Position numbers and translations under genes: made by a program
Source of the DNA: an uncultured Burkholderiales bacterium
GTDB lineage: Bacteria > Pseudomonadota > Gammaproteobacteria > Burkholderiales > SHXO01
Assembly: GCA_964523885.1 (NCBI GenBank)
Contig: CAZFYX010000072.1
Coordinates: 9,240 to 73,239, forward strand
Reading direction: 5' to 3'
Length of the DNA stretch: 64,000 nucleotides
Part shown: positions 1-64,000 of the stretch, piece by piece
Numbering within the stretch: position 1 is the stretch's first letter
Layout of the letters: each line of letters starts with the position of its first letter
Notes under the pieces: generated by a model
Told to the model about the DNA's origin: nothing
The model's database searches: none
Seen by the model: the letters and a program-made list of their open reading frames with translations, nothing else

Positions 1-34
1 CGGCATGCTGAGTCACCGTCACCACCAATGGCCA

Positions 35-446
35 GAGACAGGGTAAGGAGGTGACGCCAACGGGGCGGTCGCTCTGTCTGCGCTGCGCGCGCCACCCTCA
101 CCCCGGCCCTCTCCCGTCAAGGGAGAGGGGGAGCATATCGGTGAAGGAAGTCGTGCGGATCTGCCTGGCAGCAGCCCGGGCTGGAGATGGGTCGAGAGCG
201 CTGCAGTGCGAGAGCGCTGATACGCACGGCGGTGGTGCAGTTCCCCCTCTCCCCTTGCGGGAGAGGGCTGGGGTGAGGGGTACAACAGATGTGGTTCTCA
301 CGTTGCGTTCACGCGGCTCACCCTCACCCCAACCGTCTCCCGTCAAGGGAGGGCTCCAGTGGCGCGAGCGCATCGGTTGACCGCGATTCGGTACTCTGGA
401 GAGGATCCCCTCTCCCCTTGCGGGAGAGGTACAGGGTAAGGGGTGG
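35..446. repeat. Cluster of REP-like hairpin elements. Core is CCCTCTCCC-loop-GGGAGAGGG plus a G-rich tail GGGGTGAGGGG. Copies alternate in orientation.
   Basis: Copies read directly at 35-53 (partial), 92-131 (-), 241-282 (+), 318-353 (-) and 406-446 (+). The track ORFs 19..285, 51..380 and 98..373 are translations of these repeats (PLPLRERG / PSPARGEG strings). Confidence 0.85.
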
Positions 447-519
447 TGGAGATCAGGGTATTTCGCACCACCGCCTGCCGCGTATACTCATCGGCACCTT
501 GCGATCGCACCTCCTGACC

Positions 520-978
520 ATGCACCGAACACCGCAAGCGATCCTCGTCGTCCTCTTCGTTGCGAACCTGTTCTGCGCAACGTCGGCGCAAGCCGACGGC
601 GGCGAGCAGGCGGTAGCGGCTGCGCTCGTGGGCTGGGCCGATGCCTACAACAGCCGTGACGCCGACCGCATCACTGCACTCTACGCGCCCGATGCGCTGT
701 TCTGGGGTACGCGTTCGAACACGCTCGCCGACCGACCCGAGCAGATCGCGGCCTACTTCGCGGAGTCGGTGCGCAATCCCAACCTGCGCGTCGCCCTGGG
801 CGAGCATCGCATCCGGGTCTACGGTGACGTCGGGCTCGCGGCAGGGAGCTACACGGTGCGCGACCTGAAGAACGGCCAGGAGATCTTCACGCCGGGCCGC
901 TTCACGTTCGTGTTCGAGAAGCGCGGAGAGCTGTGGGTGATCGTGCATCACCACTCCTCGCGCATGCCGTCACCCTGA
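520..978 (+). CDS. Secreted SnoaL-like / DUF4440 (NTF2-fold) protein
   Basis: Same frame as track ORF 289..978, but the first 77 codons are translated REP repeats, so the start is moved to ATG 520. The N-terminus is signal-like (MHRTPQAILVVLFVANLFCATSAQA). WADAYNSRDADRITALYAPDALFWG is typical of DUF4440/SnoaL-like domains. Confidence 0.6.
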   Translation: MHRTPQAILVVLFVANLFCATSAQADGGEQAVAAALVGWADAYNSRDADRITALYAPDALFWGTRSNTLADRPEQIAAYFAESVRNPNLRVALGEHRIRVYGDVGLAAGSYTVRDLKNGQEIFTPGRFTFVFEKRGELWVIVHHHSSRMPSP

Positions 979-981
979 CAC

Positions 982-2046
982 GTGCGGCGCCGGGACTTCC
1001 TGCTCGCGGCGCCTGCGCTCGTCGTGCCGTGGCCGGCGTACGCCCGGTATCCGGCGGTGCAGGCGGGCGCGCGACTGCAGTTTCCGCGTGACCACGGCGC
1101 ACACCCCGACTTCCGCACGGAGTGGTGGTACATCACCGGCTGGGTGGAGGACACCGGCGGCCGTCGCTTCGGCATCCAGATCACGTTCTTCCGCAACCGC
1201 CCGCTGCTGCAGGAGGACAATCCGAGCGCCTTCGCGCCGACGCAGCTGCTCTTCGCGCATGCGGCTCTGGCCGATCCGCGCATCGGCCACCTGCTGCACG
1301 ATCAGCGCGCCGCCCGCGCGGGCTTCGACCTTGCGGCTGCCGGCACCGGCACGACGGATGTCCGCATCGACGACTGGTCGCTGGCACTCGACGAGGCCGG
1401 CTATTCGGCGCGGATCCTCTCGCGAGAATTCTCGATGCAGCTGCAGTTCCGGCCCACGCAACCCGTGCTGCTGCAGGGCGAGGCGGGATACAGCCGCAAG
1501 GGGCCGCGACCGACCCAGGCCAGCTACTACTACAGCCGGCCGCACCTCGAGGTTCGAGGAACGCTGCGCACGCCGCAGGGCGATGCCGCGGTGACCGGCG
1601 CCGCATGGCTGGATCACGAATGGTCCAGCGAGATCCTCGATGCCACCGCGGCGGGGTGGGATTGGGCCGGCATCAATCTCGACGACGGCGCGGCGCTCAC
1701 CGTGTTCCGGATCCGTGGAAAGGACGGCGGCACCATCTGGGCCGGCGGCAGCTATCGCGGGCCCGACGGACGCACGCAGGCACTGACCCCGCACGAGGTG
1801 ACGTTCGTGCCACTGCGCCGATGGCGCTCCCCGCGCACGGGCGTGGAGTATCCCGTGTCGATGCGCGTGCAGTGGCCGCAACACACGCTCGACCTGGTGC
1901 CGCTCATGGATGACCAGGAGCTCGACGCACGGGCGAGCACCGGCACGATCTACTGGGAGGGCGCCGTGCGAGCGGTCGAGTCCGGCCGCGATGTCGGGCG
2001 CGGCTACCTGGAGTTGACCGGATACTGGCGACCGCTCAAGCTATGA
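982..2046 (+). CDS. AttH/CrtC-family lipocalin-like secreted hydrolase/hydratase
   Basis: 354-aa ORF with a twin-arginine N-terminus (MRRRDFLLAAPALV). The motif FPRDHGAHPDFRTEWWYITGW is characteristic of the AttH / hydroxyneurosporene-synthase-like family. It is a paralog of the crtC at 42456..43442. Confidence 0.7.
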   Translation: MRRRDFLLAAPALVVPWPAYARYPAVQAGARLQFPRDHGAHPDFRTEWWYITGWVEDTGGRRFGIQITFFRNRPLLQEDNPSAFAPTQLLFAHAALADPRIGHLLHDQRAARAGFDLAAAGTGTTDVRIDDWSLALDEAGYSARILSREFSMQLQFRPTQPVLLQGEAGYSRKGPRPTQASYYYSRPHLEVRGTLRTPQGDAAVTGAAWLDHEWSSEILDATAAGWDWAGINLDDGAALTVFRIRGKDGGTIWAGGSYRGPDGRTQALTPHEVTFVPLRRWRSPRTGVEYPVSMRVQWPQHTLDLVPLMDDQELDARASTGTIYWEGAVRAVESGRDVGRGYLELTGYWRPLKL

Positions 2047-2071
2047 ACCAGTCATCGGGAGAGGCAGGACG

Positions 2072-3235
2072 ATGAGGCGCAGGACGCTGCTTGTTGCGGC
2101 GGCAGCCGCGGTCGGCGCCGGCGCAGCCGGGCTGGGCTGGCGGGCGTACCGCAACGGCGTGTTCAGTGCGGGCCGGGGTCCCGCCTATGAAGCATGGCGA
2201 ACCTGGAGACCGGATGGCAGCGGCCCGATGCACGCGGTCCACGCTGCCATCCTCGCCGCCAGCCCGCACAACACGCAGCCCTGGCTGTTCCGGGTCACCG
2301 ACACCAGCATCGACCTGCTCGCGGACCGGGAGCGCAACATTGGCAGCATCGATCCCTTCCGCCGGGAGATGCACATCGGTCTCGGCTGTGCACTCGAGAA
2401 CCTCGTGATCGCCGCCCGCGCAGCGGGTCACGAACCCGGCATCACTCTGCTGCCCGACGGCGCCGACGCGCCGCGCGTTGCCGCCGTACAGCTGGCGCCG
2501 GCGGGGAAGCAGGCCTCGCCGCTCTCCGATGCTATCGCGCACCGCCATACCAACCGCGGGCCCTACGACGTCGCGAGACCGCTGTCGGACGCTGCCTTCG
2601 AGGCGATGCAGGGACTGGGCAGCGACCTCCCGGACGTGGGCATGCGCTGGTTCACTTCCGATCGCGACCGCAGCGAGCTCTCCTCGCTCATCGTCGCCGC
2701 CACCGAGGCGATCATCGCCGACAGGCAGCAGTCTGCCGACAGCACGCGGTGGTTCCGGATGTCGTGGGAGCAACTGCAGCGGCACCGCGATGGCGTCACG
2801 CTCGACGCGGCGGGGCTTGCGCCGGTGGTGCTTGCGGTTGCCAAGTTGCTGCCGCCGATGTCGGCGGAAGACAGCGACGCGGCCTGGCTGAAGGCAACGC
2901 GCGAGGTCCATGTCGCCACGGCGCCCGCCTTCGGGCTCATCGTCGTGCGCGATGCGCGCGACGATCGGCAGCGCCTGCAAGGGGGGCGGCTGTGGCAGCG
3001 CGTGCACTTGTGGGCTGCGGGCCAGGGCATCGCGATGCAGCCGCTCAACCAGGTGCTGGAGCGAGCGGATCGCGAGGCGAGCCAGGGGCTCGAAGCGAAG
3101 TTCGGTGCCGCGATGAAGCACCTGGTCGGCGAAACCGGCTGGCAGGCACTCATGCCGTTCCGGCTCGGCTATCCGCAGCGCGCGGCGCAGCCCAGCCCGC
3201 GTCGGTTGCCCGAGGAGGTGGTGGTCAGGATGTAG
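2072..3235 (+). CDS. Acg-family nitroreductase-like FMN oxidoreductase (Tat signal)
   Basis: 387-aa ORF with a Tat-like N-terminus (MRRRTLLVAAAAAVGAGAAG). Contains SPHNTQPW and IGLGCALENL nitroreductase-fold motifs. Confidence 0.65.
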   Translation: MRRRTLLVAAAAAVGAGAAGLGWRAYRNGVFSAGRGPAYEAWRTWRPDGSGPMHAVHAAILAASPHNTQPWLFRVTDTSIDLLADRERNIGSIDPFRREMHIGLGCALENLVIAARAAGHEPGITLLPDGADAPRVAAVQLAPAGKQASPLSDAIAHRHTNRGPYDVARPLSDAAFEAMQGLGSDLPDVGMRWFTSDRDRSELSSLIVAATEAIIADRQQSADSTRWFRMSWEQLQRHRDGVTLDAAGLAPVVLAVAKLLPPMSAEDSDAAWLKATREVHVATAPAFGLIVVRDARDDRQRLQGGRLWQRVHLWAAGQGIAMQPLNQVLERADREASQGLEAKFGAAMKHLVGETGWQALMPFRLGYPQRAAQPSPRRLPEEVVVRM

Positions 3236-3977
3236 CGCCCAGCTCCGACCGCAACTTCGCCAGGAATGTCCGGATCCGCTTCGCGTTCTGCCCGATGTCG
3301 CTGCGACCGAGCCGCGACTTCGAGCGCACGTCCACCCGCGCCCCCTGGCCGGTGTGCGTCAGGCGCACCGCCATGTCGTCGGTGAAGCCGTACCAGAAGC
3401 TGGTCTGGCTCGCCTCGATGGTCCCCGCCGCGGGATCCGCGCCATTGATCTTCATCCCCATCCCTTCGAGCACCTTGCGCGCGGCCTCGAATACCTTGGC
3501 CTCGGGGGCGCTGAACGTCGCCGGCACGATGTCCGGATAGGCCTGCTTCTGCTGCGCGGCGACCTCGGGACCGTCGTACGTCACGGGGTGGTCGCCTTCC
3601 CTGCGCAGCGTGGCGGCGACCACGAGCTGGGGCGGGTCGTCCGTATCCGTGGTGATGTCGTGGATGTAGGGCAGGGCATCGACCGTCTGCTTCCACTTCC
3701 ACGGGACGTAGGCGAAGCCAAGCGCGATGACCAGGCCGGCGATCCCCGCGACGACCGTGCCGCGCACTCCGCCGGACAGGAGGACGCCGAGCAAGGACAG
3801 GGCCGCGGCCGCGAGCGCGATGAAGAACGCGAAGCGCAGGATCAGGAAACCGGTGCGGAAGTGCCAGAGGTCGGCCCGATAGCCCAGTCCCGAAGCTGCG
3901 GCAGCCGCCACGCACAGGATGGCGACGACGAGGCCGGCGACGGCAAGCCACCGGCCTGCAGTGGTTGCAGCACTCAT
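3225..3977 (-). CDS. DUF1499-family membrane protein
   Basis: 250-aa ORF with N-terminal hydrophobic segments. The C-terminal part (FTDDMAVRL...RSKSRLGRSDIGQNAKRIRTFL) resembles the DUF1499 signature. Confidence 0.6.
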   Translation of the reverse strand: MSAATTAGRWLAVAGLVVAILCVAAAAASGLGYRADLWHFRTGFLILRFAFFIALAAAALSLLGVLLSGGVRGTVVAGIAGLVIALGFAYVPWKWKQTVDALPYIHDITTDTDDPPQLVVAATLRREGDHPVTYDGPEVAAQQKQAYPDIVPATFSAPEAKVFEAARKVLEGMGMKINGADPAAGTIEASQTSFWYGFTDDMAVRLTHTGQGARVDVRSKSRLGRSDIGQNAKRIRTFLAKLRSELGATS

Positions 3978-4082
3978 GTGGGTCTCCCCCGACGAAGATC
4001 GCAGCCTATTGTGCGCTCATCGGACAGAGGCGTCCGGCGAGTCCGGAGCTGCCGGCACGAAGGGCCGCGACGCCGCCGGGGA

Positions 4083-5189
4083 TCACGCCTTGGTGCGGCC
4101 CAGTTCGCGGCGCAGGTATTCGTGCAGGTGGACCATGCCGTCCTCATGCGGCGAGTGGTAGGGACCGACGTCCTCCTCGCCGTTGAGGTACATGGCGCGG
4201 CGCCCCTTCTGGAACCAGGTGCAGATCTCGGAGTCCTCGGCCGCGGACTCGGCGTACGCGGCCTGGTGCGCCTCGACCAGCTCGCGCTCGAACAGCGCGA
4301 CTTCCTCCGGGTAGAAGAACTGCACGATGTTGAGCGTTTGCTCCGGCGACACCGGCAGCAGCGTGCTGACCACCAGCGAATACGGATACCACTCGAGCAT
4401 CACGTTGGGATAGAGGATGCACCAGAGCGTCCCGTACTTGGGCAGGTCGCCGTTGCCGTACTGGAGGATGGCGTTGCGGTAACGGGTGTAGTGCGGCGAC
4501 ACCTGGTTGCGCAGCTCGTCCTTGATGCCCAGGATCTGGTAGGACCAGCGCTCGCCGAAGCCCCACTTGTAGTTGCCCGGGTCGACGAAGTACTGCAGGC
4601 CGGGGTGGTAGGGCACGACGTGGTACATCTCCAGGAAGATCTCGAGGAAGTTCTTCCAGTTGTAGCCGAGCACGTCGACCTGCTGGCGCTCGAACACGTA
4701 GCCGCTGAAGTCGAACTCGTGCGCGAGTGGGAACTCCGCGAGGTCCTTGACCGCGTCGCGCGGGCCCCGGAAGAGCAGCCCGTGCCAGTTGGTGAGCGGC
4801 GTCTCCACCAGCCCCATGTCGGGGTTGCGGTCGAACTCCGGCGCGCCCATCAGCTTGCCGTCCAGCCCGTAGGTCCACTTGTGCACCGGGCAGACGACGT
4901 TGCTCACGTTGCCTCGGCCTTCGAGCAGCAGTGACTGGCGATGACGGCAGACGTTGTTGAACAGGCGCACCCCGCCGGGGCTGCGCACCAGCATCTTGCC
5001 GTGCCTGGCCCAGTCCAGGGTGTAGTAGTCTCCCTCGTTGGGCACCATCAGCTCGTGGCCGACATAGCCCGGACCCTGCTCGAACAGGAGTTTCTGCTCG
5101 AGCGCGAAGATCTCCGGGTCGAAGTACCAGGAGACGGGCAGCTGGGAGGCGCTGGGCTTCAGTTGCGCGCCGGTCGGGATGTCGGTCAT
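4083..5189 (-). CDS. Rieske [2Fe-2S] non-heme-iron oxygenase, alpha-subunit type
   Basis: 368-aa ORF with the Rieske motif CRHR-x16-CPVHKW, followed by a catalytic-domain-sized C-terminus. Confidence 0.8.
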   Translation of the reverse strand: MTDIPTGAQLKPSASQLPVSWYFDPEIFALEQKLLFEQGPGYVGHELMVPNEGDYYTLDWARHGKMLVRSPGGVRLFNNVCRHRQSLLLEGRGNVSNVVCPVHKWTYGLDGKLMGAPEFDRNPDMGLVETPLTNWHGLLFRGPRDAVKDLAEFPLAHEFDFSGYVFERQQVDVLGYNWKNFLEIFLEMYHVVPYHPGLQYFVDPGNYKWGFGERWSYQILGIKDELRNQVSPHYTRYRNAILQYGNGDLPKYGTLWCILYPNVMLEWYPYSLVVSTLLPVSPEQTLNIVQFFYPEEVALFERELVEAHQAAYAESAAEDSEICTWFQKGRRAMYLNGEEDVGPYHSPHEDGMVHLHEYLRRELGRTKA

Positions 5190-5385
5190 GTCGCGTCCTC
5201 GTCACGAGCCCCTGCGGGCGTCGTCAGGGCCCGAAGTTTACCGCCAAAGATGGCGGGAAGAGTTTGATTTGCAGCAAGGTCCGGGCCTCCCGGCGCGATG
5301 CGGCGAGCCCTCTGGCCCTTGCCTCGCGCAGCGGGTTTCTGCATAGTGCGCGCCTCCCGTTACGGCTGTTCTTCCCATCCGCCCC

Positions 5386-7803
<2,418 letters not shown>

Positions 7804-7922
7804 TCTCCGGAGATTGCCTGTACCATGTCGGTACGGATGCCCGCCCCGTTTAACCTGGATCAACAATTCCGCCGCGGGCGCCGGGCAACATGGCCCGGTC
7901 CCTGGCATGGAGAGGTTGTGCG

Positions 7923-8333
7923 ATGACGACGATGGAGTGGAATGCGGCGCTCGAGCTGGGCGTGGACACGATGGATGACACGCACCGCGACTTCGTCCGC
8001 TGCGTCAATGCCCTGGGTGAGGCGAGCGACGCCGACATGATGGCCCGGTTCGAGGAGCTGTACCAGCACACCATCGAGCACTTCGGCCAGGAAACGGAGT
8101 GGATGAAGCAGATCAGCTTCCCGCCCCTGCACTGCCACACCGCCGAGCACGATGGCGTGCTCGAAGTGATGCGCGAGGTGCGCGGCTACCTGCAGCAGGG
8201 CAACTACGAAGTCGGGCGCGTTCTTGCGCGGGAACTGGCGACCTGGTTCAAGAGCCATGCCGCCACCATGGACGCGATGCTCGCGCAGGTGCTCAAGGCC
8301 CACGCCAGGCCGCTCGCAGCCGACGCCGCCTGA
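7923..8333 (+). CDS. Hemerythrin-like metal-binding protein (bacteriohemerythrin)
   Basis: Frame of ORF 7890..8333. MEWNAALELGVDTMDDTHRDFV together with the downstream H/E/D ligand pattern (EHF, HCHTAEHD, KSHAATMD) fits hemerythrin. The start at 7923 is uncertain; 7890 and 7932 are also possible. Confidence 0.7.
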   Translation: MTTMEWNAALELGVDTMDDTHRDFVRCVNALGEASDADMMARFEELYQHTIEHFGQETEWMKQISFPPLHCHTAEHDGVLEVMREVRGYLQQGNYEVGRVLARELATWFKSHAATMDAMLAQVLKAHARPLAADAA

Positions 8334-9046
8334 TGGCCGAGGCAGTTCCGCCGGCCCAGGTCGAGATCCCGCCGCGCGACGGTCCCGCGGCACAACTCTT
8401 CATCCTGCTGCACGGGGTCGGCTCGAACCCCGAGTCGATGCTCGGCCTCGCCGAAGCATTGCGCGGCGCCTTCCCGCGCGCTGCCATCGTCGCCCCTGAA
8501 GGCTTTGACCGGTTCGACCTTGGCAGCAGCGGGCGCCAGTGGTTCTCCGTGCGCGGCATCGACGAGGCCAATCGCCCCGCGCGGGTAGCGGCCGCGTTGC
8601 CGCGACTGGTGCAGTTCATCCGCGAGCAACAGGAGCGCTGGAAGGTTTTCCCCAATGCCACCGCGCTGGCCGGCTTCTCGCAGGGCGCGATCATGGCGCT
8701 GGAGGCGGTGGCGAAGCACGACGGGCTGGGCGGGCGCGTGCTGGCATTCGCCGGTCGCTATGCGTCGCTGCCGGGGACTGCCCCGGACTATACGACCATC
8801 CACCTGTTCCACGGCGGAGAGGACACGGTCATTCCGGTGTCCCATGCCAACGCGGCGCTCGATCATCTTGCCGGCATGAACGGCGACGTGACGCTGGACA
8901 TCGCACACGAGGTCGGCCATGCGCTGCATCCGGTGATGATCGATCTTGCCATCGAGCGCTTGCAGAACAGAGTGCCGCTGCGCTCGTGGCAGCGGGCGCT
9001 CGGTGCGGTCATCCCGCCATCCGCGTTGCGCGACCAGGACCAGTAG
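8333..9046 (+). CDS. Phospholipase/carboxylesterase-family alpha/beta hydrolase (YpfH-like)
   Basis: Frame of ORF 8099..9046, with the start taken at ATG 8333, which overlaps the hemerythrin TGA (TGATG). LFILLHGVGSN and the nucleophile elbow GFSQGA are present. Confidence 0.75.
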   Translation: MAEAVPPAQVEIPPRDGPAAQLFILLHGVGSNPESMLGLAEALRGAFPRAAIVAPEGFDRFDLGSSGRQWFSVRGIDEANRPARVAAALPRLVQFIREQQERWKVFPNATALAGFSQGAIMALEAVAKHDGLGGRVLAFAGRYASLPGTAPDYTTIHLFHGGEDTVIPVSHANAALDHLAGMNGDVTLDIAHEVGHALHPVMIDLAIERLQNRVPLRSWQRALGAVIPPSALRDQDQ

Positions 9047-9132
9047 CGCTCTCCGCGGCCGCGTTCGTCGGCTGCCTGGGGTCTTGTTCCGATTGAGTCG
9101 GGGGCGAGAACTCCGGTTGTGAACATCCCGCG

Positions 9133-9540
9133 TCTCACCCTCACCCCAGCCCACTCCCGTCGAGGGAAAGGGGGAACACATCGGTCGGTGAAGGTGAGTG
9201 GTTCTACCTGCCAGCAACGAGGACCGGAACCGGATCGAGAGATACTGCTGATGTACGGATTCTGAGGCTGAGCGTTAGCGTAGCCGCCCGCAACAGCGCG
9301 CAGTTCCCCCACTCCCCTTGCGGGAGAGGGCCGGGGTGAGGGGCACGAGTGACGCGCTTGTGGCCGTCACCCTCACCCTACCCTCTTCCGTCGAGGGAGA
9401 CGGAGAACACAGCATGGGCTGAGACTGGGGTGCAGGCACAGCGTTGCCGCGCAGTGTTCCCTCTACCCTTGCGGGAGAGGGTCAGGGTGAGGGGTAAGCA
9501 ACGCGCGGGCTCTTCGCCGCAAATCACTCTCACCCTCACA
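9133..9540. repeat. Second cluster of the same REP-like family
   Basis: Copies at 9133-9175 (-), 9304-9343 (+), 9367-9404 (-) and 9458-9495 (+), plus a partial at 9524-9540. The ORFs 9349..9792 and 9378..9572 are repeat translations. Confidence 0.85.
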
Positions 9541-9568
9541 CACCGCCGTCCATTCCACCGCCTGTCCC

Positions 9569-10312
9569 TCACCCGCCATAGCGTTCAGTCCGGACGCTGG
9601 CGGCTGGGATGGCGAGCTGCGCGAGCAGCCCGGTCACATGCCCCACGAACGCATTGGTGCCGCACACGAACACCGTCACAGGCACCGCTCCCAGCGCACC
9701 AAGCGCCTCGCGCAGCAGCGCCTCGTCGACGCGGCCACGCCGCGTGCCGGGCGTCGCCTCGACCTCGCGGGTCAATGTCGGCAGGTAGCTGAACCCGTTC
9801 CCCGCCGCAGCCTGGAGCGCCGCACCGAAGATCAGGTCCGCTGCCGTGCGCGCCGAGTACACCAATGCCAGCGGCACCCTGCTGCCGCTCAATGCACGAT
9901 GCCGCACCATCGAGACCAGCGGCACTACACCCGAACCGCCGCCCACCAGCAGTGCGGGCCCTTCGACGTCCGAGCGCCAGACGAAGTGTCCGCCGATCGG
10001 TCCGCGCAGCTCGATTCCGTCGCCGACGGCGGCGACATCGTGGAAGAACGGCGAGACTTCGCCATCGTCGAGCCGCTCGATGGCGAGCTCGATGTCGTCG
10101 CCGGCTTCTGGCGCCGACGCGATCGAGTAGCTGCGCTGGGCCTGGTAGCCATCCGGTGCAGTCAGGCGCACGTCCACGTGCTGGCCTGCATGAAAGCGGA
10201 ACGGCCGTGGCAGGCGGAAGAAGAAGCTCCTGACCGTCGGCGTGCGGACCTCTATCGCGGTGATGGTCGCCGTCTGCCACGCGATCCGTGCTGGCGGCGC
10301 GGCATCCGGCAT
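9569..10312 (-). CDS. Ferredoxin-NADP reductase-type FAD/NAD(P)H oxidoreductase
   Basis: C-terminal 248 codons of ORF 9569..10786. Start at ATG 10312 (MPDAAPP). Carries the FAD motif RSYSIAS and the NAD(P)H motif GGGSGVVP. Confidence 0.75.
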   Translation of the reverse strand: MPDAAPPARIAWQTATITAIEVRTPTVRSFFFRLPRPFRFHAGQHVDVRLTAPDGYQAQRSYSIASAPEAGDDIELAIERLDDGEVSPFFHDVAAVGDGIELRGPIGGHFVWRSDVEGPALLVGGGSGVVPLVSMVRHRALSGSRVPLALVYSARTAADLIFGAALQAAAGNGFSYLPTLTREVEATPGTRRGRVDEALLREALGALGAVPVTVFVCGTNAFVGHVTGLLAQLAIPAASVRTERYGG

Positions 10313-10914
10313 CAGTCGCCGTCGTAGCGCTGCTCGCGCCAGGGATCGCCGTACATGTGGTAGCCGCGCAGCTCCCAGAACCCGGCCTCGTCGCGCTCGG
10401 TGAACTGCAGCGCCTTCACCCACTTCGCCGACTTCCAGAAGTAGAGATGCGGCACCAGCAGCCGCGCCGGGCCGCCGTGATCGGGGGTGACCGGCTTGCC
10501 GTCGTAGGCGATCGCGATCATCGCGCGGCCGCCGACGAGGTCCGGCGTCGGCACGTTGGTGGCGTAGTCGTCGAAGGAATGCGCCAGCGTGAAGCCGCTC
10601 GGCGCCTCCACGCCCGCATCGGCGAGCAGATCGTCGATCGACACCCCTTCCCAGCGCGTGTCGAACTTGCTCCACTTGGTGACGCAGTGGATGTCGCCCG
10701 CCCAGGCAGTGATCGGCAGCTGGATGAACTGCGCCCAGGTCCAGCTCTTGATCGTCCGCGGGCCGACCTTCAGGGCGAAGCTCCACGTCTCGAGCGGCAC
10801 GGCGGGTGTGGGCCCCGCCGACAGCACCGGGAAATCGTCGGTCTCGAACTGGCCGGGCGGCAGGCGCGTGCGAGAGGCGCCGCCGCCGCGGCCGGTGAAT
10901 CCTCGTGTTGCCAT
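10312..10914 (-). CDS. Sulfite-oxidase-fold molybdopterin oxidoreductase (small, YedY/SO-like)
   Basis: C-terminal 201 codons of ORF 10312..11142. Start MATRGFTGR at 10914. Motifs IHCVTKWSK and GGPARLLVPHLYFWKSAKW. Its stop overlaps the downstream reductase start by 1 nt (TGATG). Confidence 0.75.
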   Translation of the reverse strand: MATRGFTGRGGGASRTRLPPGQFETDDFPVLSAGPTPAVPLETWSFALKVGPRTIKSWTWAQFIQLPITAWAGDIHCVTKWSKFDTRWEGVSIDDLLADAGVEAPSGFTLAHSFDDYATNVPTPDLVGGRAMIAIAYDGKPVTPDHGGPARLLVPHLYFWKSAKWVKALQFTERDEAGFWELRGYHMYGDPWREQRYDGD

Positions 10915-11005
10915 CAAGACCCTCCTGGCGCGGTGTGCATACCAGCGTGGAGTGCCGGTGCAGCGCCCGATTATGGCATCGCGGCGGCGTGGTGCGCGTG
11001 GCTGC

Positions 11006-12013
11006 TCAGCGGGGCATCCGCGCCCAGGTCGCGCATTCCGCGGACTCCTCGGGCCTCGTCCCGCCGGCGAGGATCTCGGCACGGGTCTGTTCGAACACCT
11101 TGCCAAGCGCGTGCGACGGGCCGGCTGCCTGGATGGCCGCATCGATCGTCTGCAGCGCCAGGCTGCGGCAACCGTATGCGTTCAGCGCGTCGGCGAGGTT
11201 GTTGGCTGCGACGACCTGACCGGGCTCGCGTGCGAGCACTGCCCGGTAGCCCTCGATCGCCTGCGGAAGATCACCCGCGCGGCGCTGCGCATTGGCCAGG
11301 CCCAGCCGGGCGAGCATATTCTCCGGCCAGCGTCCCACTGCCGCCTGGTACGACGCCGTCACATTCAGCCGCGGATTGGCCGCCTCGGCTGCGGCGACCG
11401 CGCGCACGAAGCCGTCGGGATCATCCGTTGCCGGCAGCTGTCCCGGCTCCAGCACCACCATCGACCACTGTCCGGCGAGCGCCCAGGTGCGCACCAAGTC
11501 GTACGCGCTGGTCACCTGCCGCCTGGTCTCGCCCGATCGCAGGATGAAGCGGTCGGTCTGCGCCGAATAGCCGATGACCACCGCGAAGTGCCAAACCGGA
11601 TAGCGCTCGAGGCCGAGATTCTGCAGCACGATCGCGGGGCGCCCCGCCTGCAGTTCGGCAAGCAGTGCCGCCAGCCTCGCCGGCGGCACATAGGCGATAC
11701 GGCCGGCGCTGCGCGCGGCGGCTGCCATCTCCAGCTGCAGCGATCCCTGCTTGCCCGGAATGTAGAGGCGCGGCCGTAGCGCCTCGGGATCGGTGTCGAT
11801 GCCGCTGTAGCGCAGCACCTCGGCCAGCGAGGCCGGGCCGCATTGGTAATCCTGCTGCGGGAAGAACGGGACCTCAGTCAGCTCGAGCGAGCCTGGTCCC
11901 TCCTGCTGCTGCAGCGCCTGCGGCAGCACCGGCGCGCGGGTGGCGCAGCCGGTGAGCAGTACCAGCAGGAAAAGAAACCAGCGCGCGCTGGCCGTGCTGC
12001 AGGCACTTGACAT
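11006..12013 (-). CDS. PA2778-family C39-like cysteine peptidase lipoprotein with TPR-like C-terminus
   Basis: 335-aa ORF with lipobox LLTGC. The Cys motif QQDYQCGPASLAEVL and the later WHFAVVIGY fit a papain/C39-like core. The C-terminus has TPR-like helices. Confidence 0.7.
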   Translation of the reverse strand: MSSACSTASARWFLFLLVLLTGCATRAPVLPQALQQQEGPGSLELTEVPFFPQQDYQCGPASLAEVLRYSGIDTDPEALRPRLYIPGKQGSLQLEMAAAARSAGRIAYVPPARLAALLAELQAGRPAIVLQNLGLERYPVWHFAVVIGYSAQTDRFILRSGETRRQVTSAYDLVRTWALAGQWSMVVLEPGQLPATDDPDGFVRAVAAAEAANPRLNVTASYQAAVGRWPENMLARLGLANAQRRAGDLPQAIEGYRAVLAREPGQVVAANNLADALNAYGCRSLALQTIDAAIQAAGPSHALGKVFEQTRAEILAGGTRPEESAECATWARMPR

Positions 12014-12026
12014 CGCAGCTCAGTAC

Positions 12027-12065
12027 TCCCTCTCCCCTTGCGGGAGAGGGCCGGGGTGAGGGGTA
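12027..12065 (+). repeat. Solo REP-like element
   Basis: CTCCCTCTCCCCTTGCGGGAGAGGGCCGGGGTGAGGGGT, read directly between the PA2779-like and PA2778-like genes. Confidence 0.85.
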
Positions 12066-12102
12066 CAGGCGGAGCACGGCCACTTGCGGGCCGTGCCCGG
12101 CA

Positions 12103-12465
12103 TCACTTGTAGACCAGCTTGCCGCTGGCAAACAGCCAGATGATGACGGCCAGCACGATCACCAGCAGGATCCAGCCGCCATCGCCCGCAGCCGGCAGCT
12201 GGTCGAGCTTCTGCTGCAGGGTCGCGATCTCGCTGTCGGTGAGGGCGGCGACGCGATCCTGTGCCTGCGCGGGATCGACGCCAAGGCCCACCAGCGCCTG
12301 GCGCACGTCGGCACGATCGAGCTTGGCCTGCACATCGGAGATCGCCGCTGCGCGATCCTGCAGTTGGACGGCGGACTGTGTATCGATGACCGCCGCATGC
12401 ACGGCCTGCATCATGCCCAGGTGCGACAGGCACAGGATCAGGAATGCGGACAGGAATCTCTTCAT
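12103..12465 (-). CDS. PA2779-family small protein (signal peptide plus C-terminal TM anchor)
   Basis: Frame of ORF 12103..12582 with the start at ATG 12465 (MKRFLSAFLILCLSHLG). Contains GVDPAQAQDRVAALTDSEIATLQQKLDQLPAAG followed by the hydrophobic tail WILLVIVLAVIIWLF. Sits immediately upstream of the PA2778-like gene. Confidence 0.65.
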   Translation of the reverse strand: MKRFLSAFLILCLSHLGMMQAVHAAVIDTQSAVQLQDRAAAISDVQAKLDRADVRQALVGLGVDPAQAQDRVAALTDSEIATLQQKLDQLPAAGDGGWILLVIVLAVIIWLFASGKLVYK

Positions 12466-12591
12466 GGCGGTTGCAACCATCGTGGTCTCCACAGGGCGAC
12501 AGATCGGGGATGCTGAATGGCTGGCAGCATTTGGCGTACCAGCCTCGTCCGCAACGATAGCGAAGCGACGCGATTCAATCAACGGCGCACG

Positions 12592-13137
12592 CTAGCCTTC
12601 GCCCTGCGCGGTTACGTCGAGCGCGACCAGCACCCGCGACACCATGTTGTACGCAGCAATCGTCCCCACCGCCTCGACCACCTTGCGATCGTCCTGCAAC
12701 GCCGCGCGCAGGGCGGCGAACGTCGCATCGCTTACCTGCACGCTGCGGGTCATCTCGCGCGTGAGGCGGATGATCGCGCGCTCGGTCACGTCGAACGGCG
12801 CGGCCGGGTCGGTCTCGGGGTCCGGCTGATGCAGCGCGTCGATCTGGGCCTGGGTGCCGCCGGCCTTGAAGAACACCGGGGCATGGTGGTGCAGCTCGTA
12901 GTCGGCGCGGTTCAGGATCGCGACCAGGCAGATCGCCAGCTCGCGCAGCCGCGAGGAGAGTGTCATCCGGTCGCCCCTGACCGCGTCGAACAGCCCGTTC
13001 CAGCCGATGGCGAGCGGCGGGCTGTACAGCAGCATGCGGTCGAGGTTGAACAGCTTGCCGCCTCGGCGCTGGCGGATCGGGCCGACGATGTCGGCGGGTT
13101 CGGCGGTGTCCTGGGGCAGGTAGGGCAGGCGGGGCAT
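12592..13137 (-). CDS. Carboxymuconolactone decarboxylase / AhpD-like family protein
   Basis: Frame of ORF 12592..13215 with the start at ATG 13137 (MPRLPYLP). Size and helical pattern fit the AhpD-like fold. The family call is by resemblance only. Confidence 0.6.
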   Translation of the reverse strand: MPRLPYLPQDTAEPADIVGPIRQRRGGKLFNLDRMLLYSPPLAIGWNGLFDAVRGDRMTLSSRLRELAICLVAILNRADYELHHHAPVFFKAGGTQAQIDALHQPDPETDPAAPFDVTERAIIRLTREMTRSVQVSDATFAALRAALQDDRKVVEAVGTIAAYNMVSRVLVALDVTAQGEG

Positions 13138-13232
13138 GGTGACGCTTGCGGGGATGAAAGGCCGCACGATAGCCGTTTCGCGCACGAGCCGCAGCGCGCG
13201 GGCTGACGGGGGCATGGATACGAAGTGCCGGC

Positions 13233-14276
13233 TTGAGCCACAATATGACCATGGCTACTCCCTTCCCCTTCTCTGCAATCGTCGGCCAGGACGAAATGAA
13301 ACTGGCCCTCCTCATCGCAGCCGTGGACCCCAGCGTCGGCGGCGTGCTCGTGTTCGGCGACCGAGGCACCGGCAAGTCCACGGCCGTGCGGGCGCTGGCC
13401 GCGCTGCTACCCAGGATGAAGGTCATCGTCGGCTGCCGCTACAACTGCGACCCGGCCCTGCCCGCCGCCCTGTGCGAGGAGTGCAAGGCGCGCGGCAAGA
13501 AGTCCGCGCTCAAGGACCACCTGGTGCCCGTTCCCGTGGTCGACCTGCCGCTCGGCGCCACCGAGGACCGGGTGGTGGGCGCCCTGGACCTCGAGCGCGC
13601 GCTGGCGCAGGGCATCAAGGCGTTCGAGCCCGGCCTGCTGGCCCGCGCGCACCGCGGCTTCCTCTACATCGACGAAGTCAACCTGCTCGAAGACCACCTG
13701 GTCGATGTGCTGCTCGACGTGGCCGCGTCCGGCGAGAACGTGGTCGAGCGCGAGGGCATCAGCATCCGGCACCCCGCGCGCTTCGTGCTGGTGGGCAGCG
13801 GCAACCCCGAGGAGGGCGAGCTGCGGCCGCAGCTGCTCGACCGCTTCGGGCTGTCGGTGGAAGTGTCCACGCCCACCGAGCTGGCCGCCCGCATCGAGGT
13901 GGTGCGCCGGCGCGACGCCTACGAGCACGACCGCGACGGCTTCGCGGCGAAGTGGAAGAAGGAAGAGGAGCGCGTGCGCAAGCAGATCCTGGCCGCGCGC
14001 AAGCTGCTGCCGTCGGTGGTCGTGCCCGACGCCGTGCTCGAGCGTGCGGCGCAGCTGTGCGTGAAGCTGGGCACCGATGGGTTGCGCGGCGAGCTCACCC
14101 TGATGCGTGCGGCCCGCGCACTGGCGAGCATCGAGGGCGACAAGACCGTCACGGATGCACATCTCAAGCGCGTGGCGCCGCCTGCGCTGCGGCACCGCCT
14201 GCGCCGCAATCCGCTCGACGACGCCGGATCCACCACGCGCGTCGAGCGCGCCGTCGGCGAACTGTTTCCCGCATGA
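13233..14276 (+). CDS. bchI: Magnesium chelatase ATPase subunit I
   Basis: 347 aa. FPFSAIVGQDEMKLALL and the Walker A GDRGTGKST fit an AAA+ Mg-chelatase I. Its stop overlaps the bchD start (ATGA). Confidence 0.95.
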   Translation: MSHNMTMATPFPFSAIVGQDEMKLALLIAAVDPSVGGVLVFGDRGTGKSTAVRALAALLPRMKVIVGCRYNCDPALPAALCEECKARGKKSALKDHLVPVPVVDLPLGATEDRVVGALDLERALAQGIKAFEPGLLARAHRGFLYIDEVNLLEDHLVDVLLDVAASGENVVEREGISIRHPARFVLVGSGNPEEGELRPQLLDRFGLSVEVSTPTELAARIEVVRRRDAYEHDRDGFAAKWKKEEERVRKQILAARKLLPSVVVPDAVLERAAQLCVKLGTDGLRGELTLMRAARALASIEGDKTVTDAHLKRVAPPALRHRLRRNPLDDAGSTTRVERAVGELFPA

Positions 14277-16081
14277 GTGAGCCCGGCGCGGTCGACCGCT
14301 GGGTCGACGCGACCACTGCGGCCGCGCTGTACGCCGTCGATCCTGCAGGTCTGGGTGGCGTCGTGTTGCGCGCCAGGCCGGGCGGGGCGAGGGACCGCTG
14401 GCTCGACCTGCTGCGCGGGCTGCTCCCGGTCTCGGCGCCGGTGCGCCGGGTGCCGCTGCAGATTGCCGATGGCCGGCTGCTCGGCGGGCTGGACCTCACC
14501 GCCACTCTCCAGGCGGGTCGGCCCGTCGCCGAGCGCGGCATCCTCGCGGAGGCGGACGGCGGTGTCATCCTGCTCGCGATGGCCGAGCGGCTGAGCCCTG
14601 CGACGGCTGCGCGCCTCGCGGCAGTCCTCGATGCGGGCGAAGTGGTGCTCGAGCGCGATGGCCTGGCACAGCGCACGCCGACGCGCTTCGGTGTGGTCGC
14701 GCTCGACGAGGGCATCGAGGACGATGAGCGCGTCCCGGATGCCTTGATCGACCGGCTGGCGTTCCACCTGTATCTCGAAGGCATCCGCCCCGACGACACG
14801 CGTGCCGCACTGGCGGGCCGCGAGCAGGGTGCGGAGGAATTCGCCGAGATGCGCGCAGCCGTGGAGGCAGCGCGCGGGCGACTGGACCGTGTGATCGCAG
14901 GGGAGTCGGTCGTCGAGGCACTGTGCTCGGCCGGGATGTCACTGGGCATCGTATCGATCCGTGCGCCTCTCCTCGCGTTGCGCGTTGCGCGCGCCGCTGC
15001 GGCGCTGGAGGGGCGGACCGAGGTGATCGAAGACGACGTGGTCGTCGCCGCGCGCCTGGTGCTCGCGCCGCGCGCGACGCGGTTGCCGACGGCACAAGAC
15101 GAGGCGCCGGAGGAGGCCCCGCCGGAGAGCGCCGAGCCGCCGCCGGAGCCCGAGCAGCAGGACGGCGCCGAGGAACAGCAGATCGATCCAGATGCCGTGC
15201 TGGAGGACATGGTGCTCGCGGCCGCGCAGGCTGCGATTCCGCCGGCATTGCTCGCGCAACTGCAGCTTGCGGGTGCGGCGCGGACGCGCTCGCAGGCGCA
15301 AGGCAAGGCCGGCGTGGAGCAGCAGGGCGGCACTCGCGGGCGGCCGGCCGGCACGCGCCGCGGCGACCTGCGCTCCGGCCGCCTCAACGTCCTGGAGACG
15401 TTGCGTGCCGCCGCGCCCTGGCAGCGGCTGCGGCGGGAGATGGACAGGCGATCGCGTCATGCCGCACAACCGCACATCCAGGTGCGCAGGGAAGACTTCC
15501 GCATCACGCGCTATAAACAGCGCACCGGAACGACCACCATCTTCGTGGTCGACGCCTCCGGCTCATCGGCGCTGCACCGCCTGGCCGAGGCGAAAGGTGC
15601 GGTCGAGCTGCTGCTGGCCGAGAGCTACGTACGCCGCGACCGGGTCGCGCTGGTCGCATTCCGCGGCAAGGAGGCCGAGCTGCTGCTGCCGCCCACGCGC
15701 TCGCTGGTGCGCGCCAAGCGCAGCCTGGCGGGGCTGCCCGGCGGGGGCGGTACGCCGCTGGCTGCTGCCATCGACGCAGCCGGGGAATTGGCGGATGCGA
15801 TCAAGCGCAAGGGTGAGACGCCGGTGATCGTGTTGCTCACCGATGGCCGGGCCAACATCGCGCGCGATGGGACGCCGGGGCGCACACAGGCGGAGGAGGA
15901 TGCGCTGGCCTCTGCGCGCGCGCTGCGGGCCGCCAGCATCACCACACTGCTGGTGGACACCTCGCCCCGTCCGCAGCCCACCGCCGCCCGCATTGCGGAG
16001 GAGATGCGCGCTCGCTACGTGCCGTTGCCGTATGCGGATGCGAACCTGCTGTCGCGCGCGGTGAAGACGGCGACTGCCTGA
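14273..16081 (+). CDS. bchD: Magnesium chelatase subunit D
   Basis: Real part of track ORF 13136..16081, starting at ATG 14273. It has an AAA-like N-half, an acidic Pro-rich linker (EAPEEAPPESAEPPPEPEQQDGAEEQQ) and a C-terminal VWA domain with MIDAS (VVDASGSS). Confidence 0.9.
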   Translation: MSEPGAVDRWVDATTAAALYAVDPAGLGGVVLRARPGGARDRWLDLLRGLLPVSAPVRRVPLQIADGRLLGGLDLTATLQAGRPVAERGILAEADGGVILLAMAERLSPATAARLAAVLDAGEVVLERDGLAQRTPTRFGVVALDEGIEDDERVPDALIDRLAFHLYLEGIRPDDTRAALAGREQGAEEFAEMRAAVEAARGRLDRVIAGESVVEALCSAGMSLGIVSIRAPLLALRVARAAAALEGRTEVIEDDVVVAARLVLAPRATRLPTAQDEAPEEAPPESAEPPPEPEQQDGAEEQQIDPDAVLEDMVLAAAQAAIPPALLAQLQLAGAARTRSQAQGKAGVEQQGGTRGRPAGTRRGDLRSGRLNVLETLRAAAPWQRLRREMDRRSRHAAQPHIQVRREDFRITRYKQRTGTTTIFVVDASGSSALHRLAEAKGAVELLLAESYVRRDRVALVAFRGKEAELLLPPTRSLVRAKRSLAGLPGGGGTPLAAAIDAAGELADAIKRKGETPVIVLLTDGRANIARDGTPGRTQAEEDALASARALRAASITTLLVDTSPRPQPTAARIAEEMRARYVPLPYADANLLSRAVKTATA

Positions 16082-16134
16082 GGACTGGAACGGGGCAGCT
16101 TCGTCGTCGCTTCCTCAGGAGCGGCAACACGGCA

Positions 16135-16208
16135 TTTCCCGCCTTGCGGGAGCGAGGCAACAGCAACCTCCCCTCCCCCCTTGCGGGAGAGGGGCGGGGG
16201 TGAGGGGT
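16135..16208 (+). repeat. REP-like element (one full and one partial copy) between bchD and bchO
   Basis: Full copy at 16167-16208 (CCTCCCCTCCCCCCTTGCGGGAGAGGGGCGGGGGTGAGGGGT). Partial copy at 16135-16156. Confidence 0.8.
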
Positions 16209-16221
16209 AAACCGGAATCCA

Positions 16222-17106
16222 ATGACCAACCACCTGCACTGGGAGCGTGACGGCCGGGACTGGCCGAACCGTGACGCAAGCCGGTTCGTCACGGCCGGCG
16301 GCCTGCGCTGGCACGTGCAGGTGCTCGGCTCAGGACCCGCGATCCTGCTCGTACATGGCACCGGTGCCGCGAGCCACTCATGGCGCGACGCCGCGCCGCT
16401 TCTGGCCGAGCGCTTCACCGTGGTCGTCCCGGATCTCCCCGGACACGGCTTCAGCGGCGTCCCCGCGCGCTCGGGCTTCTCCATGCCTGGAATGGCACAG
16501 GCACTGGGCGCGTTGCTCGCAGCGCTCGAGATCGAACCCGTGCTGGCCGTCGGACACTCTGCCGGTGCGGCGATCCTCGCCCGCGCCAGCCTCGACGGCC
16601 GGCTCAACCTGCGTGGGCTGGTCAGCCTGAATGGCGTGATGCTGCCGCTGCACGGGATGCCCTACGACTTCTTCTCGCCGCTGGCGAAGCTTCTGGCCGG
16701 CAACAGCTTCGTGCCGCGTTTCTTCGCCTGGCGCGCGCAGGACCGCGCGGCCGTCGAGCGGCTGGTGCGCAGCACGGGGTCGAAGCTCGACGCGCGGGGC
16801 CTGGATCTCTACGCCAGGCTGGTGCGCAACCCGGGACACGTCGGCGGTGCGCTGGAGATGATGGCGAATTGGGATCTGCGACCGCTGCAGCATGACCTGC
16901 ATGCACTGCAGCCGAGGCTGCTGCTGGTGGTGGGGGAGAACGATCGGACCGTGGCGCCAGCGGAAGCGCGGAAGGTTGCGCGAACCGTGCATGGAGCACA
17001 GGTCGTCACCCTGCCCGGCCTGGGGCATCTGGCGCACGAGGAGCGGCCGGGGTTGGTGGCGGATGAGGTGAAGCGCTTCGCCGCAACCGTCGGTGTGCCG
17101 GCGTAG
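16222..17106 (+). CDS. bchO: Magnesium chelatase accessory protein BchO (alpha/beta hydrolase)
   Basis: 294 aa with HGTGAASHSW and the nucleophile elbow GHSAG. The position directly after bchI-bchD matches other PGCs. Confidence 0.85.
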   Translation: MTNHLHWERDGRDWPNRDASRFVTAGGLRWHVQVLGSGPAILLVHGTGAASHSWRDAAPLLAERFTVVVPDLPGHGFSGVPARSGFSMPGMAQALGALLAALEIEPVLAVGHSAGAAILARASLDGRLNLRGLVSLNGVMLPLHGMPYDFFSPLAKLLAGNSFVPRFFAWRAQDRAAVERLVRSTGSKLDARGLDLYARLVRNPGHVGGALEMMANWDLRPLQHDLHALQPRLLLVVGENDRTVAPAEARKVARTVHGAQVVTLPGLGHLAHEERPGLVADEVKRFAATVGVPA

Positions 17107-17158
17107 GATGCCGAGTGAAGCGCCCCGGCCTCTTTTTGCCTATGGAACGTACGGTGTC

Positions 17159-17410
17159 ATGGTGAACGATCTGTACTTTCCGGGGAAAAGGCGACGTGGC
17201 ATTCACCTGCACGACGCGCCAGTTTGGGTAATGTATGGCGCCATCATTTGCGCCTGCCTCGTCATGCTGTCCATCGTCGTAGACCACTACGACAAACGCG
17301 ACACGGAGATCCATTACGAGAGGTTTGCGCGCACCTTCACTATGCTTGGTTTGAGCTTCTTCGTGCTCTCATTGATGTTGGCAATACTACAAAGGAGCTG
17401 GAGTGCTTGA
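17159..17410 (+). CDS. Hypothetical small membrane protein (two predicted TM segments)
   Basis: Part of ORF 17093..17410. Hydrophobic stretches VWVMYGAIICACLVMLSIVV and MLGLSFFVLSLMLAIL. Codon usage is visibly more AT-rich than in neighbouring genes. No recognisable family and the start is uncertain. Confidence 0.3.
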   Translation: MVNDLYFPGKRRRGIHLHDAPVWVMYGAIICACLVMLSIVVDHYDKRDTEIHYERFARTFTMLGLSFFVLSLMLAILQRSWSA

Positions 17411-17760
17411 TCTCGATGCCGATCTGAGCCGGGGGCGCGGAGGGGTGTGCTATCCCTCACTCTGGCTGACCCGCTACTGCTGACCCTGTCCCGTTGGACA
17501 GTATCTGCTACGTAGACAAGCTGTCACCGTTCCCTGTTATTGGAGACTGGCAGGAAGCTCGAGAGCGCATTCGAGGCGGGAAAAGTAGCCCGAGGAGATG
17601 AAATTCTGCCGCTGGAAGTCGGGTCGGGGCGGGGCGGCAAGCGCAAGATCACGGTGGCATGATGGACGCGCGGTGCCGGACAGTTTTTCTACAGCCTCCG
17701 GCCTCTCACAGCGCGGTCTCAGCGTCAAACCGATCTACTCAGGAACAAGGAGAAGAACCG

Positions 17761-19377
17761 ATGAAACGCCCCGTCACGCCCTTGGCGGTCCTCCTGACCG
17801 GCGCCTTGCTGGCAGTGCCTAGCCTGGCCCAGGCGCAGTCATCTCCGGCGACCCCTCCCGCGCTCACCACGCCGGACCAGGTCAACAGCCGGATAGGCAC
17901 GCTCGACTTCAGGGACGGCGCGCCGAGCCAGGCCACGCTGGACAAGGTCTACGACAACCTGGACTACACGCACGCCTTCGAGGCGTTCGTGAACACTATG
18001 CAGGGGGTGAACGCGGCCGCCCTCCGCAAGGGCTTTCTCGACCTCGGCGTGAAGGACAACGAGATCCTCGTGTTCTCCCGCCTGATGGACGCGAAGTCGC
18101 TGTTCCTGACGGCGAACGCGGACACGGTGTACTTCGTCGGCATCCTCGACCTCACGAAGGGGCCGATGGTGCTCGAGACGCCGCCCAACGCACTCGGCAC
18201 GCTGGATGACATGTGGTGGCGCTGGGTGACCGATTTCGGTGTGCCCGGCCCTGACCGGGGCGAAGGGGGCAAGTACCTGATTCTGCCTCCCGGCTACGAC
18301 GGGCCGCTGCCCGAGGGCGGGTTCTACGTCGCCCGCTCGAGGACGACCCGCGTTCTGATCCTGGGGCGCATGTTCATGCAGAACGACAACCCGGCGCCGG
18401 CGGCGGACCTGATCCGGAAGTTCATCAAGATCTACCCGTACGAGGCCGGCGGCCTGGGGACCAGCGTCGCCGAATTCCTGAGCGGCAAGGCCAGGCTCGG
18501 CCGGATCACGCCGCCGCCGGAGACGGTGTTCCACGAAGGCAGCGGCAAGGTGATGAACACCGTCCCACCCAACGATTTCAGCTACTTCGAGATGCTGAAC
18601 GAAGTAGTGCAGCAGGAGCCGGCCACCGCGCTCGACCCCGAACTGATGGGCCCGATCGCAGCGATCGGCATCGTCAAGGGCAAGCCGTTCGCGCCCGACG
18701 CGCGCATGCGCAAGATCCTCACCGACGCGCTCGCCGTGGGCAATGCGACCTCACGCAGCCTGTTCATGGCCCCGCGCGCGGCAGACTGGTACTACTACCC
18801 CGGCTCGGCGTGGTCGAATTTCCTGTTTGTCAGCGGGCACGAGTTCGAGACGCCGATCCCGATGATCACGCGGGAGGGCGTCAAGCCGTTCCCGCCTACC
18901 GGGTATCGCACGCTGGACGCGCGCTCGGCGTTCTTCTACGGCATCACGGGCATCACGCCTGCCATGGCGATGCGGCTGCCGGGGATCGGGTCCCAGTACC
19001 TGCTCGCGTTCCAGGACGCGAACAAGCAGTACTTCGACGGCTCGAAGACTTACAAGGTCACACTGCCCAAAGGCATCCCCCAGGCGAAATTCTGGTCCCT
19101 GACGCTCTACGACAACCAGACGCGCTCGATGCTGGATACACCGCAGGGCTATCCACGCGCCGGCAGCCAGAACTACCCGTCGCCCGCCGCCGAGGCGGAC
19201 GCGTCGGGCGTGACGACGGTGTACTTCGGTCCCAAGCAGCCGGATGGGGTCAAGCGGGGCAACTGGATCCAGACGATGCCCGGCAAGGGGTGGTTCGTGA
19301 TCCTGCGGCTCTACAGCCCGCTCGAGCCGTTCTTCGACAAGAGCTGGCGGCCGAGCGAGATCCAGCCGGTTCAGTGA
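17761..19377 (+). CDS. Secreted DUF1254/DUF1214 domain protein
   Basis: Frame of ORF 17659..19377, starting at ATG 17761 behind the SD AAGGAG. Signal peptide MKRPVTPLAVLLTGALLAVPSLAQA. The conserved layout is typical of DUF1254 followed by DUF1214. Confidence 0.7.
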   Translation: MKRPVTPLAVLLTGALLAVPSLAQAQSSPATPPALTTPDQVNSRIGTLDFRDGAPSQATLDKVYDNLDYTHAFEAFVNTMQGVNAAALRKGFLDLGVKDNEILVFSRLMDAKSLFLTANADTVYFVGILDLTKGPMVLETPPNALGTLDDMWWRWVTDFGVPGPDRGEGGKYLILPPGYDGPLPEGGFYVARSRTTRVLILGRMFMQNDNPAPAADLIRKFIKIYPYEAGGLGTSVAEFLSGKARLGRITPPPETVFHEGSGKVMNTVPPNDFSYFEMLNEVVQQEPATALDPELMGPIAAIGIVKGKPFAPDARMRKILTDALAVGNATSRSLFMAPRAADWYYYPGSAWSNFLFVSGHEFETPIPMITREGVKPFPPTGYRTLDARSAFFYGITGITPAMAMRLPGIGSQYLLAFQDANKQYFDGSKTYKVTLPKGIPQAKFWSLTLYDNQTRSMLDTPQGYPRAGSQNYPSPAAEADASGVTTVYFGPKQPDGVKRGNWIQTMPGKGWFVILRLYSPLEPFFDKSWRPSEIQPVQ

Positions 19378-19452
19378 GCCGGCCAGCTAGCCAGCGCCTG
19401 CAGGGGGCCCGCCATCGGGCGCCCCTGCAAGCATGGCGTTGAGGCTCGCAGG

Positions 19453-19476
19453 AAAACCGCTCTCCGCAGCGGTTTT
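19453..19476. terminator. Bidirectional rho-independent terminator between convergent genes
   Basis: 9-bp stem AAAACCGCT / AGCGGTTTT with loop CTCCGC. An A-run on one side and a T-run on the other serve both strands. Confidence 0.7.
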
Positions 19477-19535
19477 CGTCGCGAGCGCAGCGCCCCGGCG
19501 TAATCCTGCGAGCAGATCTGTCTGGTCGGGATTGC

Positions 19536-20939
19536 TCAGATCGCCTCGAGGAACGCGACCAGCGCGTCCCGGTCACGCTTGGACAGCGCCGCGAACGCAT
19601 CGCGCGACCTCTGCGCTTCGCCACCGTGCCAGAGCACGGCCTCGATGAAACTGCGCGCTCGCCCGTCATGCAGCAACGCTGTGCTGCCATTCACTGTCTT
19701 CGACAGGCCGAGTCCCCACAGCGGCGGCGTGCGCCAGTCGCGCCCGCCGGCCGCGTAGTCGGGCCGGTGATCGGCGAGTCCCTCGCCCATGTCGTGCAGC
19801 AGCAGATCGGTGTAGGCCCGTATCGTCTGGCGTGACAACTGCGGCAAGCGCGGGAAGTACTCGGCCGTGGTGAGGGTAGGCACATGGCACACGGCGCATT
19901 GCAGCTGCTCGAACAATGCAGCGCCGCGCTGCACGGCAGCGTTGTTCATGCCGCGCGTCGCCGGCACGCCCAGCCCGAGCATCAGCATCTCGAAGTCGTC
20001 CCAGGCCGCGTCGCTCAGCTCCGGGTCGTTGCCCGGCACTTCCTTGCGGCACAACGTCTGCACTTCCGGGCAGTTCTGCCTCGGGAACAGGCTGGAGGTC
20101 ACACCCATGTCGTTTAGGGCGGCGGCCGCGACCTGCTGGCGCAGGTTGGGCTGGTTCGCCTTCCAGCCGAAGCGGCCGAGCGCCATGCGCTGGTTGACTT
20201 CATCCCAGACGTAGTTGGGGCGCCCGTTGAATCCCAGCTGGCGCTGCCTCTCGGCGATGGCGAGCAGGCTGTCCTCCGGCACGGCCTCCAGCAGTCCGAG
20301 GCCGAACACGGGCGGCGCCAGGCGCAGTGAGGTCATGGTGTCTGCAGGAAGATCGCCGAACGTCGGGCTCTCGACGCTCAGCCTGGGCCTGCGCAGGCTG
20401 ACCTCCGTGCCGTCCGCCAGTTGCACCTTGTGCTCGTCCCAGTCGAGGTAGACATCGGCCTCTGCGGGAACGGGCGAGTAGGCGAACAGCGACTCCGGCT
20501 TCTCGCCCTGAAGAGCGCGGTTCTGCAGTTGGTCCCCGTAGTGCGCCAGGGGCTTCGGTCCCCCGTGCAGGTCGGTGCCTGGCACGCTCAGGCGCACGAC
20601 CATTGCCAGCAGCTGTGCGTTGGCGGACTTGGGGAGGGTGCCTCGCCCGGCCCCGCCGTGGCAAGCACTGCAGCGGTCCGCCACGAAGGTGGGACCGAGC
20701 CCCCAATCGCCCGTGCTGACGGAGAACACCACCCAGGGCCGGTTGAACCCGGCCTGCCCGCGCAGGAAGGCGGTGCGCTGGCGTTCGCTCAGCACCGGGG
20801 CCGGCTGGGAGTAGGCGCCGGCGTCGGTGGCGGCAACCGTGAACGAACCTGCGGGCAGGGTGACGTCGCCGTCGTCTGCCGTGCCCGTGCAGCTCAGGGC
20901 GGCTGCCACACCACCGATCAGAAGTCGCTTGAACCGCAT
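19536..20939 (-). CDS. Di-heme oxidoreductase (DUF1111, putative peroxidase)
   Basis: 467 aa with a signal-like N-terminus and two CxxCH motifs (CSACH, CAVCH). The C-terminus DRDALVAFLEAI is typical of this family. Confidence 0.8.
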   Translation of the reverse strand: MRFKRLLIGGVAAALSCTGTADDGDVTLPAGSFTVAATDAGAYSQPAPVLSERQRTAFLRGQAGFNRPWVVFSVSTGDWGLGPTFVADRCSACHGGAGRGTLPKSANAQLLAMVVRLSVPGTDLHGGPKPLAHYGDQLQNRALQGEKPESLFAYSPVPAEADVYLDWDEHKVQLADGTEVSLRRPRLSVESPTFGDLPADTMTSLRLAPPVFGLGLLEAVPEDSLLAIAERQRQLGFNGRPNYVWDEVNQRMALGRFGWKANQPNLRQQVAAAALNDMGVTSSLFPRQNCPEVQTLCRKEVPGNDPELSDAAWDDFEMLMLGLGVPATRGMNNAAVQRGAALFEQLQCAVCHVPTLTTAEYFPRLPQLSRQTIRAYTDLLLHDMGEGLADHRPDYAAGGRDWRTPPLWGLGLSKTVNGSTALLHDGRARSFIEAVLWHGGEAQRSRDAFAALSKRDRDALVAFLEAI

Positions 20940-21059
20940 GGACGGGCAGTATGCCGCAGGGCTGCGCCAACCTCCAGAGGCCCGCGCTGTCGCCTAGCGT
21001 CAGATATTCCGCGCCGTTGTGAGGGGATTCGATGAGGAACCGGGCTTTGGGCTACCAAT

Positions 21060-21722
21060 TTACCGCATGAGGGGGCGCCGAACCATGATGCCAAGCAGCA
21101 TTCCAATGCAACACAAGAGCAGAGTCAGGGGCGGCTCCGTGATGACCGTGAACCTATATATGTCACGGCCGTTAGCGCAATCCGGGCCCGAACAGAACGT
21201 GAGGCCGAAGTTTGCTTCGTCGAAGCCGGTGGGGTCCGGCGCTGCGAACGGAATCCTATCGTTCGGCACAAAGCGCGGGGCAATGGGACCGTAGAAGGTA
21301 AGGCCCATCTCCGAGACGCGACAATCACCAGGCAAGAGGGGGCCGGACACCAGCAACGGGTCCGACGACGGCCGGAACGCATAAAAGCTTTGGGGACTGG
21401 CCGGCGGTAGTTCGATGCGCAGATTTCCGGAGGACGAAAGGAACTGTCGGCCAGCGAACGTTGTTAGAAACGCGGTGATCGCCCCCGGATAGTCGCCGAA
21501 CTCTGGTTCGGGTGTTGTATCGGGCGCATGTGCGTTGAGTGTGATCGCTATCTGCGCGTCGCGCCCGAGGAGGGCGGGGCCGCATGGATCCGAGCCGAAG
21601 CGCTCGACCAACTTCGCGGCGTAATGAAATGTGATCGGGGCGGCCTCGAGCGTCCCGAAATGAGCTGATGTCAGGGCAAGTGCTATTGCGCCCGCTGTTG
21701 CTGCGATTGATGCTTGTGTCAT
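21060..21722 (-). CDS. Hypothetical secreted protein with a PEP-CTERM-like sorting tail
   Basis: Frame of ORF 21060..21770, starting at ATG 21722 behind the SD GGAGAGG. Has a signal-like N-terminus. The C-terminus ITEPPLTLLLCCIGMLLGIMVRRP reads as xEP motif + TM + basic cluster. Confidence 0.55.
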   Translation of the reverse strand: MTQASIAATAGAIALALTSAHFGTLEAAPITFHYAAKLVERFGSDPCGPALLGRDAQIAITLNAHAPDTTPEPEFGDYPGAITAFLTTFAGRQFLSSSGNLRIELPPASPQSFYAFRPSSDPLLVSGPLLPGDCRVSEMGLTFYGPIAPRFVPNDRIPFAAPDPTGFDEANFGLTFCSGPDCANGRDIYRFTVITEPPLTLLLCCIGMLLGIMVRRPLMR

Positions 21723-22277
21723 TTTCAACCTCTCCAGCAGCCTGTGTGACAGACCGGGAACCGCGGGCAAGCGAAAGACCTGGTCGATAGATCAGACAAC
21801 TGCGGTCGCCGCGTCGAGGTCAAGTAAGTTTAGCCGACGCATCTACCAGGCTTGCTGCAGCTTGACTTGCCGGACACTCGCCGGACTGGTTGCCATGCTG
21901 TCGGCCGCGCTCGTCATTTATGGGTGATCGTTGCCGGCGCCATCGCCGGAGGCATGGTTCGGGCGTTGACGTGCAGGTTAGGGCCGCGGATCGTACTGCC
22001 GGCGCTGCACACGGGTATCCGGATTGCCACCGTTCCTGGATCGCACCCTAGAACCGGGAGGGCGAGCCACGAAAATCAATCTCTTCCCCATGGCCTGCAC
22101 ATATGTGGCGTTCGGGCTGTCAATTGCGTCGACAGCTCCCATGCAATCCCAAGTCCACTTCGTGCGGGAGATCGCGACCTCAACGGGACGGCTTGAAGGA
22201 CACTGTGCTGCCCAACAGTCTGGTCGTGTTCAGTGCGGCTACAGTGAGAATCAGTTGCCGGGCAGGGAGGTAGGACG

Positions 22278-22994
22278 ATGAACCATAGATTGGCACGAGT
22301 CACATATGCGCTTGCCATGGTGCTCCTGTCGGGCGTGGCCGCGGCAACTCCGGTTGGCCGATGGGGCCGCGACGTCAATCACGACGGCGCGATCGACGCC
22401 GTGCTGCTCGACGCGCAGGGCAACGTCGAGAAGGTAGTGTGGTACGGAAACCCGAAGGGGTATGTCTACAACTTCTGGGTGAACGGCTATAACTCGGACG
22501 GCTGGCTCGCCGGGACCGAAGGCATCGACGCGATGGCGGTCGGTCCGGTGCTGTGGGACCCACGCGGCTACCTGCATCCGATCATGCCGCCGCCGAGTAA
22601 CGCGCCCCACGGCTTCGACGATGGTGGCAGCTTTGACATGACCGAGGCCGGGTGGCTCTGCATGGACTTCGTGGGCGGCCTGAACGTCGAGTACAACGTC
22701 CACACCGGTCAGGTCGTGCTGATCGGGCACCGGCGGCCGCTGCACGCCCCATGCGGGGAGAACGATCCGCTCACCAACTTTACGACCCCGGTCCAGGATG
22801 AACCGCCCCCGGACCTGCTGCTCTATGTTGCACCGCTGAGCGACGGGATCCGCCCGATCTCCGAGCCGGCGGCCGGGACATTATTCGTCACCGTCGTTGT
22901 AGCGTTGGGTTGGGCTCGCATGCGGATGCGGTCGCAGGACCAAGGTCGGCATACAGCCCTTGAGAAGCCCGACGCATTGCCGCCTCGCGCTTGA
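22278..22994 (+). CDS. Hypothetical secreted protein with a PEP-CTERM-like sorting tail
   Basis: 238 aa with an SD GGAGG upstream and a signal-like N-terminus. Near the C-terminus, ISEPAAGTLFVTVVVALGWARMRMR reads as SEP + TM + Arg cluster, followed by about 20 extra residues. Confidence 0.55.
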   Translation: MNHRLARVTYALAMVLLSGVAAATPVGRWGRDVNHDGAIDAVLLDAQGNVEKVVWYGNPKGYVYNFWVNGYNSDGWLAGTEGIDAMAVGPVLWDPRGYLHPIMPPPSNAPHGFDDGGSFDMTEAGWLCMDFVGGLNVEYNVHTGQVVLIGHRRPLHAPCGENDPLTNFTTPVQDEPPPDLLLYVAPLSDGIRPISEPAAGTLFVTVVVALGWARMRMRSQDQGRHTALEKPDALPPRA

Positions 22995-23020
22995 TGGGCT
23001 GCGACGAGGGAGGGTTCGCG

Positions 23021-23890
23021 ATGAGGGCGCGGACGATGAGGATCGTCGTGTGTGCGCTGGCGGTGGCGTCCGGGCCAGCACCGGTTCACGCGATTCCGTT
23101 CGACCACCTCGACATCACCCTGGACGCCAGGGTGCGTCGTGTCACGGGCGGCGGGTCGTTCACGACGCCGACGCCGAGCGGCGGTATACGGCTGCGAACC
23201 TACAGCGTCTCCGAGATACCGAACTTCTATTGGAAGGTCGGGGACAGGTTCACCTTGCGGTGGAAGCTGACTCCGGATGAGGTGGCTCAATTGAGTGGTG
23301 GCCCGGACAAGGTCGCGTGCTTTCCCCACTACCAGTTTCTCGGTACCACCCCCGCTGGTTTCCCGCCTGACTTGTGTGACAAGTTATCCGAGGACGCGCC
23401 GTTCTCCGACACGTGGGAGTTGGACCCGCCTTCGATCGGTCCCTCGGTCAACTTGGAGACCGGCGTGGTGACGCCGCACTACGGTCCGCAGACGCTGTGG
23501 GACGATTGGTGTTGCGCGTATTACTACGATTCCTCCACCGACGCTTTCGTGGCGGGAGGCATGGCCAGTTTTCCCACTGGTCAAGACAGTCAAAGGGTGC
23601 CCTACTTCTCACAGGGCATGATCGGCGCTCGTCACGGCCGATTCTCGTACCTCTACGCGATCGATCCGCTGGGTGCAGAGGCGTTCGACTGGACGCGTCC
23701 GGAGTTCGCGACGGGGAGCGCAGAGGTCCTGTTCGACGCGGTATGGCGAGTGAACGGCAGCGTGATACCAGAACCCGGGTCTCTGGCGCTCGCGTCGCTC
23801 GCCGTCGTCTTGCTGATAGGCATGCATCGCGGCGCAAGGCATGCGGCCGCCGTAACCCGCGCCAATGCTGCGGGAGACGACGTCCGCTGA
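23021..23890 (+). CDS. Hypothetical secreted PEP-CTERM protein
   Basis: Frame of ORF 22991..23890, with the start at ATG 23021 behind the SD GAGGGAGGG. Signal peptide MRARTMRIVVCALAVASGPAPVHA. The tail VIPEPGSLALASLAVVLLIGMHRGARH is a canonical PEP-CTERM tail. Confidence 0.65.
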   Translation: MRARTMRIVVCALAVASGPAPVHAIPFDHLDITLDARVRRVTGGGSFTTPTPSGGIRLRTYSVSEIPNFYWKVGDRFTLRWKLTPDEVAQLSGGPDKVACFPHYQFLGTTPAGFPPDLCDKLSEDAPFSDTWELDPPSIGPSVNLETGVVTPHYGPQTLWDDWCCAYYYDSSTDAFVAGGMASFPTGQDSQRVPYFSQGMIGARHGRFSYLYAIDPLGAEAFDWTRPEFATGSAEVLFDAVWRVNGSVIPEPGSLALASLAVVLLIGMHRGARHAAAVTRANAAGDDVR

Positions 23891-23950
23891 CGCGGGACTC
23901 GCCTCGCGCGGTAGCCGCCGGCAGCGTTCACCTGCGCGGGGTACCGCGGA

Positions 23951-24895
23951 TTACTTGCCTGAGTCTGCTGGCAGGAACCCGTACTTCCGATACACCGCCT
24001 GCCCCGCCGGACTGACGAGGAACTGCACGAACGCCGCCGCGGCCTCCCGGTGTGGTGCATCGCGCATCAATCCCACCGTGTAGGTGGCGTACTTGTTCTG
24101 CACTTCGGGCAGCTCCACCATCCCGAGTGGGTACTGCTTGATGACGTGGTGGAAGTACGCTTCCGTGTACCAGACCGCCCCGGCGCTGCAGCGTCCCTCC
24201 ATGATCCAAAGCGGCGTCTGGCGATGGTGGATGTGGGTCAGGAAGGTCGTCCCCGCTTCCGCCTTGGCCGAGTACACCGCATTAACCAGCGCGTCCCCGC
24301 CCGTCGCCTGCAATGCCGGGATGATGACATTGCGCGCCACCCCTTCCCACTTCGGGTTGGGCATGCACAGCTTCAACGACGGGTTGGCCAGGTCCGGCCA
24401 GCCCGTGAGGCGATCCGGAGTCCCCGGGGCGGTCATGATCGCCAGCCGGTTGCGCGCATAGTCTTCGAGGTGGGCGAACCACTGCTTGTCGCGCTGCAGT
24501 TCCTGCATCCGCCCCTTGCCGGTGGCGAAGACGTCCGGCCGGTGCGTGATCCGCAGGTTGCCGATCACGATCGCGCCCTGCTCGATCTGGTCGATCAGCA
24601 CGCCGGGTGGGAGAGTTTCGACGAAGATGCGCCGGTAGGCGGGGTAGGCGGCCTGGAACGCGGTGACCAGGTCGTGAACGACCATGTACTGGTTGCCGGC
24701 GAAGAACACCACGAGGTCGGGGTCGACCACGTCGCCGTACAGATCAGGCACGTTGTCGATGCCCGGCACCGTGAAGTTCCTGCCCTCCTCGGGCCCGGGG
24801 TTCCAGGGTGGTTGGATCACTTCGCCGGCGGCTGCACCGGCCGCCGCCAGCGCGAACGCGCCCGCGGCGATCCAGTGGGCGACGCCGGTGGTCAC
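23951..24895 (-). CDS. Periplasmic substrate-binding protein (molybdate/sulfate/tungstate-type PBP fold)
   Basis: 314 aa with a signal-like N-terminus. The FFAGNQYMVVHDLVTAFQAAYP region resembles type-2 periplasmic binding proteins. The ligand cannot be assigned. Confidence 0.6.
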   Translation of the reverse strand: MTTGVAHWIAAGAFALAAAGAAAGEVIQPPWNPGPEEGRNFTVPGIDNVPDLYGDVVDPDLVVFFAGNQYMVVHDLVTAFQAAYPAYRRIFVETLPPGVLIDQIEQGAIVIGNLRITHRPDVFATGKGRMQELQRDKQWFAHLEDYARNRLAIMTAPGTPDRLTGWPDLANPSLKLCMPNPKWEGVARNVIIPALQATGGDALVNAVYSAKAEAGTTFLTHIHHRQTPLWIMEGRCSAGAVWYTEAYFHHVIKQYPLGMVELPEVQNKYATYTVGLMRDAPHREAAAAFVQFLVSPAGQAVYRKYGFLPADSGK

Positions 24896-25449
24896 AGCTG
24901 GATGAAGACGTAGCCCTGCTGCTGGAGCAGGACGAGGTCCGTGATCGCGGAAAGTGTCAGTTCAACCTTGGGACTGACCCAGTCCGACGCGATCTTGTTG
25001 TGCGCGAGCGCCTGGCCGCACACCATGATCTTGACGCCGGCCTTCTCGAGCGCCTCGATGACCTTCAGGTTCGGGTTGTCGACGTTGAAGCGCTCCTTGT
25101 AGTGCTCGTTGTCGAGCACGGAGGGGGTTGCCGGCCCGTGGATCACGCCGATGAAGTGCAGCTTCGACAGCGGCACGCCCGCGGACGCAAAGATGTTCAC
25201 TGCGCGCGCGAGCTTGTCCAGGGCGGGGTTGACCTTCTCCGGCTCCCCCCGCTCGGTCACGTTGTAGACCACCTTGTACTCGACATCCTTGCCCGGCTGC
25301 ATGGCGGCGTTGGGGTACGGCATGACCTTGCCGAAGCCCGGTATCGCCGGGTAGACCCAGTCGCTATCGGCGGCGTGGGCCGCGGAAGCCAGCATGGCCA
25401 GGGCCAGGCCTGCCAGGGTGGCACGAATTGCAAAAATGAGCTTGTCCAT
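24892..25449 (-). CDS. DsrE/DsrF-like family protein with signal peptide
   Basis: Frame of ORF 24892..25572, with the start at ATG 25449 behind the SD GAGGAG. Signal peptide MDKLIFAIRATLAGLALAMLASAAHA. Has a DsrE-like Cys motif (KIMVCGQALAHN). Its stop overlaps the start of the PBP gene by 4 nt. Confidence 0.6.
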   Translation of the reverse strand: MDKLIFAIRATLAGLALAMLASAAHAADSDWVYPAIPGFGKVMPYPNAAMQPGKDVEYKVVYNVTERGEPEKVNPALDKLARAVNIFASAGVPLSKLHFIGVIHGPATPSVLDNEHYKERFNVDNPNLKVIEALEKAGVKIMVCGQALAHNKIASDWVSPKVELTLSAITDLVLLQQQGYVFIQL

Positions 25450-25602
25450 CTGCTTCTCCTCGGGATGAGTCGTGGGACGACGGGATTGTGCCAGCAAGGC
25501 AGCGGATCGGCTGCGGGCGCTGTCTGTCGCACCGGGGACCCGGACCCCGAGCGCGCCGCCGCCGGACATCAAGCAATCGGTCAGATGGCCGAAGATGGGG
25601 AC

Positions 25603-25881
25603 ATGTCACGCGAACCGACGATGCACCCGCTCCCCGCCGAGGCGACCACCGCGTTACAGCGCGGCAACAAGATCGCTGCGATCAAGGTCGTGCGCGTCGC
25701 GCACGGCCTGGGCCTGAAAGAGGCCAAGGACCTGGTGGAAGCCCATCTCGCCGCCAACGCCTCCCTGCGGCAGGCCTACGCAAGTGTGCAGCCGCAGCCC
25801 GGTGGCCGTGGCCTGCTGCTCTGGGTCGCAGTGGTGCTGGCGGCGGGCTGGCTGCTGTTCCTGTTCCTCAAGCGCGGCTAG
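25603..25881 (+). CDS. Small membrane-anchored protein with a ribosomal bL12 C-terminal-domain-like segment
   Basis: 3' part of ORF 24808..25881. ALQRGNKIAAIKVVRVAHGLGLKEAKDLVEAHL resembles the bL12 CTD. It is followed by the TM segment LLLWVAVVLAAGWLLFLFL. Alternative starts are 25585 and 25621. Confidence 0.5.
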   Translation: MSREPTMHPLPAEATTALQRGNKIAAIKVVRVAHGLGLKEAKDLVEAHLAANASLRQAYASVQPQPGGRGLLLWVAVVLAAGWLLFLFLKRG

Positions 25882-28655
25882 CCGCGCCGGGGTGCGGCCA
25901 TTCGCCGCAGGGTCTGCCGGTCCACCTTGTCGGTGCCGGTCTTCGGCAGCGCGTCGAAGTACTCCACCCGCCGCGGATACTTGTAGGGCGTCAGCGTCGA
26001 CTTGACGTGGTCCTGCAGCACCCGCGTGGTGCTTGCGTCGCGTGGCGTGCCCGCCTTGACCACCACGAACGCCGCCAGCGTCATGAGGCGATTCTCCTCC
26101 TCCACGCCCAGCACTGCGCACTCCTGCACCAGCGGGTGCTCGGCCAGGCAGCGCTCCACCTCCAGCGGATGGATCCACTGGCCGCTGACCTTGATCAGGT
26201 CGTCGGTGCGACCCTCGAAGAAGTAGAAGCCGTCTTCATCCACGCGGAAGCGGTCGCCGGTGTAGATCCAGCCGTCGCGCATCGTCTCCGCGGTCTTGTC
26301 CGGACGGTTCCAGTACAGCGGCGCCTGCGAGTCGCCGCGCACCCACATCACGCCTGACCCGCCGGGACCCACCTCACGGCCGTCGGGATCGGTGAGCTTG
26401 ACCTCGTAGCCGGGCACGCGCGCGCCGCTTGCGCCCAGCTTCTGCTGCGTCAGCCGGTTGGAAAGATAGATGTGCAGGACCTCCGTGGAGCCGAGTCCCT
26501 CCACGATCGACAGGCCGTAGCGCCGCTGCCACTCGCGGTAGAGCTCGCCCGACAGGACCTCTGCGGCGGATAGGCACAGGCGCAGGCTGGACAGGTCACG
26601 CCCTTCCGAGCCGGGATGCGCGACGAGCGCGTTGTAGAGCGTCGGCAGTCCGAAGAGCATCGTCGGGCGGTGCTGCTCGATCACCGAGAACACGGACTCG
26701 GCGTCGGGCCGGCCGGGCCACAGCACGGTGGCCGCGCCGACCGAAAAGGGGAAGGTGAGCGAGTTGCCGAAGCCGTACGCGAAGAAGATCTTGGGCGGCG
26801 AGAACACCACGTCGTCCTCGCGGATCGCGAGGGTCCCGCGGCCGTACGCTGCATGTGTGTACGGCGCATCGTGGTGCAAGTGCACGACGCCCTTCGGCCG
26901 GCCGGTCGAACCCGAGCTGTACATCCAGAAGGCCATCTCGTCACGCTGCGTGATGGCCTCCGGCAGCGACTCGTCCTGCTCGGCGACCCATGTGTTCCAG
27001 TCGTGCGAGCGCACCAGCCCGAGGTCCGGCGGATCGACCGGTGTTCCGGTGTATACGACGTGCCGCAACCGCGAGCCGCGCACCGAGTCGTGCGCGAGCA
27101 GGGGGGCCAGGGTGCCGTCGAACATGGCAGCCTCCGCACCGCTGTCCTGCAGGTAGAAGCCGACCAGTTCCGCGGGTGACAGGGTGTTCACCAGCACGGG
27201 CACGTAGCCCCCGCGCAGGGCACCGAAGATGGCAGCGACGTACTCGGGCGTGTCGTGCATCACCAGCAGCACGCGGCTGCCGCGCGCCAGTCCCATCTGC
27301 GCGAAGCCGTTGCCGGCGCGGCACGCCAGCGCACAGAGCTGCTGGTAGGTGTAGCGGGTGTCGCCGCAGAGGAGGGCGGTTTTCTCTGCACGGCCGGCCG
27401 CCAGGTTGTCGAACAGGATGCGCGAGCAGTTGTAGCGGTCGGGGACGGAGAATCCGATCTCCCGGATCGGTGCGCTGCTGCGATCGAAGGGGTCGGCGAC
27501 CTGGTTGGGATCTCCGCCGGCCGGCGCATGTGACCGCCCTGCGGCGACGCGCGCCATGAACTGCGGTGCCATGGCCGCCAGGCGCTCGTCGTTGATGCGG
27601 CCGCTGCGGGTCATGTAGTCGTAGGCGAGCTGCCAGGGCTCGAGCTGCATCTTGTCGGCCATGCGCTCGTACCAGAACGAGCTGGCGTTGGCGGCCGAGA
27701 CCATCTTGTCGACGATCGGGCGGCGCTCGCGCTCGAATGCGGCGAGCGCACGCTCGACGTCGTCTCCGCACTCGCCGAAGGCACGGTCCAGCGCAATCGC
27801 GTCCTCGAACGCCAGCCGGGTGCCCGAGCCGATCGAGAAGTGCCCGGTTCGCAATGCGTCGCCGATGAGCACGGCGTTGCCGGCCGACCAGCGCGTATTG
27901 CTCAGCAGCGGGAAGTTGCGCCAGATCGAGCGGTTGGAAACCAGCGGATGGCCGCCCAGGTCCGCGGCGAACACGCGCTGGCAGTATTCCCGCGAGGCTT
28001 CGTCGGACATCCGGTCCAGGCCCGCACGGTACCAGGTAGCCGCGTCGCACTCGACCAGGAAGGTGCTCATCGTCGGGCTGTAACGATAGTGGTGCGCAAC
28101 CCAGACCCCGTGCTCGTTGCTGCGGAAGGTGAGGGTGAGGCAGTCGAACACCTGGCTCGTGCCGTACCACGCGAACTTGTTGGTCAGCCAGTCGATGCGC
28201 GGCTGGAACCGGGTCTCCAGGCTCCTGCGGACGATCGAGTGAACCCCGTCGGCGCCGACCAGCAGGTCGGCGGGCGGCAGGTCCGAGAGCGAGTCGATGC
28301 GCTGCTCGTGCCCGATCCTGACGCCCGCGTCGCGGCACAGCGATTCGAGGAAGCGGTTCAGCTCGAGCCGCGCCACGGCCGAGAAGCCGTTGCCGTCGAT
28401 ATCGACCCGCTGGTCACGATGGACGATGCGCTGGATCGGCCAGCGCTCCATGCGCGGAAGCAGTTGCCCGTAGAGGTCGGGGGCGTCGCGCTCGAGGAAG
28501 GCCAGCGCCCCTTCCGAAAACACCACGCCAAACCCCGCTGTCACGCCGGCCGGATTCTGCTCGATCACGTCCACCGACCACGCGGGATTGCGACGGCGGA
28601 TGAGGAGTGCGAAGAGCAGGCCGGCCGGGCCCGCGCCGATGATGACGGTGCGCAT
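25878..28655 (-). CDS. Fusion protein: N-terminal FAD-dependent (aroyl-CoA-type) monooxygenase plus C-terminal benzoate/4-hydroxybenzoate-CoA-ligase-type adenylating enzyme
   Basis: 925 aa. The N-terminus has MRTVIIGAGPAGL (FAD fold), GFGVVFSE and GADGVHS. The C-half has the AMP-binding motifs YSSGSTGRPKGV and YTGD, plus a benzoate-CoA-ligase-like IFFAYGFGNS. Confidence 0.85.
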   Translation of the reverse strand: MRTVIIGAGPAGLLFALLIRRRNPAWSVDVIEQNPAGVTAGFGVVFSEGALAFLERDAPDLYGQLLPRMERWPIQRIVHRDQRVDIDGNGFSAVARLELNRFLESLCRDAGVRIGHEQRIDSLSDLPPADLLVGADGVHSIVRRSLETRFQPRIDWLTNKFAWYGTSQVFDCLTLTFRSNEHGVWVAHHYRYSPTMSTFLVECDAATWYRAGLDRMSDEASREYCQRVFAADLGGHPLVSNRSIWRNFPLLSNTRWSAGNAVLIGDALRTGHFSIGSGTRLAFEDAIALDRAFGECGDDVERALAAFERERRPIVDKMVSAANASSFWYERMADKMQLEPWQLAYDYMTRSGRINDERLAAMAPQFMARVAAGRSHAPAGGDPNQVADPFDRSSAPIREIGFSVPDRYNCSRILFDNLAAGRAEKTALLCGDTRYTYQQLCALACRAGNGFAQMGLARGSRVLLVMHDTPEYVAAIFGALRGGYVPVLVNTLSPAELVGFYLQDSGAEAAMFDGTLAPLLAHDSVRGSRLRHVVYTGTPVDPPDLGLVRSHDWNTWVAEQDESLPEAITQRDEMAFWMYSSGSTGRPKGVVHLHHDAPYTHAAYGRGTLAIREDDVVFSPPKIFFAYGFGNSLTFPFSVGAATVLWPGRPDAESVFSVIEQHRPTMLFGLPTLYNALVAHPGSEGRDLSSLRLCLSAAEVLSGELYREWQRRYGLSIVEGLGSTEVLHIYLSNRLTQQKLGASGARVPGYEVKLTDPDGREVGPGGSGVMWVRGDSQAPLYWNRPDKTAETMRDGWIYTGDRFRVDEDGFYFFEGRTDDLIKVSGQWIHPLEVERCLAEHPLVQECAVLGVEEENRLMTLAAFVVVKAGTPRDASTTRVLQDHVKSTLTPYKYPRRVEYFDALPKTGTDKVDRQTLRRMAAPRRG

Positions 28656-28684
28656 GGGAAGAACCGAAGCGTGCGATTGCCGGA

Positions 28685-28713
28685 CGCTACCACATCGGTG
28701 CAGGCTGGTAGCG
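28685..28713. promoter_or_regulatory. Candidate operator: 8-bp inverted repeat CGCTACCA-N13-TGGTAGCG in a divergent promoter region
   Basis: Read directly in the 110-bp gap between the divergent genes 25878..28655 (-) and 28766..30052 (+). Confidence 0.3.
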
Positions 28714-28765
28714 CTGCGGCGCGGGAGCCCTTGCCGGCAAGCGAAACTTTGCGCATATTGTCCGC

Positions 28766-30052
28766 ATGCAGCTACCCTCCAATCATCCTCACCGCATCGA
28801 GCTCAACGACGAGGTCCACGCCCGGCCGCCGGAGGCGCTGGTCGCGCCGCTGCGGCTGTCGTTCCTGGCGGTGTGGTGCGACCCCGCCCTGCGCGAGCAG
28901 GAGTACGGCCACGTCTGCAACCTGGTCGGCCGCTTCGGCGGCACCTGCCCGCCGCCCGGCGCCAATCACCTGAGCATCGACCTCGGACCGTTCCGGATGA
29001 AATGGGAGCGGCACACCGAGTTCAGCCGCTACAAGTTCATCGTGCCGGGTGCGGATGAAGACCCGTTCGCGCAGCCGGCCATCGATGCCGTCCCGGCCGA
29101 CTGGGTGTCGTCGCTGCGCGGGCAGCTCATGGTCGCCGCGCATTGTGCGCTCGTGCGGGGCGGCAGCGACCCGGTGGATCACGAGTCGCTCTCGTCGCGG
29201 TTGTTCGCTGGCAACACCCTGATCGGCGGCACCATCGCCGGCGGGGCCGCGGTGGCGCTGACCGACTTCCGCGTCCGCGAGGACGGCTTCAGCCGCTTCT
29301 ACGTGGTCGATCGCGGCATGACCGCGCGCCAGGCCGGGCGCATGGTGCAGCGGCTGATGGAGATGGACAGCTACCGCATGATGGCGCTGCTGGCGCTGCC
29401 GGTGGCGCGCCAGCTCGGCCCGTTCCTCAACGAGAGCGAACGCGAGCTCGCCCGGATCACCGACGCGCTGTCGAGGGCCACGGAGAAGGACGAGAGCCTG
29501 CTGCTCGACCGCCTGACCCTGCTCGAGGCGCAGATCGAGAGCCGCGAGTCGCAGCACGCCTATCGCTTCTCGGCGGCCGCGGCCTATTACGACCTGGTGC
29601 AGCGTCGCATCGCGGAACTGCGCGAGGAGCGCATCCAGGGCCTGCAGACCTTCCAGGAGTTCACCGAGCGCCGCCTTGCGCCCGCGATGGGCACCTGCCA
29701 GACCGTCTCCGCGCGCCAGCGCGCGCTGTCCGAGCGCGTCGCCCGCGTGACCCAGCTGCTGTCCACGCGCGTGGACATCACCCGGGAGCGGCAGAACCAG
29801 GCGGTGCTGGAGTCGATGAACCGGCGCGCCAAGCTGCAGCTGCGGCTGCAGGAGACCGTCGAAGGCCTTTCCGTCGCGGCGGTCACCTACTACATCGTCG
29901 GCCTGGTGGGATATCTGGCCAAGGGGTTGAAGGCGGGCGGGGTGCACCTGGACCCCGAGATCACCATGGCCGTCAGCATCCCTGTCGTCGCGATCATCGC
30001 CGCGCTGGGCGTGCGCAAGATTCGCCGTGCCGTGACCCGCAACGCGGCCTGA
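28766..30052 (+). CDS. DUF3422-family membrane-anchored protein
   Basis: 428 aa. HPHRIELNDEVHARPPEAL and KWERHTEFSRYKF are typical DUF3422 motifs. Two TM segments at the C-terminus. Confidence 0.7.
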   Translation: MQLPSNHPHRIELNDEVHARPPEALVAPLRLSFLAVWCDPALREQEYGHVCNLVGRFGGTCPPPGANHLSIDLGPFRMKWERHTEFSRYKFIVPGADEDPFAQPAIDAVPADWVSSLRGQLMVAAHCALVRGGSDPVDHESLSSRLFAGNTLIGGTIAGGAAVALTDFRVREDGFSRFYVVDRGMTARQAGRMVQRLMEMDSYRMMALLALPVARQLGPFLNESERELARITDALSRATEKDESLLLDRLTLLEAQIESRESQHAYRFSAAAAYYDLVQRRIAELREERIQGLQTFQEFTERRLAPAMGTCQTVSARQRALSERVARVTQLLSTRVDITRERQNQAVLESMNRRAKLQLRLQETVEGLSVAAVTYYIVGLVGYLAKGLKAGGVHLDPEITMAVSIPVVAIIAALGVRKIRRAVTRNAA

Positions 30053-30055
30053 GCC

Positions 30056-30991
30056 TCACTTCGCGCTGCCGATCGGCTGCGCGGCCCAGCGCTTCACGAA
30101 CTCGCCCCCCTCCTGCAGCACGAAGGCCTTGAACGCCAGTGCCGCCGGTGCCAGGCGCTTCTCGCTGCGATGGACCAGGAACCACTGCCGCATGACCGGC
30201 AGTCCCTCCACCCGCAGCACCGAGAGCTGGTGCGTGGCGAGCTCCAGGCCGATGGTGTGCGAAGACAGGAAGGCCAGGCCCATCCCGGCCATGACGGCCT
30301 GCTTGATGGTCTCGTTGCTGCTCATCTCCATCCCGACCCGCGGCTGCAGCCGGTGACCGCCGAAGAAGCGCTCCATCGACGAGCGCGTGCCTGAGCCGGA
30401 CTCGCGCACCAGGAACGTCTGATCGGCGAGTGCGGAGAGCGGGATGCTTCGCCGCTTCGCGAGCGGATGGCCGGGGGCGGCCACGATGACCAGGGGGTGA
30501 GGTGCGAACGCCGCCGCGGCGCAGTCGAGCGCCGCGGGCGGGGTTCCCATGATGGCCAGGTCCACCTCGTTGCGGTCGAGCTGGCCCACCACCGCTTCGC
30601 GGTTGTTCACCGACAGCCGGATCTCCACCCCGGGGTGACGATCGGCGAACTGCGCCAGCAGCTTCGGTGCGAAGTACTTCGCGGTGCTCACCACGGCGAT
30701 GGTGACCCGGCCCCCGCGCAGACCTTTCAGTGCCGCGAAGGTTTCCTCGGCTTCGTGCAGCGCCGCCAGTACCTGCCGGGCGCAGTGCTGCATCTCCTCG
30801 CCGGCCTGGGTCAGTCGGATGCTGCGCCCGCTGCGCTCGAACAGCGGCAGCCCGGCGCTGTCCTCGAGCTGGCGGATCTGCATGGACACGGCGGGCTGCG
30901 TCAGGTGCAGGGCACGCGAGGTCTCGGAGAAGCTCAGGCGCTCGGCCGCGGTGGCGAAGATCTGCAGCTGGCGGACGGTGACGGCGCGCAT
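30056..30991 (-). CDS. cbbR: LysR-family transcriptional regulator CbbR
   Basis: The ORF runs 30056..31000. The HTH region is LQIFATAAERLSFSETSRALHLTQPAVSMQIRQLE. It is divergent from cbbL. Start 30991 (MRAVTVRQL) is preferred because the ATG at 31000 lies inside the dyad ATAAG-N6-CTTAT. Confidence 0.85.
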   Translation of the reverse strand: MRAVTVRQLQIFATAAERLSFSETSRALHLTQPAVSMQIRQLEDSAGLPLFERSGRSIRLTQAGEEMQHCARQVLAALHEAEETFAALKGLRGGRVTIAVVSTAKYFAPKLLAQFADRHPGVEIRLSVNNREAVVGQLDRNEVDLAIMGTPPAALDCAAAAFAPHPLVIVAAPGHPLAKRRSIPLSALADQTFLVRESGSGTRSSMERFFGGHRLQPRVGMEMSSNETIKQAVMAGMGLAFLSSHTIGLELATHQLSVLRVEGLPVMRQWFLVHRSEKRLAPAALAFKAFVLQEGGEFVKRWAAQPIGSAK

Positions 30992-32593
<1,602 letters not shown>

Positions 32594-32763
32594 GGCGATG
32601 GAGCAGACGCCAAGGAGGAAGCGATCGTGCTGAACGCGGGCCTGCAGGCGAGATCCCCCGACTCCCCTTTCCTCGGGCCCTCGCGCGGTGCGACCGCTTC
32701 CTCCTTGGTGTCTGCTGCATCACCGACTTGCACTCGACTCGAACACTGAACCGGAGCAGACCC

Positions 32764-33180
32764 ATGCGCATCACCCAAGGCACCTTCTCGTTCCTGCCGG
32801 ACCTGACCGACGACCAGATCCGCGCGCAGATCCAGTACGCGCTCGACAAGGGCTGGGCCCTGTCGGTGGAGTACACCGACGATCCGCATCCGCGCAACAC
32901 CTACTGGGAGATGTGGGGCAACCCGATGTTCGACATCCGCGATGCCGCGGGCGTCATGACCGAGGTCACGGCCTGCCGCAAGGCCTACCCGAACCACTAC
33001 GTCAAGGTGAACGCGTTCGACTCGACCCGCGGCTGGGAGACGGTGCGCCTGTCCTTCATCGTCAACCGCCCGGCGAACGAGCCCGGCTTCGTGCTCGACC
33101 GCCAGGAGATCGACGGCCGCAAGCAGCGCTACAGCATCCGCGGCTACGCGACGCAGCGTCCGTCCGGCGAGCGCTACTGA
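32764..33180 (+). CDS. cbbS: RuBisCO small subunit, red-type
   Basis: Start [19 protein letters not shown] at ATG 32764, within ORF 32728..33180. The long C-terminal extension is typical of red-type small subunits. Confidence 0.95.
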
Positions 33181-33212
33181 GCACGGCAACGATCCACACC
33201 GAGGGAGGGGGC

Positions 33213-33917
33213 ATGGCAACGATCCACCGCATCGCACCGAGCATCCTGTCGGCAGACTTCACCCGCCTGGGTGATGAGGTGACCCGGGTCGTGCGCGCTG
33301 GCGCCGACATGATCCATTTCGACGTGATGGACAACCATTACGTCCCCAACCTGACCTTCGGGCCGATGGTCTGCCAGGCCATCCGCCCGATCACCGCCGT
33401 GCCGATCGACGTGCACCTGATGGTCAAGCCGGTCGAGCGCATGGTGACCGAGTTCGCTCGTGCCGGTGCCGACATCATCACCTTCCATCCGGAGGCAACC
33501 GAGCATATCCACCGCACCTGCGCGATGGTGCGCGAGCTCGGCTGCAAGGTCGGCCTGGCGTTCAACCCGGCCACACCGCTGCACTACCTCGAGCACTTGA
33601 TGGACGACGTCGACCTGGTGCTGATCATGTCGGTGAACCCCGGCTTCGGCGGGCAGAAGTTCATTCCGGGCAGCCTCACCAAGATCCGCTCGGCGCGCAA
33701 GCGCATCGACGCCTCGGGCCGCGACGTGCGGCTCGAAGTCGACGGCGGCATCAATGTCGACAACATCGCCGCGGTGGCGGCGGCGGGGGCGGATACGTTC
33801 GTCGCCGGTGCGGCGATCTTCGGCTCGGGCAACTACGACGCGACCATCGGCGCCATGCGCGCGCAGCTGGCGGGCAGAACGCAGTCGGCCCCGGCAGGCC
33901 AGCTGGCGCAGGTGTGA
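33213..33917 (+). CDS. rpe: Ribulose-phosphate 3-epimerase
   Basis: Real part of ORF 32688..33917, starting at ATG 33213 behind the SD GAGGGAGGGGG. Contains [26 protein letters not shown] and [12 protein letters not shown]. Confidence 0.95.
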
Positions 33918-33918
33918 C

Positions 33919-34824
33919 ATGCAGCCTGCCCCCAACCCGGTTCCCGTCGAGCCCGCACAGTCTGCCCAGACTGCGGACCTGGCCGCCATCCTGTCCCAGT
34001 CCCAGGCGCTCGAGGTCCTCGAGGCGCTCGACCGCGAGCTGATCGGCCTGCTGCCGGTGAAGACGCGCGTGCGGGAGATCGCCGCGCTGCTGGTGGTGGA
34101 GCGCGCCCGCGCGCAGCTGGGCCTGTCCACCGGTGCCCCGCCGCTGCACATGTCCTTCACCGGCAATCCTGGCACGGGCAAGACCACGGTGGCCATGCGC
34201 ATGGCGCAGATCCTTCACCGGCTCGGCTATGTGCGCAAGGGACACCTGGTGGCCGTCACGCGCGACGACCTGGTGGGGCAATACGTCGGCCACACCGCGC
34301 CGAAGACGCGCGAGATCCTGAAGAAGGCCATGGGCGGGGTGCTCTTCATCGACGAGGCGTACTACCTCTACCGGCCGGAGAACGAGCGCGACTACGGGCA
34401 GGAGGCGATCGAGATCCTGCTGCAGGTGATGGAGAACCAGCGCGACGACCTGGTGGTGATCGTGGCCGGCTACAAGGACCGGATGGACACGTTCTTCCGC
34501 AGCAATCCGGGGCTGAACTCGCGCATCGCCCACCACATCGACTTCCCGGACTACACGCCGGACGAGCTGCTGTCGATCGCCGACCTCATGCTCGATGGCA
34601 TGCAGTACCAGCTCAGCCCGGCGGCGCGGCAGGCCCTGGTCGAGTACATCGGGCTGCGGCGTGCGCAGCCGCATTTCGCCAACGCGCGCTCGATCCGCAA
34701 TGCGCTGGACCGGGCCAGGCTGCGGCAGGCGAGCCGGCTGTTCGCCGGCACGGTCAGCGTGGGGCGTGCCGAACTCATGACAATCGAAGAGCCCGATATA
34801 CGCGCAAGCCGGGTGTTCGGGTAA
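33919..34824 (+). CDS. cbbX: CbbX, red-type RuBisCO activase (AAA+)
   Basis: Real part of ORF 33754..34824, starting at ATG 33919. Contains [22 protein letters not shown], Walker [10 protein letters not shown] and Walker B VLFIDEAY. Confidence 0.93.
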
Positions 34825-34889
34825 GCTGACGTCAATCGAACGAGACAGTGACGAAGCCCCACGCAGACGGGGGCCGTGCGGAGGAGACC

Positions 34890-35978
34890 ATGCACAACGG
34901 CAGGACCACACTCAACAAGTTCATCATCGAGGAGCAGCGCCGCCATCCCGGTGCGACCGGCAACTTCAGCGCGCTGCTCAACGATGTGGTCACCGCGTGC
35001 AAGGTGATCGCGCAGACGGTGGGCAAGGGCTCGCTCGCCGGCAAGCTGGGCCAGGCCGCCGGCACCAACGTCCAGGGCGAGACGCAGAAGGCGCTGGACG
35101 TGCTCGCCAACGAGATCATGCTGCGCTACTGCGAGTGGGACGGCCAGCTCGCCGGCATGGTATCCGAGGAGCTCGACGACATCTATCGCATCCCGCCGCA
35201 GTACCCGCGCGGGCGCTATCTGCTGCTGTTCGACCCGCTCGACGGCTCGTCCAACATCGACGTCAACATCTCGGTCGGTTCGATCTTCTCGATCCTGCGC
35301 GCCCCCGAGGGCAACGTCGAGCCGGCGGTGAAGGACTTCCTGCAGCCGGGCACCGAGCAGGTCTGCGCCGGCTACACGATCTACGGTCCCTGCACGATGC
35401 TGGTGCTGACCTTCGGGCGCGGCGTGAACGGCTTCACCCTCGATCGCGACTCGGGCGAGTTCATCCTGACCCATCCCGACCTCACCATCGCACCGCGCAC
35501 CGGGGAGTTCGCCATCAACGCTTCCAACGAGCGCTTCTGGGAGCCCCCGGTCAAGCGCTACGTGACCGAGTGCCTCGCCGGCAAGTCCGGTCCCCGCGGC
35601 ACCGACTTCAACATGCGCTGGATCGCCTCGCTGGTGGCCGAGGTGCATCGCATCCTGATGCGCGGCGGCCTGTTCATGTATCCGAAGGACACCAAGGATC
35701 CGTCCAAGCCGGGCCGGCTGCGCCTGATGTACGAGGCCAACCCCATGGCGTGGATCGTGGAGCAGGCCGGCGGCGCGGCCAGCACCGGGCGCGGGCGTCT
35801 CCTGGAGGTGCGTCCCGAGTCCATCCACCAGCGCGTGCCGGTCATCCTGGGCTCGCGCGCGGAGGTCGAGCGCATCGCCCTGTACCACCAGGAGTACGAG
35901 GAGGGGATCGACCAGCCGTTCAGCTCGCCCCTGTTCAACAACCGATCGCTGTTCATGCACGCGGCCCAGAACGCGTAG
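34890..35978 (+). CDS. cbbF: Class 1 fructose-1,6-/sedoheptulose-1,7-bisphosphatase
   Basis: Start at ATG 34890 behind the SD GGAGGAG. Contains [28 protein letters not shown] and the FBPase core. Confidence 0.93.
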
Positions 35979-36002
35979 CACCGCCCAGAAGAAAGGACGG
36001 CC

Positions 36003-36896
36003 ATGTCCGCCAAGCATCCGATCATCTCCATCACCGGCTCCTCGGGGGCCGGCACCACCTCGGTGACCCGCACGTTCCAGTGGATCTTCACGCGCGAGAA
36101 GATCAACGCCGCGATCGTCGAGGGCGACGCCTTCCACCGCTACGACCGCAAGGAGATGAAGGCCAAGATGGCCGAGGCGGTCGCCCAGGGCAACGAGCAC
36201 TACAGCCACTTCGGCCCGTACTCGAACCTGTTCGAGGAGCTGGAAAGCCTGTTCCGCACCTACGGCGAGACCGGCCGGGGCAAGACGCGCAAGTACCTGC
36301 ACGACCCGGCCGAAGCGGCACCCTTCAAGCAGGAGCCGGGCACGTTCACGCCCTGGACCGACGTGCAGGCCGGCACCGATCTGCTGTTCTACGAGGGCTT
36401 GCACGGCGCGGTCGTGACCGAGTCCGTGGACGTCGCGCGGCATGCCGACCTGCTGGTGGGCGTGGTGCCGATCATCAACCTCGAGTGGATCCAGAAGCTG
36501 CACCGGGACAAGGCGACGCGCGGATACTCCACCGAGGCGGTGGTGGACACGATCCTGCGCCGCATGCCCGACTACGTGAACTACATCTGCCCGCAATTCT
36601 CGCGCACGCACGTGAACTTCCAGCGCGTGCCGACGGTGGATACCTCCAATCCCTTCATCGCGCGCTACATTCCCGCGGCGGACGAGAGCTTCGTGGTGAT
36701 CCGCTTCGCCAACCCGAAGGGGATCGACTTCCCCTACCTGCTCAACATGATCAAGGACTCGTTCATGTCGCGTCCCAACATCATCGTGGTGCCGGGCGGG
36801 AAGATGGAGCTCGCCATGCAGCTGATCTTCACTCCGCTGATCCTCCAGCTGATGGACCGCAAGCGCAAGGCGAGCCGGGAGCTGGCATCGGCCTGA
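36003..36896 (+). CDS. cbbP: Phosphoribulokinase
   Basis: 297 aa. The P-loop is ISITGSSGAGTTSV. EGDAFHRYDR and EGLHG are typical of PRK. Confidence 0.95.
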   Translation: MSAKHPIISITGSSGAGTTSVTRTFQWIFTREKINAAIVEGDAFHRYDRKEMKAKMAEAVAQGNEHYSHFGPYSNLFEELESLFRTYGETGRGKTRKYLHDPAEAAPFKQEPGTFTPWTDVQAGTDLLFYEGLHGAVVTESVDVARHADLLVGVVPIINLEWIQKLHRDKATRGYSTEAVVDTILRRMPDYVNYICPQFSRTHVNFQRVPTVDTSNPFIARYIPAADESFVVIRFANPKGIDFPYLLNMIKDSFMSRPNIIVVPGGKMELAMQLIFTPLILQLMDRKRKASRELASA

Positions 36897-36967
36897 GGCA
36901 GATTTCCATCTGGCGCCACCGGCCACCGTGTTGATGCGTCGGATTTCCGCCGCTTTCGGATGAGCGT

Positions 36968-37118
36968 TCCCTCCCCTTCAAGGGGAGGGCAGGGTGGGCA
37001 GCAGATCAAGAGGTCCCTCCCCTTCAAGGGGAGGGTAGGGTGGGGATGGGTTTCCGGTGCATACCGCCAACTTCACGACCCCCATCCCCCTCCCGACCTC
37101 CCCCTTGAAGGGGGAGGA
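36968..37118. repeat. Three copies of a second REP-like subfamily (TCCCTCCCCTTCAAGGGGAGGG-YAGGGTGGG)
   Basis: Copies at 36968-36999 (+), 37014-37050 (+) and 37079-37118 (-), read directly. ORFs 36960..37142 and 36978..37367 translate the repeats. Confidence 0.8.
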
Positions 37119-37270
37119 GCGTCTCGGCGGTGCGCCGCCTGACTCGCCAGTTCGCGTGTCGCACGGGCGCCAGCGGTGGCGGCTCGCTGCCCATCCATCA
37201 GAACCCCTATGGAAACGGCTACAATTCGTAGAGGGTGCGGACGCGCACCCGCTTTCCAGTGCCCGGTTCC

Positions 37271-39151
37271 ATGAGCTACCCGCTTCTCGAGACCATCCAA
37301 AGCCCCGCCGACCTGCGCGGGTTTGACCGCCGCCAGCTCCAGCAGCTCGCCGAGGAGCTGCGCGCATACCTGATCGAGTCGGTCAGCAAGACCGGGGGGC
37401 ACCTGTCCTCAAACCTGGGCACGGTCGAGCTCAGCATCGCGCTGCACTACGTCTACAACACCCCCGAGGACCGCATCGTCTGGGACGTCGGCCACCAGAG
37501 CTACGGCCACAAGATCCTCACCGGCCGGCGCGAGGAGATGGGGCGCCTGCGCATGTTCGGCGGGATCTCCGGATTTCCCCGACGCAGCGAGTCGATCTAC
37601 GACACCTTCGGCACCGCCCATTCGAGCACTTCGATCAGCGCTGCGCTGGGGATGGCGGTTGCCGCGAAGGCGAAGGGCGAGCCGCGCCACGTGATCGCCG
37701 TCATCGGAGACGGCGCGATGTCGGCCGGAATGGCCTACGAGGCCATGAACAACGCGGGCGTCAGCGAGCTCGACCTGCTGGTGATCCTGAACGACAACGA
37801 CATGTCGATCTCCCAGGCCGTGGGCGGGATGAACCGCTATCTCGCGCGGCTGGTGTCGGGGCAGGCGTACGTGAACGCGCGCAGGGCGGCGGAGAAGTTC
37901 CTCTCCAGCATCCCGAAGCTCGGCGAGCTGGCCAAGAAGGTCGAGGTGCACGCCAAGGGCATGGTGGTCCCCTCCACCCTGTTCGAGCAGTTCGGCTTCA
38001 ACTACATCGGGCCGATCGACGGGCACGACCTCGACTCGCTGGTGCCGACGCTGAAGAACATCCGCGAGCTGAAAGGGCCGCAGTTCCTGCACATCGTCAC
38101 CCGCAAGGGGCAGGGCTACAAGCTGGCCGAGGCCGACCCGATCCTCTATCACGGCGTGTCCAAGTTCGAGCCCGACGTCGGGATCGCCAGCGGAAAGGGC
38201 GGGGGCAAGCTGACCTTCACCCAGGTCTTCGGCGACTGGCTGTGCGACATGGCCGCGCAGGATCCGCGCATCGTCGGCATCACCCCCGCGATGCGCGAAG
38301 GCTCCGGCATGGTCCGCTATGCCGAGGAATACCCGGACCGCTACTTCGACGTCGGCATCGCCGAGCAGCATGCGGTCACCTTCGCCGCCGGCCTGGCCTG
38401 CGAGGGCATGAAGCCGGTGATGGCGATCTACTCCACGTTCCTGCAACGGGCGTACGACCAGTACATCCACGACGTCCAGCTGCAGAACCTGCCGGTGCTG
38501 TTCGCGCTGGATCGTGCCGGCCTGGTCGGCGCGGACGGCGCCACGCACCATGGCGCCTTCGATCTGTCGTACCTGCGCTGCATCCCCAACATCACGGTGA
38601 TGGTGCCGGCCGACGAGAACGAGTGCCGGCAGATGCTCTACACCGGCATCACGCTCGACGCGCCGGCGGCGGTGCGCTATCCGCGCGGCTCCGGCATGGG
38701 CGTGGCCATCGAGCAGGAGATGCGGGCGCTGCCGATCGGCAAGGCGGAGGTGCGCCGTGAAGGCCGCCGGGTCGCGATCCTCGCCTTCGGCCCCCTGCTG
38801 AAGACGGCGCTCGAGGTCGGCGAGGAGCTGAACGCGACGGTGGTGAACATGCGCTTCGTGAAGCCCCTCGACGACGCGCTGGTCGCCGAGCTGGCACGCA
38901 CCCACGACTTGCTGGTCACGATCGAGGAGAACGTGATCGAAGGCGGTGCCGGCAGTGCCGTGTCGGAGAGCCTGAGCGCGCGGGGCCTCGAGGTCCGCAT
39001 CCTCCACCTGGGGCTGCCGGATCGCTTCATCGACCACGGCGACCAGGCGCAGCTGCTGGCGCAGGTCGGTCTTCACCGCGACGGCGTCCTCGCGTCCATC
39101 CGCGCTCGCCTCGCCGAGCTGCCGCAGACACCCGCCGCACGCGTCGCCTAG
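37271..39151 (+). CDS. dxs: 1-deoxy-D-xylulose-5-phosphate synthase
   Basis: Frame of ORF 37235..39151, with the start [16 protein letters not shown] at 37271. Contains [20 protein letters not shown] and the ThDP motif [18 protein letters not shown]. Confidence 0.95.
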
Positions 39152-39154
39152 TTT

Positions 39155-39194
39155 TCTCCTCCCCCTCGAGGGGGGAGGCCCTGGGTGGGGGTGG
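39155..39194 (+). repeat. REP-like element directly after the dxs stop
   Basis: TCTCCTCCCCCTCGAGGGGGGAGGCCCTGGGTGGGGGTGG: a hairpin plus a G-rich tail. Confidence 0.75.
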
Positions 39195-39217
39195 ATCGCA
39201 GCCAGAAACCTAACCCC

Positions 39218-39354
39218 AACCGCATTCAACGCAGAGGACGCAGAGGACGCGGAGGACGCAGAGGAACACGGAGGAAAGCCGCTCCGGTTGGGGCGTGTCG
39301 CTCTTCCTCGCTGTTCCTCTGCGACCCTCTGCGTCCTCTGCGGTCAATGCGTTT
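39218..39354. repeat. 137-bp imperfect palindrome whose arms are tandem 9-mers (CGCAGAGGA x4-5 / TCCTCTGCG x4)
   Basis: The left arm at 39218-39280 contains CGCAGAGGA at 39230, 39239, 39248 (CGCGGAGGA) and 39257. The right arm at 39290-39354 is its reverse complement. The outer 29 bp match in about 25 of 29 positions. Confidence 0.85.
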
Positions 39355-39407
39355 GGCCGTGATCCCGCTCCCCTGACCAAAGTCCGCCCGGCCATCCCCG
39401 CTGACAC

Positions 39408-39450
39408 TGTCAGAATTATCTGACAGAATGGCTGTATGCAGATGCTGACA
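39408..39450. promoter_or_regulatory. Two PpsR/CrtJ-type operators (TGT-N12-ACA) at the crtI promoter/start
   Basis: TGTCAGAATTATCTGACA (39408-39425) and TGTATGCAGATGCTGACA (39433-39450), 7 bp apart. The second covers the crtI ATG at 39436. Confidence 0.75.
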
Positions 39451-40968
39451 GAAGCCGGCCGCTCCGCCGTGGGCAATGCCAGGCGCCAACCGCATGCCGT
39501 GGTGATCGGCAGCGGCTTCGGCGGCCTCGCGGCTGCCATCCGGCTCGGCGCCCGCGGATATCGGGTCACGGTGCTGGAGCGGCTCGACGCGCCCGGCGGC
39601 CGCGCCTATGTCTTCCGCCAGGACGGCTTCACCTTCGACGCTGGTCCCACCATCATCACCGCGCCGTTCCTGCTCGAGGAGCTGTGGGCGATGTGCGGAC
39701 GACGCATGGCGGACGACATCGACCTCAGGCCGATGTCTCCGTTCTACCGCATCCGCTTCCACGACGGCTCCACCCTCGATTGCAGTGCAGACCCGGCGCA
39801 CATGCGCCGGGAGGTCGCGCGACTCTCGCCTGGCGACGTGGCCGGCTACGAGCGCTTCATGGCGCGCAGCGAGGACATCTACAAGGTTGGCTTCGAGCAG
39901 CTCGGACACGTGCCGTTCGACTCCTGGACCGACATGGCGAAGGTCGCGCCCGACATGCTCCGGCTCGGCAGTCACCGCACGATCTACGGCATGGCCGCGC
40001 AGCACGTGAAGGACGAGCGCCTGCGTTTCGCGCTCAGCTTCCATCCGCTGTTCATCGGTGGCAATCCGTTCAAGGTCACCTCGATCTACGCGCTGATCTC
40101 GTACCTGGAGCGGCGCTGGGGCGTGCACTTCGCGATGGGCGGCACCGGGGCGCTGGTGCGCGGGCTGGCCAAGCTCATCGAAGGGCAGGGCAACGTGATC
40201 CGCTACGGGGCGGAGGTGGCCGAGATCACCGTGCAGGGCCGCCGTGCCACCGGTGTGAAGCTGGCCTCCGGCGAAAAGATCCGGGCCGACGTCGTGGTCT
40301 CCAACGCCGATGTCGCGTGGACCTACGGCCACCTGCTGCCCGCGCACGCACGCCGGCACTGGACCGATCGCCGGCTGGAGCGCTCGCGCTACTCGATGAG
40401 CCTGTTCGTGTGGTACTTCGGCACGCGCCGCCGCTACGAGGACGTGCCGCACCACACCATCGTGCTCGGCCCGCGCTACCGTGGGCTGATCGACGACATC
40501 TTCGAGAACAAGGTGCTGGCCGACGACTTCAGCCTGTACCTGCACCGGCCGACCGCCACCGATCCGTCGCTCGCGCCCGCCGGTTGCGACACCTTCTACG
40601 CGCTTTCGCCGGTTCCGCACCTGGGCGGCGACGTCGACTGGGCCAGCCAGGCCGAGCCGTACCGCAAGCGCATCGCGCAACGGTTGTCGCAGACGCTGCT
40701 GCCGGGCTTCGAGGCCGAGGTGATCTCCTCCCGGGTGGTCACGCCGGAGTACTTCCGCAACCACCTGCTCTCCGTCCATGGCGCAGCCTTCGGGCTGGAG
40801 CCGGTGCTGACGCAGAGCGCGTGGTTCCGGCCGCACAACCGCAGCGAAGACATCGAACGCCTCTACCTCGTCGGCGCGGGCACGCATCCCGGCGCGGGCG
40901 TGCCGGGCGTGATCTCGTCCGCCCGCATTCTCGACACCGTGGTGCCCGATGCCGCAGCCCTGGCTTGA
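39436..40968 (+). CDS. crtI: Phytoene desaturase
   Basis: 510 aa. FAD fold VVIGSGFGGLAAAIRL and DAGPTIITAP; CrtI-type throughout. ATG 39442 is an alternative start. Confidence 0.95.
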   Translation: MQMLTEAGRSAVGNARRQPHAVVIGSGFGGLAAAIRLGARGYRVTVLERLDAPGGRAYVFRQDGFTFDAGPTIITAPFLLEELWAMCGRRMADDIDLRPMSPFYRIRFHDGSTLDCSADPAHMRREVARLSPGDVAGYERFMARSEDIYKVGFEQLGHVPFDSWTDMAKVAPDMLRLGSHRTIYGMAAQHVKDERLRFALSFHPLFIGGNPFKVTSIYALISYLERRWGVHFAMGGTGALVRGLAKLIEGQGNVIRYGAEVAEITVQGRRATGVKLASGEKIRADVVVSNADVAWTYGHLLPAHARRHWTDRRLERSRYSMSLFVWYFGTRRRYEDVPHHTIVLGPRYRGLIDDIFENKVLADDFSLYLHRPTATDPSLAPAGCDTFYALSPVPHLGGDVDWASQAEPYRKRIAQRLSQTLLPGFEAEVISSRVVTPEYFRNHLLSVHGAAFGLEPVLTQSAWFRPHNRSEDIERLYLVGAGTHPGAGVPGVISSARILDTVVPDAAALA

Positions 40969-42043
40969 ATCACGACAGCGCGAGGACGACCTCGCGGCCT
41001 GCCGGCAATTGCTGCGCGGTGGTTCGCGCACGTTCTACGCCGCCTCGTTCCTGTTGCCGCGTTCCGTGCGCGAGCCGGCCAGCGCGCTGTACGCCTTCTG
41101 CCGGATCGCCGACGACGCGGTCGACCTGGACATCCGGCGCCCGGACGTGCTGGCCCGGCTGCGCGAGCGCCTTGCGCGCGCCTACGAGGGGCGGCCGCAG
41201 GCCCACAGCGTGGACCGTGCGTTCGCGGACGTCGTCGCACGCTTCGAGATGCCGCGTGCCCTGCCCGAGGCGTTGCTCGAAGGGTTCGAATGGGACCTCG
41301 AGCGGCGCCGCTATCCCGACCTGTCGTCGCTGTATGCCTACTCGGCACGCGTCGCCGGAACCGTCGGTGCGATGATGTCGGTGCTGATGGGCGCTCGCAC
41401 GCCCGCGCTGCTGGCGCGTGCATGCGACCTCGGCGTGGCGATGCAGCTCACCAACATCGCGCGCGACGTCGGCGAGGACGCGCGCGCGGGCCGGCTCTAC
41501 CTGCCGCTCGCCTGGCTGGATGAGGAAGGCGTCGATGTCGGGCGCTGGTTGCAGGCCCCCACGCACTCGCCCGCGATCGCGCGCGTGATCCAGCGGCTGC
41601 TCGCTGCAGCAGACGCGCTGTATGCGAGAGCGGAGGCCGGCATCTCGGGCCTTCCCGTGGCCTGTCAGCCGGGCATCCGCGCCGCAGGCCGCGTCTACGC
41701 GGAGATCGGCCGCGAGGTCGAACGCCGCAAGCTCGACTCGGTGACCGAGCGCGCCATCGTGACGGGGCGGCGCAAGGCCCAGCTCATCTTCGGCGCAACA
41801 CTGGACACGGTGCGCCCGCGGCAGGCGCTGCATGCGCCTGCGCTCGAGGAGACGCGCTTCCTGGTCGAAGCGGCCGCGCTGGACGGCGCGCCCAGCCAGG
41901 GTACGGTCGCGCTCGGCTGGGGCGAGACGTTGGAGCGCTTCGATCGCCGGGTGGAGTGGCTGGTCGGCCTGTTCGATCGCCTCGAGCGCGAGCACCGCAG
42001 CCGCCAGCCGGGCGCGCGCGCACCGGCACGCGCAGCGGTCTGA
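40949..42043 (+). CDS. crtB: Phytoene synthase
   Basis: 364 aa with SRTFYAASFLLP, YAFCRIADDAVD and ARDVGEDARAGRLYLP (Asp-rich motifs). Overlaps the crtI end by 20 nt. Confidence 0.9.
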   Translation: MPQPWLESRQREDDLAACRQLLRGGSRTFYAASFLLPRSVREPASALYAFCRIADDAVDLDIRRPDVLARLRERLARAYEGRPQAHSVDRAFADVVARFEMPRALPEALLEGFEWDLERRRYPDLSSLYAYSARVAGTVGAMMSVLMGARTPALLARACDLGVAMQLTNIARDVGEDARAGRLYLPLAWLDEEGVDVGRWLQAPTHSPAIARVIQRLLAAADALYARAEAGISGLPVACQPGIRAAGRVYAEIGREVERRKLDSVTERAIVTGRRKAQLIFGATLDTVRPRQALHAPALEETRFLVEAAALDGAPSQGTVALGWGETLERFDRRVEWLVGLFDRLEREHRSRQPGARAPARAAV

Positions 42044-42130
42044 TTCGCGCCGCTCGCGCGGCGCCCCAACTGATTGGTGCCGCTCGCGCGGCGCCTGGTC
42101 TGATTTGTGCCGCTCACGCGGCACGGGGAG
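42041..42130 (+). repeat. Three tandem 30-bp units, each TGATT + 7-bp GC stem / 4-nt loop hairpin
   Basis: Units at 42041-42070, 42071-42100 and 42101-42130. Stems are GCGCCGC/GCGGCGC, GTGCCGC/GCGGCGC and GTGCCGC/GCGGCAC. Unit 1 begins with the crtB stop codon. Confidence 0.85.
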
Positions 42131-42139
42131 GGCGAGCCG

Positions 42140-42277
42140 ATGCAGGGCGGCCAGTTCATCGAGTTGATCGTGATCGTGCTGTTCCTGCTCGGCTGGGGCG
42201 TGCTCGAACTGGTCGGGCGGCGCCTCGACAAGCGCCGCGAGGAAGAAGCGAAGCGCAAGCAGGGCGCAGAGCAGTAG
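42140..42277 (+). CDS. Candidate small single-TM protein (45 aa), below the ORF-track size cutoff
   Basis: ATG 42140 follows the SD GGAGG (42126-42130). The translation is MQGGQFIELIVIVLFLLGWGVLELVGRRLDKRREEEAKRKQGAEQ. Nearly all third positions are G/C, as in real genes here. TAG stop at 42275-42277. Confidence 0.4.
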   Translation: MQGGQFIELIVIVLFLLGWGVLELVGRRLDKRREEEAKRKQGAEQ

Positions 42278-42294
42278 GACCATCCCGAGAAGTT

Positions 42295-42449
42295 CCACTC
42301 CCACCCCGGCCCTTCCCCCATCGAGGGGGTGGGAGAGATGCGCGACCGGCGCATGCGCAACGCCACGCGCTGCTCATCCGATTGCACCAGCTACGCGTTG
42401 CGCGCAGTTCTCCCTCTCCCCTCGCGGGAGAGGGCTGGGGAGAGGGGGA
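42295..42449. repeat. Inverted pair of REP-like elements (composite) between the small ORF and the crtC end
   Basis: Reverse copy at 42295-42337 (CCACTCCCACCCCGGCCCTTCCCCCATCGAGGGGGTGGGAGAG). Forward copy at 42408-42449 (TTCTCCCTCTCCCCTCGCGGGAGAGGGCTGGGGAGAGGGGGA). Confidence 0.8.
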
Positions 42450-42455
42450 AGGCCG

Positions 42456-43442
42456 CTAGCGTGCGCGCCTTGGCATCCTGAACGGCAGCAGCGCCTGCAC
42501 CCAGGGCGCGCGGAAACGGTCCAGCGACAGGCTCTCGTGCATCGCCGTCACCGGGGCACCGAGCAGGTGCGAGGACAGCACCGACCGCGCATAGAACGGC
42601 GTGTCCTCCAGGGTGCGTTGCACGCGCGCGCCATGCGGCAGCTCCGCGCGCGTCCCGCGTGCGATGCGCCACAGCGTCCCGGGCAGGACAGCGCGGGGCG
42701 GCGGCGTGAACCGCTCCACGGCTCCCGCTGCATCGATTCGCAGTGCGAGCGTCCTCGGGTCCGTGCCGCGCGGCACCACGTCGTAGAGCAACGCGCTGCC
42801 GCCATCCGGCAGGCTCGCGCGCGACCAGTCCCAGGATGCGAAGTCCTCCTCCAGGGGACGGTCGCCTGCGTTGCTGTCGAGGTAGGCGTCGCCCTGCCAG
42901 CGCAGCTTCGGCTCCGTGAACTCGACCTCGACCCGCGCGCGCGGCGCGATCGGCCGCCAGCGGTGACGCCCGTTTGCATCGAGCGCGAAGGTCTCGCCGA
43001 CCCGGGTGCCCGGTATCACGCGCACCCGTCCGCGCAGCCGCTTGGGGACCGGCACCGTGGTCTCGTCGATGGACACGGTGAGAACGCCGTCCTGCCATGC
43101 CAGATCGCTGGGTCCGACCCGGAAGTGCGCCGGCGTGCGTTCGACCGCGGCGCGACCACGCTCGGTGAGGGCCCAGTGCTTGCGGCGATCGCCGTACAGC
43201 GCGACGTTCAGCGCGCAGAAGTCGAGCGGGTCACCCCGGGCGCGCCGCCGCGCCCATGCGTAGTACGGAGAGAACACGCTTCCCACGAAGGCGATGAGCG
43301 TGATGCCATGACGGCCGTCGTCGCTCAACGCATCGACGTACCACCACAGGTATCCGTCCCGGGGAACCGGCGCGTCGAACCCCGACTCGCGCCCGGCGAC
43401 CGAGTTGGCCGACGGCATGGCGTCGCGGCTGCAGGCGTTCAC
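42456..43442 (-). CDS. crtC: Hydroxyneurosporene synthase (carotenoid 1,2-hydratase)
   Basis: 328 aa. YLWWYVDALSDDGRHGITLIAFVGSVFSPYY is typical of CrtC. Its start overlaps the crtD stop by 4 nt. Confidence 0.9.
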   Translation of the reverse strand: MNACSRDAMPSANSVAGRESGFDAPVPRDGYLWWYVDALSDDGRHGITLIAFVGSVFSPYYAWARRRARGDPLDFCALNVALYGDRRKHWALTERGRAAVERTPAHFRVGPSDLAWQDGVLTVSIDETTVPVPKRLRGRVRVIPGTRVGETFALDANGRHRWRPIAPRARVEVEFTEPKLRWQGDAYLDSNAGDRPLEEDFASWDWSRASLPDGGSALLYDVVPRGTDPRTLALRIDAAGAVERFTPPPRAVLPGTLWRIARGTRAELPHGARVQRTLEDTPFYARSVLSSHLLGAPVTAMHESLSLDRFRAPWVQALLPFRMPRRAR

Positions 43443-44947
43443 GTCAGACCGCCCTCTCGTTGCACGTCACGCAGCACCGCCTGAGCGGCAATCCGCCCCG
43501 ACAGCGCGGCCATCGGTACGCCGGGCCCGGGATGCGTGCTGCCGCCGCAGAGGTACAGCCCCGGGATGCGGGTGCGCGCACCCGGACGCGTGAACGAAGC
43601 GCGCCAGCCGTGCGATGCCTGCCCGTAGAGGGCGCCGCCGGTTGCCGGGAAGAGGGCATCGAACTTCTCCGGCGTGGTCACGACCGTGTGGGCTGCCGTT
43701 CCCCCGATCCGCAGGCCGCAGCGCTCCATCAGGGCGAAGGCGGCCTGCTCGCAAGAAGCCAGCTGCGAGCCGTCGACTGAAGTGCGGTCGCCGTTGGCGG
43801 GAGCGTTTACCAGGCACAGCAGACGCTCGGGCTGGCCGACCGGGTGAATGGCCACATCCCCGCGATCCTGCGCGCATACGTACACCGTGGGTGTGGCAGG
43901 CAGCCGCGAGCGCTTGAAGATGTCGTCGAACTCGCTCTCGTAGGCATTGGAGAAGAACACGTTGTGGCGCACCAGCGGGAATCCCTCGCATGGCGCGAGG
44001 ATCGCCCAGGTCACGGCGGACAGCGAGCGCTGCGCGGGGTCGGCGGGGGGCAGTGCCTGGGCCGCAGCCAGCCCGAACTGCCCGGCCGCCACCCCGGCGG
44101 CATCCGCGTTTGACACCACGACGTCCGCATCCACCATCTCGCCGCCGGCGATGCGTACCCCGCGCGCGCCGGGCGACCCGATCACGATGTGATCCACGTG
44201 CGCACCGTAGCGGAACTTCGCGCCGCTTGCCCGGGCCAGGGCTTCGAGTGCGACGGCCAGGCGATGCATGCCGCCCTCCACCAGCCACACGCCGTCCTGC
44301 TCCACGTGGGCCACCAGCATCAGGGTGGCCGGCGCGAGGAACGGGGACGATCCGCAATAGGTGGCGTACCGGCCGAACAGCTGGCGCAGGCGGGCATCGT
44401 GGAAATGGCTGCCGAGTGCACGCCACAAGGTGGTGAACGGGTCGATGCGCCACAGGTCGGCCAGTCCGGACAGGCCGGCCCGGCGCACCAGGTCGACGGG
44501 ACCCGGGCGGTCGGCGCGCAGGAACGGTCCTTCCAGCGTGCGATAGATGCGCGCTGCCTCGGCACAGAAGCGCAGGAAGCGGCGCGCCTCGGCAGCGCCG
44601 GAGAATGCGCCGATCGCTTCGGCCGAGCGCTGCACGTCGGCGTGCAGGTCGAGGCGCTCGCGCTCGCTCCAGGCGTGGCGGCAGAGCAGCTGCGCGCGCT
44701 GCAGCTTGACGCACTGCGCAAAGTCGGCGCCGGCGGCGGCGAAGATCTCCTCGAACACCCAGCGCATGGTGAAGACGGTGGGGCCGCCGTCGATGCGCGT
44801 CCCGCCGACCGGGATCTCGCGCATCTTGCCGCCGGGGGCTGCCGCGCGCTCGAGCACGGTCACGTCCAGCCCTGCGGCGGCAAGCGTCAGGGCGCTCACC
44901 AGCCCGCCGATGCCTGCGCCGATCACCGCTACCCGAGTCTGGGCCAA
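43439..44947 (-). CDS. crtD: 1-hydroxycarotenoid 3,4-desaturase (methoxyneurosporene dehydrogenase)
   Basis: 502 aa. FAD fold VAVIGAGIGGLVSAL; a CrtI-family member with CrtD-like sequence in the crtD-crtC arrangement. The start codon is TTG at 44947. Confidence 0.9.
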   Translation of the reverse strand: MAQTRVAVIGAGIGGLVSALTLAAAGLDVTVLERAAAPGGKMREIPVGGTRIDGGPTVFTMRWVFEEIFAAAGADFAQCVKLQRAQLLCRHAWSERERLDLHADVQRSAEAIGAFSGAAEARRFLRFCAEAARIYRTLEGPFLRADRPGPVDLVRRAGLSGLADLWRIDPFTTLWRALGSHFHDARLRQLFGRYATYCGSSPFLAPATLMLVAHVEQDGVWLVEGGMHRLAVALEALARASGAKFRYGAHVDHIVIGSPGARGVRIAGGEMVDADVVVSNADAAGVAAGQFGLAAAQALPPADPAQRSLSAVTWAILAPCEGFPLVRHNVFFSNAYESEFDDIFKRSRLPATPTVYVCAQDRGDVAIHPVGQPERLLCLVNAPANGDRTSVDGSQLASCEQAAFALMERCGLRIGGTAAHTVVTTPEKFDALFPATGGALYGQASHGWRASFTRPGARTRIPGLYLCGGSTHPGPGVPMAALSGRIAAQAVLRDVQREGGLT

Positions 44948-44984
44948 GCCGCACCCGCCTTCCGGCCGCTTCCAGCCGGCCAGA

Positions 44985-45028
44985 TGTCCAGAGAGATTGA
45001 CACTTTCAAGTGACAGGCGGAGTATACA
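44985..45028. promoter_or_regulatory. PpsR/CrtJ-type operator pair in the crtD<>crtE divergent region
   Basis: TGTCCAGAGAGATTGACA (44985-45002, perfect TGT-N12-ACA) and TGACAGGCGGAGTATACA (45011-45028, one mismatch), 8 bp apart. Confidence 0.7.
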
Positions 45029-45050
45029 GTCACAACCGCGGGAGGCGAGG

Positions 45051-45923
45051 ATGGATTTCGGACGGCGTATCGAGCAGGCGTTGTCGGCGGCAGTCGCCGG
45101 GGCGGCGGAGGGCGGCGGATGCCCGCCTCGCCTGGCGGCAGCCTTGCACTATGCCGTGTTCCCCGGTGGCGCCCGGGTGCGTCCGCGCCTGTGCCATGCG
45201 GTTGCCGCGGCCTGCGGCGACGACGCACCGGCCCTGACCGACGCCGCCGCAGCCGCGATCGAACTGCTTCACTGCGCTTCCCTGGTGCATGACGACCTGC
45301 CCTGCTTCGACGATGCCTCCACCCGCCGGGGCAAGCCCTCGCTGCACCGCGCCTTCGACGAGCGCCTGGCCGTGCTGGCCGGCGATGCCCTCATCGTGCT
45401 GGCCTTCCAGTCCGTGGCCAAAGCCGGCGTCGAGATGCCGCAGCGCCTCGCGGCGCTGGTCCAGACCGTCGCCCGCGGTGTCGGCGCGCCCACCGGCATC
45501 GTGGCCGGGCAGGCGTGGGAGTGCGAGCCGCGCGTGCCCCTGGCCGACTACCAGCGCGCCAAGACCGGCGCCTTGTTCTCCGCCGCGACGATGGCGGGGG
45601 CGGATGCAGCGGGCGCGGAGCCGGGCCCATGGCGGCTGCTCGGCGAGCGGCTGGGCGAGGCCTACCAGGTGGCGGACGACATCCTCGATGCTGCTGCCGA
45701 TGCCGAAGTCATCGGCAAGCCGGTCGGCCGCGACGTGGCGCTGGATCGCCCCAGTGCAGTACGCGAGCTCGGCATCGGCAACGCCATCCGCCGCTTCGAC
45801 ATGCTGATGGAAGGTGCCATCGAGTCGATCCCGGCCTGCCCGGGTGCCTCGCACCTGCGCGCGCTGATCCTGATGGAATCGCAGCGCCTGGTGCCCAAGG
45901 AGTTCGCGCTGCGCGCCGCGTGA
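45051..45923 (+). CDS. crtE: Geranylgeranyl diphosphate synthase
   Basis: Real part of ORF 44547..45923, with ATG 45051 behind the SD GGGAGG. Asp-rich motifs LVHDDLPCFDD and YQVADDILD. Confidence 0.9.
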   Translation: MDFGRRIEQALSAAVAGAAEGGGCPPRLAAALHYAVFPGGARVRPRLCHAVAAACGDDAPALTDAAAAAIELLHCASLVHDDLPCFDDASTRRGKPSLHRAFDERLAVLAGDALIVLAFQSVAKAGVEMPQRLAALVQTVARGVGAPTGIVAGQAWECEPRVPLADYQRAKTGALFSAATMAGADAAGAEPGPWRLLGERLGEAYQVADDILDAAADAEVIGKPVGRDVALDRPSAVRELGIGNAIRRFDMLMEGAIESIPACPGASHLRALILMESQRLVPKEFALRAA

Positions 45924-45942
45924 TGCCGGCACCGCGCAGGGC

Positions 45943-47088
45943 ATGCCAGTGAGCCGCGTGATGGCGCAGGCGAGTGCCGCGCCGTCGCTGCTCGAGCGGC
46001 TGCGTGGCCTGCGCGATCGCCTGATCTCGAGCCCGGAGTTCCAGCGCCGGGCCATCGCCTTTCCCCTGACGCGATTCATCGCGCGGCGCCGCGCACGCGC
46101 GCTGTTCGACCTCGTCGCCGGCTTCGTCTATTCGCAGGTACTGCTCGCATGCGTGCGGCTGCACGTGTTCGAGATCCTGCGGCCCGGCCCGCTGCCCGCC
46201 CAGGAGATCGCACGGCGGCTCTCGCTGCCGCTGGGCTCGACCCTGCGGCTGCTCGAAGCGGCCGCGGCGGTGCAGCTGCTCGAAGTCCGACAGGGCGGGC
46301 AGTTCGGGCTGGGCGAGCTCGGGGCGGCGCTGCTCGGCAATCCCGGCATCGCCGCCATGGTGGAGCACCATGCCTTGCTCTATGCCGACCTGCAGGATCC
46401 GGTCGAGATGCTGCGCAAGGAGCGCGGCGATGGGGAACTGGCGCGCTTCTGGGCCTATGCGCGCGCGGCGCAGCCGGCGCAGCTGACCACCGCCCAGGTC
46501 AGTGCCTACACGCGCCTGATGTCCGCGTCGCAGCAGCTCGTGGCCGATGAGATCCTCGACGCATATCCGCCGCGCCGCCACCGCTGCCTGCTCGATGTCG
46601 GCGGGGGCGACGGCACCTTCCTGTGCGCCGCTGCGGCTCGCGCCCCGAACCTGCGGCTCATGCTGTTCGATCTGCCGGCCGTGGCGCAGAAGGCCCGCAC
46701 ACGCTTCTCGGCTGCGGGGCTCGCGGACCGCGCCAGCGTGACGGGCGGCAGCTTCCTGACTGATCCGCTGCCTGCGGGCGCGGACCTGGTCTCGCTGGTG
46801 CGGGTGATCCACGACCACGACGACGCCAGCGCGCTCGCCATCCTGCAGGCGGTGCGCCGGGCGCTCGAGCCTGGCGGGACGCTGCTGCTGGCCGAACCGA
46901 TGGCAGGGACCGCGGGCGCCGAAGCCATGGGCAGCGCGTACTTCGGCTGGTACCTGATGGCGATGGGCAGCGGGCGGCCGCGCACCCCGGACGAGCTGGG
47001 CGGAATGCTCCGCCGCGCCGGATTCCAGCACACGAAGGTGGTCCCGACGCGCGTGCCGCTGCAGACCCTGCTTCTCGTAGCGCATTGA
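45943..47088 (+). CDS. crtF: Demethylspheroidene O-methyltransferase
   Basis: 381 aa. SAM motif LLDVGGGDGTF; O-methyltransferase family 2; sits in the position crtE-crtF-bchC. Confidence 0.9.
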   Translation: MPVSRVMAQASAAPSLLERLRGLRDRLISSPEFQRRAIAFPLTRFIARRRARALFDLVAGFVYSQVLLACVRLHVFEILRPGPLPAQEIARRLSLPLGSTLRLLEAAAAVQLLEVRQGGQFGLGELGAALLGNPGIAAMVEHHALLYADLQDPVEMLRKERGDGELARFWAYARAAQPAQLTTAQVSAYTRLMSASQQLVADEILDAYPPRRHRCLLDVGGGDGTFLCAAAARAPNLRLMLFDLPAVAQKARTRFSAAGLADRASVTGGSFLTDPLPAGADLVSLVRVIHDHDDASALAILQAVRRALEPGGTLLLAEPMAGTAGAEAMGSAYFGWYLMAMGSGRPRTPDELGGMLRRAGFQHTKVVPTRVPLQTLLLVAH

Positions 47089-47146
47089 ACGTACAGGCTC
47101 TTTGTCCCGCAGGGCGGGACTGTCATGGCGGCTCGCACGGCCATTG

Positions 47147-47190
47147 TGTAAACATGACTTGACAGAGATATTCGTCACAGTAAACTGACA
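47147..47190. promoter_or_regulatory. PpsR/CrtJ-type operator pair upstream of bchC
   Basis: TGTAAACATGACTTGACA (47147-47164, perfect) and CGTCACAGTAAACTGACA (47173-47190, one mismatch), 8 bp apart and 37 bp upstream of the bchC ATG. Confidence 0.7.
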
Positions 47191-47226
47191 CCACTACCCG
47201 CTAATAGCCGCAGTCCCCTTTTGCCC

Positions 47227-48180
47227 ATGAACCCCCCATTGCATGCGCTGGCAGTCGTCCTCGAGGAGCCCGAGCGGCTCGGCTTGAGCCGCGTGCAGCT
47301 GCAGGAGCCGGGCGACGAGGACGTGGTCGTGCAGGTGGAGTGGAGCGGCATCAGCACCGGCACCGAGCGCCTGCTCTATACGGGCCGCATGCCCCCGTTC
47401 CCGGGACTGGGCTATCCGCTGGTGCCGGGCTACGAGTCGGTCGGCCGGGTGGCGGCCGCCGGCGCGCGCGCCCAGCGCCGCGTCGGCGAGCGCGTGTTCG
47501 TGCCGGGTTCGCGCGGCTTCAAGGATGTCCGCGGCCTGTTCGGCGGCGCAGCCCAGCGTCTGGTCGTGCCGGGTGCGCGCACTGTGACCGTGGATGAACG
47601 TCTCGGCGACCAGGCCGTGCTGCTCGCGCTGGCGGCCACCGCCTATCACGCGATTGCTGCGCCCGGTGCAGCGGCGCCCGATCTGATCATCGGTCACGGC
47701 GTGCTGGGCCGTCTGTTGGCTCGTGTCGCCATCGCCCGCGGCGGTCCCGCACCGACCGTGTGGGAGCGCAACGCGCAGCGCGCCGGTGGTGCCACCGGTT
47801 ACCAGGTGCTCGACCCGGCCGACGATCCGCGCAAGGACTATCGCGCGATCTACGACGTCAGCGGCGACGGCTCGTTGCTGGACAGCCTGATCGCGCGCCT
47901 CGCGCCGGGCGGCGAGATCGTCCTGGCCGGCTTCTATCACGAGCCGCTGTCGTTCGCGTTCCCGCCCGCGTTCATGCGCGAGGCCCGCATCCGCATCGCT
48001 GCCGAATGGCGCGAACCCGACCTGGTTGCCGTCAAGGCGCTGGCGGAATCCGGGGCGCTGTCGCTCGACGGCCTGGTCACCCACCGCCAGGAGGCGGCCG
48101 AGGCGGCCAGCGCCTACCGGACGGCGTTCAACGACCCGTCCTGCCTGAAGATGATCCTCGACTGGAGACAGTGCTCATGA
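47227..48180 (+). CDS. bchC: 3-hydroxyethyl (bacterio)chlorophyllide a dehydrogenase
   Basis: Frame of ORF 47221..48180; the track start is TTG and ATG 47227 is preferred. MDR-type motifs GISTGTERL and GYPLVPGYESVG. Confidence 0.92.
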   Translation: MNPPLHALAVVLEEPERLGLSRVQLQEPGDEDVVVQVEWSGISTGTERLLYTGRMPPFPGLGYPLVPGYESVGRVAAAGARAQRRVGERVFVPGSRGFKDVRGLFGGAAQRLVVPGARTVTVDERLGDQAVLLALAATAYHAIAAPGAAAPDLIIGHGVLGRLLARVAIARGGPAPTVWERNAQRAGGATGYQVLDPADDPRKDYRAIYDVSGDGSLLDSLIARLAPGGEIVLAGFYHEPLSFAFPPAFMREARIRIAAEWREPDLVAVKALAESGALSLDGLVTHRQEAAEAASAYRTAFNDPSCLKMILDWRQCS

Positions 48181-49199
48181 CCCCGACCCCGGGCAGCGCG
48201 GCCGCGACCGTGTTCCTGCAGACCATGAAGAGCCAGCTCCGCGCCGAGGCTGCGGTCGAGCCAAACCCCGTGCACACCGGGCCGGTGAAGAAGGAAACGC
48301 AGATCATCGCGATCTACGGCAAGGGCGGCATCGGCAAGAGCTTCACGCTGGCCAACCTGTCGTACATGATGGCCCAGTTGGGCAAGCGGGTGCTCCTCAT
48401 CGGCTGCGATCCTAAGAGCGACACCACCTCCCTGTTGTTCGGCGGGCGGGCCTGCCCGACGATCATCGAGACCTCGTCGAAGAAGAAGCTCGCCGGCGAG
48501 CCGGTGCAGATCGGCGACGTCTGCTTCAAGCGCGACGGCGTGTTCGCCATGGAGCTGGGCGGGCCCGAAGTGGGCCGCGGGTGCGGTGGCCGCGGGATCA
48601 TCCACGGCTTCGAGACCATGGAGAAGCTCGGCTTCCACGACTGGGGCTTCGACTACGTCCTGCTCGACTTCCTCGGCGACGTGGTGTGCGGCGGGTTCGG
48701 CCTGCCGATCGCCCGTGACATGTGCCAGAAGGTCATCGTGGTCGGCTCCAACGACCTGCAGTCCCTCTACGTGGCCAACAACGTCTGCTCCGCGGTGGAG
48801 TACTTCCGCAAGCTCGGCGGCAACGTCGGCGTTGCCGGCTTGGTGGTGAACAAGGACGACAACACCGGCGAGGCCCAGGCCTTCGCCAACGCGGTCGGGA
48901 TCCCGGTGCTCGCATCCATCCCCGCCAACGAGGACATCCGCCGCAAGAGCGCCAACTACGAGATCATCGGCCGCCCCGGCGGCCAGTGGGGGCCGCTGTT
49001 CGAGCAGCTTGCCACCAACGTGGCCGAAGCGCCCCCCATGCATCCCAAGCCCCTCAGCCAGGACGGACTGCTGGGGTTGTTCAAGGGTGATGCCGTGGGC
49101 CGCGACTACGTGCTCCAGCCGGCGACCCAGGAAGACATGTGCGGCGGCATCGTCACGGCGAAGCCGACGCTGGAAGTGATCTATGACGACGCCGTCTGA
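48177..49199 (+). CDS. bchX: Chlorophyllide a reductase iron protein subunit X
   Basis: Real part of ORF 47760..49199. ATG 48177 overlaps the bchC stop (ATGA). Has the NifH-like P-loop IYGKGGIGKSF and the cluster Cys region CGGFG. Confidence 0.95.
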   Translation: MTPTPGSAAATVFLQTMKSQLRAEAAVEPNPVHTGPVKKETQIIAIYGKGGIGKSFTLANLSYMMAQLGKRVLLIGCDPKSDTTSLLFGGRACPTIIETSSKKKLAGEPVQIGDVCFKRDGVFAMELGGPEVGRGCGGRGIIHGFETMEKLGFHDWGFDYVLLDFLGDVVCGGFGLPIARDMCQKVIVVGSNDLQSLYVANNVCSAVEYFRKLGGNVGVAGLVVNKDDNTGEAQAFANAVGIPVLASIPANEDIRRKSANYEIIGRPGGQWGPLFEQLATNVAEAPPMHPKPLSQDGLLGLFKGDAVGRDYVLQPATQEDMCGGIVTAKPTLEVIYDDAV

Positions 49200-50799
49200 C
49201 ACCGCGCCCATGGCCGGCGGCGAAGTCGTCTACGACGGTGCCGCAGAGGCCAGGATCGACAACCCTGAGCCGGCACCGGCCGCCCAGCGGGTGATTCCGA
49301 TCATGCCTGCTGCGACCGCCACTGACGGTCTGGGTTGCCATGCCGGCAAGGAAGAGATGCAGCGCGCTGCCGCAGCCGCCGGCAAGAGCGAGACGCTCGC
49401 GCGCTACGCGCAGGACTATCCGCAGGGACCGCACGACCAGCCGCAGAGCATGTGCCCGGCCTTCGGCTCGCTGCGCGTGGGACTGCGGATGCGCCGCACC
49501 GCGACCATCCTGTCGGGTTCCGCCTGCTGCGTGTACGGGCTGACCTTCACCTCGCACTTCTACGGCGCGCGCCGCACGGTCGGCTACGTGCCGTTCAACT
49601 CCGAGACGCTGGTCACCGGCAAGCTGTTCGAGGACATCCGCGACGCCGTCTACAAGCTCGCCGACCCGGAGAAGTACGACACGGTGGTCATCACCAACCT
49701 GTGCGTGCCGACCGCGTCCGGCGTTCCGTTGCAGCTCCTGCCGAAGGAGATCAACGGCGTGCGCATCATCGGCATCGACGTGCCGGGCTTCGGCGTGCCG
49801 ACGCATGCGGAAGCCAAGGACGTGCTCGCCGGTGCGATGCTCAAGTACGCACGCAACGAAGCCGAGCAGGGTCCGGTGCAGGCGCCCCGTGGCGGCCGCA
49901 GCCAGAAGCCGACGGTGACGCTGCTGGGTGAGATGTTTCCCGCCGATCCGGTGGGCATCGGGATGATGCTGGAGCCGATGGGCCTCGCCGCCGGCCCCGT
50001 CGTGCCGACCCGGGAGTGGCGGGAGCTGTATGCCGCGCTCGATGGTGCGGTGGTCGCGGCGATCCACCCCTTCTACACCGCGTCGATCCGGGAGTTCGAG
50101 GCTGCAGGCCGGCCGATCGTCGGGTCCGCCCCGGTCGGGTACGACGGCACCGCCGCCTGGCTCGATGCAATCGGCGAAGCCTGTGACGTCCCGCGCACAC
50201 GCATCGATGCGGCCAAGAACCGGATGCTGCCGGCGATCCAGGGCGCACTGGCGAAGATGCCGGTGAAGGGGCGCATCACGCTGTCGGGCTACGAGGGCTC
50301 GGAGCTGCTGGTTGCCCGCCTGCTGATCGAAAGCGGCGCGGATGTGCGCTATGTCGGCACCGCCTGTCCGCGCACGCGCTGGTCGGATCCCGATCGCGAG
50401 TGGCTCGAGGCGAAGGGCATCCGCGTGCAGTACCGCGCCTCGCTCGAGCAGGACATCGCCGCAGTGGAGGAATTCACCCCCGACCTGGCGATCGGCACCA
50501 CGCCGGTGGTGCAGAAGGCCAAGTCGATGGCGATCCCCGGCCTGTACTTCACCAACCTGATCTCGGCCCGTCCGCTGATGGGACCGGCCGGGGCGGGATC
50601 GCTGGCCCAGGTGGTCAACGCGGCGATGGGCAGCAAGGCGCGCTTCGACGAGATGAAGGCCTTCTTCGAGGGCGTGGGCGAGGGCGACACCGCCGGGGTG
50701 TGGGAGGACGTGCCGCAGACGCATCCGGAGTTCCGCGAGCAGTACCGCAAGCGCGTGGCCAAGCTGGCCAAGGCGCGCAAGGCCGAGGAGATGATCTGA
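49183..50799 (+). CDS. bchY: Chlorophyllide a reductase subunit Y
   Basis: 538 aa, NifD/BchN-like ([29 protein letters not shown]). Overlaps the bchX end by 17 nt. Confidence 0.93.
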
Positions 50800-52250
50800 T
50801 GCTGGTCCTCGACCACGATCGCGCGGGCGGCTACTGGGGCTCGGTGTACGTCTTCACCGCGGTGAAGGGGCTGCAGGTGATCATCGATGGCCCGGTGGGC
50901 TGCGAGAACCTGCCGGTCACCTCGGTGCTGCACTACACCGACGCGCTGCCGCCGCACGAGCTGCCGATCGTGGTCACGGGCCTGGGCGAGGAGGAGCTCG
51001 GGCAGCACGGCACCGAGGGGGCGATGAAGCGCGCGCATCGGACGCTCGACCCCGACCTGCCGGCCGTGGTGGTGACCGGATCGATCGCGGAGATGATCGG
51101 CGGCGGCGTCACACCCGAAGGCACCAACATCCAGCGCTTCCTGCCGCGCACGATCGACGAGGACCAGTGGCAGAGCGGCAACCGCGCGATGTCCTGGCTG
51201 TGGACGCAGTACGGGCTCAAGCGCATCCCCGAGCGCAAGCCGCGGGCGGAAGGCGAGAAGCCGCGGGTGAACATCATCGGCCCGAGCTACGGCACCTTCA
51301 ACATGCCGTCCGACCTGCACGAGATCCGCCGGCTGGTCGAGGGCATCGGCGCCGAGGTGAACCTGGCGTTCCCGCTCGGCACGCACCTCTCGGAGATCCC
51401 GAAGCTCGCGGACGCGGACGTGAACATCTGCATGTACCGCGAGTTCGGCCGCCTGCTGTGCGAGCAGCTCGAGCGGCCCTACCTGCAGGCACCGATCGGC
51501 CTGCACAGCACGACCAAGTTCCTACGCAAGCTGGGCGAGCTGCTCGGGCTGGATCCCGAGCCGTTCATCGAGCGCGAGAAGCACACCACCATCAAGCCGC
51601 TGTGGGACCTGTGGCGCTCGGTCACGCAGGACTTCTTCGGCACCGCCAGCTTCGCGATCGTGGCGAGCGAGACCTACGCACGTGGCGTGCGCCACTTCCT
51701 CGAGAGCGAGCTGGGCCTGCCCTGTACGTTCTCCTTCGCGCGCCGGCCGGGCGTCAAGCCGGACAACGAGGCGGTGCGCCAGGCGGTGCGCGAGAAGACG
51801 CCGCTGGTGCTGTTCGGCAGCTACAACGAGCGCATGTACCTCGCGGAAGCCGGTGCGCGCGCCATGTACATCCCGGCGTCGTTCCCGGGCGCGATTATCC
51901 GCCGCCACACCGGCACGCCGTTCATGGGCTACTCCGGCGCCACCTACCTGGTGCAGGAGGTGTGCAACGCGCTGTTCGATGCGCTGTTCCACATCCTCCC
52001 GCTGGGCACCGAGCTGGACAAGGTGGAAGCAACCCCGTCGCGCCTGCACGAGGAGCTGCCCTGGGATGACGACGCCAAGGCCGCGCTCGACGCGCTGGTC
52101 GACTCCCAGCCGGTGCTCGTGCGCATCTCAGCTGCCAAGCGGCTGCGCGACGAGGCCGAGCGTGCGGCGCGCCAGGCCGGCGCGACGCGGGTGAGCATCG
52201 TGCACGTTGCACCGGAGCGTCCGGTGCAGAAGGCCAGGCAACCGGCATGA
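50799..52250 (+). CDS. bchZ: Chlorophyllide a reductase subunit Z
   Basis: Real part of ORF 50400..52250. ATG 50799 overlaps the bch[43 protein letters not shown] is BchZ-typical. Confidence 0.93.
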
Positions 52251-52313
52251 GCCCGCTGGCGTCCTTCCCCACGAATTCAGCGGTCCGGCCCTGTGCCGCG
52301 ACCCGTCAACTAA

Positions 52314-52391
52314 CTGCCCGGTGCCGTCGGGCAGGCAGTGCGCCGTGGCATGCAGTCGCCGCGGCGGTCCCAGACGCGCAGTCCCTGCGCG
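52314..52391 (+). promoter_or_regulatory. Two stem-loops in the bchZ-pufB leader
   Basis: CTGCCCG-GTGCCGT-CGGGCAG (52314-52334) and CGCGCAG-TCC-CTGCGCG (52375-52391). The SD ACGGAGGG follows before the pufB ATG at 52426. Confidence 0.5.
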
Positions 52392-52425
52392 GGTGTACGG
52401 CTAGGCAAAAACGGAGGGCCAAGTA

Positions 52426-52659
52426 ATGGCTGATTCAAAGCAGGACGCCTCACTCTCGGGATTGAGCGACTCTGAGGCGAGGGAGTTTCACGCGATCTTC
52501 ATGACCAGCTTCATCGTGTTCCTGATCATCGCCATCGTCGCTCACCTGCTCGTGTGGCAATGGCGCCCGTGGCTTCCGGGCGTGCAGGGCTACGCGTCGC
52601 TGGTTGACGGCGTGAAGGCAGCGGTTCACACCGTCATGCCCTACGTCTACATGGCATAG
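52426..52659 (+). CDS. pufB: Light-harvesting 1 beta polypeptide with a long C-terminal extension
   Basis: 77 aa. [41 protein letters not shown] is the LH beta core with the BChl-ligand His. 25 further residues follow it. Confidence 0.9.
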
Positions 52660-52670
52660 GAGAAATAGAA

Positions 52671-52892
52671 ATGTGGCGTATCTGGCTTTTGTTCGATCCG
52701 CGCAGAACCCTGGTGGCACTGTTCACCTTCCTGTTCGCGCTCGCGCTTCTGATCCACTTCATCCTGCTGTCCACGGACCGCTTCAACTGGCTCGATGGCC
52801 CGCGGCACGCGCGCCCGGCAGCCAAGGCAGCGGCGATGGAGCCGGCGCACGAGAAAGTGGCGGCCGTCCAGACCGGCACGGCAGTCAGATAG
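52671..52892 (+). CDS. pufA: Light-harvesting 1 alpha polypeptide with an Ala/Pro-rich C-terminal extension
   Basis: 73 aa. [41 protein letters not shown] is the LH alpha core. Confidence 0.92.
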
Positions 52893-52909
52893 CGTTGGTG
52901 GAAGACCGA

Positions 52910-52985
52910 CGCGGGTGAGAGCCCTCACCGGGCTCCCACCCGCGCCGCCAGGCGGTGAGCAAGAGGTGGCAGGTCCGCGACCTGC
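52910..52985 (+). promoter_or_regulatory. pufA-pufL intercistronic stem-loops
   Basis: The outer stem CGCGGGTG...CACCCGCG (52910-52944) encloses GGTGAG-AGCC-CTCACC. A second hairpin is GCAGGTC-CGC-GACCTGC (52969-52985). The SD GGGAGGA follows before the pufL ATG at 53004. Confidence 0.6.
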
Positions 52986-53003
52986 GGCGGGAGGAATCGA
53001 CAG

Positions 53004-53831
53004 ATGTCCATGCTCAGTTTCGAGAAAAAATACCGCGTCCGTGGCGGGACGCTGATCGGCGGTGACCTGTTCGACTTCTGGGTAGGGCCGTTCTACGTCG
53101 GATTCTTCGGCGTGACGACGCTGTTCTTCTCGGTGTTGGGGACGCTGCTCATCATCTACGGCGCCTCGCAGGGTCCGACCTGGAACCTGTGGGCGATCAA
53201 CATCGAGCCGCCGGACCTCAAGTACGGCCTGGGGCTCGCTCCGCTCCTGGAGGGCGGTCTGTGGCAGATCATCACGATCTGCGCGACCGGCGCCTTCGTG
53301 TCGTGGGCGCTGCGCGAAGTCGAGATCTGCCGCAAGCTCGGCATCGGCTACCACGTGCCGGTGGCCTTCTCGTTCGCGATCGGCGCGTACGTGACGCTGG
53401 TGGTGATCCGGCCGCTGCTGCTCGGCGCCTGGGGTCACGGCTTTCCGTACGGCATTCTCAGTCACCTGGACTGGGTGTCGAACGTCGGATACCAGTACCT
53501 GCATTTCCACTACAACCCGGCGCACATGCTGGCGATCTCGTTCTTCTTCACCACCTGCCTGGCGCTGGCGCTGCACGGATCGCTGATCCTGTCCTGCGTC
53601 AACCCGAAGAAGGGCGAGGTGATCAAGACCGCCGAGTACGAGAACACCTTCTTCCGCGACGCTGTCGGCTACTCGATCGGCGCACTGGGGATCCACAGGC
53701 TGGGTCTGTTCCTGGCGCTGTCGGCCGTGTTCTGGAGCGCGGTATGCATCGTGATCAGCGGCCCGTTCTGGACTCGCGGGTGGCCCGAATGGTGGAACTG
53801 GTGGCTCGAGCTGCCGGTCTGGAAGCTGTAG
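53004..53831 (+). CDS. pufL: Photosynthetic reaction centre L subunit
   Basis: 275 aa. [40 protein letters not shown] and [12 protein letters not shown] are unmistakably PufL. Confidence 0.97.
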
Positions 53832-53846
53832 GGCGAGGAGAGAACA

Positions 53847-54827
53847 ATGGCTGAATACCAGAACATCTTCACCCGGGTGCAGGTGCGGGCGGCCGCGCCC
53901 TACCAGGGGGTGGCGCTGCCCAGCGGTGCCTATCCGCGGTCCTTCAAGGGCGGCTTCAACTACTGGCTGGGAGTGATCGGCGATGCCCAGATCGGCCCGC
54001 TGTACCTGGGCTGGTTCGGCATGGCCTCGCTGCTCTTCGGCTTCATCGCATTCGAGATCATCGGGCTGAACATGTTCGCCTCGGTGAACTGGGATCCGAT
54101 CCAGTTCATCCGCCAGCTGCCATGGCTGGCGCTGGAGCCGCCGAAACCGGAGTACGGGCTGTCGATCCCGCCGCTGAGCGAAGGCGGCTGGTGGCTGATG
54201 GCAGGCTTCTTCCTCACCACCTCGATCCTGCTGTGGTGGGTGCGGATGTACCGGCGCGCGCGGGCGCTCGGGATGGGCACGCACGTGGCGTGGGCGTTCG
54301 CCGCCGCAATCTGGCTCTACCTGGTGCTCGGCTTCATCCGCCCGGTGCTGATGGGAAACTGGGGCGAGGCAGTGCCGTTCGGCATCTTCCCGCATCTGGA
54401 CTGGACGGCGGCGTTCTCGATCCGCTACGGCAACCTGTTCTACAACCCGTTCCACATGCTCTCGATTGCATTCCTGTACGGCTCGGCGCTGCTGTTCGCC
54501 ATGCACGGCGGCACGATCCTGGCGACCAGCTACATGGGTGCGGAGCGCGAGCTCGAGCAGATCACGGACCGGGGCACCGCGGCCGAGCGCGGCGCGCTGT
54601 TCTGGCGCTGGACGATGGGTTTCAACGCCACCATCGAGTCGATCCACCGCTGGGCCTGGTGGTTCGCGGTGCTGTGCCCGCTGACCGGCGGCATCGGCAT
54701 CCTGCTCTCGGGCACCGTGGTGGACAACTGGTACCTGTGGGGCGTCAAGCACGGCATCGCGCCGATGTATCCGCACGTGTTCCCGCCGGTGATCGATCCC
54801 TCGACCATGCAGGGAGTGTCGCAATGA
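53847..54827 (+). CDS. pufM: Photosynthetic reaction centre M subunit
   Basis: 326 aa. [41 protein letters not shown] and WAWWFAV are PufM motifs. Confidence 0.97.
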
Positions 54828-56179
54828 GCCTGTCCACCAGAACATCGCTGCTCCTCGTGCCGCTGGCTGCGGCTGCGATCCTCGCGGGGTGCGAGGCCCC
54901 GCCGATGGACTCCAAGCAACAGGGCTTCCGCGGGACTGGCATGGTGCAGATCACCAACCCCCGCCTGGCGGCATTGAAGGAGGAGGCGAACGTCGTCCCC
55001 GCGACGCTCGATCCGGCCGCGCCCGGCGGGCCGAAGGCAGCGCAGGCGTTCAAGAACGTGCAGGTGCTCGGCGACCTCAGCGGCGGCGAGTTCACCCGCA
55101 CGATGCTGGCGATCACCGAGTGGGTGGCGCCGGAGCAGGGCTGCGCCTACTGTCACGAGGGCGCCGACTTCGCCGCCGACACGCTCTACACCAAGAAGGT
55201 GGCGCGGCGGATGCTGCAGATGACCCGTCATATCAACAGCGACTGGAACTCACACGTCGCCCAGACCGGCGTCACCTGCTACACCTGCCATCGCGGCAAG
55301 CCGGTTCCCGCCAACACCTGGACGATCGCTCCGCCCTCGGATCACGACGGTCTCTACGTCGGTGCGCTCAACGGCCAGAACCTCGCCGCATCCACGGTCG
55401 GCTACACCTCGATGCCGTTCGATCCCTTCACGCTGTTCCTGCAGCAGAAGGGCGAGCTCCGCGTGGTCTCCGACACGGCGCTGCCGGCCGGCAGCAAGCG
55501 CAATATCAAGGAGACCGAGGCGACCTACGGGTTGATGATGTACATCTCCGGCGCGCTGGGCGAGAACTGCACCTTCTGCCACAACAGCCGCTCCTTCAAG
55601 GAGTGGGAGCAGAGCTCGCCAGCTCGGATCACCGCCTGGCATGGGATCCGGATGGTGCGCGACCTCAACAACGCCTACATCGATCCGCTAAAGTCCGACC
55701 TTCCGCCCAAGCGGCTGGGCCCGCTCGGAGACGCGCCGAAGGCTGCGTGCGCCACCTGCCACAACGGTGTCAACAAGCCGCTGTACGGTGCCGCGATGGC
55801 GAAGGAGTACCCGGCAATGGGCCTGGCCCCGGCCGGCGCGGCTCCCGCAAAGAGCGCGGCCGCGAGCGACGCGATCGGAAAGGTGCTGTTCGCGACGGGC
55901 AAGAGCGAGATGTCCGGCGATGCGCAGCAGCAGATCGCAGCCGCCGCCCAGTACCTCACCGCGCATGCCGGGTCCAACGTCGCGCTGTCCGGCTATGCCG
56001 ACAAGAGCGGCAATGCGCAAAAGAATCTCGAACTGGCCAAGCAGCGCGCCTTCGCGGTGCGCGATGCGCTGAAGTCCGCGGGCGTCGCGGAGCAGCGCAT
56101 CGAGCTGCGCAAGCCCCAGTTCGTTATCGGCGAAGCCGTGGCGGATGCCCGGCGCGTCGATATCCTCGCAGTGCAGTAG
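54824..56179 (+). CDS. pufC: Reaction-centre tetrahaem cytochrome c subunit (lipoprotein) with an added C-terminal OmpA/MotB-like domain
   Basis: Real part of ORF 54122..56179. ATG 54824 overlaps the pufM stop (ATGA). Lipobox ILAGC. Four CxxCH motifs (CAYCH, CYTCH, CTFCH, CATCH). After the usual end (KEYPAMG) come an Ala/Pro linker and a 99-aa OmpA_C-like segment (55880-56176). Confidence 0.93.
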
Positions 56180-56205
56180 CGCCCCCCGGCGCGACTTGCG
56201 TTGAA

Positions 56206-56233
56206 AGGCAGCCTTCGGGCTGCCTCTTTTTTT
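56206..56233 (+). terminator. Rho-independent terminator of the puf operon
   Basis: AGGCAGCC-TTCG-GGCTGCCT followed by CTTTTTTT, 27 nt after the pufC stop. Confidence 0.85.
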
Positions 56234-56258
56234 GTGCCGGCCGGGTATAGTCGGCGGC

Positions 56259-56927
56259 ATGCACTCCGAGAGCAGTTCCACCGCCGCTCCCGCGATCGCG
56301 GGCTTTGCCGACGCCATGCGCGAGCGCACCCGGCAGCTGCATGCACGGGCCGAGCGTTCCGGGGTGATCCGTGCGGTGCTGCAGGGGACGGCGCACCCCC
56401 TGGCGTACGCGCTCCTGCTGCGCAACCTGCTGCCGGCGTACCGGGCGCTGGAGCTCGGACTCGAGCGCAATGCAGCCGCCTTGGGCGAGCTCGCGCAACC
56501 CGGCGTATTCCGCGCAACCCGCATCGAGCATGATCTCGCCGCCCTCTGCGGGCCGGCATGGCGCGGCCTCGCGCTCCTGCCGGCCGGCGCCCGCTACGCC
56601 GCGCGTGTCGCCACCGTCGCCGCGCACTCCGACGCGCGACTTGCTGCGCACGCCTACGTGCGGCTGCTCGGCGACCTGAACGGGGGACAACTGATGCGCA
56701 ACGCCCTGGCACGCGGGCTCCGGCTGCCGACCGCAGCGCTGTCGTTCTATGAGTTCCCGGGGAGTGCCGAGCCGGCCGACCTTCGCCGCAGGTATCGCGC
56801 GGCGTTCGATCGACTGGATCTAAGCGCGGAGTCGCGCGAGCGCGCCCTGGCCGAGGCCGAGCTCGCATTCGAGCTCAACATCGCCGTGTCGGAATCGGTC
56901 GCGCGCGCGGTGCCGCCGAAGGCCTGA
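56259..56927 (+). CDS. bphO: Heme oxygenase (biliverdin-producing, BphO-type)
   Basis: Frame of ORF 56232..56927, with ATG at 56259. MRERTRQLHARAERSGVIRAVLQG and YVRLLGDLNGGQ are heme-oxygenase-family motifs. Convergent with bphP. Confidence 0.8.
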   Translation: MHSESSSTAAPAIAGFADAMRERTRQLHARAERSGVIRAVLQGTAHPLAYALLLRNLLPAYRALELGLERNAAALGELAQPGVFRATRIEHDLAALCGPAWRGLALLPAGARYAARVATVAAHSDARLAAHAYVRLLGDLNGGQLMRNALARGLRLPTAALSFYEFPGSAEPADLRRRYRAAFDRLDLSAESRERALAEAELAFELNIAVSESVARAVPPKA

Positions 56928-56936
56928 GCGCGCCGG

Positions 56937-59129
56937 CTACCTGCCGGGTTCGCGGCCCGTATCGTTGCCTGCCGAGTGCCAGATCAGCAGCTGCAGCAGC
57001 TTTGCGGTGCGGTTCACCGAGTTGCGCACGCTGTCCAGCGCCTCCGGCATGCACGCCGGATCCACCCCGTCGGTGATCTCGAGCGCTGCGAGCTGCGCAT
57101 TATTCACCACCGAAGCGAGCAGGTTGCGGTAGACCAGGTCGGCCTTCGAATCGAGCGGCACACTCATCACGCGATGCCGATCGATGATGTCCTCCTGGAA
57201 ACGGCGCCGCGCGGCGTCCGCTGCCTTGCGCTCGGTGAGATCGGTGAACAGCAGGACGAAGCCGAGCGCGCGCTCGGCGGACGCGAGCACCGGATCGCCG
57301 CGGACCAGCAGCGGGCGCGCGCTGTCGCCCTGCACCAGGCCGACTTCGGCGCGCCACGGCCGGCGCTGGCGCTGCAGCTCGCGCAGGCTGCGGCGCACCT
57401 CCGTCGACCTGGTGAACAGCGGCGCGAGCTCGTCGAGCTTGCGCGGCTGCGGATCACTGCCGGCGAGCAGCTGCTGGAATGCAGCATTCATGACCAGGAT
57501 CGCGCCGTCCGCGTCCGCGATGATGACCGGTTGGTCCGAACCCCGGACCTGGCGCGAGGCCTGGGCCACCTGGTCCTGCGCGATCAACATGCGTACCGAG
57601 CGGAACTGCAGCACCACGTCGGACACCGATTCGCCGATGAGCCGCGCGGTCGCGAGATCCGCGGGCGTCCATGGATCGGCAGTGCCTTCGACCACCTGAT
57701 GCCACTGCGCGAAGGACCGGCGCGGTGATAGCTGGGTGGGATCGTTGCCGATGGTGAAGGCCTTGAACGGGTTGCCGCCCCAGGTCACGGTACGCACCCG
57801 CTCGGGCCTGAACCAGAGCAGGTATTCACCCGGCGAAGCCGACACGCGGGTGGCCAGCACGCCGCTCGCCATCGGCGTGAGGCTGGCGAACCGTGCCTCG
57901 TCACGGCCCAGCGACGAGGTCCAGATCAGCGGTGCACTCGAGCGGGTGTCGAGCCAGCGGCCGAGATCGCGCAGCTCGGCGGTGCCGGGTACCTCGCCCG
58001 CGGTGAGGATGGTGCCGTCGAACAGCAGCGCGGCGCCGCTGGCGTCGACCGGCTGCAGCACGGAAGCGGTGCCGTCGAACAGCGCAGTACGCCAGTCGCC
58101 CTCGCGGCCGATGGCCTCGATCATGCGCTGCTCGAGCCGGCGGACCGACAGCTCGGCCTGCGCCTGGGCGAAGCTCTCCAGCGCAGCGACGCGGGTGGCC
58201 ACGGCCTCGGCCAGCAGCTCGCACAGGGCGCGGATCTCGTAGTGCACGAAGCGCGGCACGTAATGGTGGCAGGCGATCAGGCCCCACAGCTTGCCGTTGA
58301 CCATGAGCGAGGCGACGAGCGTCGCGCACACGCCCATGTTCTCGAGATACTGGATGTGGATCGGCGACATGCTGCGCAGGAAGCACAGCGACATGTCCAG
58401 GCCCTGCCCGCTCAGCGGCGAGGCAGACGGGGACAATGGAACCTGCTCCGCGTTCACGTCGACCAGCACGCGGACCCGGTTGCGCTCGTAGAGTCGGCGG
58501 GCGATCTGCGGAATGTCGGAGGCCGGGTAGCGATTGCCGAGGTAGGGCTCGAGCCGCTGCTCGCGCCGCTCGGAGAACACCTCGCCATGCCCCTCGTCGT
58601 CGAAGCGGTAGACCATCACCCGGTCATAGCCGATGAGGTCCTTGAACAGCCGCGCGGTCTCGTCGCCCAGGGCACGCAGGGAGGTGCACGTGAGGATCGC
58701 CTGCAGCGCGGATTCCACGTGCCGCGACACCTCGACACAGGGCCCGGCGCGCTCCAGTTCGATGAGCAGGCCGCCGCCGGCGGGGCGGTGGATCAGTGCG
58801 TCGTACTCCGCGTCGGCGGGGCCGATCCGGCAGCGCACGGCGATGGGAATGGCTTCCAGAGCGTCCTGCAGGCGTGGCTGGATGCGCTCCGCGAGGTTGC
58901 CCTTCAGATCCTTAAGGCGCATCCCCAGCACCTGGCCCTCGAGGGCCAGGAAGGCGGCGGCGTTCTCGCTCGCCTGCACGATCACCTGGTCGGCTTCGCG
59001 CACGAGCAGCAGGGCGCCATGCGGCTGGATCGAGCCGGCGAACTGGATCTGCTCGCGCTCGCAGTTGGACAGGTCCGCCTGTCCGAAGGCGGGGGCCGGA
59101 TGCGCAGCCTGGGTGTCCCGGGTGTTCAC
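56937..59129 (-). CDS. bphP: Bacteriophytochrome, PAS-GAF-PHY plus C-terminal PAS and short helical output; no histidine-kinase ATPase domain
   Basis: 730 aa. The biliverdin Cys context is DLSNCEREQIQFAGSIQPHG. The GAF region has DIPQIARRLY and RSMSPIHIQYLENMG. The C-terminus ends about 80 aa after a PAS domain, with no N/G1/G2 boxes. Confidence 0.92.
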   Translation of the reverse strand: MNTRDTQAAHPAPAFGQADLSNCEREQIQFAGSIQPHGALLLVREADQVIVQASENAAAFLALEGQVLGMRLKDLKGNLAERIQPRLQDALEAIPIAVRCRIGPADAEYDALIHRPAGGGLLIELERAGPCVEVSRHVESALQAILTCTSLRALGDETARLFKDLIGYDRVMVYRFDDEGHGEVFSERREQRLEPYLGNRYPASDIPQIARRLYERNRVRVLVDVNAEQVPLSPSASPLSGQGLDMSLCFLRSMSPIHIQYLENMGVCATLVASLMVNGKLWGLIACHHYVPRFVHYEIRALCELLAEAVATRVAALESFAQAQAELSVRRLEQRMIEAIGREGDWRTALFDGTASVLQPVDASGAALLFDGTILTAGEVPGTAELRDLGRWLDTRSSAPLIWTSSLGRDEARFASLTPMASGVLATRVSASPGEYLLWFRPERVRTVTWGGNPFKAFTIGNDPTQLSPRRSFAQWHQVVEGTADPWTPADLATARLIGESVSDVVLQFRSVRMLIAQDQVAQASRQVRGSDQPVIIADADGAILVMNAAFQQLLAGSDPQPRKLDELAPLFTRSTEVRRSLRELQRQRRPWRAEVGLVQGDSARPLLVRGDPVLASAERALGFVLLFTDLTERKAADAARRRFQEDIIDRHRVMSVPLDSKADLVYRNLLASVVNNAQLAALEITDGVDPACMPEALDSVRNSVNRTAKLLQLLIWHSAGNDTGREPGR

Positions 59130-59147
59130 GGCAGCGCGGGGCGGGGG

Positions 59148-60200
59148 TTACTCGGTCCGCGACCCGCTGCGGGCATCTCGCTCCCGGCGATGGCGCGCGA
59201 GCGCTGTCGCCAGGCGGCGCGCGCTGATCCCGAGCAGCTGCGCGGCGCGGACCTTGTCGCCACCGGCGGCCTTCATCGCGCGCGTGATGAAGGCCTGCTC
59301 GTAGAGCTGCACCACTTCGCGTACCAGCGCATCGAGCGATTGCCTGCCTACCCGCGAGTCCAGCAGCCTGGAAGCTCCGGCGTCGAGGGTCGGCGCACCG
59401 TCCTCCTCGCCCAGTTCGCCCAGACCGGTCACGACGTCGCCGATGCTGGCTGGCTGGGCCTTCTCCTGTGCGCCAGCGGAGGCGAGCTGGAGCATGAACA
59501 TGAGCCCGCTCTCTGCCTGCATCAGCGATGCACGCACCAGCCACTGCGAGCGGCGTGGACCGAGGTGCACGAGGATTCCCGGCGAGGTGCCCTGCTCGCG
59601 CACGGTGCGCAGCATGGCCTGCAGCGGGTCGTGATCGGTGGCTGCGACGTCGCCGAGCAGCGGACGGTTGACGAAGTCGGCGCCCTTTGCCAGCTCGAGG
59701 GCGCGCAATGCCGCCGGGTTCGCCTCGACGATGTCGAGCGAGGCCGCGCGCAGCAGCAGCACCGCCTCGCCCGAGGTCTCGAACAGCAGCCGGTAGCGCG
59801 TCTCGATGTCGCGCAGCTTCCAGAAGTCGCGCTCCATCTCGCGCTGCGCGGCAAGGAAGCGCTGCTGCAGGCCAGCCATCGCCTGCAGGTTCTTGCCCAC
59901 GGCGATGAGGCCCGAGCGCCCGCCCAGGCGTACGGTGGTGTATTCGATCAGCAGCTCGAGACCGCTGGGGAAACGCTGCGTCACCTGGCGGAAGGCCGAG
60001 ACGCGCCGCCGGCGCGCGTCCTCCACCATGCGGCGGACCTTGTTGCCGCCGGCATCCGCGACCGTGTCCACCCAGGGCTTGCCGACCCAGTTCTCGAGAC
60101 CCTGGTCGGCCAGCGTGCTGGCCACGCTCACTTCCTGGATCACGCCATCGAGGTTGAGGCGCAGCGTGACATCGGGCTGTGCGATGTTCACAACATTCAT
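59148..60200 (-). CDS. ppsR: PpsR/CrtJ-type photosynthesis repressor, short form (350 aa)
   Basis: It has an N-terminal PAS-like domain, a Q-linker-like helix (LQQRFLAAQREMERDFWKLRDIETRYRLLFE), one PAS domain and a Fis-type HTH (GGDKVRAAQLLGISARRLATAL). It lies 18 bp upstream of bphP on the same strand. Confidence 0.85.
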   Translation of the reverse strand: MNVVNIAQPDVTLRLNLDGVIQEVSVASTLADQGLENWVGKPWVDTVADAGGNKVRRMVEDARRRRVSAFRQVTQRFPSGLELLIEYTTVRLGGRSGLIAVGKNLQAMAGLQQRFLAAQREMERDFWKLRDIETRYRLLFETSGEAVLLLRAASLDIVEANPAALRALELAKGADFVNRPLLGDVAATDHDPLQAMLRTVREQGTSPGILVHLGPRRSQWLVRASLMQAESGLMFMLQLASAGAQEKAQPASIGDVVTGLGELGEEDGAPTLDAGASRLLDSRVGRQSLDALVREVVQLYEQAFITRAMKAAGGDKVRAAQLLGISARRLATALARHRRERDARSGSRTE

Positions 60201-60369
60201 GTTGGCTCAGGTCCCATTGTCATGGACGGTCGGGCGCCCCTTCCGACCCCGAGGCCCATTCTACCCCTCGCACGCCCAAGCGGGCGCCCTTTTCGCGACA
60301 AGTGGGGGTAAGTGCAAGGAATTCAATGCGCCGGATGCGCATTGCGCCGCAATCGCGGCTTTGTCCAGG

Positions 60370-60660
60370 TCAATCCCGGCCGTCGTGCCGGGCGCCGAGG
60401 CGCAGGCGGGGCAACAGGTCAGCGAGGTGGGCGAGAAGGGCGCCGGTCAGGCACAACCCGATCCAGCCCCACCATGCGCCAGCCAGCGCAGCGCGCAGGG
60501 CGAGCAGCAGGAACGCGCCGGACAGGAGGTTGGGCAGAAGGACGGCAAGACGCGGCCCGTGTCCCCTGATGCGTTGCAGCACGATCAGTGCAACGCCCTC
60601 GAGGACGACCAGGGCGAGGATCACGTCGACGACACGCCCGCTGGCGAACAGGCCGGCCAT
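60370..60660 (-). CDS. Hypothetical small membrane protein (about 3 TM), last gene of the bchG-bchP transcription unit
   Basis: 96-aa ORF with strong G/C third-position bias. Hydrophobic segments VVDVILALVVLEGVALIVL, LAVLLPNLLSGAFLLLAL and WIGLCLTGALLAHL. Starts 28 bp after the bchP stop. Confidence 0.5.
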   Translation of the reverse strand: MAGLFASGRVVDVILALVVLEGVALIVLQRIRGHGPRLAVLLPNLLSGAFLLLALRAALAGAWWGWIGLCLTGALLAHLADLLPRLRLGARHDGRD

Positions 60661-60688
60661 GGCTGGCCGATCGCGTGCTGGCCGCGCC

Positions 60689-61873
60689 TTACGGCGCGGC
60701 CAGACCCATCAGGTGGGCGAGGTCCTTGAAGAAGATGCGCACGTGCGCGATGGGTCTGGCGCGCACGAGGCGCTTGTACATGTACGCCTCCCAGGTGAGC
60801 CGCTGCACATCCGGATCGCGGCACATGGTGACGAAGCGCTCGCGCCGCTTGTCGCTGGAGTACCAGAAGCGCTGCATGATGCCGAGGATCCAGAACACCC
60901 GTCCATGCGCGCGCATGAAGCGCTTGCGGGCCGTGGCCAGCGCGCGCGCATCGCCGGTGCGCAGGTATTCGTTCGCGGCCTCGGCGGCAAGGCGCCCGCC
61001 GGTCATCGCATAGTAGATCCCCTCGCCGGAGGCGGGCGCGACCACGCCGGCGGCGTCTCCGGCCAGCACGATGTCGGTGCCGTTGTCCCAGCGCTTGAGC
61101 GGATGGAGCGGAATCGGCGCGCCCTCGCGACGGATGGTCTCGCAGTCCTGCATCCCGGTCTGCCCGCGCAGATCAGCCACCGCGTTGCGCAGCGAGAAGC
61201 CCTTGTGCGCGCTGCCCACGCCGACGCTCGTGGTATCGCCGTGCGGGAAGATCCAGGCGTAGAAGTCCGGGGACAGCTGGCCCTGGTAGTACACGTCGCA
61301 GCGCCGGCCATCGAAGCCGGGAGCGGTGCGGGGCGAGCGGATGATCTCGTGATAGGCGAACACGTAGGGCACCTCGTCGGCACCCGGCACGCACTGGCGC
61401 GCGACCGCCGAGTTGGCGCCGTCCGCGCCGATGATCGTGCGGGCACGCACCTGCTCCGGTGCGCCGCCGCGCGACTGGTAGTGGACCACCGCGGTGCCGT
61501 CGGTATCACGCGTGATCCGCGTGAACGTGCCGGTGCGCCGCGCGGCACCGGCGTCCGCTGCGCGCGTGCGCAGCCACTCGTCGAACACTTCGCGGTCCAC
61601 CATGCCGACGAAGCCGCCGTCGATCGGCATGTCGACCTGCTTGTTCGACGGCGCCACCATCCGCGCCGAGGTGATGCGCGCGACCAGCAGCGAGTCGGGG
61701 ATGTCGAACTCGCGGATGAGCTGCGGCGGAATCGCGCCGCCGCACGGCTTGATGCGACCGGCGCGGTCGAGCAGGAGCACCGAGCGTCCGCTCTTCGCGA
61801 GGTCCTGTGCCGCGGTTGCACCGGCGGGACCGCCGCCGACCACCACTGCGTCGAAGGTCTCGACATCCGACAT
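60689..61873 (-). CDS. bchP: Geranylgeranyl diphosphate/bacteriochlorophyll reductase
   Basis: 394 aa. FAD fold FDAVVVGGGPAGATAA, plus KPCGGAIP and a BchP/ChlP-like remainder. Confidence 0.93.
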   Translation of the reverse strand: MSDVETFDAVVVGGGPAGATAAQDLAKSGRSVLLLDRAGRIKPCGGAIPPQLIREFDIPDSLLVARITSARMVAPSNKQVDMPIDGGFVGMVDREVFDEWLRTRAADAGAARRTGTFTRITRDTDGTAVVHYQSRGGAPEQVRARTIIGADGANSAVARQCVPGADEVPYVFAYHEIIRSPRTAPGFDGRRCDVYYQGQLSPDFYAWIFPHGDTTSVGVGSAHKGFSLRNAVADLRGQTGMQDCETIRREGAPIPLHPLKRWDNGTDIVLAGDAAGVVAPASGEGIYYAMTGGRLAAEAANEYLRTGDARALATARKRFMRAHGRVFWILGIMQRFWYSSDKRRERFVTMCRDPDVQRLTWEAYMYKRLVRARPIAHVRIFFKDLAHLMGLAAP

Positions 61874-61877
61874 TGGT

Positions 61878-63236
61878 TCAGCCTCCCCTCATGGCGCCGG
61901 CGTAGCCATCGTTCGCCGCAGGCGCGGGTCTGGAGCTCGATCCGGGCTGGATCACCGTGATGCGTGCAGCGAGCCACGCGGAAGCCAGGAACATGGCGGC
62001 CTCCACCGCGAACACGCTGCTGTAGGCGGACACCGGCGAGCCCAGCAGCCAACGCGCGAGGTCGCTCGCGAGCGTGCCGAGGAAGCCGCCGACGCCGAAT
62101 GCGATGGCCTGGGCGGCGCCCCACAGGCCCATGCGTACGCCCTCGCGACCGGGGCCGCCGGCGCTGGCGAGCGCCATCATCGAACCGATCGCGGCGACTG
62201 CGAATGCGCCGTTGGCCATCCCGAGCAGGAACACTGTCGCACGCAGCGGCCACGCGGGGCCGACCGGACCGGCTGTCGCCAGGCCGAACAGCGCGAGTGC
62301 CGAGACCAGGCAACCGCCCACGGTCCATGTCCGCAGCGCGCTCACGCGTGACCCGCGGAACACGGTGCCGCTCACCGCGACCAGGATCATCCCCGCCATC
62401 ACGCCGCCGTGCTGCAGCCCGCCCAGCTTGGTCGATTCGCCCGGGGTGAACCCGAACACCGTGCCTGCGAACGGCTCCAGGATCAGGTCCTGCAGGCTGT
62501 AGGCGAGCATCGACAGGAACACGAACACGGTGAAGCGGCGCGCCTGCGCATCGTCCCAGACCTGCGCGAGCGCCTGGCGGAACGACGGCTTGGCCGCACG
62601 CGAGTCCGAGGCCGGCGCGACGGCCGCCCCCGATCCTTCCACGCCGAAAACCGCCACCAGGGTAAGCAGCAGCGCGGCGCCCGCCACGCCGGCACTGACC
62701 GCGACCAGGCGCGCAGGCGAGAAGGGATCGAGCAGGTGGCCGGCCACGCCCGCGGTCATCGCGAAGCCGGCGATCATCATGATCCAGACCACCGTTGCGG
62801 CAGCGGCGCGGCGGTCGGGCTGCACGCGCTTGGCCAGCAGGACCAGCAGGGAGGTTCCGGCAGCGCCGACGCCCACGCCGATCATCGCGAACCCGGCCAC
62901 CGCGAGCGCGATGCCTGCGACGAGGTTGCCGGCCATCCAGGCCGTGCCGGCTGCGGCCGTCACGCCACCCGCGGCGAGCACGGCCATGCCGCCCACGATC
63001 CACGGCGTGCGGCGGCCCCCCACGTCGGAGCCGTGGCCCAGCTTCGGCCGCAGGATCTGCAGCGCGTAGTGCAGGGCGACGAGCAGGCCCGGCACCATCG
63101 CGGGCAGCGCGAGCTCGACGACCATCACCCGGTTCAGCGTGGAGGTCGTGAGCACGACAATTGCGCCGAGCGCGGTCTGCACCAGTCCCAGCCGGACGAT
63201 GCCGAGCCAGCCGAGGAAGGGTTGCTGCGCGCTCAT
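61878..63236 (-). CDS. PucC/LhaA-family (BCD-type MFS) protein typical of the bchG-bchP interval
   Basis: 452 aa with about 12 TM segments. LVQTALGAIVVLTTSTLNRVMVVELALPA and GHGSDVGGRRTPWI are PucC-family motifs. Its start overlaps the bchG stop by 4 nt. Confidence 0.88.
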   Translation of the reverse strand: MSAQQPFLGWLGIVRLGLVQTALGAIVVLTTSTLNRVMVVELALPAMVPGLLVALHYALQILRPKLGHGSDVGGRRTPWIVGGMAVLAAGGVTAAAGTAWMAGNLVAGIALAVAGFAMIGVGVGAAGTSLLVLLAKRVQPDRRAAAATVVWIMMIAGFAMTAGVAGHLLDPFSPARLVAVSAGVAGAALLLTLVAVFGVEGSGAAVAPASDSRAAKPSFRQALAQVWDDAQARRFTVFVFLSMLAYSLQDLILEPFAGTVFGFTPGESTKLGGLQHGGVMAGMILVAVSGTVFRGSRVSALRTWTVGGCLVSALALFGLATAGPVGPAWPLRATVFLLGMANGAFAVAAIGSMMALASAGGPGREGVRMGLWGAAQAIAFGVGGFLGTLASDLARWLLGSPVSAYSSVFAVEAAMFLASAWLAARITVIQPGSSSRPAPAANDGYAGAMRGG

Positions 63237-64000
63237 GCCGCGCCCGCCGCGCGCAGGGCGAACGCACTCACCAGCATCCCCAGCACGTAGAGTGTCACGC
63301 CAGTGGCGTTGTACCAGGGGGCCAGGTCGCGCGGTCGCTGCAGCAGGCGCGCCATCAGGCCCAGCTGCGCGAGCAGCAGCAGCGCGACGGCCAGCGCATG
63401 GCCGGGCCGCTCCCAGCTGTACAACAGCGCGACGACGACGACCTGCGGGAGCGCCATGAAGGCGCAGGCCACGCGGCCTGCGACCTCCGGGCCCAGGCGT
63501 GCGGGCAGCGACCCCACGCCCATCTTGCGATCGCCCTCGATAGACTTGAAGTCGTTCAGGGTCATGATGCCGTGCGCGCCTGCGCTGTACAGCAGCGCCA
63601 GGGCGAACACGCGCGGGTCAGGCGTGCCGCCGCCGGCGATGACCGCGGCCCCGGTGATCCACGGCAATCCTTCGTAGCACAGCGCCACCGCGCTGTTCCC
63701 CCACCAGCCGTTGCGCTTCAGGCGCAGCGGCGGCGCGCTGTAGGCCCAGGCGAGCGCAAGCCCGAAGATCGCCGCGGCCAGTACCAGCGGTCCGAGCGTC
63801 GCGGCGAGCAGAAGCGAGAGCACGGTCCAGGCGATGGCGATGTACAGGCCCCATTGCCCGGGAATGCGGCCGGAAGGGATCGGGCGGTTCGGTTCGTTGA
63901 TGGCGTCGACATGGCGGTCGAACCAGTCATTCACGGCCTGGCTGGTGGCGCACACGAGCGGCCCGGCCAGCGCGACGCCGGCCAGTACGACGGGCCAACT
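63233..64000 (-). CDS. bchG: Bacteriochlorophyll synthase (UbiA prenyltransferase), 5' end outside the window
   Basis: The frame stays open to position 64000; the track start at 63955 is an internal GTG. NDWFDRHVDAINEPNRPIPSGRIP is the UbiA/BchG motif. Confidence 0.9.
   Translation of the reverse strand, partial: SWPVVLAGVALAGPLVCATSQAVNDWFDRHVDAINEPNRPIPSGRIPGQWGLYIAIAWTVLSLLLAATLGPLVLAAAIFGLALAWAYSAPPLRLKRNGWWGNSAVALCYEGLPWITGAAVIAGGGTPDPRVFALALLYSAGAHGIMTLNDFKSIEGDRKMGVGSLPARLGPEVAGRVACAFMALPQVVVVALLYSWERPGHALAVALLLLAQLGLMARLLQRPRDLAPWYNATGVTLYVLGMLVSAFALRAAGAA

Follow-up and report, generated by a model that had tools for sequence, protein, structure and literature searches.

The window, a 64,000-nucleotide stretch of a contig from an uncultured Burkholderiales bacterium, encodes on its reverse strand a 925-residue protein (25878..28655; ATG start, stop codon at 25878–25880) in which an FAD monooxygenase is joined to an aryl-acid CoA ligase. 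The single open reading frame was confirmed as a genuine, conserved bacterial gene and not an artefact of assembly. We propose, with a probability of about 0.55, that its product is a one-chain aryl-acid CoA ligase and aroyl-CoA hydroxylase that would make gentisyl-CoA and would derive from a two-gene pair. A literature search on monooxygenase–ligase fusions and aroyl-CoA hydroxylases found no description of this architecture, which therefore appears to be undescribed; the chemistry itself is already known.

Domain architecture of the fused protein

The monooxygenase domain occupies residues 1–378 (27522..28655, reverse strand, as are all features below) and is a group-A flavoprotein hydroxylase of the VioD, SdgC-N and ACMR-N kind, based on PF01494, NF006101 and NF053547. 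It is followed by a linker of about 27 residues (379–405; 27441..27521), by the large N-terminal AMP-binding domain of the ligase (406–817; 26205..27440; PF00501, TIGR02262 and BadA, PDB 4eat) and by the C-terminal swinging subdomain of the ligase (818–925; 25881..26204; PF13193), with its hinge at D818/D819. Stand-alone monooxygenase relatives (375–390 amino acids) end where the fused monooxygenase domain ends, and the linker matches the N-terminal extension of separate ligases (for example, residue 3 of the split ligase at locus L028 aligns at fused residue 383). Across 118 homologues, conservation was similar in both halves, and the linker was the least conserved stretch yet aligned almost without gaps. 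An AlphaFold2 model of the 925-residue protein had a mean pLDDT of 82.8 and a pTM of 0.80.

An earlier note on this DNA had read one polypeptide here, composed of an aroyl-CoA-type flavin monooxygenase and a complete benzoate-CoA-ligase-type enzyme. The motifs it quoted are present in both the N-terminal half (MRTVIIGAGPAGL at residues 1–13, GFGVVFSE at 41–48 and GADGVHS at 134–140) and the ligase half (YSSGSTGRPKGV at 579–590, IFFAYGFGNS at 623–632 and YTGD at 798–801), and the Pfam and NCBIfam matches, which far exceed chance, agree with both assignments. FAD_binding_3 (PF01494) scored 52 bits in the N-terminal half (cut-off, 22), placing it among the group-A flavoprotein monooxygenases. Residues invariant in 52 fused homologues include G7, G9, P10 and G12 of the GxGxxG dinucleotide-binding motif (GAGPAG, G7–G12; 28620..28637), A135, the DG motif (D136-G137), the GD motif (G265-D266) and A267. 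Residues 1–372 match positions 1–382 of the 768 positions of PRK08255/NF006101 (salicylyl-CoA 5-hydroxylase/oxidoreductase; E 1.6e-102), with a score of 344 bits as compared to the 1,078 bits or more, plus an OYE domain, that mark full-length members, and a Pfam search found no Oxidored_FMN domain in the protein. The same half scored 254–258 bits against the VioD equivalog NF053547, well below its cut-off of 620, and its closest solved structure is VioD (PDB 3c4a; E 2.7e-66, residues 1–349). Since VioD and SdgC/ACMR are about equally near to this half, the aroyl-CoA label draws on gene context and not on sequence alone.

The earlier note had also stated that known pathways use a hydroxylase fused to an OYE-type reductase, with a separate ligase. 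Such fusions are known, but the rule does not always apply: stand-alone hydroxylases of 375–390 amino acids often occur with a ligase partner, and they are nearer to the fused N-terminal half (50–57% identity) than are the OYE fusions (~40%). A stand-alone OYE gene at C39 was considered as the missing half and dropped, its neighbours being unrelated; the other stand-alone OYE genes of the genome also lie in unrelated contexts.

In the ligase half, Pfam identified AMP-binding (PF00501; residues 417–782, 250 bits) and AMP-binding_C (PF13193; residues 832–910, 66 bits), and residues 407–919 belong to the benzoate-CoA ligase family TIGR02262 (509–512 bits; cut-off, 375). The motifs of the ANL superfamily are present and invariant, including the A3 P-loop (YSSGSTGRPKG, residues 579–589; 26889..26921; invariant in 52 homologues), A5 (GSTE, 722–725), A7 (YTGD, 798–801), the A8 hinge (815–825) and, at the A10 position, the catalytic Lys910 (25926–25928). 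Within and around the C-terminal subdomain, R816, D818, D819, K822, K905, T906, G907, T908 and K910 were invariant in the 52 homologues. PDB matches included BadA (4eat; E 2e-113, 383 bits) and anthranilate-CoA ligase (4wv3; 370 bits), and FFAYGFGN and GSTEVLHIY in the ligase half are motifs of the aryl-acid pocket; its pocket residues resemble those of BadA and do not single out salicylate or any other substrate. The score against the 3-hydroxybenzoate-CoA ligase HbdA (NF053567) was 382–384 bits, far from the cut-off of 1,000. Identity was 54–62% to monooxygenase-coupled ligases, versus 42% to the genome's own canonical benzoate-CoA ligase.

Split gene pairs and the predicted route to gentisyl-CoA

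Both halves have their closest relatives in two-gene operons, in which the ligase gene follows the monooxygenase gene. Overall, an orthologous ligase lies directly downstream of the monooxygenase in at least 25 of the 80 loci with the nearest monooxygenase relatives, and seven of the nine split-pair junctions read contain a stop/start overlap (ATGA or GTGA). Gentisate 1,2-dioxygenase is found at 21 of 27 split loci (TIGR02272, 574–620 bits; cut-off, 442), which also carry either maiA (267 bits; cut-off, 171) and a MarR gene or an IclR gene, a hotdog thioesterase and an FAA-family hydrolase, in at least three different gene orders across lineages. For example, split operons of Bradyrhizobium, Agrobacterium and other Hyphomicrobiales adjoin gentisate 1,2-dioxygenase, maleylpyruvate-type isomerase and fumarylpyruvate-type hydrolase genes, together with a hotdog thioesterase and an IclR or MarR regulator; the order in Agrobacterium is ligase, monooxygenase, thioesterase, IclR. 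Complex prediction for a natural split pair, from ligase and monooxygenase alignments, returned a score of 0.00, which we counted neither for nor against binding.

Because the orthologous split pairs are coupled and occur in gentisate clusters, the window protein most likely makes gentisyl-CoA, and the coupled pairs lend support to the earlier suggestion that one chain may both convert an aromatic acid to its CoA ester and hydroxylate that ester. In the scheme we infer, the C-terminal ligase half would use ATP and CoA to convert a small ring-activated benzoic acid, most likely salicylate or alternatively 3- or 4-hydroxybenzoate, into its CoA thioester, which the N-terminal FAD monooxygenase half would then hydroxylate with NAD(P)H and O2 to give gentisyl-CoA. 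A separate thioesterase would release gentisate, for degradation by three enzymes encoded on contig C111 of the genome: the gentisate 1,2-dioxygenase, a maleylpyruvate-type isomerase and a fumarylpyruvate-type hydrolase. Substrate and product, the sequence in which the two reactions occur and any channelling from one active site to the other are all parts of this predicted scheme.

The fused genes sit in different surroundings from the split pairs. At 19 fused loci we found neither gentisate genes nor a thioesterase or MarR gene in the vicinity, and an IclR-type gene only at L044; the window flanks of the fused gene contain no thioesterase, IclR or gentisate gene. The earlier remark that no aromatic-degradation genes are adjacent thus holds for the flanks, but the same contig carries a canonical benzoate-CoA ligase and a BzdR/BoxR-like regulator ~30 kb away. 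Fused-gene neighbourhoods differ between lineages; the window's DUF3422, cbb/cbbR and binding-protein genes were considered as partners and dropped, because other fused genes do not have them as conserved neighbours. On contig C111 the genome carries gentisate 1,2-dioxygenase, FAA hydrolase and maiA genes, and a hotdog thioesterase (34% identical) is encoded elsewhere. Across the genus, 18 of 24 genomes encode gentisate 1,2-dioxygenase, whether or not they have the fusion, so co-occurrence does not discriminate; in one 92%-complete genome (G018) the fused gene is intact by tblastn and a gentisate dioxygenase was not found. We counted several observations against the gentisyl-CoA proposal: the separation of fused loci from gentisate genes, their varied neighbourhoods, genome G018, the ligase-less relatives described below, the BadA-like pocket and the closeness to VioD.

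It is possible, although in our view unlikely, that the protein uses the same two-step mechanism, ligating CoA to a different acid and hydroxylating the resulting thioester with its flavin, in a role other than gentisate breakdown. Anthranilate, for example, would yield 2-amino-5-hydroxybenzoyl-CoA, as in the first half-reaction of 2-aminobenzoyl-CoA monooxygenase/reductase, with the OYE reduction left out; the model matched by the N-terminal half also covers 2-aminobenzoyl-CoA enzymes, and the ligase half is as near to anthranilate-CoA ligase as to BadA. The substrate might also be a substituted benzoate freed by a neighbouring esterase. This reading as a whole would suit the missing gentisate genes beside fused loci and the fused lineage at L013–L015, where carboxylesterase, pirin and FMN reductase genes lie directly upstream and a TesB-type thioesterase downstream. 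However, it is gentisate 1,2-dioxygenase, recognised at equivalog-level scores, that accompanies the split orthologues, and not anthranilate-pathway genes, and the canonical monooxygenase–OYE proteins of sister genomes, which have their own ligases, are separate, more distant paralogues (33–40% identity).

We consider it improbable that the two halves do not act consecutively, the ligase being another benzoate/aryl-acid CoA ligase or an adenylating-only enzyme and the monooxygenase acting on an unrelated, non-CoA substrate. The VioD-level similarity of the N-terminal half is compatible with such an arrangement, as are stand-alone monooxygenases nested inside the fused clade, whose clusters lack a CoA ligase or other CoA chemistry and instead hold an MTHFR-like protein, a luciferase-like oxygenase and an extradiol dioxygenase; these indicate that the hydroxylase lineage can change its job. 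Yet stop/start overlaps couple the two genes in many lineages and the pair was apparently fused or split at least twice, a pattern typical of enzymes that act in sequence or as a complex. In addition, several loci hold a hotdog thioesterase together with the pair or with the monooxygenase alone, and a canonical benzoate-CoA ligase is already available in the genome.

Finally, the fused enzyme may be a self-contained module and not merely the entry step of a gentisate pathway, since the fused gene is consistently detached from gentisate genes, has shifting neighbourhoods and seems to have changed between fused and split forms at least twice. We hold this view only tentatively and judge it rather doubtful. 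Such a module could remove or transform a salicylate-like signal or toxic acids, or could supply a hydroxylated aroyl-CoA to some other process, and the fusion would have been selected for direct hand-over of the aroyl-CoA from ligase to hydroxylase.

Conservation and origin of the single reading frame

More than 120 protein clusters (90% identity clustering) share the same length and domains at 65–86% identity. The fusion is common in Burkholderiales metagenome genomes and also occurs in RefSeq, on Rhizobium leguminosarum plasmids, among them the Vaf10 plasmid with the homologue WP_237352847.1; it is neither rare nor unique. The junction (27441–27521) is bridged without an indel by contigs from a second sample and a second study (X2 record 6, X5 record 19 and X6 record 26), which disposes of the concern raised in the earlier note about a frameshift-generated fusion. 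That the reading frame is an assembly or frameshift artefact merging two separate genes, as might be suggested by relatives with the two halves in different frames (G005, G014 and G019, the last with a frame change near residue 128) and by an ancestral state of two overlapping genes, is scarcely credible given the continuous frame common to so many independent clusters, the near gap-free linker in the homologue alignment, the indel-free contigs of two studies and an annotated fused RefSeq protein in a cultured Rhizobium.

The fusion would have arisen from a translationally coupled monooxygenase–ligase pair through loss of the overlapping stop, and sequence comparisons suggest that fusion or fission of the pair happened at least twice. 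A concatenated tree separates the Rhizobium fusion from the Burkholderiales fused clade, and the plasmid-borne form of R. leguminosarum is probably a separate fusion event. This separation comes from the concatenated tree only; for the monooxygenase domain by itself, an AU test did not reject a topology that unites the Rhizobium fusion and the Burkholderiales clade (p 0.19).

RefSeq names the fused Rhizobium protein only as a 'benzoate-CoA ligase family protein', which hides the hydroxylase half and its likely role; our results allow hundreds of sequences to be annotated more accurately, among them plasmid genes of cultured rhizobia. The fusion reveals no new chemistry, but as a natural one-polypeptide form of what would be two consecutive CoA-dependent steps of salicylate or hydroxybenzoate conversion it suits questions of aroyl-CoA channelling and may serve as a compact component for the production of gentisate-type compounds. 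The fusion also illustrates how the partner varies within this hydroxylase lineage: it may be a CoA ligase, as here, an OYE reductase or a flavodoxin-like reductase, and some members have none.

Relation to known systems

A CoA-mediated route for salicylate has reportedly been described in Rhizobium sp. X9. As later publications present it (PMC13594046, PMC11335346), with reference to Zhou et al. (2021, Mol Microbiol 116:783) and Ke et al. (2023, AEM), the cehGHIR4 system of this strain converts salicylate to salicylyl-CoA, gentisyl-CoA and then gentisate. In the described features, CehG/CehH and the fused protein are alike in combining a benzoate-CoA-ligase-type enzyme with a hydroxylase predicted to act on a CoA thioester, and the Agrobacterium split orthologues, matched by published description, share the cehGHIR4 layout of ligase, monooxygenase, thioesterase and IclR (PMC13594046). 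Of a CehGHI-type module, the window thus has the OYE-less hydroxylase and its benzoate-CoA-ligase-family partner. Unlike CehG/CehH as described, these form one polypeptide, and the adjacent thioesterase and IclR with nearby gentisate-cleavage genes are absent from the window and from the 19 fused loci.

The salicylyl-CoA 5-hydroxylase SdgC of Streptomyces sp. WA46 and the 2-aminobenzoyl-CoA monooxygenase/reductase ACMR of Aromatoleum/Azoarcus evansii have an FAD monooxygenase half homologous to that of the window protein and the same expected chemistry, hydroxylation of an aroyl-CoA para to the activating group. Their C-terminal domain is an Old-Yellow-Enzyme FMN reductase and their ligase is a separate protein, whereas the window protein has its ligase in that position. 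BadA of Rhodopseudomonas palustris (4eat), BCL of Paraburkholderia xenovorans (2v7b) and 4wv3 share with the fused ligase half the complete ANL fold and the pocket motifs FFAYG.GN and GSTE.LHI, but BadA, BCL and anthranilate-CoA ligase are stand-alone enzymes of ~520 amino acids. VioD of the violacein pathway (PDB 3c4a, 8gqr) has the same length and motifs as the N-terminal half; in contrast to the proposed role of that half, fused to a ligase, VioD hydroxylates an indole intermediate that is no CoA ester and has no linked ligase.

Architecture and conservation of the fused protein

The gene at 25878–28655 (−) is an open reading frame of 925 residues. Its ATG is a plausible start, since the GxGxxG fold motif then starts at residue 7, the position it has in all homologues. 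Pfam revealed FAD_binding_3, AMP-binding and AMP-binding_C domains. Among NCBIfam models, residues 1–372 aligned to positions 1–382 of 768 in the bifunctional salicylyl-CoA 5-hydroxylase/oxidoreductase model (E = 1.6e-102), the matched part being the monooxygenase half only, and scored 254 bits against VioD; residues 407–919 scored 509 bits against the benzoate-CoA ligase family model (cut-off 375). The closest solved structures were VioD for the N-half (E = 2.7e-66) and the benzoate-CoA ligase BadA for the C-half (E = 2e-113), with an anthranilate-CoA ligase scoring almost equally to BadA. The protein falls within the definitions of both the benzoate-CoA ligase family and the group-A monooxygenases, and below the equivalog cut-offs of VioD and HbdA. 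Membership of the SdgC/2-aminobenzoyl-CoA monooxygenase/reductase (ACMR) bifunctional family was ruled out because the Old-Yellow-Enzyme (OYE) half is absent. All sequence motifs quoted in the earlier note were located at the positions it gave. An AlphaFold2 model built on the alignment reached a mean pLDDT of 82.8 and a pTM of 0.80. A convergent ORF (24808–25881, +; chiefly 25603–25881) overlaps the end of the gene; its one recognisable domain is the C-terminal domain of ribosomal bL12, matched in Pfam by residues 286–312 (E = 3.7e-08).

A homologue search of 5.8 billion proteins recovered more than 120 clusters of 905–955 aa with the same three domains and 65–86% full-length identity to the window's protein. 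Database labels reflect the ligase half only, named clusters bearing just 'benzoate-CoA ligase family protein'. Across 118 homologues the two halves were conserved equally, and the 27-residue linker was the least conserved part, though nearly gap-free. In an alignment of 52 sequences, flavin motifs (G7/G9/G12, D136-G137 and G265-D266) and ANL motifs (P-loop 579–589, GSTE 722–725, G800-D801, hinge R816/D818/D819 and Lys910) were all invariant, which argues that both activities are under selection. Metagenomes of two studies, those of one being from bioreactors, contained near-identical DNA, and contigs from both span the linker (27441–27521) with no insertion or deletion. The recurrent architecture and these bridging contigs bear out the earlier claim of a single fused polypeptide. 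Three congeneric genomes have the gene in at least two reading frames, with breaks in the linker (G005, L020:5145–7968), near residue 128 (G019, L007) or at several sites (G014, C4:140090–142852); these could be real fissions, decay or assembly indel errors.

Split pairs and the proposed reaction

The N-half was compared with 1.84 billion representatives of 50%-identity clusters, and the best 150 matches by score were considered. Just one of these was a full-length fused representative, which marks the fused family as a tight group; a Pfam scan identified P0173 as a truncated monooxygenase–ligase fusion. The next relatives were stand-alone monooxygenases of 375–390 aa (43–54% identity), followed at about 40% identity by proteins that were mostly truncated monooxygenase–OYE fusions of the SdgC/ACMR architecture. 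One relative (P0131, 573 aa) is joined to a flavodoxin/FMN_red-type domain instead of an OYE or ligase domain, which gives this hydroxylase a third type of fusion partner.

We inspected 80 genomic loci that contain the nearest monooxygenases. Four carried the fused gene and at least 25 had a ligase directly downstream that was 54–62% identical to the fused ligase half; no ligase was found nearby in the rest. The canonical benzoate-CoA ligase of the window's genome is 42% identical to that half. The separate ligases are extended at the N-terminus, this extension lining up with the linker, and in seven of nine split junctions the monooxygenase stop and ligase start overlap as ATGA or GTGA, an arrangement by which the fusion would be most simply explained as loss of the overlapping stop.

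Gentisate-pathway clusters surround the split pairs, in no fewer than three gene orders, and gentisate 1,2-dioxygenase was present in 21 of 27 split loci. Bradyrhizobium species and relatives have, in sequence, monooxygenase, ligase, MarR, maiA-type isomerase (267 bits; cut-off 171), gentisate 1,2-dioxygenase (620 bits; cut-off 442) and an ABC importer. A Hyphomicrobiales genome (L049) has IclR, monooxygenase, ligase, gentisate 1,2-dioxygenase (574 bits) and maiA, and Agrobacterium leguminum and an Agrobacterium vitis plasmid have a cupin dioxygenase, a divergent IclR–thioesterase unit, monooxygenase, ligase, FAA-family hydrolase and maiA. Being closely related, the Bradyrhizobium loci amount to roughly one observation; the other arrangements are independent.

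By orthology to these pairs, the window's protein most likely ligates an aryl acid to CoA and then hydroxylates the thioester: the ligase half would convert a ring-activated benzoic acid to its CoA thioester, and the flavin half would hydroxylate this to gentisyl-CoA. Substrate, product and any channelling are predictions. Group-A flavin hydroxylases need an activated ring, so plain benzoate is unlikely to be the true substrate despite the BadA-like ligase pocket.

Contig C111 of the window's genome carries a gentisate 1,2-dioxygenase gene (541 bits) and, after it, one for an FAA-family hydrolase, with maiA (291 bits) about 10 kb beyond. Elsewhere the genome encodes a hotdog thioesterase that shares 34% identity with its Agrobacterium counterpart. 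The dioxygenase and hydrolase genes are followed by one for a beta-keto-acid cleavage enzyme (BKACE; L025:8892–11687), and on an unrelated metagenome contig (L031:6626–9740) a BKACE gene precedes a stand-alone monooxygenase and a 4HBT thioesterase. The canonical benzoate-CoA ligase (526 aa) is encoded near the start of the window's own contig, about 3–7 kb before the window's first base, with an alpha/beta hydrolase and a divergent BzdR/BoxR-like regulator containing HTH_3 and shikimate-kinase-like domains (L024:2676–6618). A weak enoyl-CoA-hydratase-like ORF lies beyond, and the locus resembles a portion of a benzoyl-CoA pathway cluster truncated where the contig ends.

Neighbourhoods and distribution

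Fused-gene neighbourhoods vary by lineage. Across 19 fused loci, no gentisate gene, thioesterase or MarR was found in the flanks, and an IclR-type gene lay directly upstream in one alone (L044). One conserved co-directional block directly upstream (L013:3692–9958, L014:4613–9949 and L015:5178–9947) contains alpha/beta hydrolase (not L014), WS/DGAT acyltransferase (not L015), DUF5996, FMN reductase, pirin and carboxylesterase genes, with luciferase-like oxygenases, EthD and a TesB-type acyl-CoA thioesterase downstream, and may represent an aromatic-ester catabolic island. Other lineages have unrelated neighbours. In one, a SIR2-family deacylase gene overlaps the fused-gene stop by 4 nt (L018 and L019, both 10787–11584); since sirtuins are known to regulate AMP-forming CoA ligases via the catalytic lysine, its product may serve specifically to control the ligase half. 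In the window, a DUF3422 membrane-protein gene (28766–30052, +; 560 bits) diverges from the fused gene across 110 bp, an adjacency seen at no other fused locus examined; both it and the cbb operon were rejected as conserved partners, neither being kept at other fused loci.

The fused gene has a patchy distribution: across the order it was detected in 10 of the 301 genomes sampled and in 4 of 142 genera. Within the genus its presence did not follow that of gentisate dioxygenase, which was not found in one genome (G018, 92% complete) with an intact fused gene.

Changes of state and comparison with known systems

Fused genes also occur on plasmids of Rhizobium leguminosarum, R. beringeri and R. 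ruizarguesonis, making the protein readily testable in cultured rhizobia. The strain Vaf10 protein (909 aa, RefSeq) has 50% end-to-end identity to the window's, and transposase and integrase genes occur in the region around its gene. When monooxygenase and ligase sequences were concatenated for tree-building, the 11 fusions from Burkholderiales formed one clade (support 100/100), the Rhizobium fusion fell among split pairs across a 100/100 branch, and a third, partial fusion (L050) grouped with a split form (91/91). Fused forms made up a single group in none of the bootstrap trees, and the branches with strong support require at least two switches between the fused and split states. A single fused clade was not rejected by the monooxygenase domain alone (p-AU 0.19), so the case for independent fusion depends on the concatenated data. 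These data argue that the state changed at least twice; the tree is unrooted and does not by itself distinguish fusion from fission.

In the monooxygenase tree, a Burkholderiales clade (SH-aLRT 99) intermixes fused and stand-alone forms. One subgroup of nested stand-alones (L036, L038, L042 and L047; for example, L042:8001–16452) is followed by an MTHFR-like protein, luciferase-like oxygenase, MFS transporter and extradiol (glyoxalase-fold) dioxygenase and preceded by MASE1-GGDEF, cyclase-domain and peroxiredoxin genes. These loci lack a CoA ligase and appear to represent an uncharacterised aromatic cluster. Evidently the hydroxylase can be recruited to other pathways.

A review (PMC13594046) describes the cehGHIR4 cluster of Rhizobium sp. 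X9, which converts salicylate to gentisate by way of salicylyl-CoA and gentisyl-CoA. The Agrobacterium layout shares with it the physical order ligase, hydroxylase, thioesterase, IclR; judged by gene layout, the two are probably equivalent. No description of a one-chain ligase–hydroxylase was found in the literature searched. The proposed chemistry is that of established CoA-dependent hydroxylation routes, namely SdgABCD, CehGHI and 2-aminobenzoyl-CoA monooxygenase/reductase; what is new is the architecture, with ligase and hydroxylase on one chain.

Follow-up and report, generated by a model that had tools for sequence, protein, structure and literature searches.

The pufC gene in the 64,000-nucleotide stretch of uncultured Burkholderiales DNA analysed here (henceforth the window) encodes a single two-module protein, in which the tetrahaem cytochrome subunit of the photosynthetic reaction centre (RC) is continued by a C-terminal OmpA-like domain, with both Pfam domains scoring above their cut-offs in one ORF. 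Sequence comparisons indicate that this PufC-OmpA architecture is the norm in a large Burkholderiales clade of PufC proteins. From the sequences and the structural models, we consider it probable that the tail acts as a flexible tether between the RC and the sacculus, which is the most likely of the functions weighed below.

Gene context and domain architecture

The gene lies directly after pufL and pufM, its ATG overlapping the pufM stop, and is the last of an operon with the order pufB-A-L-M-C (Table 1). Pfam and ORF context places pufB and pufA at the opening of the operon and bchY/Z-like genes upstream. The operon is closed by an intrinsic terminator that begins 27 nt past the pufC stop, exactly where the initial annotation had put a strong terminator. 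The stem-loop is also kept in a syntenic locus (L081), which has the same downstream genes as the window (haem oxygenase, bacteriophytochrome and PpsR-like regulator).

Table 1. Coordinates of the puf genes, of the parts of the fused PufC and of the downstream neighbours (residue numbers refer to PufC).
Feature	Position in window (nt)	Strand	Evidence
pufB, LH1 beta gene	52426-52659	+	ORF and translation, typical LH1 motifs
pufA, LH1 alpha gene	52671-52892	+	ORF and translation, typical LH1 motifs
pufL	53004-53831	+	ORF list, translation
pufM	53847-54827	+	ORF list, translation
pufC, 451 codons + TAG	54824-56179	+	ORF, translation
PufC signal peptide with lipobox LAGC	54824-54892	+	translation
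Tetrahaem RC cytochrome domain, residues 24-332	54893-55819	+	PF02276
Haem motif 1, CAYCH, residues 107-111	55142-55156	+	translation
Haem motif 2, CYTCH, residues 152-156	55277-55291	+	translation
Haem motif 3, CTFCH, residues 249-253	55568-55582	+	translation
Haem motif 4, CATCH, residues 309-313	55748-55762	+	translation
Flexible Ala/Pro-rich linker, residues 333-351	55820-55876	+	low pLDDT, composition
OmpA-like domain, residues 352-451 + stop	55877-56179 (domain codons 55877-56176)	+	PF00691, AF2, Foldseek
D393	56000-56002	+	aligned with Asp of GHTD, Pal 4g4v
R408	56045-56047	+	aligned with Arg of RRA, Pal 4g4v
Intrinsic terminator	56206-56235	+	stem 56206-56225, 8 bp (6 GC), loop TTCG, T-run
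Haem oxygenase	56232-56927	+	PF01126
Bacteriophytochrome	56937-59129	-	PAS_2/GAF/PHY
PpsR-like regulator	59148-60200	-	PAS+HTH_8

The N-terminal module is a complete PufC, as had been claimed from its lipobox and four CxxCH motifs. PF02276 (CytoC_RC) matches along profile positions 1-309 of 310 (E=3.2e-140, 467 bits against a cut-off of 22.4), and in the PDB its closest counterparts by sequence are RC cytochrome subunits, up to E=1e-122 (e.g. 8wdu_C, E=9e-122). All four CxxCH motifs are invariant across 119 homologues, among which Cys23, the presumed lipid-modified N-terminus of the mature protein, is conserved in at least 90%; residues 2-22 preceding it form an N-terminal helix in the full-length AF2 model. 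By homology, the module is predicted to dock on the RC and to supply its special pair with electrons.

The reading frame then continues with no stop before the tail, giving the 451 aa that the initial annotation had described, and the segment it had singled out (55800-56179) covers both the linker and the domain beyond it. In the full-length AF2 model the two modules are predicted with confidence and are joined by a disordered linker (pLDDT <50 at residues 336-348), and the pTM of 0.63 fits two modules without a fixed mutual orientation. Across the 119 homologues the linker varies in sequence and in length (16-59 aa, median 24), with a composition of 35% Ala, 14% Pro and 10% Gly. Fully extended it would span up to ~8 nm, starting part-way up a cytochrome that is ~7 nm tall.

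That the tail is OmpA-like, which the initial annotation had read from motifs and had proposed to check by profile and structure searches, was recovered by both approaches. PF00691 (OmpA) matches residues 355-428 of PufC with E=4.9e-12 and 46.5 bits, against a gathering cut-off of 27.2 (tail alone: E=4.2e-13, 49.9 bits). The match extends over part of the model (positions 1-76 of 98), and the domain is a shortened version that still finishes with the usual ARRVDI strand. Modelled with AF2, residues 352-451 (pLDDT 86) adopt a beta-alpha-beta-alpha-beta-beta fold (elements E2-5, H14-29, E34-41, H47-67, E75-77, H88-92, E93-99). The top Foldseek matches of this model in the PDB are Pal, the OmpA C-domain, OprF, YfiB and TagL, all of them OmpA-like domains that bind peptidoglycan, with TMq 0.78-0.90 and E down to 7e-10 (4g4w, 0.86; 9uu2, 0.90; 3td4, a DAP complex, 0.87); 2hqs is also among the top structural matches. 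A profile search of the six-frame translation found no second copy of the domain elsewhere in the 64-kb window.

The retention of the Asp and Arg that contact peptidoglycan had likewise been proposed, and in the HMMER alignment D393, N401 and R408 indeed fall on the GHTD...N...RRA motif of Acinetobacter baumannii Pal (4g4v). D393 and R408, which are 15 residues apart, correspond to D271 and R286 of A. baumannii OmpA, the Asp and Arg by which that protein binds the carboxylate of diaminopimelate (DAP). Both R408 and N401 are invariant in the 119 homologues and D393 is present in 106, the Asp being replaced in 12 (FHSASGD variant). The invariant positions of the tail are S389, G390, G396, N401, L404, R408, V412, R413, G420, P431, R443, R444 and V445.

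Conservation and loss of the fusion among PufC relatives

The same two-domain single ORF was found in 118 of the 120 best homologues (53-97% identity), from more than 100 independent assemblies. P0001, a metagenome protein, is the closest match at 97% identity, and those relatives that have names belong to Burkholderiales. A genome scan for the domain, of which the best 80 of 560 loci were listed, placed fused PufC in 24 GTDB species genomes among those 80, including the cultured Variovorax rhizosphaerae KACC 18900 (L068). With this degree of conservation, the idea that pufC and a small OmpA gene had been merged by a frameshift or a lost stop, which the initial annotation had asked to exclude, is ruled out: its only support is the general expectation that draft assemblies sometimes merge genes, and the tail domain has no signal peptide of its own, so that as a separate product it would have no way into the periplasm.

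P0003 and P0046/L081, both close relatives, have no OmpA-like domain. In P0046 the tail was lost by an in-frame deletion, visible in the DNA of locus L081; in P0003 the end of the protein suggests that an in-frame deletion probably took place as well. The domain is thus dispensable in some settings. Two other sequences, P0142 and P0146, carry a different C-terminal domain that by eye resembles bacterial SH3 and gave no Pfam match even at E=10.

Independent fusions in other lineages

The sequences indicate that fusion of PufC to an OmpA domain arose independently in at least four lineages besides Burkholderiales; the fused proteins come from Sphingomonadales, Chromatiaceae, a Myxococcota MAG and one lineage with TSP3 repeats. 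Their OmpA domains are canonical (65-84 bits, PF00691 positions 1-98 of 98), and the tethers are short in Sphingomonadales and Myxococcota. Among Chromatiaceae we found giant PufC proteins in Thiocapsa roseopersicina (WP_245731767.1 / A0A1H2TVR2, 886/945 aa) and in a Halochromatium MAG (NEX15064.1, 1102 aa). Like the window protein, they place the cytochrome and then a C-terminal OmpA domain in one polypeptide. Unlike it, they are of independent origin and end in a full-length canonical OmpA_C (GHTDS.G...NRRVEI) that is 30% identical to the window domain, preceded by a spacer of 300-900 aa in all, consisting of an acidic region and 5-12 coiled-coil repeats (ARLDQER.ALQQQL.VVR.QRD). In purple sulfur bacteria the RCs are located in intracytoplasmic membranes. 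The convergent joining of PufC to wall-binding modules argues that such joining is selected.

A Burkholderiales subfamily of short OmpA-like domains

By sequence, the domain on PufC belongs to a 'short' OmpA-like subfamily that appears specific to Burkholderiales. The carriers among the matches listed (best 80 of 560 loci) also include HppA (27 loci), CoxB-cyt c (12), Amt (8), CcoP (3) and a dihaem cytochrome c (1), and small TM-anchored proteins have the domain too. It is N-terminal in Amt, and in all carriers it sits on the terminus known to face the periplasm. Two different carriers may occur in the same genome: PufC (L019) and HppA (L038) in JANNYE01, CoxB (L027) and HppA (L062) in JADJWD01, and Amt (L074) and CcoP (L076) in Ottowia thiooxydans. 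Identities are 57-82% within a partner class and ~48-51% between classes; this clustering by partner suggests that each fusion is old and has been separately maintained. With the subfamily present on several inner-membrane energy and transport proteins, PufC looks like one case of a wider wall-stapling habit.

Such a habit could by itself be the whole explanation, the tail being a general device that staples or spaces the envelope, holding the wall at a set distance, with PufC as one convenient and abundant carrier and nothing specific to photosynthesis. It fits this view that the subfamily recurs on HppA, CoxB, CcoP, Amt and small TM-anchored proteins, in many cases with several carriers in one genome, and that pufC stays intact in the close relatives that lost the domain. 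We nevertheless find it unlikely, given the age and separate upkeep of each fusion, and because PufC was fused independently in Chromatiaceae, Sphingomonadales and Myxococcota, where no general fusion habit was seen, which points to something specific to the RC cytochrome. General stapling overlaps with the tether in that peptidoglycan is bound in both, and only the benefit differs.

Another possibility is that the module is real and conserved but that its ligand is not peptidoglycan, so that it docks another periplasmic or outer-membrane partner, or oligomerises and thereby arrays RC-LH1 cores. Many OmpA-like domains dimerise, Pal binds TolB with the same face (2hqs, noted above), and YfiB-type OmpA-like domains work in signalling complexes; the shortening to Pfam positions 1-76 of 98 and the subset of fused PufCs without the canonical Asp would also agree with a different ligand. 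Against these points, the motif Asn and Arg are invariant in 81 short domains from all six partner classes, with the Asp in 80 of them, and docking to a specific partner is hard to square with one module on PufC, HppA, CoxB, CcoP and Amt. The independent fusions elsewhere, moreover, use fully canonical OmpA_C domains. A ligand other than peptidoglycan is, in our estimation, a still less likely explanation than general stapling.

A putative tether between reaction centre and sacculus

In the tether that we favour, the N-terminal module would sit as a lipid-anchored tetrahaem cytochrome on the L/M subunits and re-reduce the special pair. The C-terminal module, compact and OmpA-like on its disordered Ala/Pro tether of ~20 residues, is predicted to bind the meso-diaminopimelate-containing stem peptide of peptidoglycan non-covalently, via a pocket formed by Asp393, Asn401 and Arg408. 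Pal, the OmpA C-domain and MotB bind peptidoglycan non-covalently through such a pocket; as the PF00691 match is partial, the pocket of PufC could differ from the canonical one. Each RC(-LH1) core of the cytoplasmic membrane would in this way be leashed to the sacculus, and the leash would limit the lateral mobility of the RC, hold membrane and wall at a fixed local distance above the cytochrome, or both. The sequences and models show the fusion, the fold, the conserved motif residues and the flexible linker; that the domain binds peptidoglycan, that the mature subunit keeps its tail and that the cell benefits is what we infer.

We advance more tentatively, at somewhat less than even chances, a broader proposal: that leashing RCs to the wall via their cytochrome may be a solution that evolved repeatedly, built as a 20-aa tether in Burkholderiales, as short tethers in Myxococcota and Sphingomonadales, and in purple sulfur bacteria as ropes of coiled coil 300-900 aa long, and that in Burkholderiales it may be part of a general, so far undescribed stapling of the respiratory oxidases (CoxB, CcoP), the H+-pyrophosphatase and the ammonium channel to peptidoglycan by one dedicated mini-OmpA module. 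If true, stapling would give the energy-transducing inner membrane a spatial order.

To our knowledge, all structural and kinetic models have RC-LH1 cores diffusing freely, with the cytochrome cap just facing the periplasm. If the PufC tail binds the wall, many aerobic phototrophs of fresh water and soil, and some classic purple sulfur bacteria, would instead have their cores pinned to the sacculus. This would matter for the positioning of photosynthetic patches in cells that lack intracytoplasmic membranes, and for the access of soluble donors to the distal haem near the wall. Such tails would have been missed because, as far as we know, none of the solved RC structures is from a lineage whose PufC is fused. 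That the module also sits on oxidases, the pyrophosphatase and Amt suggests a coupling of inner membrane to wall that is lineage-wide and genetically simple to test in culturable Burkholderiales.

Comparison with known systems

As far as the literature searched goes, the fusion is an undescribed combination of known parts. No description of it was found in the openly searchable full-text literature, where most matches were judged by title or abstract, and it is not mentioned in a study of PufC distribution (PMC6920907). The initial annotation's view that a PufC with a wall-type domain had not been described stands to this extent; the case is not a singular one, given the other lineages above, and the fusion is already in public databases under automatic names. 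The one fusion that did turn up there is reported in a review (PMC11210485) for Paucibacter and other Burkholderiales: a membrane H+-pyrophosphatase with a C-terminal OmpA-like domain, whose role is given as unknown; the review does not mention PufC. This pyrophosphatase shares with PufC the short subfamily, the Ala/Pro linker, the periplasmic terminus and the bacterial order, and differs in the carrier protein.

The window protein has in common with canonical PufC (Blastochloris viridis 1PRC; Thermochromatium tepidum 3WMM/5Y5S; Allochromatium 8WDU) the lipobox Cys, the four CxxCH motifs, the full PF02276 domain and the last place in pufBALMC. The solved chains, of 311-405 aa, stop at the end of the cytochrome fold or soon after it, or run on for 50-70 aa as a disordered Ala/Pro/Glu tail, and none of the solved RC cytochrome subunits among the PDB sequence matches has an OmpA-like domain, whereas the window PufC has an additional folded domain of 100 aa. 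That domain shares with the PF00691 domains of Pal, OmpA, OprF and MotB the fold, the SG(Y/F)AD...N..L...RA motif and the final RRV(D/E)I strand. It is ~20 residues shorter than these. What lies between beta3 and the last strand, a loop and helix (canonical G.GE..P...N....GR..NRRVEI), is reduced to 18 residues, and the domain ends a redox protein, not an outer-membrane barrel or a lipoprotein.

The closest parallels in overall layout are MotB/PomB, Escherichia coli YiaD and the T6SS protein TagL, which share the topology of an inner-membrane anchor, a flexible periplasmic linker and a C-terminal OmpA-like module. PufC of the window has the same layout in one polypeptide, with its lipobox, a linker of very low pLDDT and a folded domain that counts TagL and YiaD among its structural matches. 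MotB/PomB, YiaD and TagL are anchored to the wall as an intrinsic part of a mechanical function (stator, secretion baseplate), whereas the cargo in the window PufC, an electron-transfer subunit, does not obviously require a mechanical reference point.

Domains and fold of the window PufC

The puf operon of the window has the standard layout (pufB-A-L-M-C, + strand) and ends in a pufC whose uninterrupted reading frame encodes 451 aa. Residues 1–23 of the product form a lipoprotein signal with LAGC at its end, and four CxxCH motifs follow at residues 107, 152, 249 and 309. In a Pfam scan both parts of the protein exceeded the curated cut-offs: CytoC_RC (PF02276) matched residues 24–332 (E=3.2e-140, profile positions 1–309 of 310) and OmpA (PF00691) residues 355–428 (E=4.9e-12, 46.5 bits vs a cut-off of 27.2; 49.9 bits when the tail was scanned by itself). 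The initial annotation had described a complete PufC with a lipobox and four CxxCH motifs, a frame of 451 aa left open through an Ala/Pro linker into an OmpA-like domain (linker and domain at 55800–56179) that retains the peptidoglycan-contacting Asp and Arg, and a strong terminator 27 nt past the stop; all of these points were borne out.

Features of the puf operon and of the fused pufC (window coordinates)
Feature	Position	Strand	Remarks
pufB	52426-52659	+	LH1 beta; ORF list
pufA	52671-52892	+	LH1 alpha; ORF list
pufL	53004-53831	+	ORF list
pufM	53847-54827	+	ORF list; stop overlapped by pufC ATG
pufC	ATG 54824, TAG 56177-56179	+	uninterrupted ORF, 451 aa
PufC linker	55820-55876	+	between CytoC_RC and OmpA-like domain
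PufC OmpA-like domain	55877-56176	+	residues 352-451
Intrinsic terminator	56206-56225	+	8-bp stem, 6 GC pairs, then T-run; begins 27 nt past pufC stop

The PF00691 match ends at model position 76 of 98, and the canonical stretch G.GE..P...N...GR.NRRVEI is found in a compressed version; the domain is a shortened one and no mere fragment. Structure prediction gave the same assignment. An AlphaFold2 model of residues 352–451 (input alignment of 23 homologous tails) had a mean pLDDT of 86, and its elements follow one another as in OmpA-like domains (beta-alpha-beta-alpha-beta-beta). Its top Foldseek matches in the PDB were peptidoglycan-binding OmpA-like domains only: Pal of A. baumannii (4g4w, TMq 0.86, E=7e-10), an OmpA C-like domain (9uu2, TMq 0.90) and the diaminopimelate-bound OmpA domain of A. 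baumannii (3td4, TMq 0.87), with E. coli Pal, Burkholderia Pal, OprF-C, YfiB, TagL and YiaD as further matches. PDB sequence searches with the window domain agreed with this result. Alignment to Pal (4g4v) puts D393, N401 and R408 on the motif Asp, Asn and Arg positions. D393 and R408 lie 15 residues apart, which equals the spacing of D271 and R286 in A. baumannii OmpA, where these two contact diaminopimelate. A full-length model (alignment of 119 sequences) was confident in both the cytochrome and the tail domain, with a pTM of only 0.63 and pLDDT <50 at residues 336–348 of the disordered linker, the picture that would be expected for two modules on a flexible tether. By every sequence and structure measure available, the protein belongs with both PufC and the OmpA_C-like domains.

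Both LH1 polypeptides of this operon are long: beta (77 aa) continues for ~27 residues beyond the WRPWL motif, the usual end of LH1-beta chains, and alpha (73 aa) has an Ala/Pro/Lys-rich C-terminal extension. Directly adjoining the puf terminator downstream (56232–60200) are genes for a haem oxygenase, a bacteriophytochrome and a PpsR-like PAS/HTH_8 regulator. The bacteriophytochrome has PAS_2, GAF and PHY domains and a PAS domain at the C-terminus; no kinase domain was detected in it. The arrangement is also kept in L081, the locus of a tail-less relative described below, and suggests that red or far-red light controls the photosynthesis gene cluster.

Conservation and loss of the tail in Burkholderiales

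Among the 120 best matches in a 5.8-billion-protein collection, 118 combined PF02276 and PF00691 in one protein (53–97% identity, 444–503 aa), and those with names were PufC of Burkholderiales, Burkholderiaceae, Casimicrobiaceae, Variovorax and Ideonella. This excludes an assembly or frameshift artefact, a doubt that the initial annotation had itself raised. In an alignment of 119 of these proteins, constraint on the tail is no weaker than on the cytochrome, and the motif residues are under purifying selection: no variation occurs at S389, G390, G396, N401, L404, R408, V412, R413, G420, P431, R443, R444 and V445, and 106/119 keep D393. The linker, in contrast, ranges in length between 16 and 59 residues, with a median of 24, and is rich in Ala, Pro and Gly. 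In 12 or 13 of the 119, SGFADKTGN (region of window residues 392–397) is replaced by SGFHSASGD, in which the motif Asp is gone and a new Asp stands four positions on; the last strands differ too (KPMSAEANLAG.DPKARRV). These proteins may form a sub-lineage whose ligand binding has changed. A genome scan with the motif AK.RA[FML]AVRD (one genome per GTDB species) confirmed 560 loci. Fused pufC made up 24 of the best 80, Burkholderiales in every case; among them are MAGs of Hydrogenophaga and Rubrivivax and a cultured strain, Variovorax rhizosphaerae KACC 18900 (L068).

Only two close relatives among the 120 best lack the tail, the proteins P0003 (359 aa, 77% identical) and P0046 (347 aa, 68%). 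The locus of the latter, L081, is syntenic with the window from pufC to the PpsR-like regulator. Its pufC ends ...GCA ATG CGG TAG, then CGCCCCCCGGCGCGACTGGCGTTCAGGCAGCCTTCGGGCTGCCTCTTTTT, compared with ...GCA GTG CAG TAG, then CGCCCCCCGGCGCGACTTGCGTTGAAAGGCAGCCTTCGGGCTGCCTCTTTTTTT in the window; between L081 1081–1260 and window 55780–56240 the last codons, 3' UTR and terminator are kept and ~300 nt of the domain are absent, in frame. P0003, compared at the protein level only, ends in NRVAETPRNNLAVQ. Since the wider clade is fused, both are best read as in-frame deletions, i.e. probable secondary losses. Selection keeps the tail in most lineages, but some can dispense with it, and these natural tail-less alleles could serve as comparators.

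The same module on other carriers

In the remaining 56 of the best 80 of the 560 loci, likewise from Burkholderiales genomes, the short OmpA-like subfamily sits on proteins other than PufC (e.g. loci L018, L020, L036, L071, L023, L073, L077). The carriers are the H+-pyrophosphatase HppA (27 loci, C-terminus), cytochrome oxidase subunit II with a cytochrome c domain (CoxB; 12, C-terminus), the ammonium channel Amt (8, N-terminus behind the signal peptide), CcoP of the cbb3 oxidase (3, C-terminus), a dihaem cytochrome c (1, internal) and small one-TM-helix proteins or truncated contigs (5). Linkers are Ala/Pro-rich in all of them. The topologies of AmtB, M-PPases, CoxB and CcoP are established, and by these the termini bearing the module face the periplasm; its placement is periplasmic in all carriers. 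Module identity is 57–82% within a carrier class and about 48–51% between classes; since the domains group by carrier, every fusion is old and not a recent shuffle. More than one kind of fusion occurs in several genomes: JANNYE01 (PufC and HppA), JADJWD01 (CoxB and HppA) and Ottowia thiooxydans (Amt and CcoP).

In 81 domains from all carrier classes the Asn and Arg are invariant and the Asp is present in 80. Besides the wall tether discussed below, two less likely readings are a generic stapling device with no link to photosynthesis, and a module with a ligand other than peptidoglycan or a role in oligomerisation. A 2024 review remarked on the pyrophosphatase fusion without settling what it does (PMC11210485), and we found no mention of the other carriers in the part of the literature searched.

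Independent fusions in other phototrophs

When 1.84 billion cluster representatives were searched exhaustively with HMMER, 245 PufC-like sequences came up at E<1e-30, and 18 of the best 150 have an OmpA-like C-terminal domain, in at least three designs. The first is the short type of the window (P0138, P0159, P0160, P0175 and fragments). The second has a canonical, full-length OmpA_C after a short linker (P0163, P0174, P0195, P0190, P0162). About 73 of the 120 best relatives of P0174 are fused, the named ones from Sphingomonas sp. (MAGs), and the same matches include PufCs without the fusion, about 365 aa long, from Sphingomonas and Novosphingobium. The fused Sphingomonadales-type proteins, a large group (P0174, P0195, P0163, P0316 and about 70 more) measure about 475–540 aa. 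P0190, from a Myxococcota MAG (MEM6530980.1, 494 aa, canonical OmpA_C), and P0162 (501 aa) are further independent fusions and have an N-terminal TM helix in place of the lipobox, and P0162 carries thrombospondin-type-3-like Asp-rich repeats between its two domains.

The third design is the giant PufC of Chromatiaceae (689–1323 aa), in which an acidic, low-complexity Ala/Pro/Glu region comes after the cytochrome, then a spacer of 5–12 coiled-coil repeats (ARLDQER.ALQQQL.VVR.QRD), and last a canonical OmpA_C (65–84 bits). It is found in Thiocapsa roseopersicina (WP_245731767.1/UniRef A0A1H2TVR2, the latter labelled 'Outer membrane protein OmpA' by one source; P0165/P0293/P0294), a Halochromatium MAG (P0143) and P0147, P0149 and P0157; P0152 (1532 aa) is apparently another of this kind whose end is frameshifted. 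Because the Thiocapsa and window OmpA domains are just 30% identical and the PufC moieties come from different clades, the two fusions are of separate origin. The architecture, for which the initial annotation had suggested looking elsewhere, occurs in Burkholderiales, Sphingomonas, Chromatiaceae and a Myxococcota MAG, and has evolved convergently.

Another C-terminal module of about 60 aa, different from the OmpA-like domain, occurs once in the PufC P0142 (531 aa, 9-member cluster) and twice in the PufC P0146 (691 aa), with the pattern GRLQFHSAPD..C.M.G.F...GE.V.A......G.T.V.YRN.RT......GWV....L. Pfam gave nothing for it at a threshold as loose as E=10; by eye, it resembles a bacterial SH3-like domain.

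Possible role and comparison with known systems

The best-supported reading is the wall tether already put forward in the initial annotation. The mature cytochrome would lie on the periplasmic face, held by its lipid anchor and the reaction centre (RC), and the C-terminal module is predicted to bind the peptidoglycan stem peptide through its Asp/Asn/Arg pocket, leashing the core complex to the sacculus by the flexible linker; here we infer the binding, the reach and the benefit, and also that the mature subunit keeps its tail. Such a tether could restrict or position RC-LH1 diffusion in cells without intracytoplasmic membranes, set the wall-membrane gap over the protruding cytochrome such that soluble donors reach the distal haem, or provide general envelope coupling. 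The stretch between the two domains is very long in purple sulfur bacteria, which keep their RCs in vesicular intracytoplasmic membranes, and short in Burkholderiales and Sphingomonadales; we speculate that tether length is matched to wall distance.

The PufC-OmpA fusion joins two well-known parts and is real, widespread and apparently undescribed in the literature searched. Fused sequences are plentiful in public databases under automatic names; no description was found in full-text searches of the literature outside subscription journals, and a study devoted to the distribution of PufC is silent on the fusion (PMC6920907). It should be moderately surprising to specialists in photosynthesis or the cell envelope, with added weight from the convergence and from the range of carriers, and is amenable to direct testing in culturable strains. 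Unlike the window PufC, none of the RC cytochrome chains in the PDB (311–405 aa) has an OmpA-like domain, and none matched the query tail domain (355–428). In its inner-membrane anchor, linker and OmpA-like module the window protein is like MotB, YiaD and TagL; unlike them, its cargo is an electron-transfer subunit.
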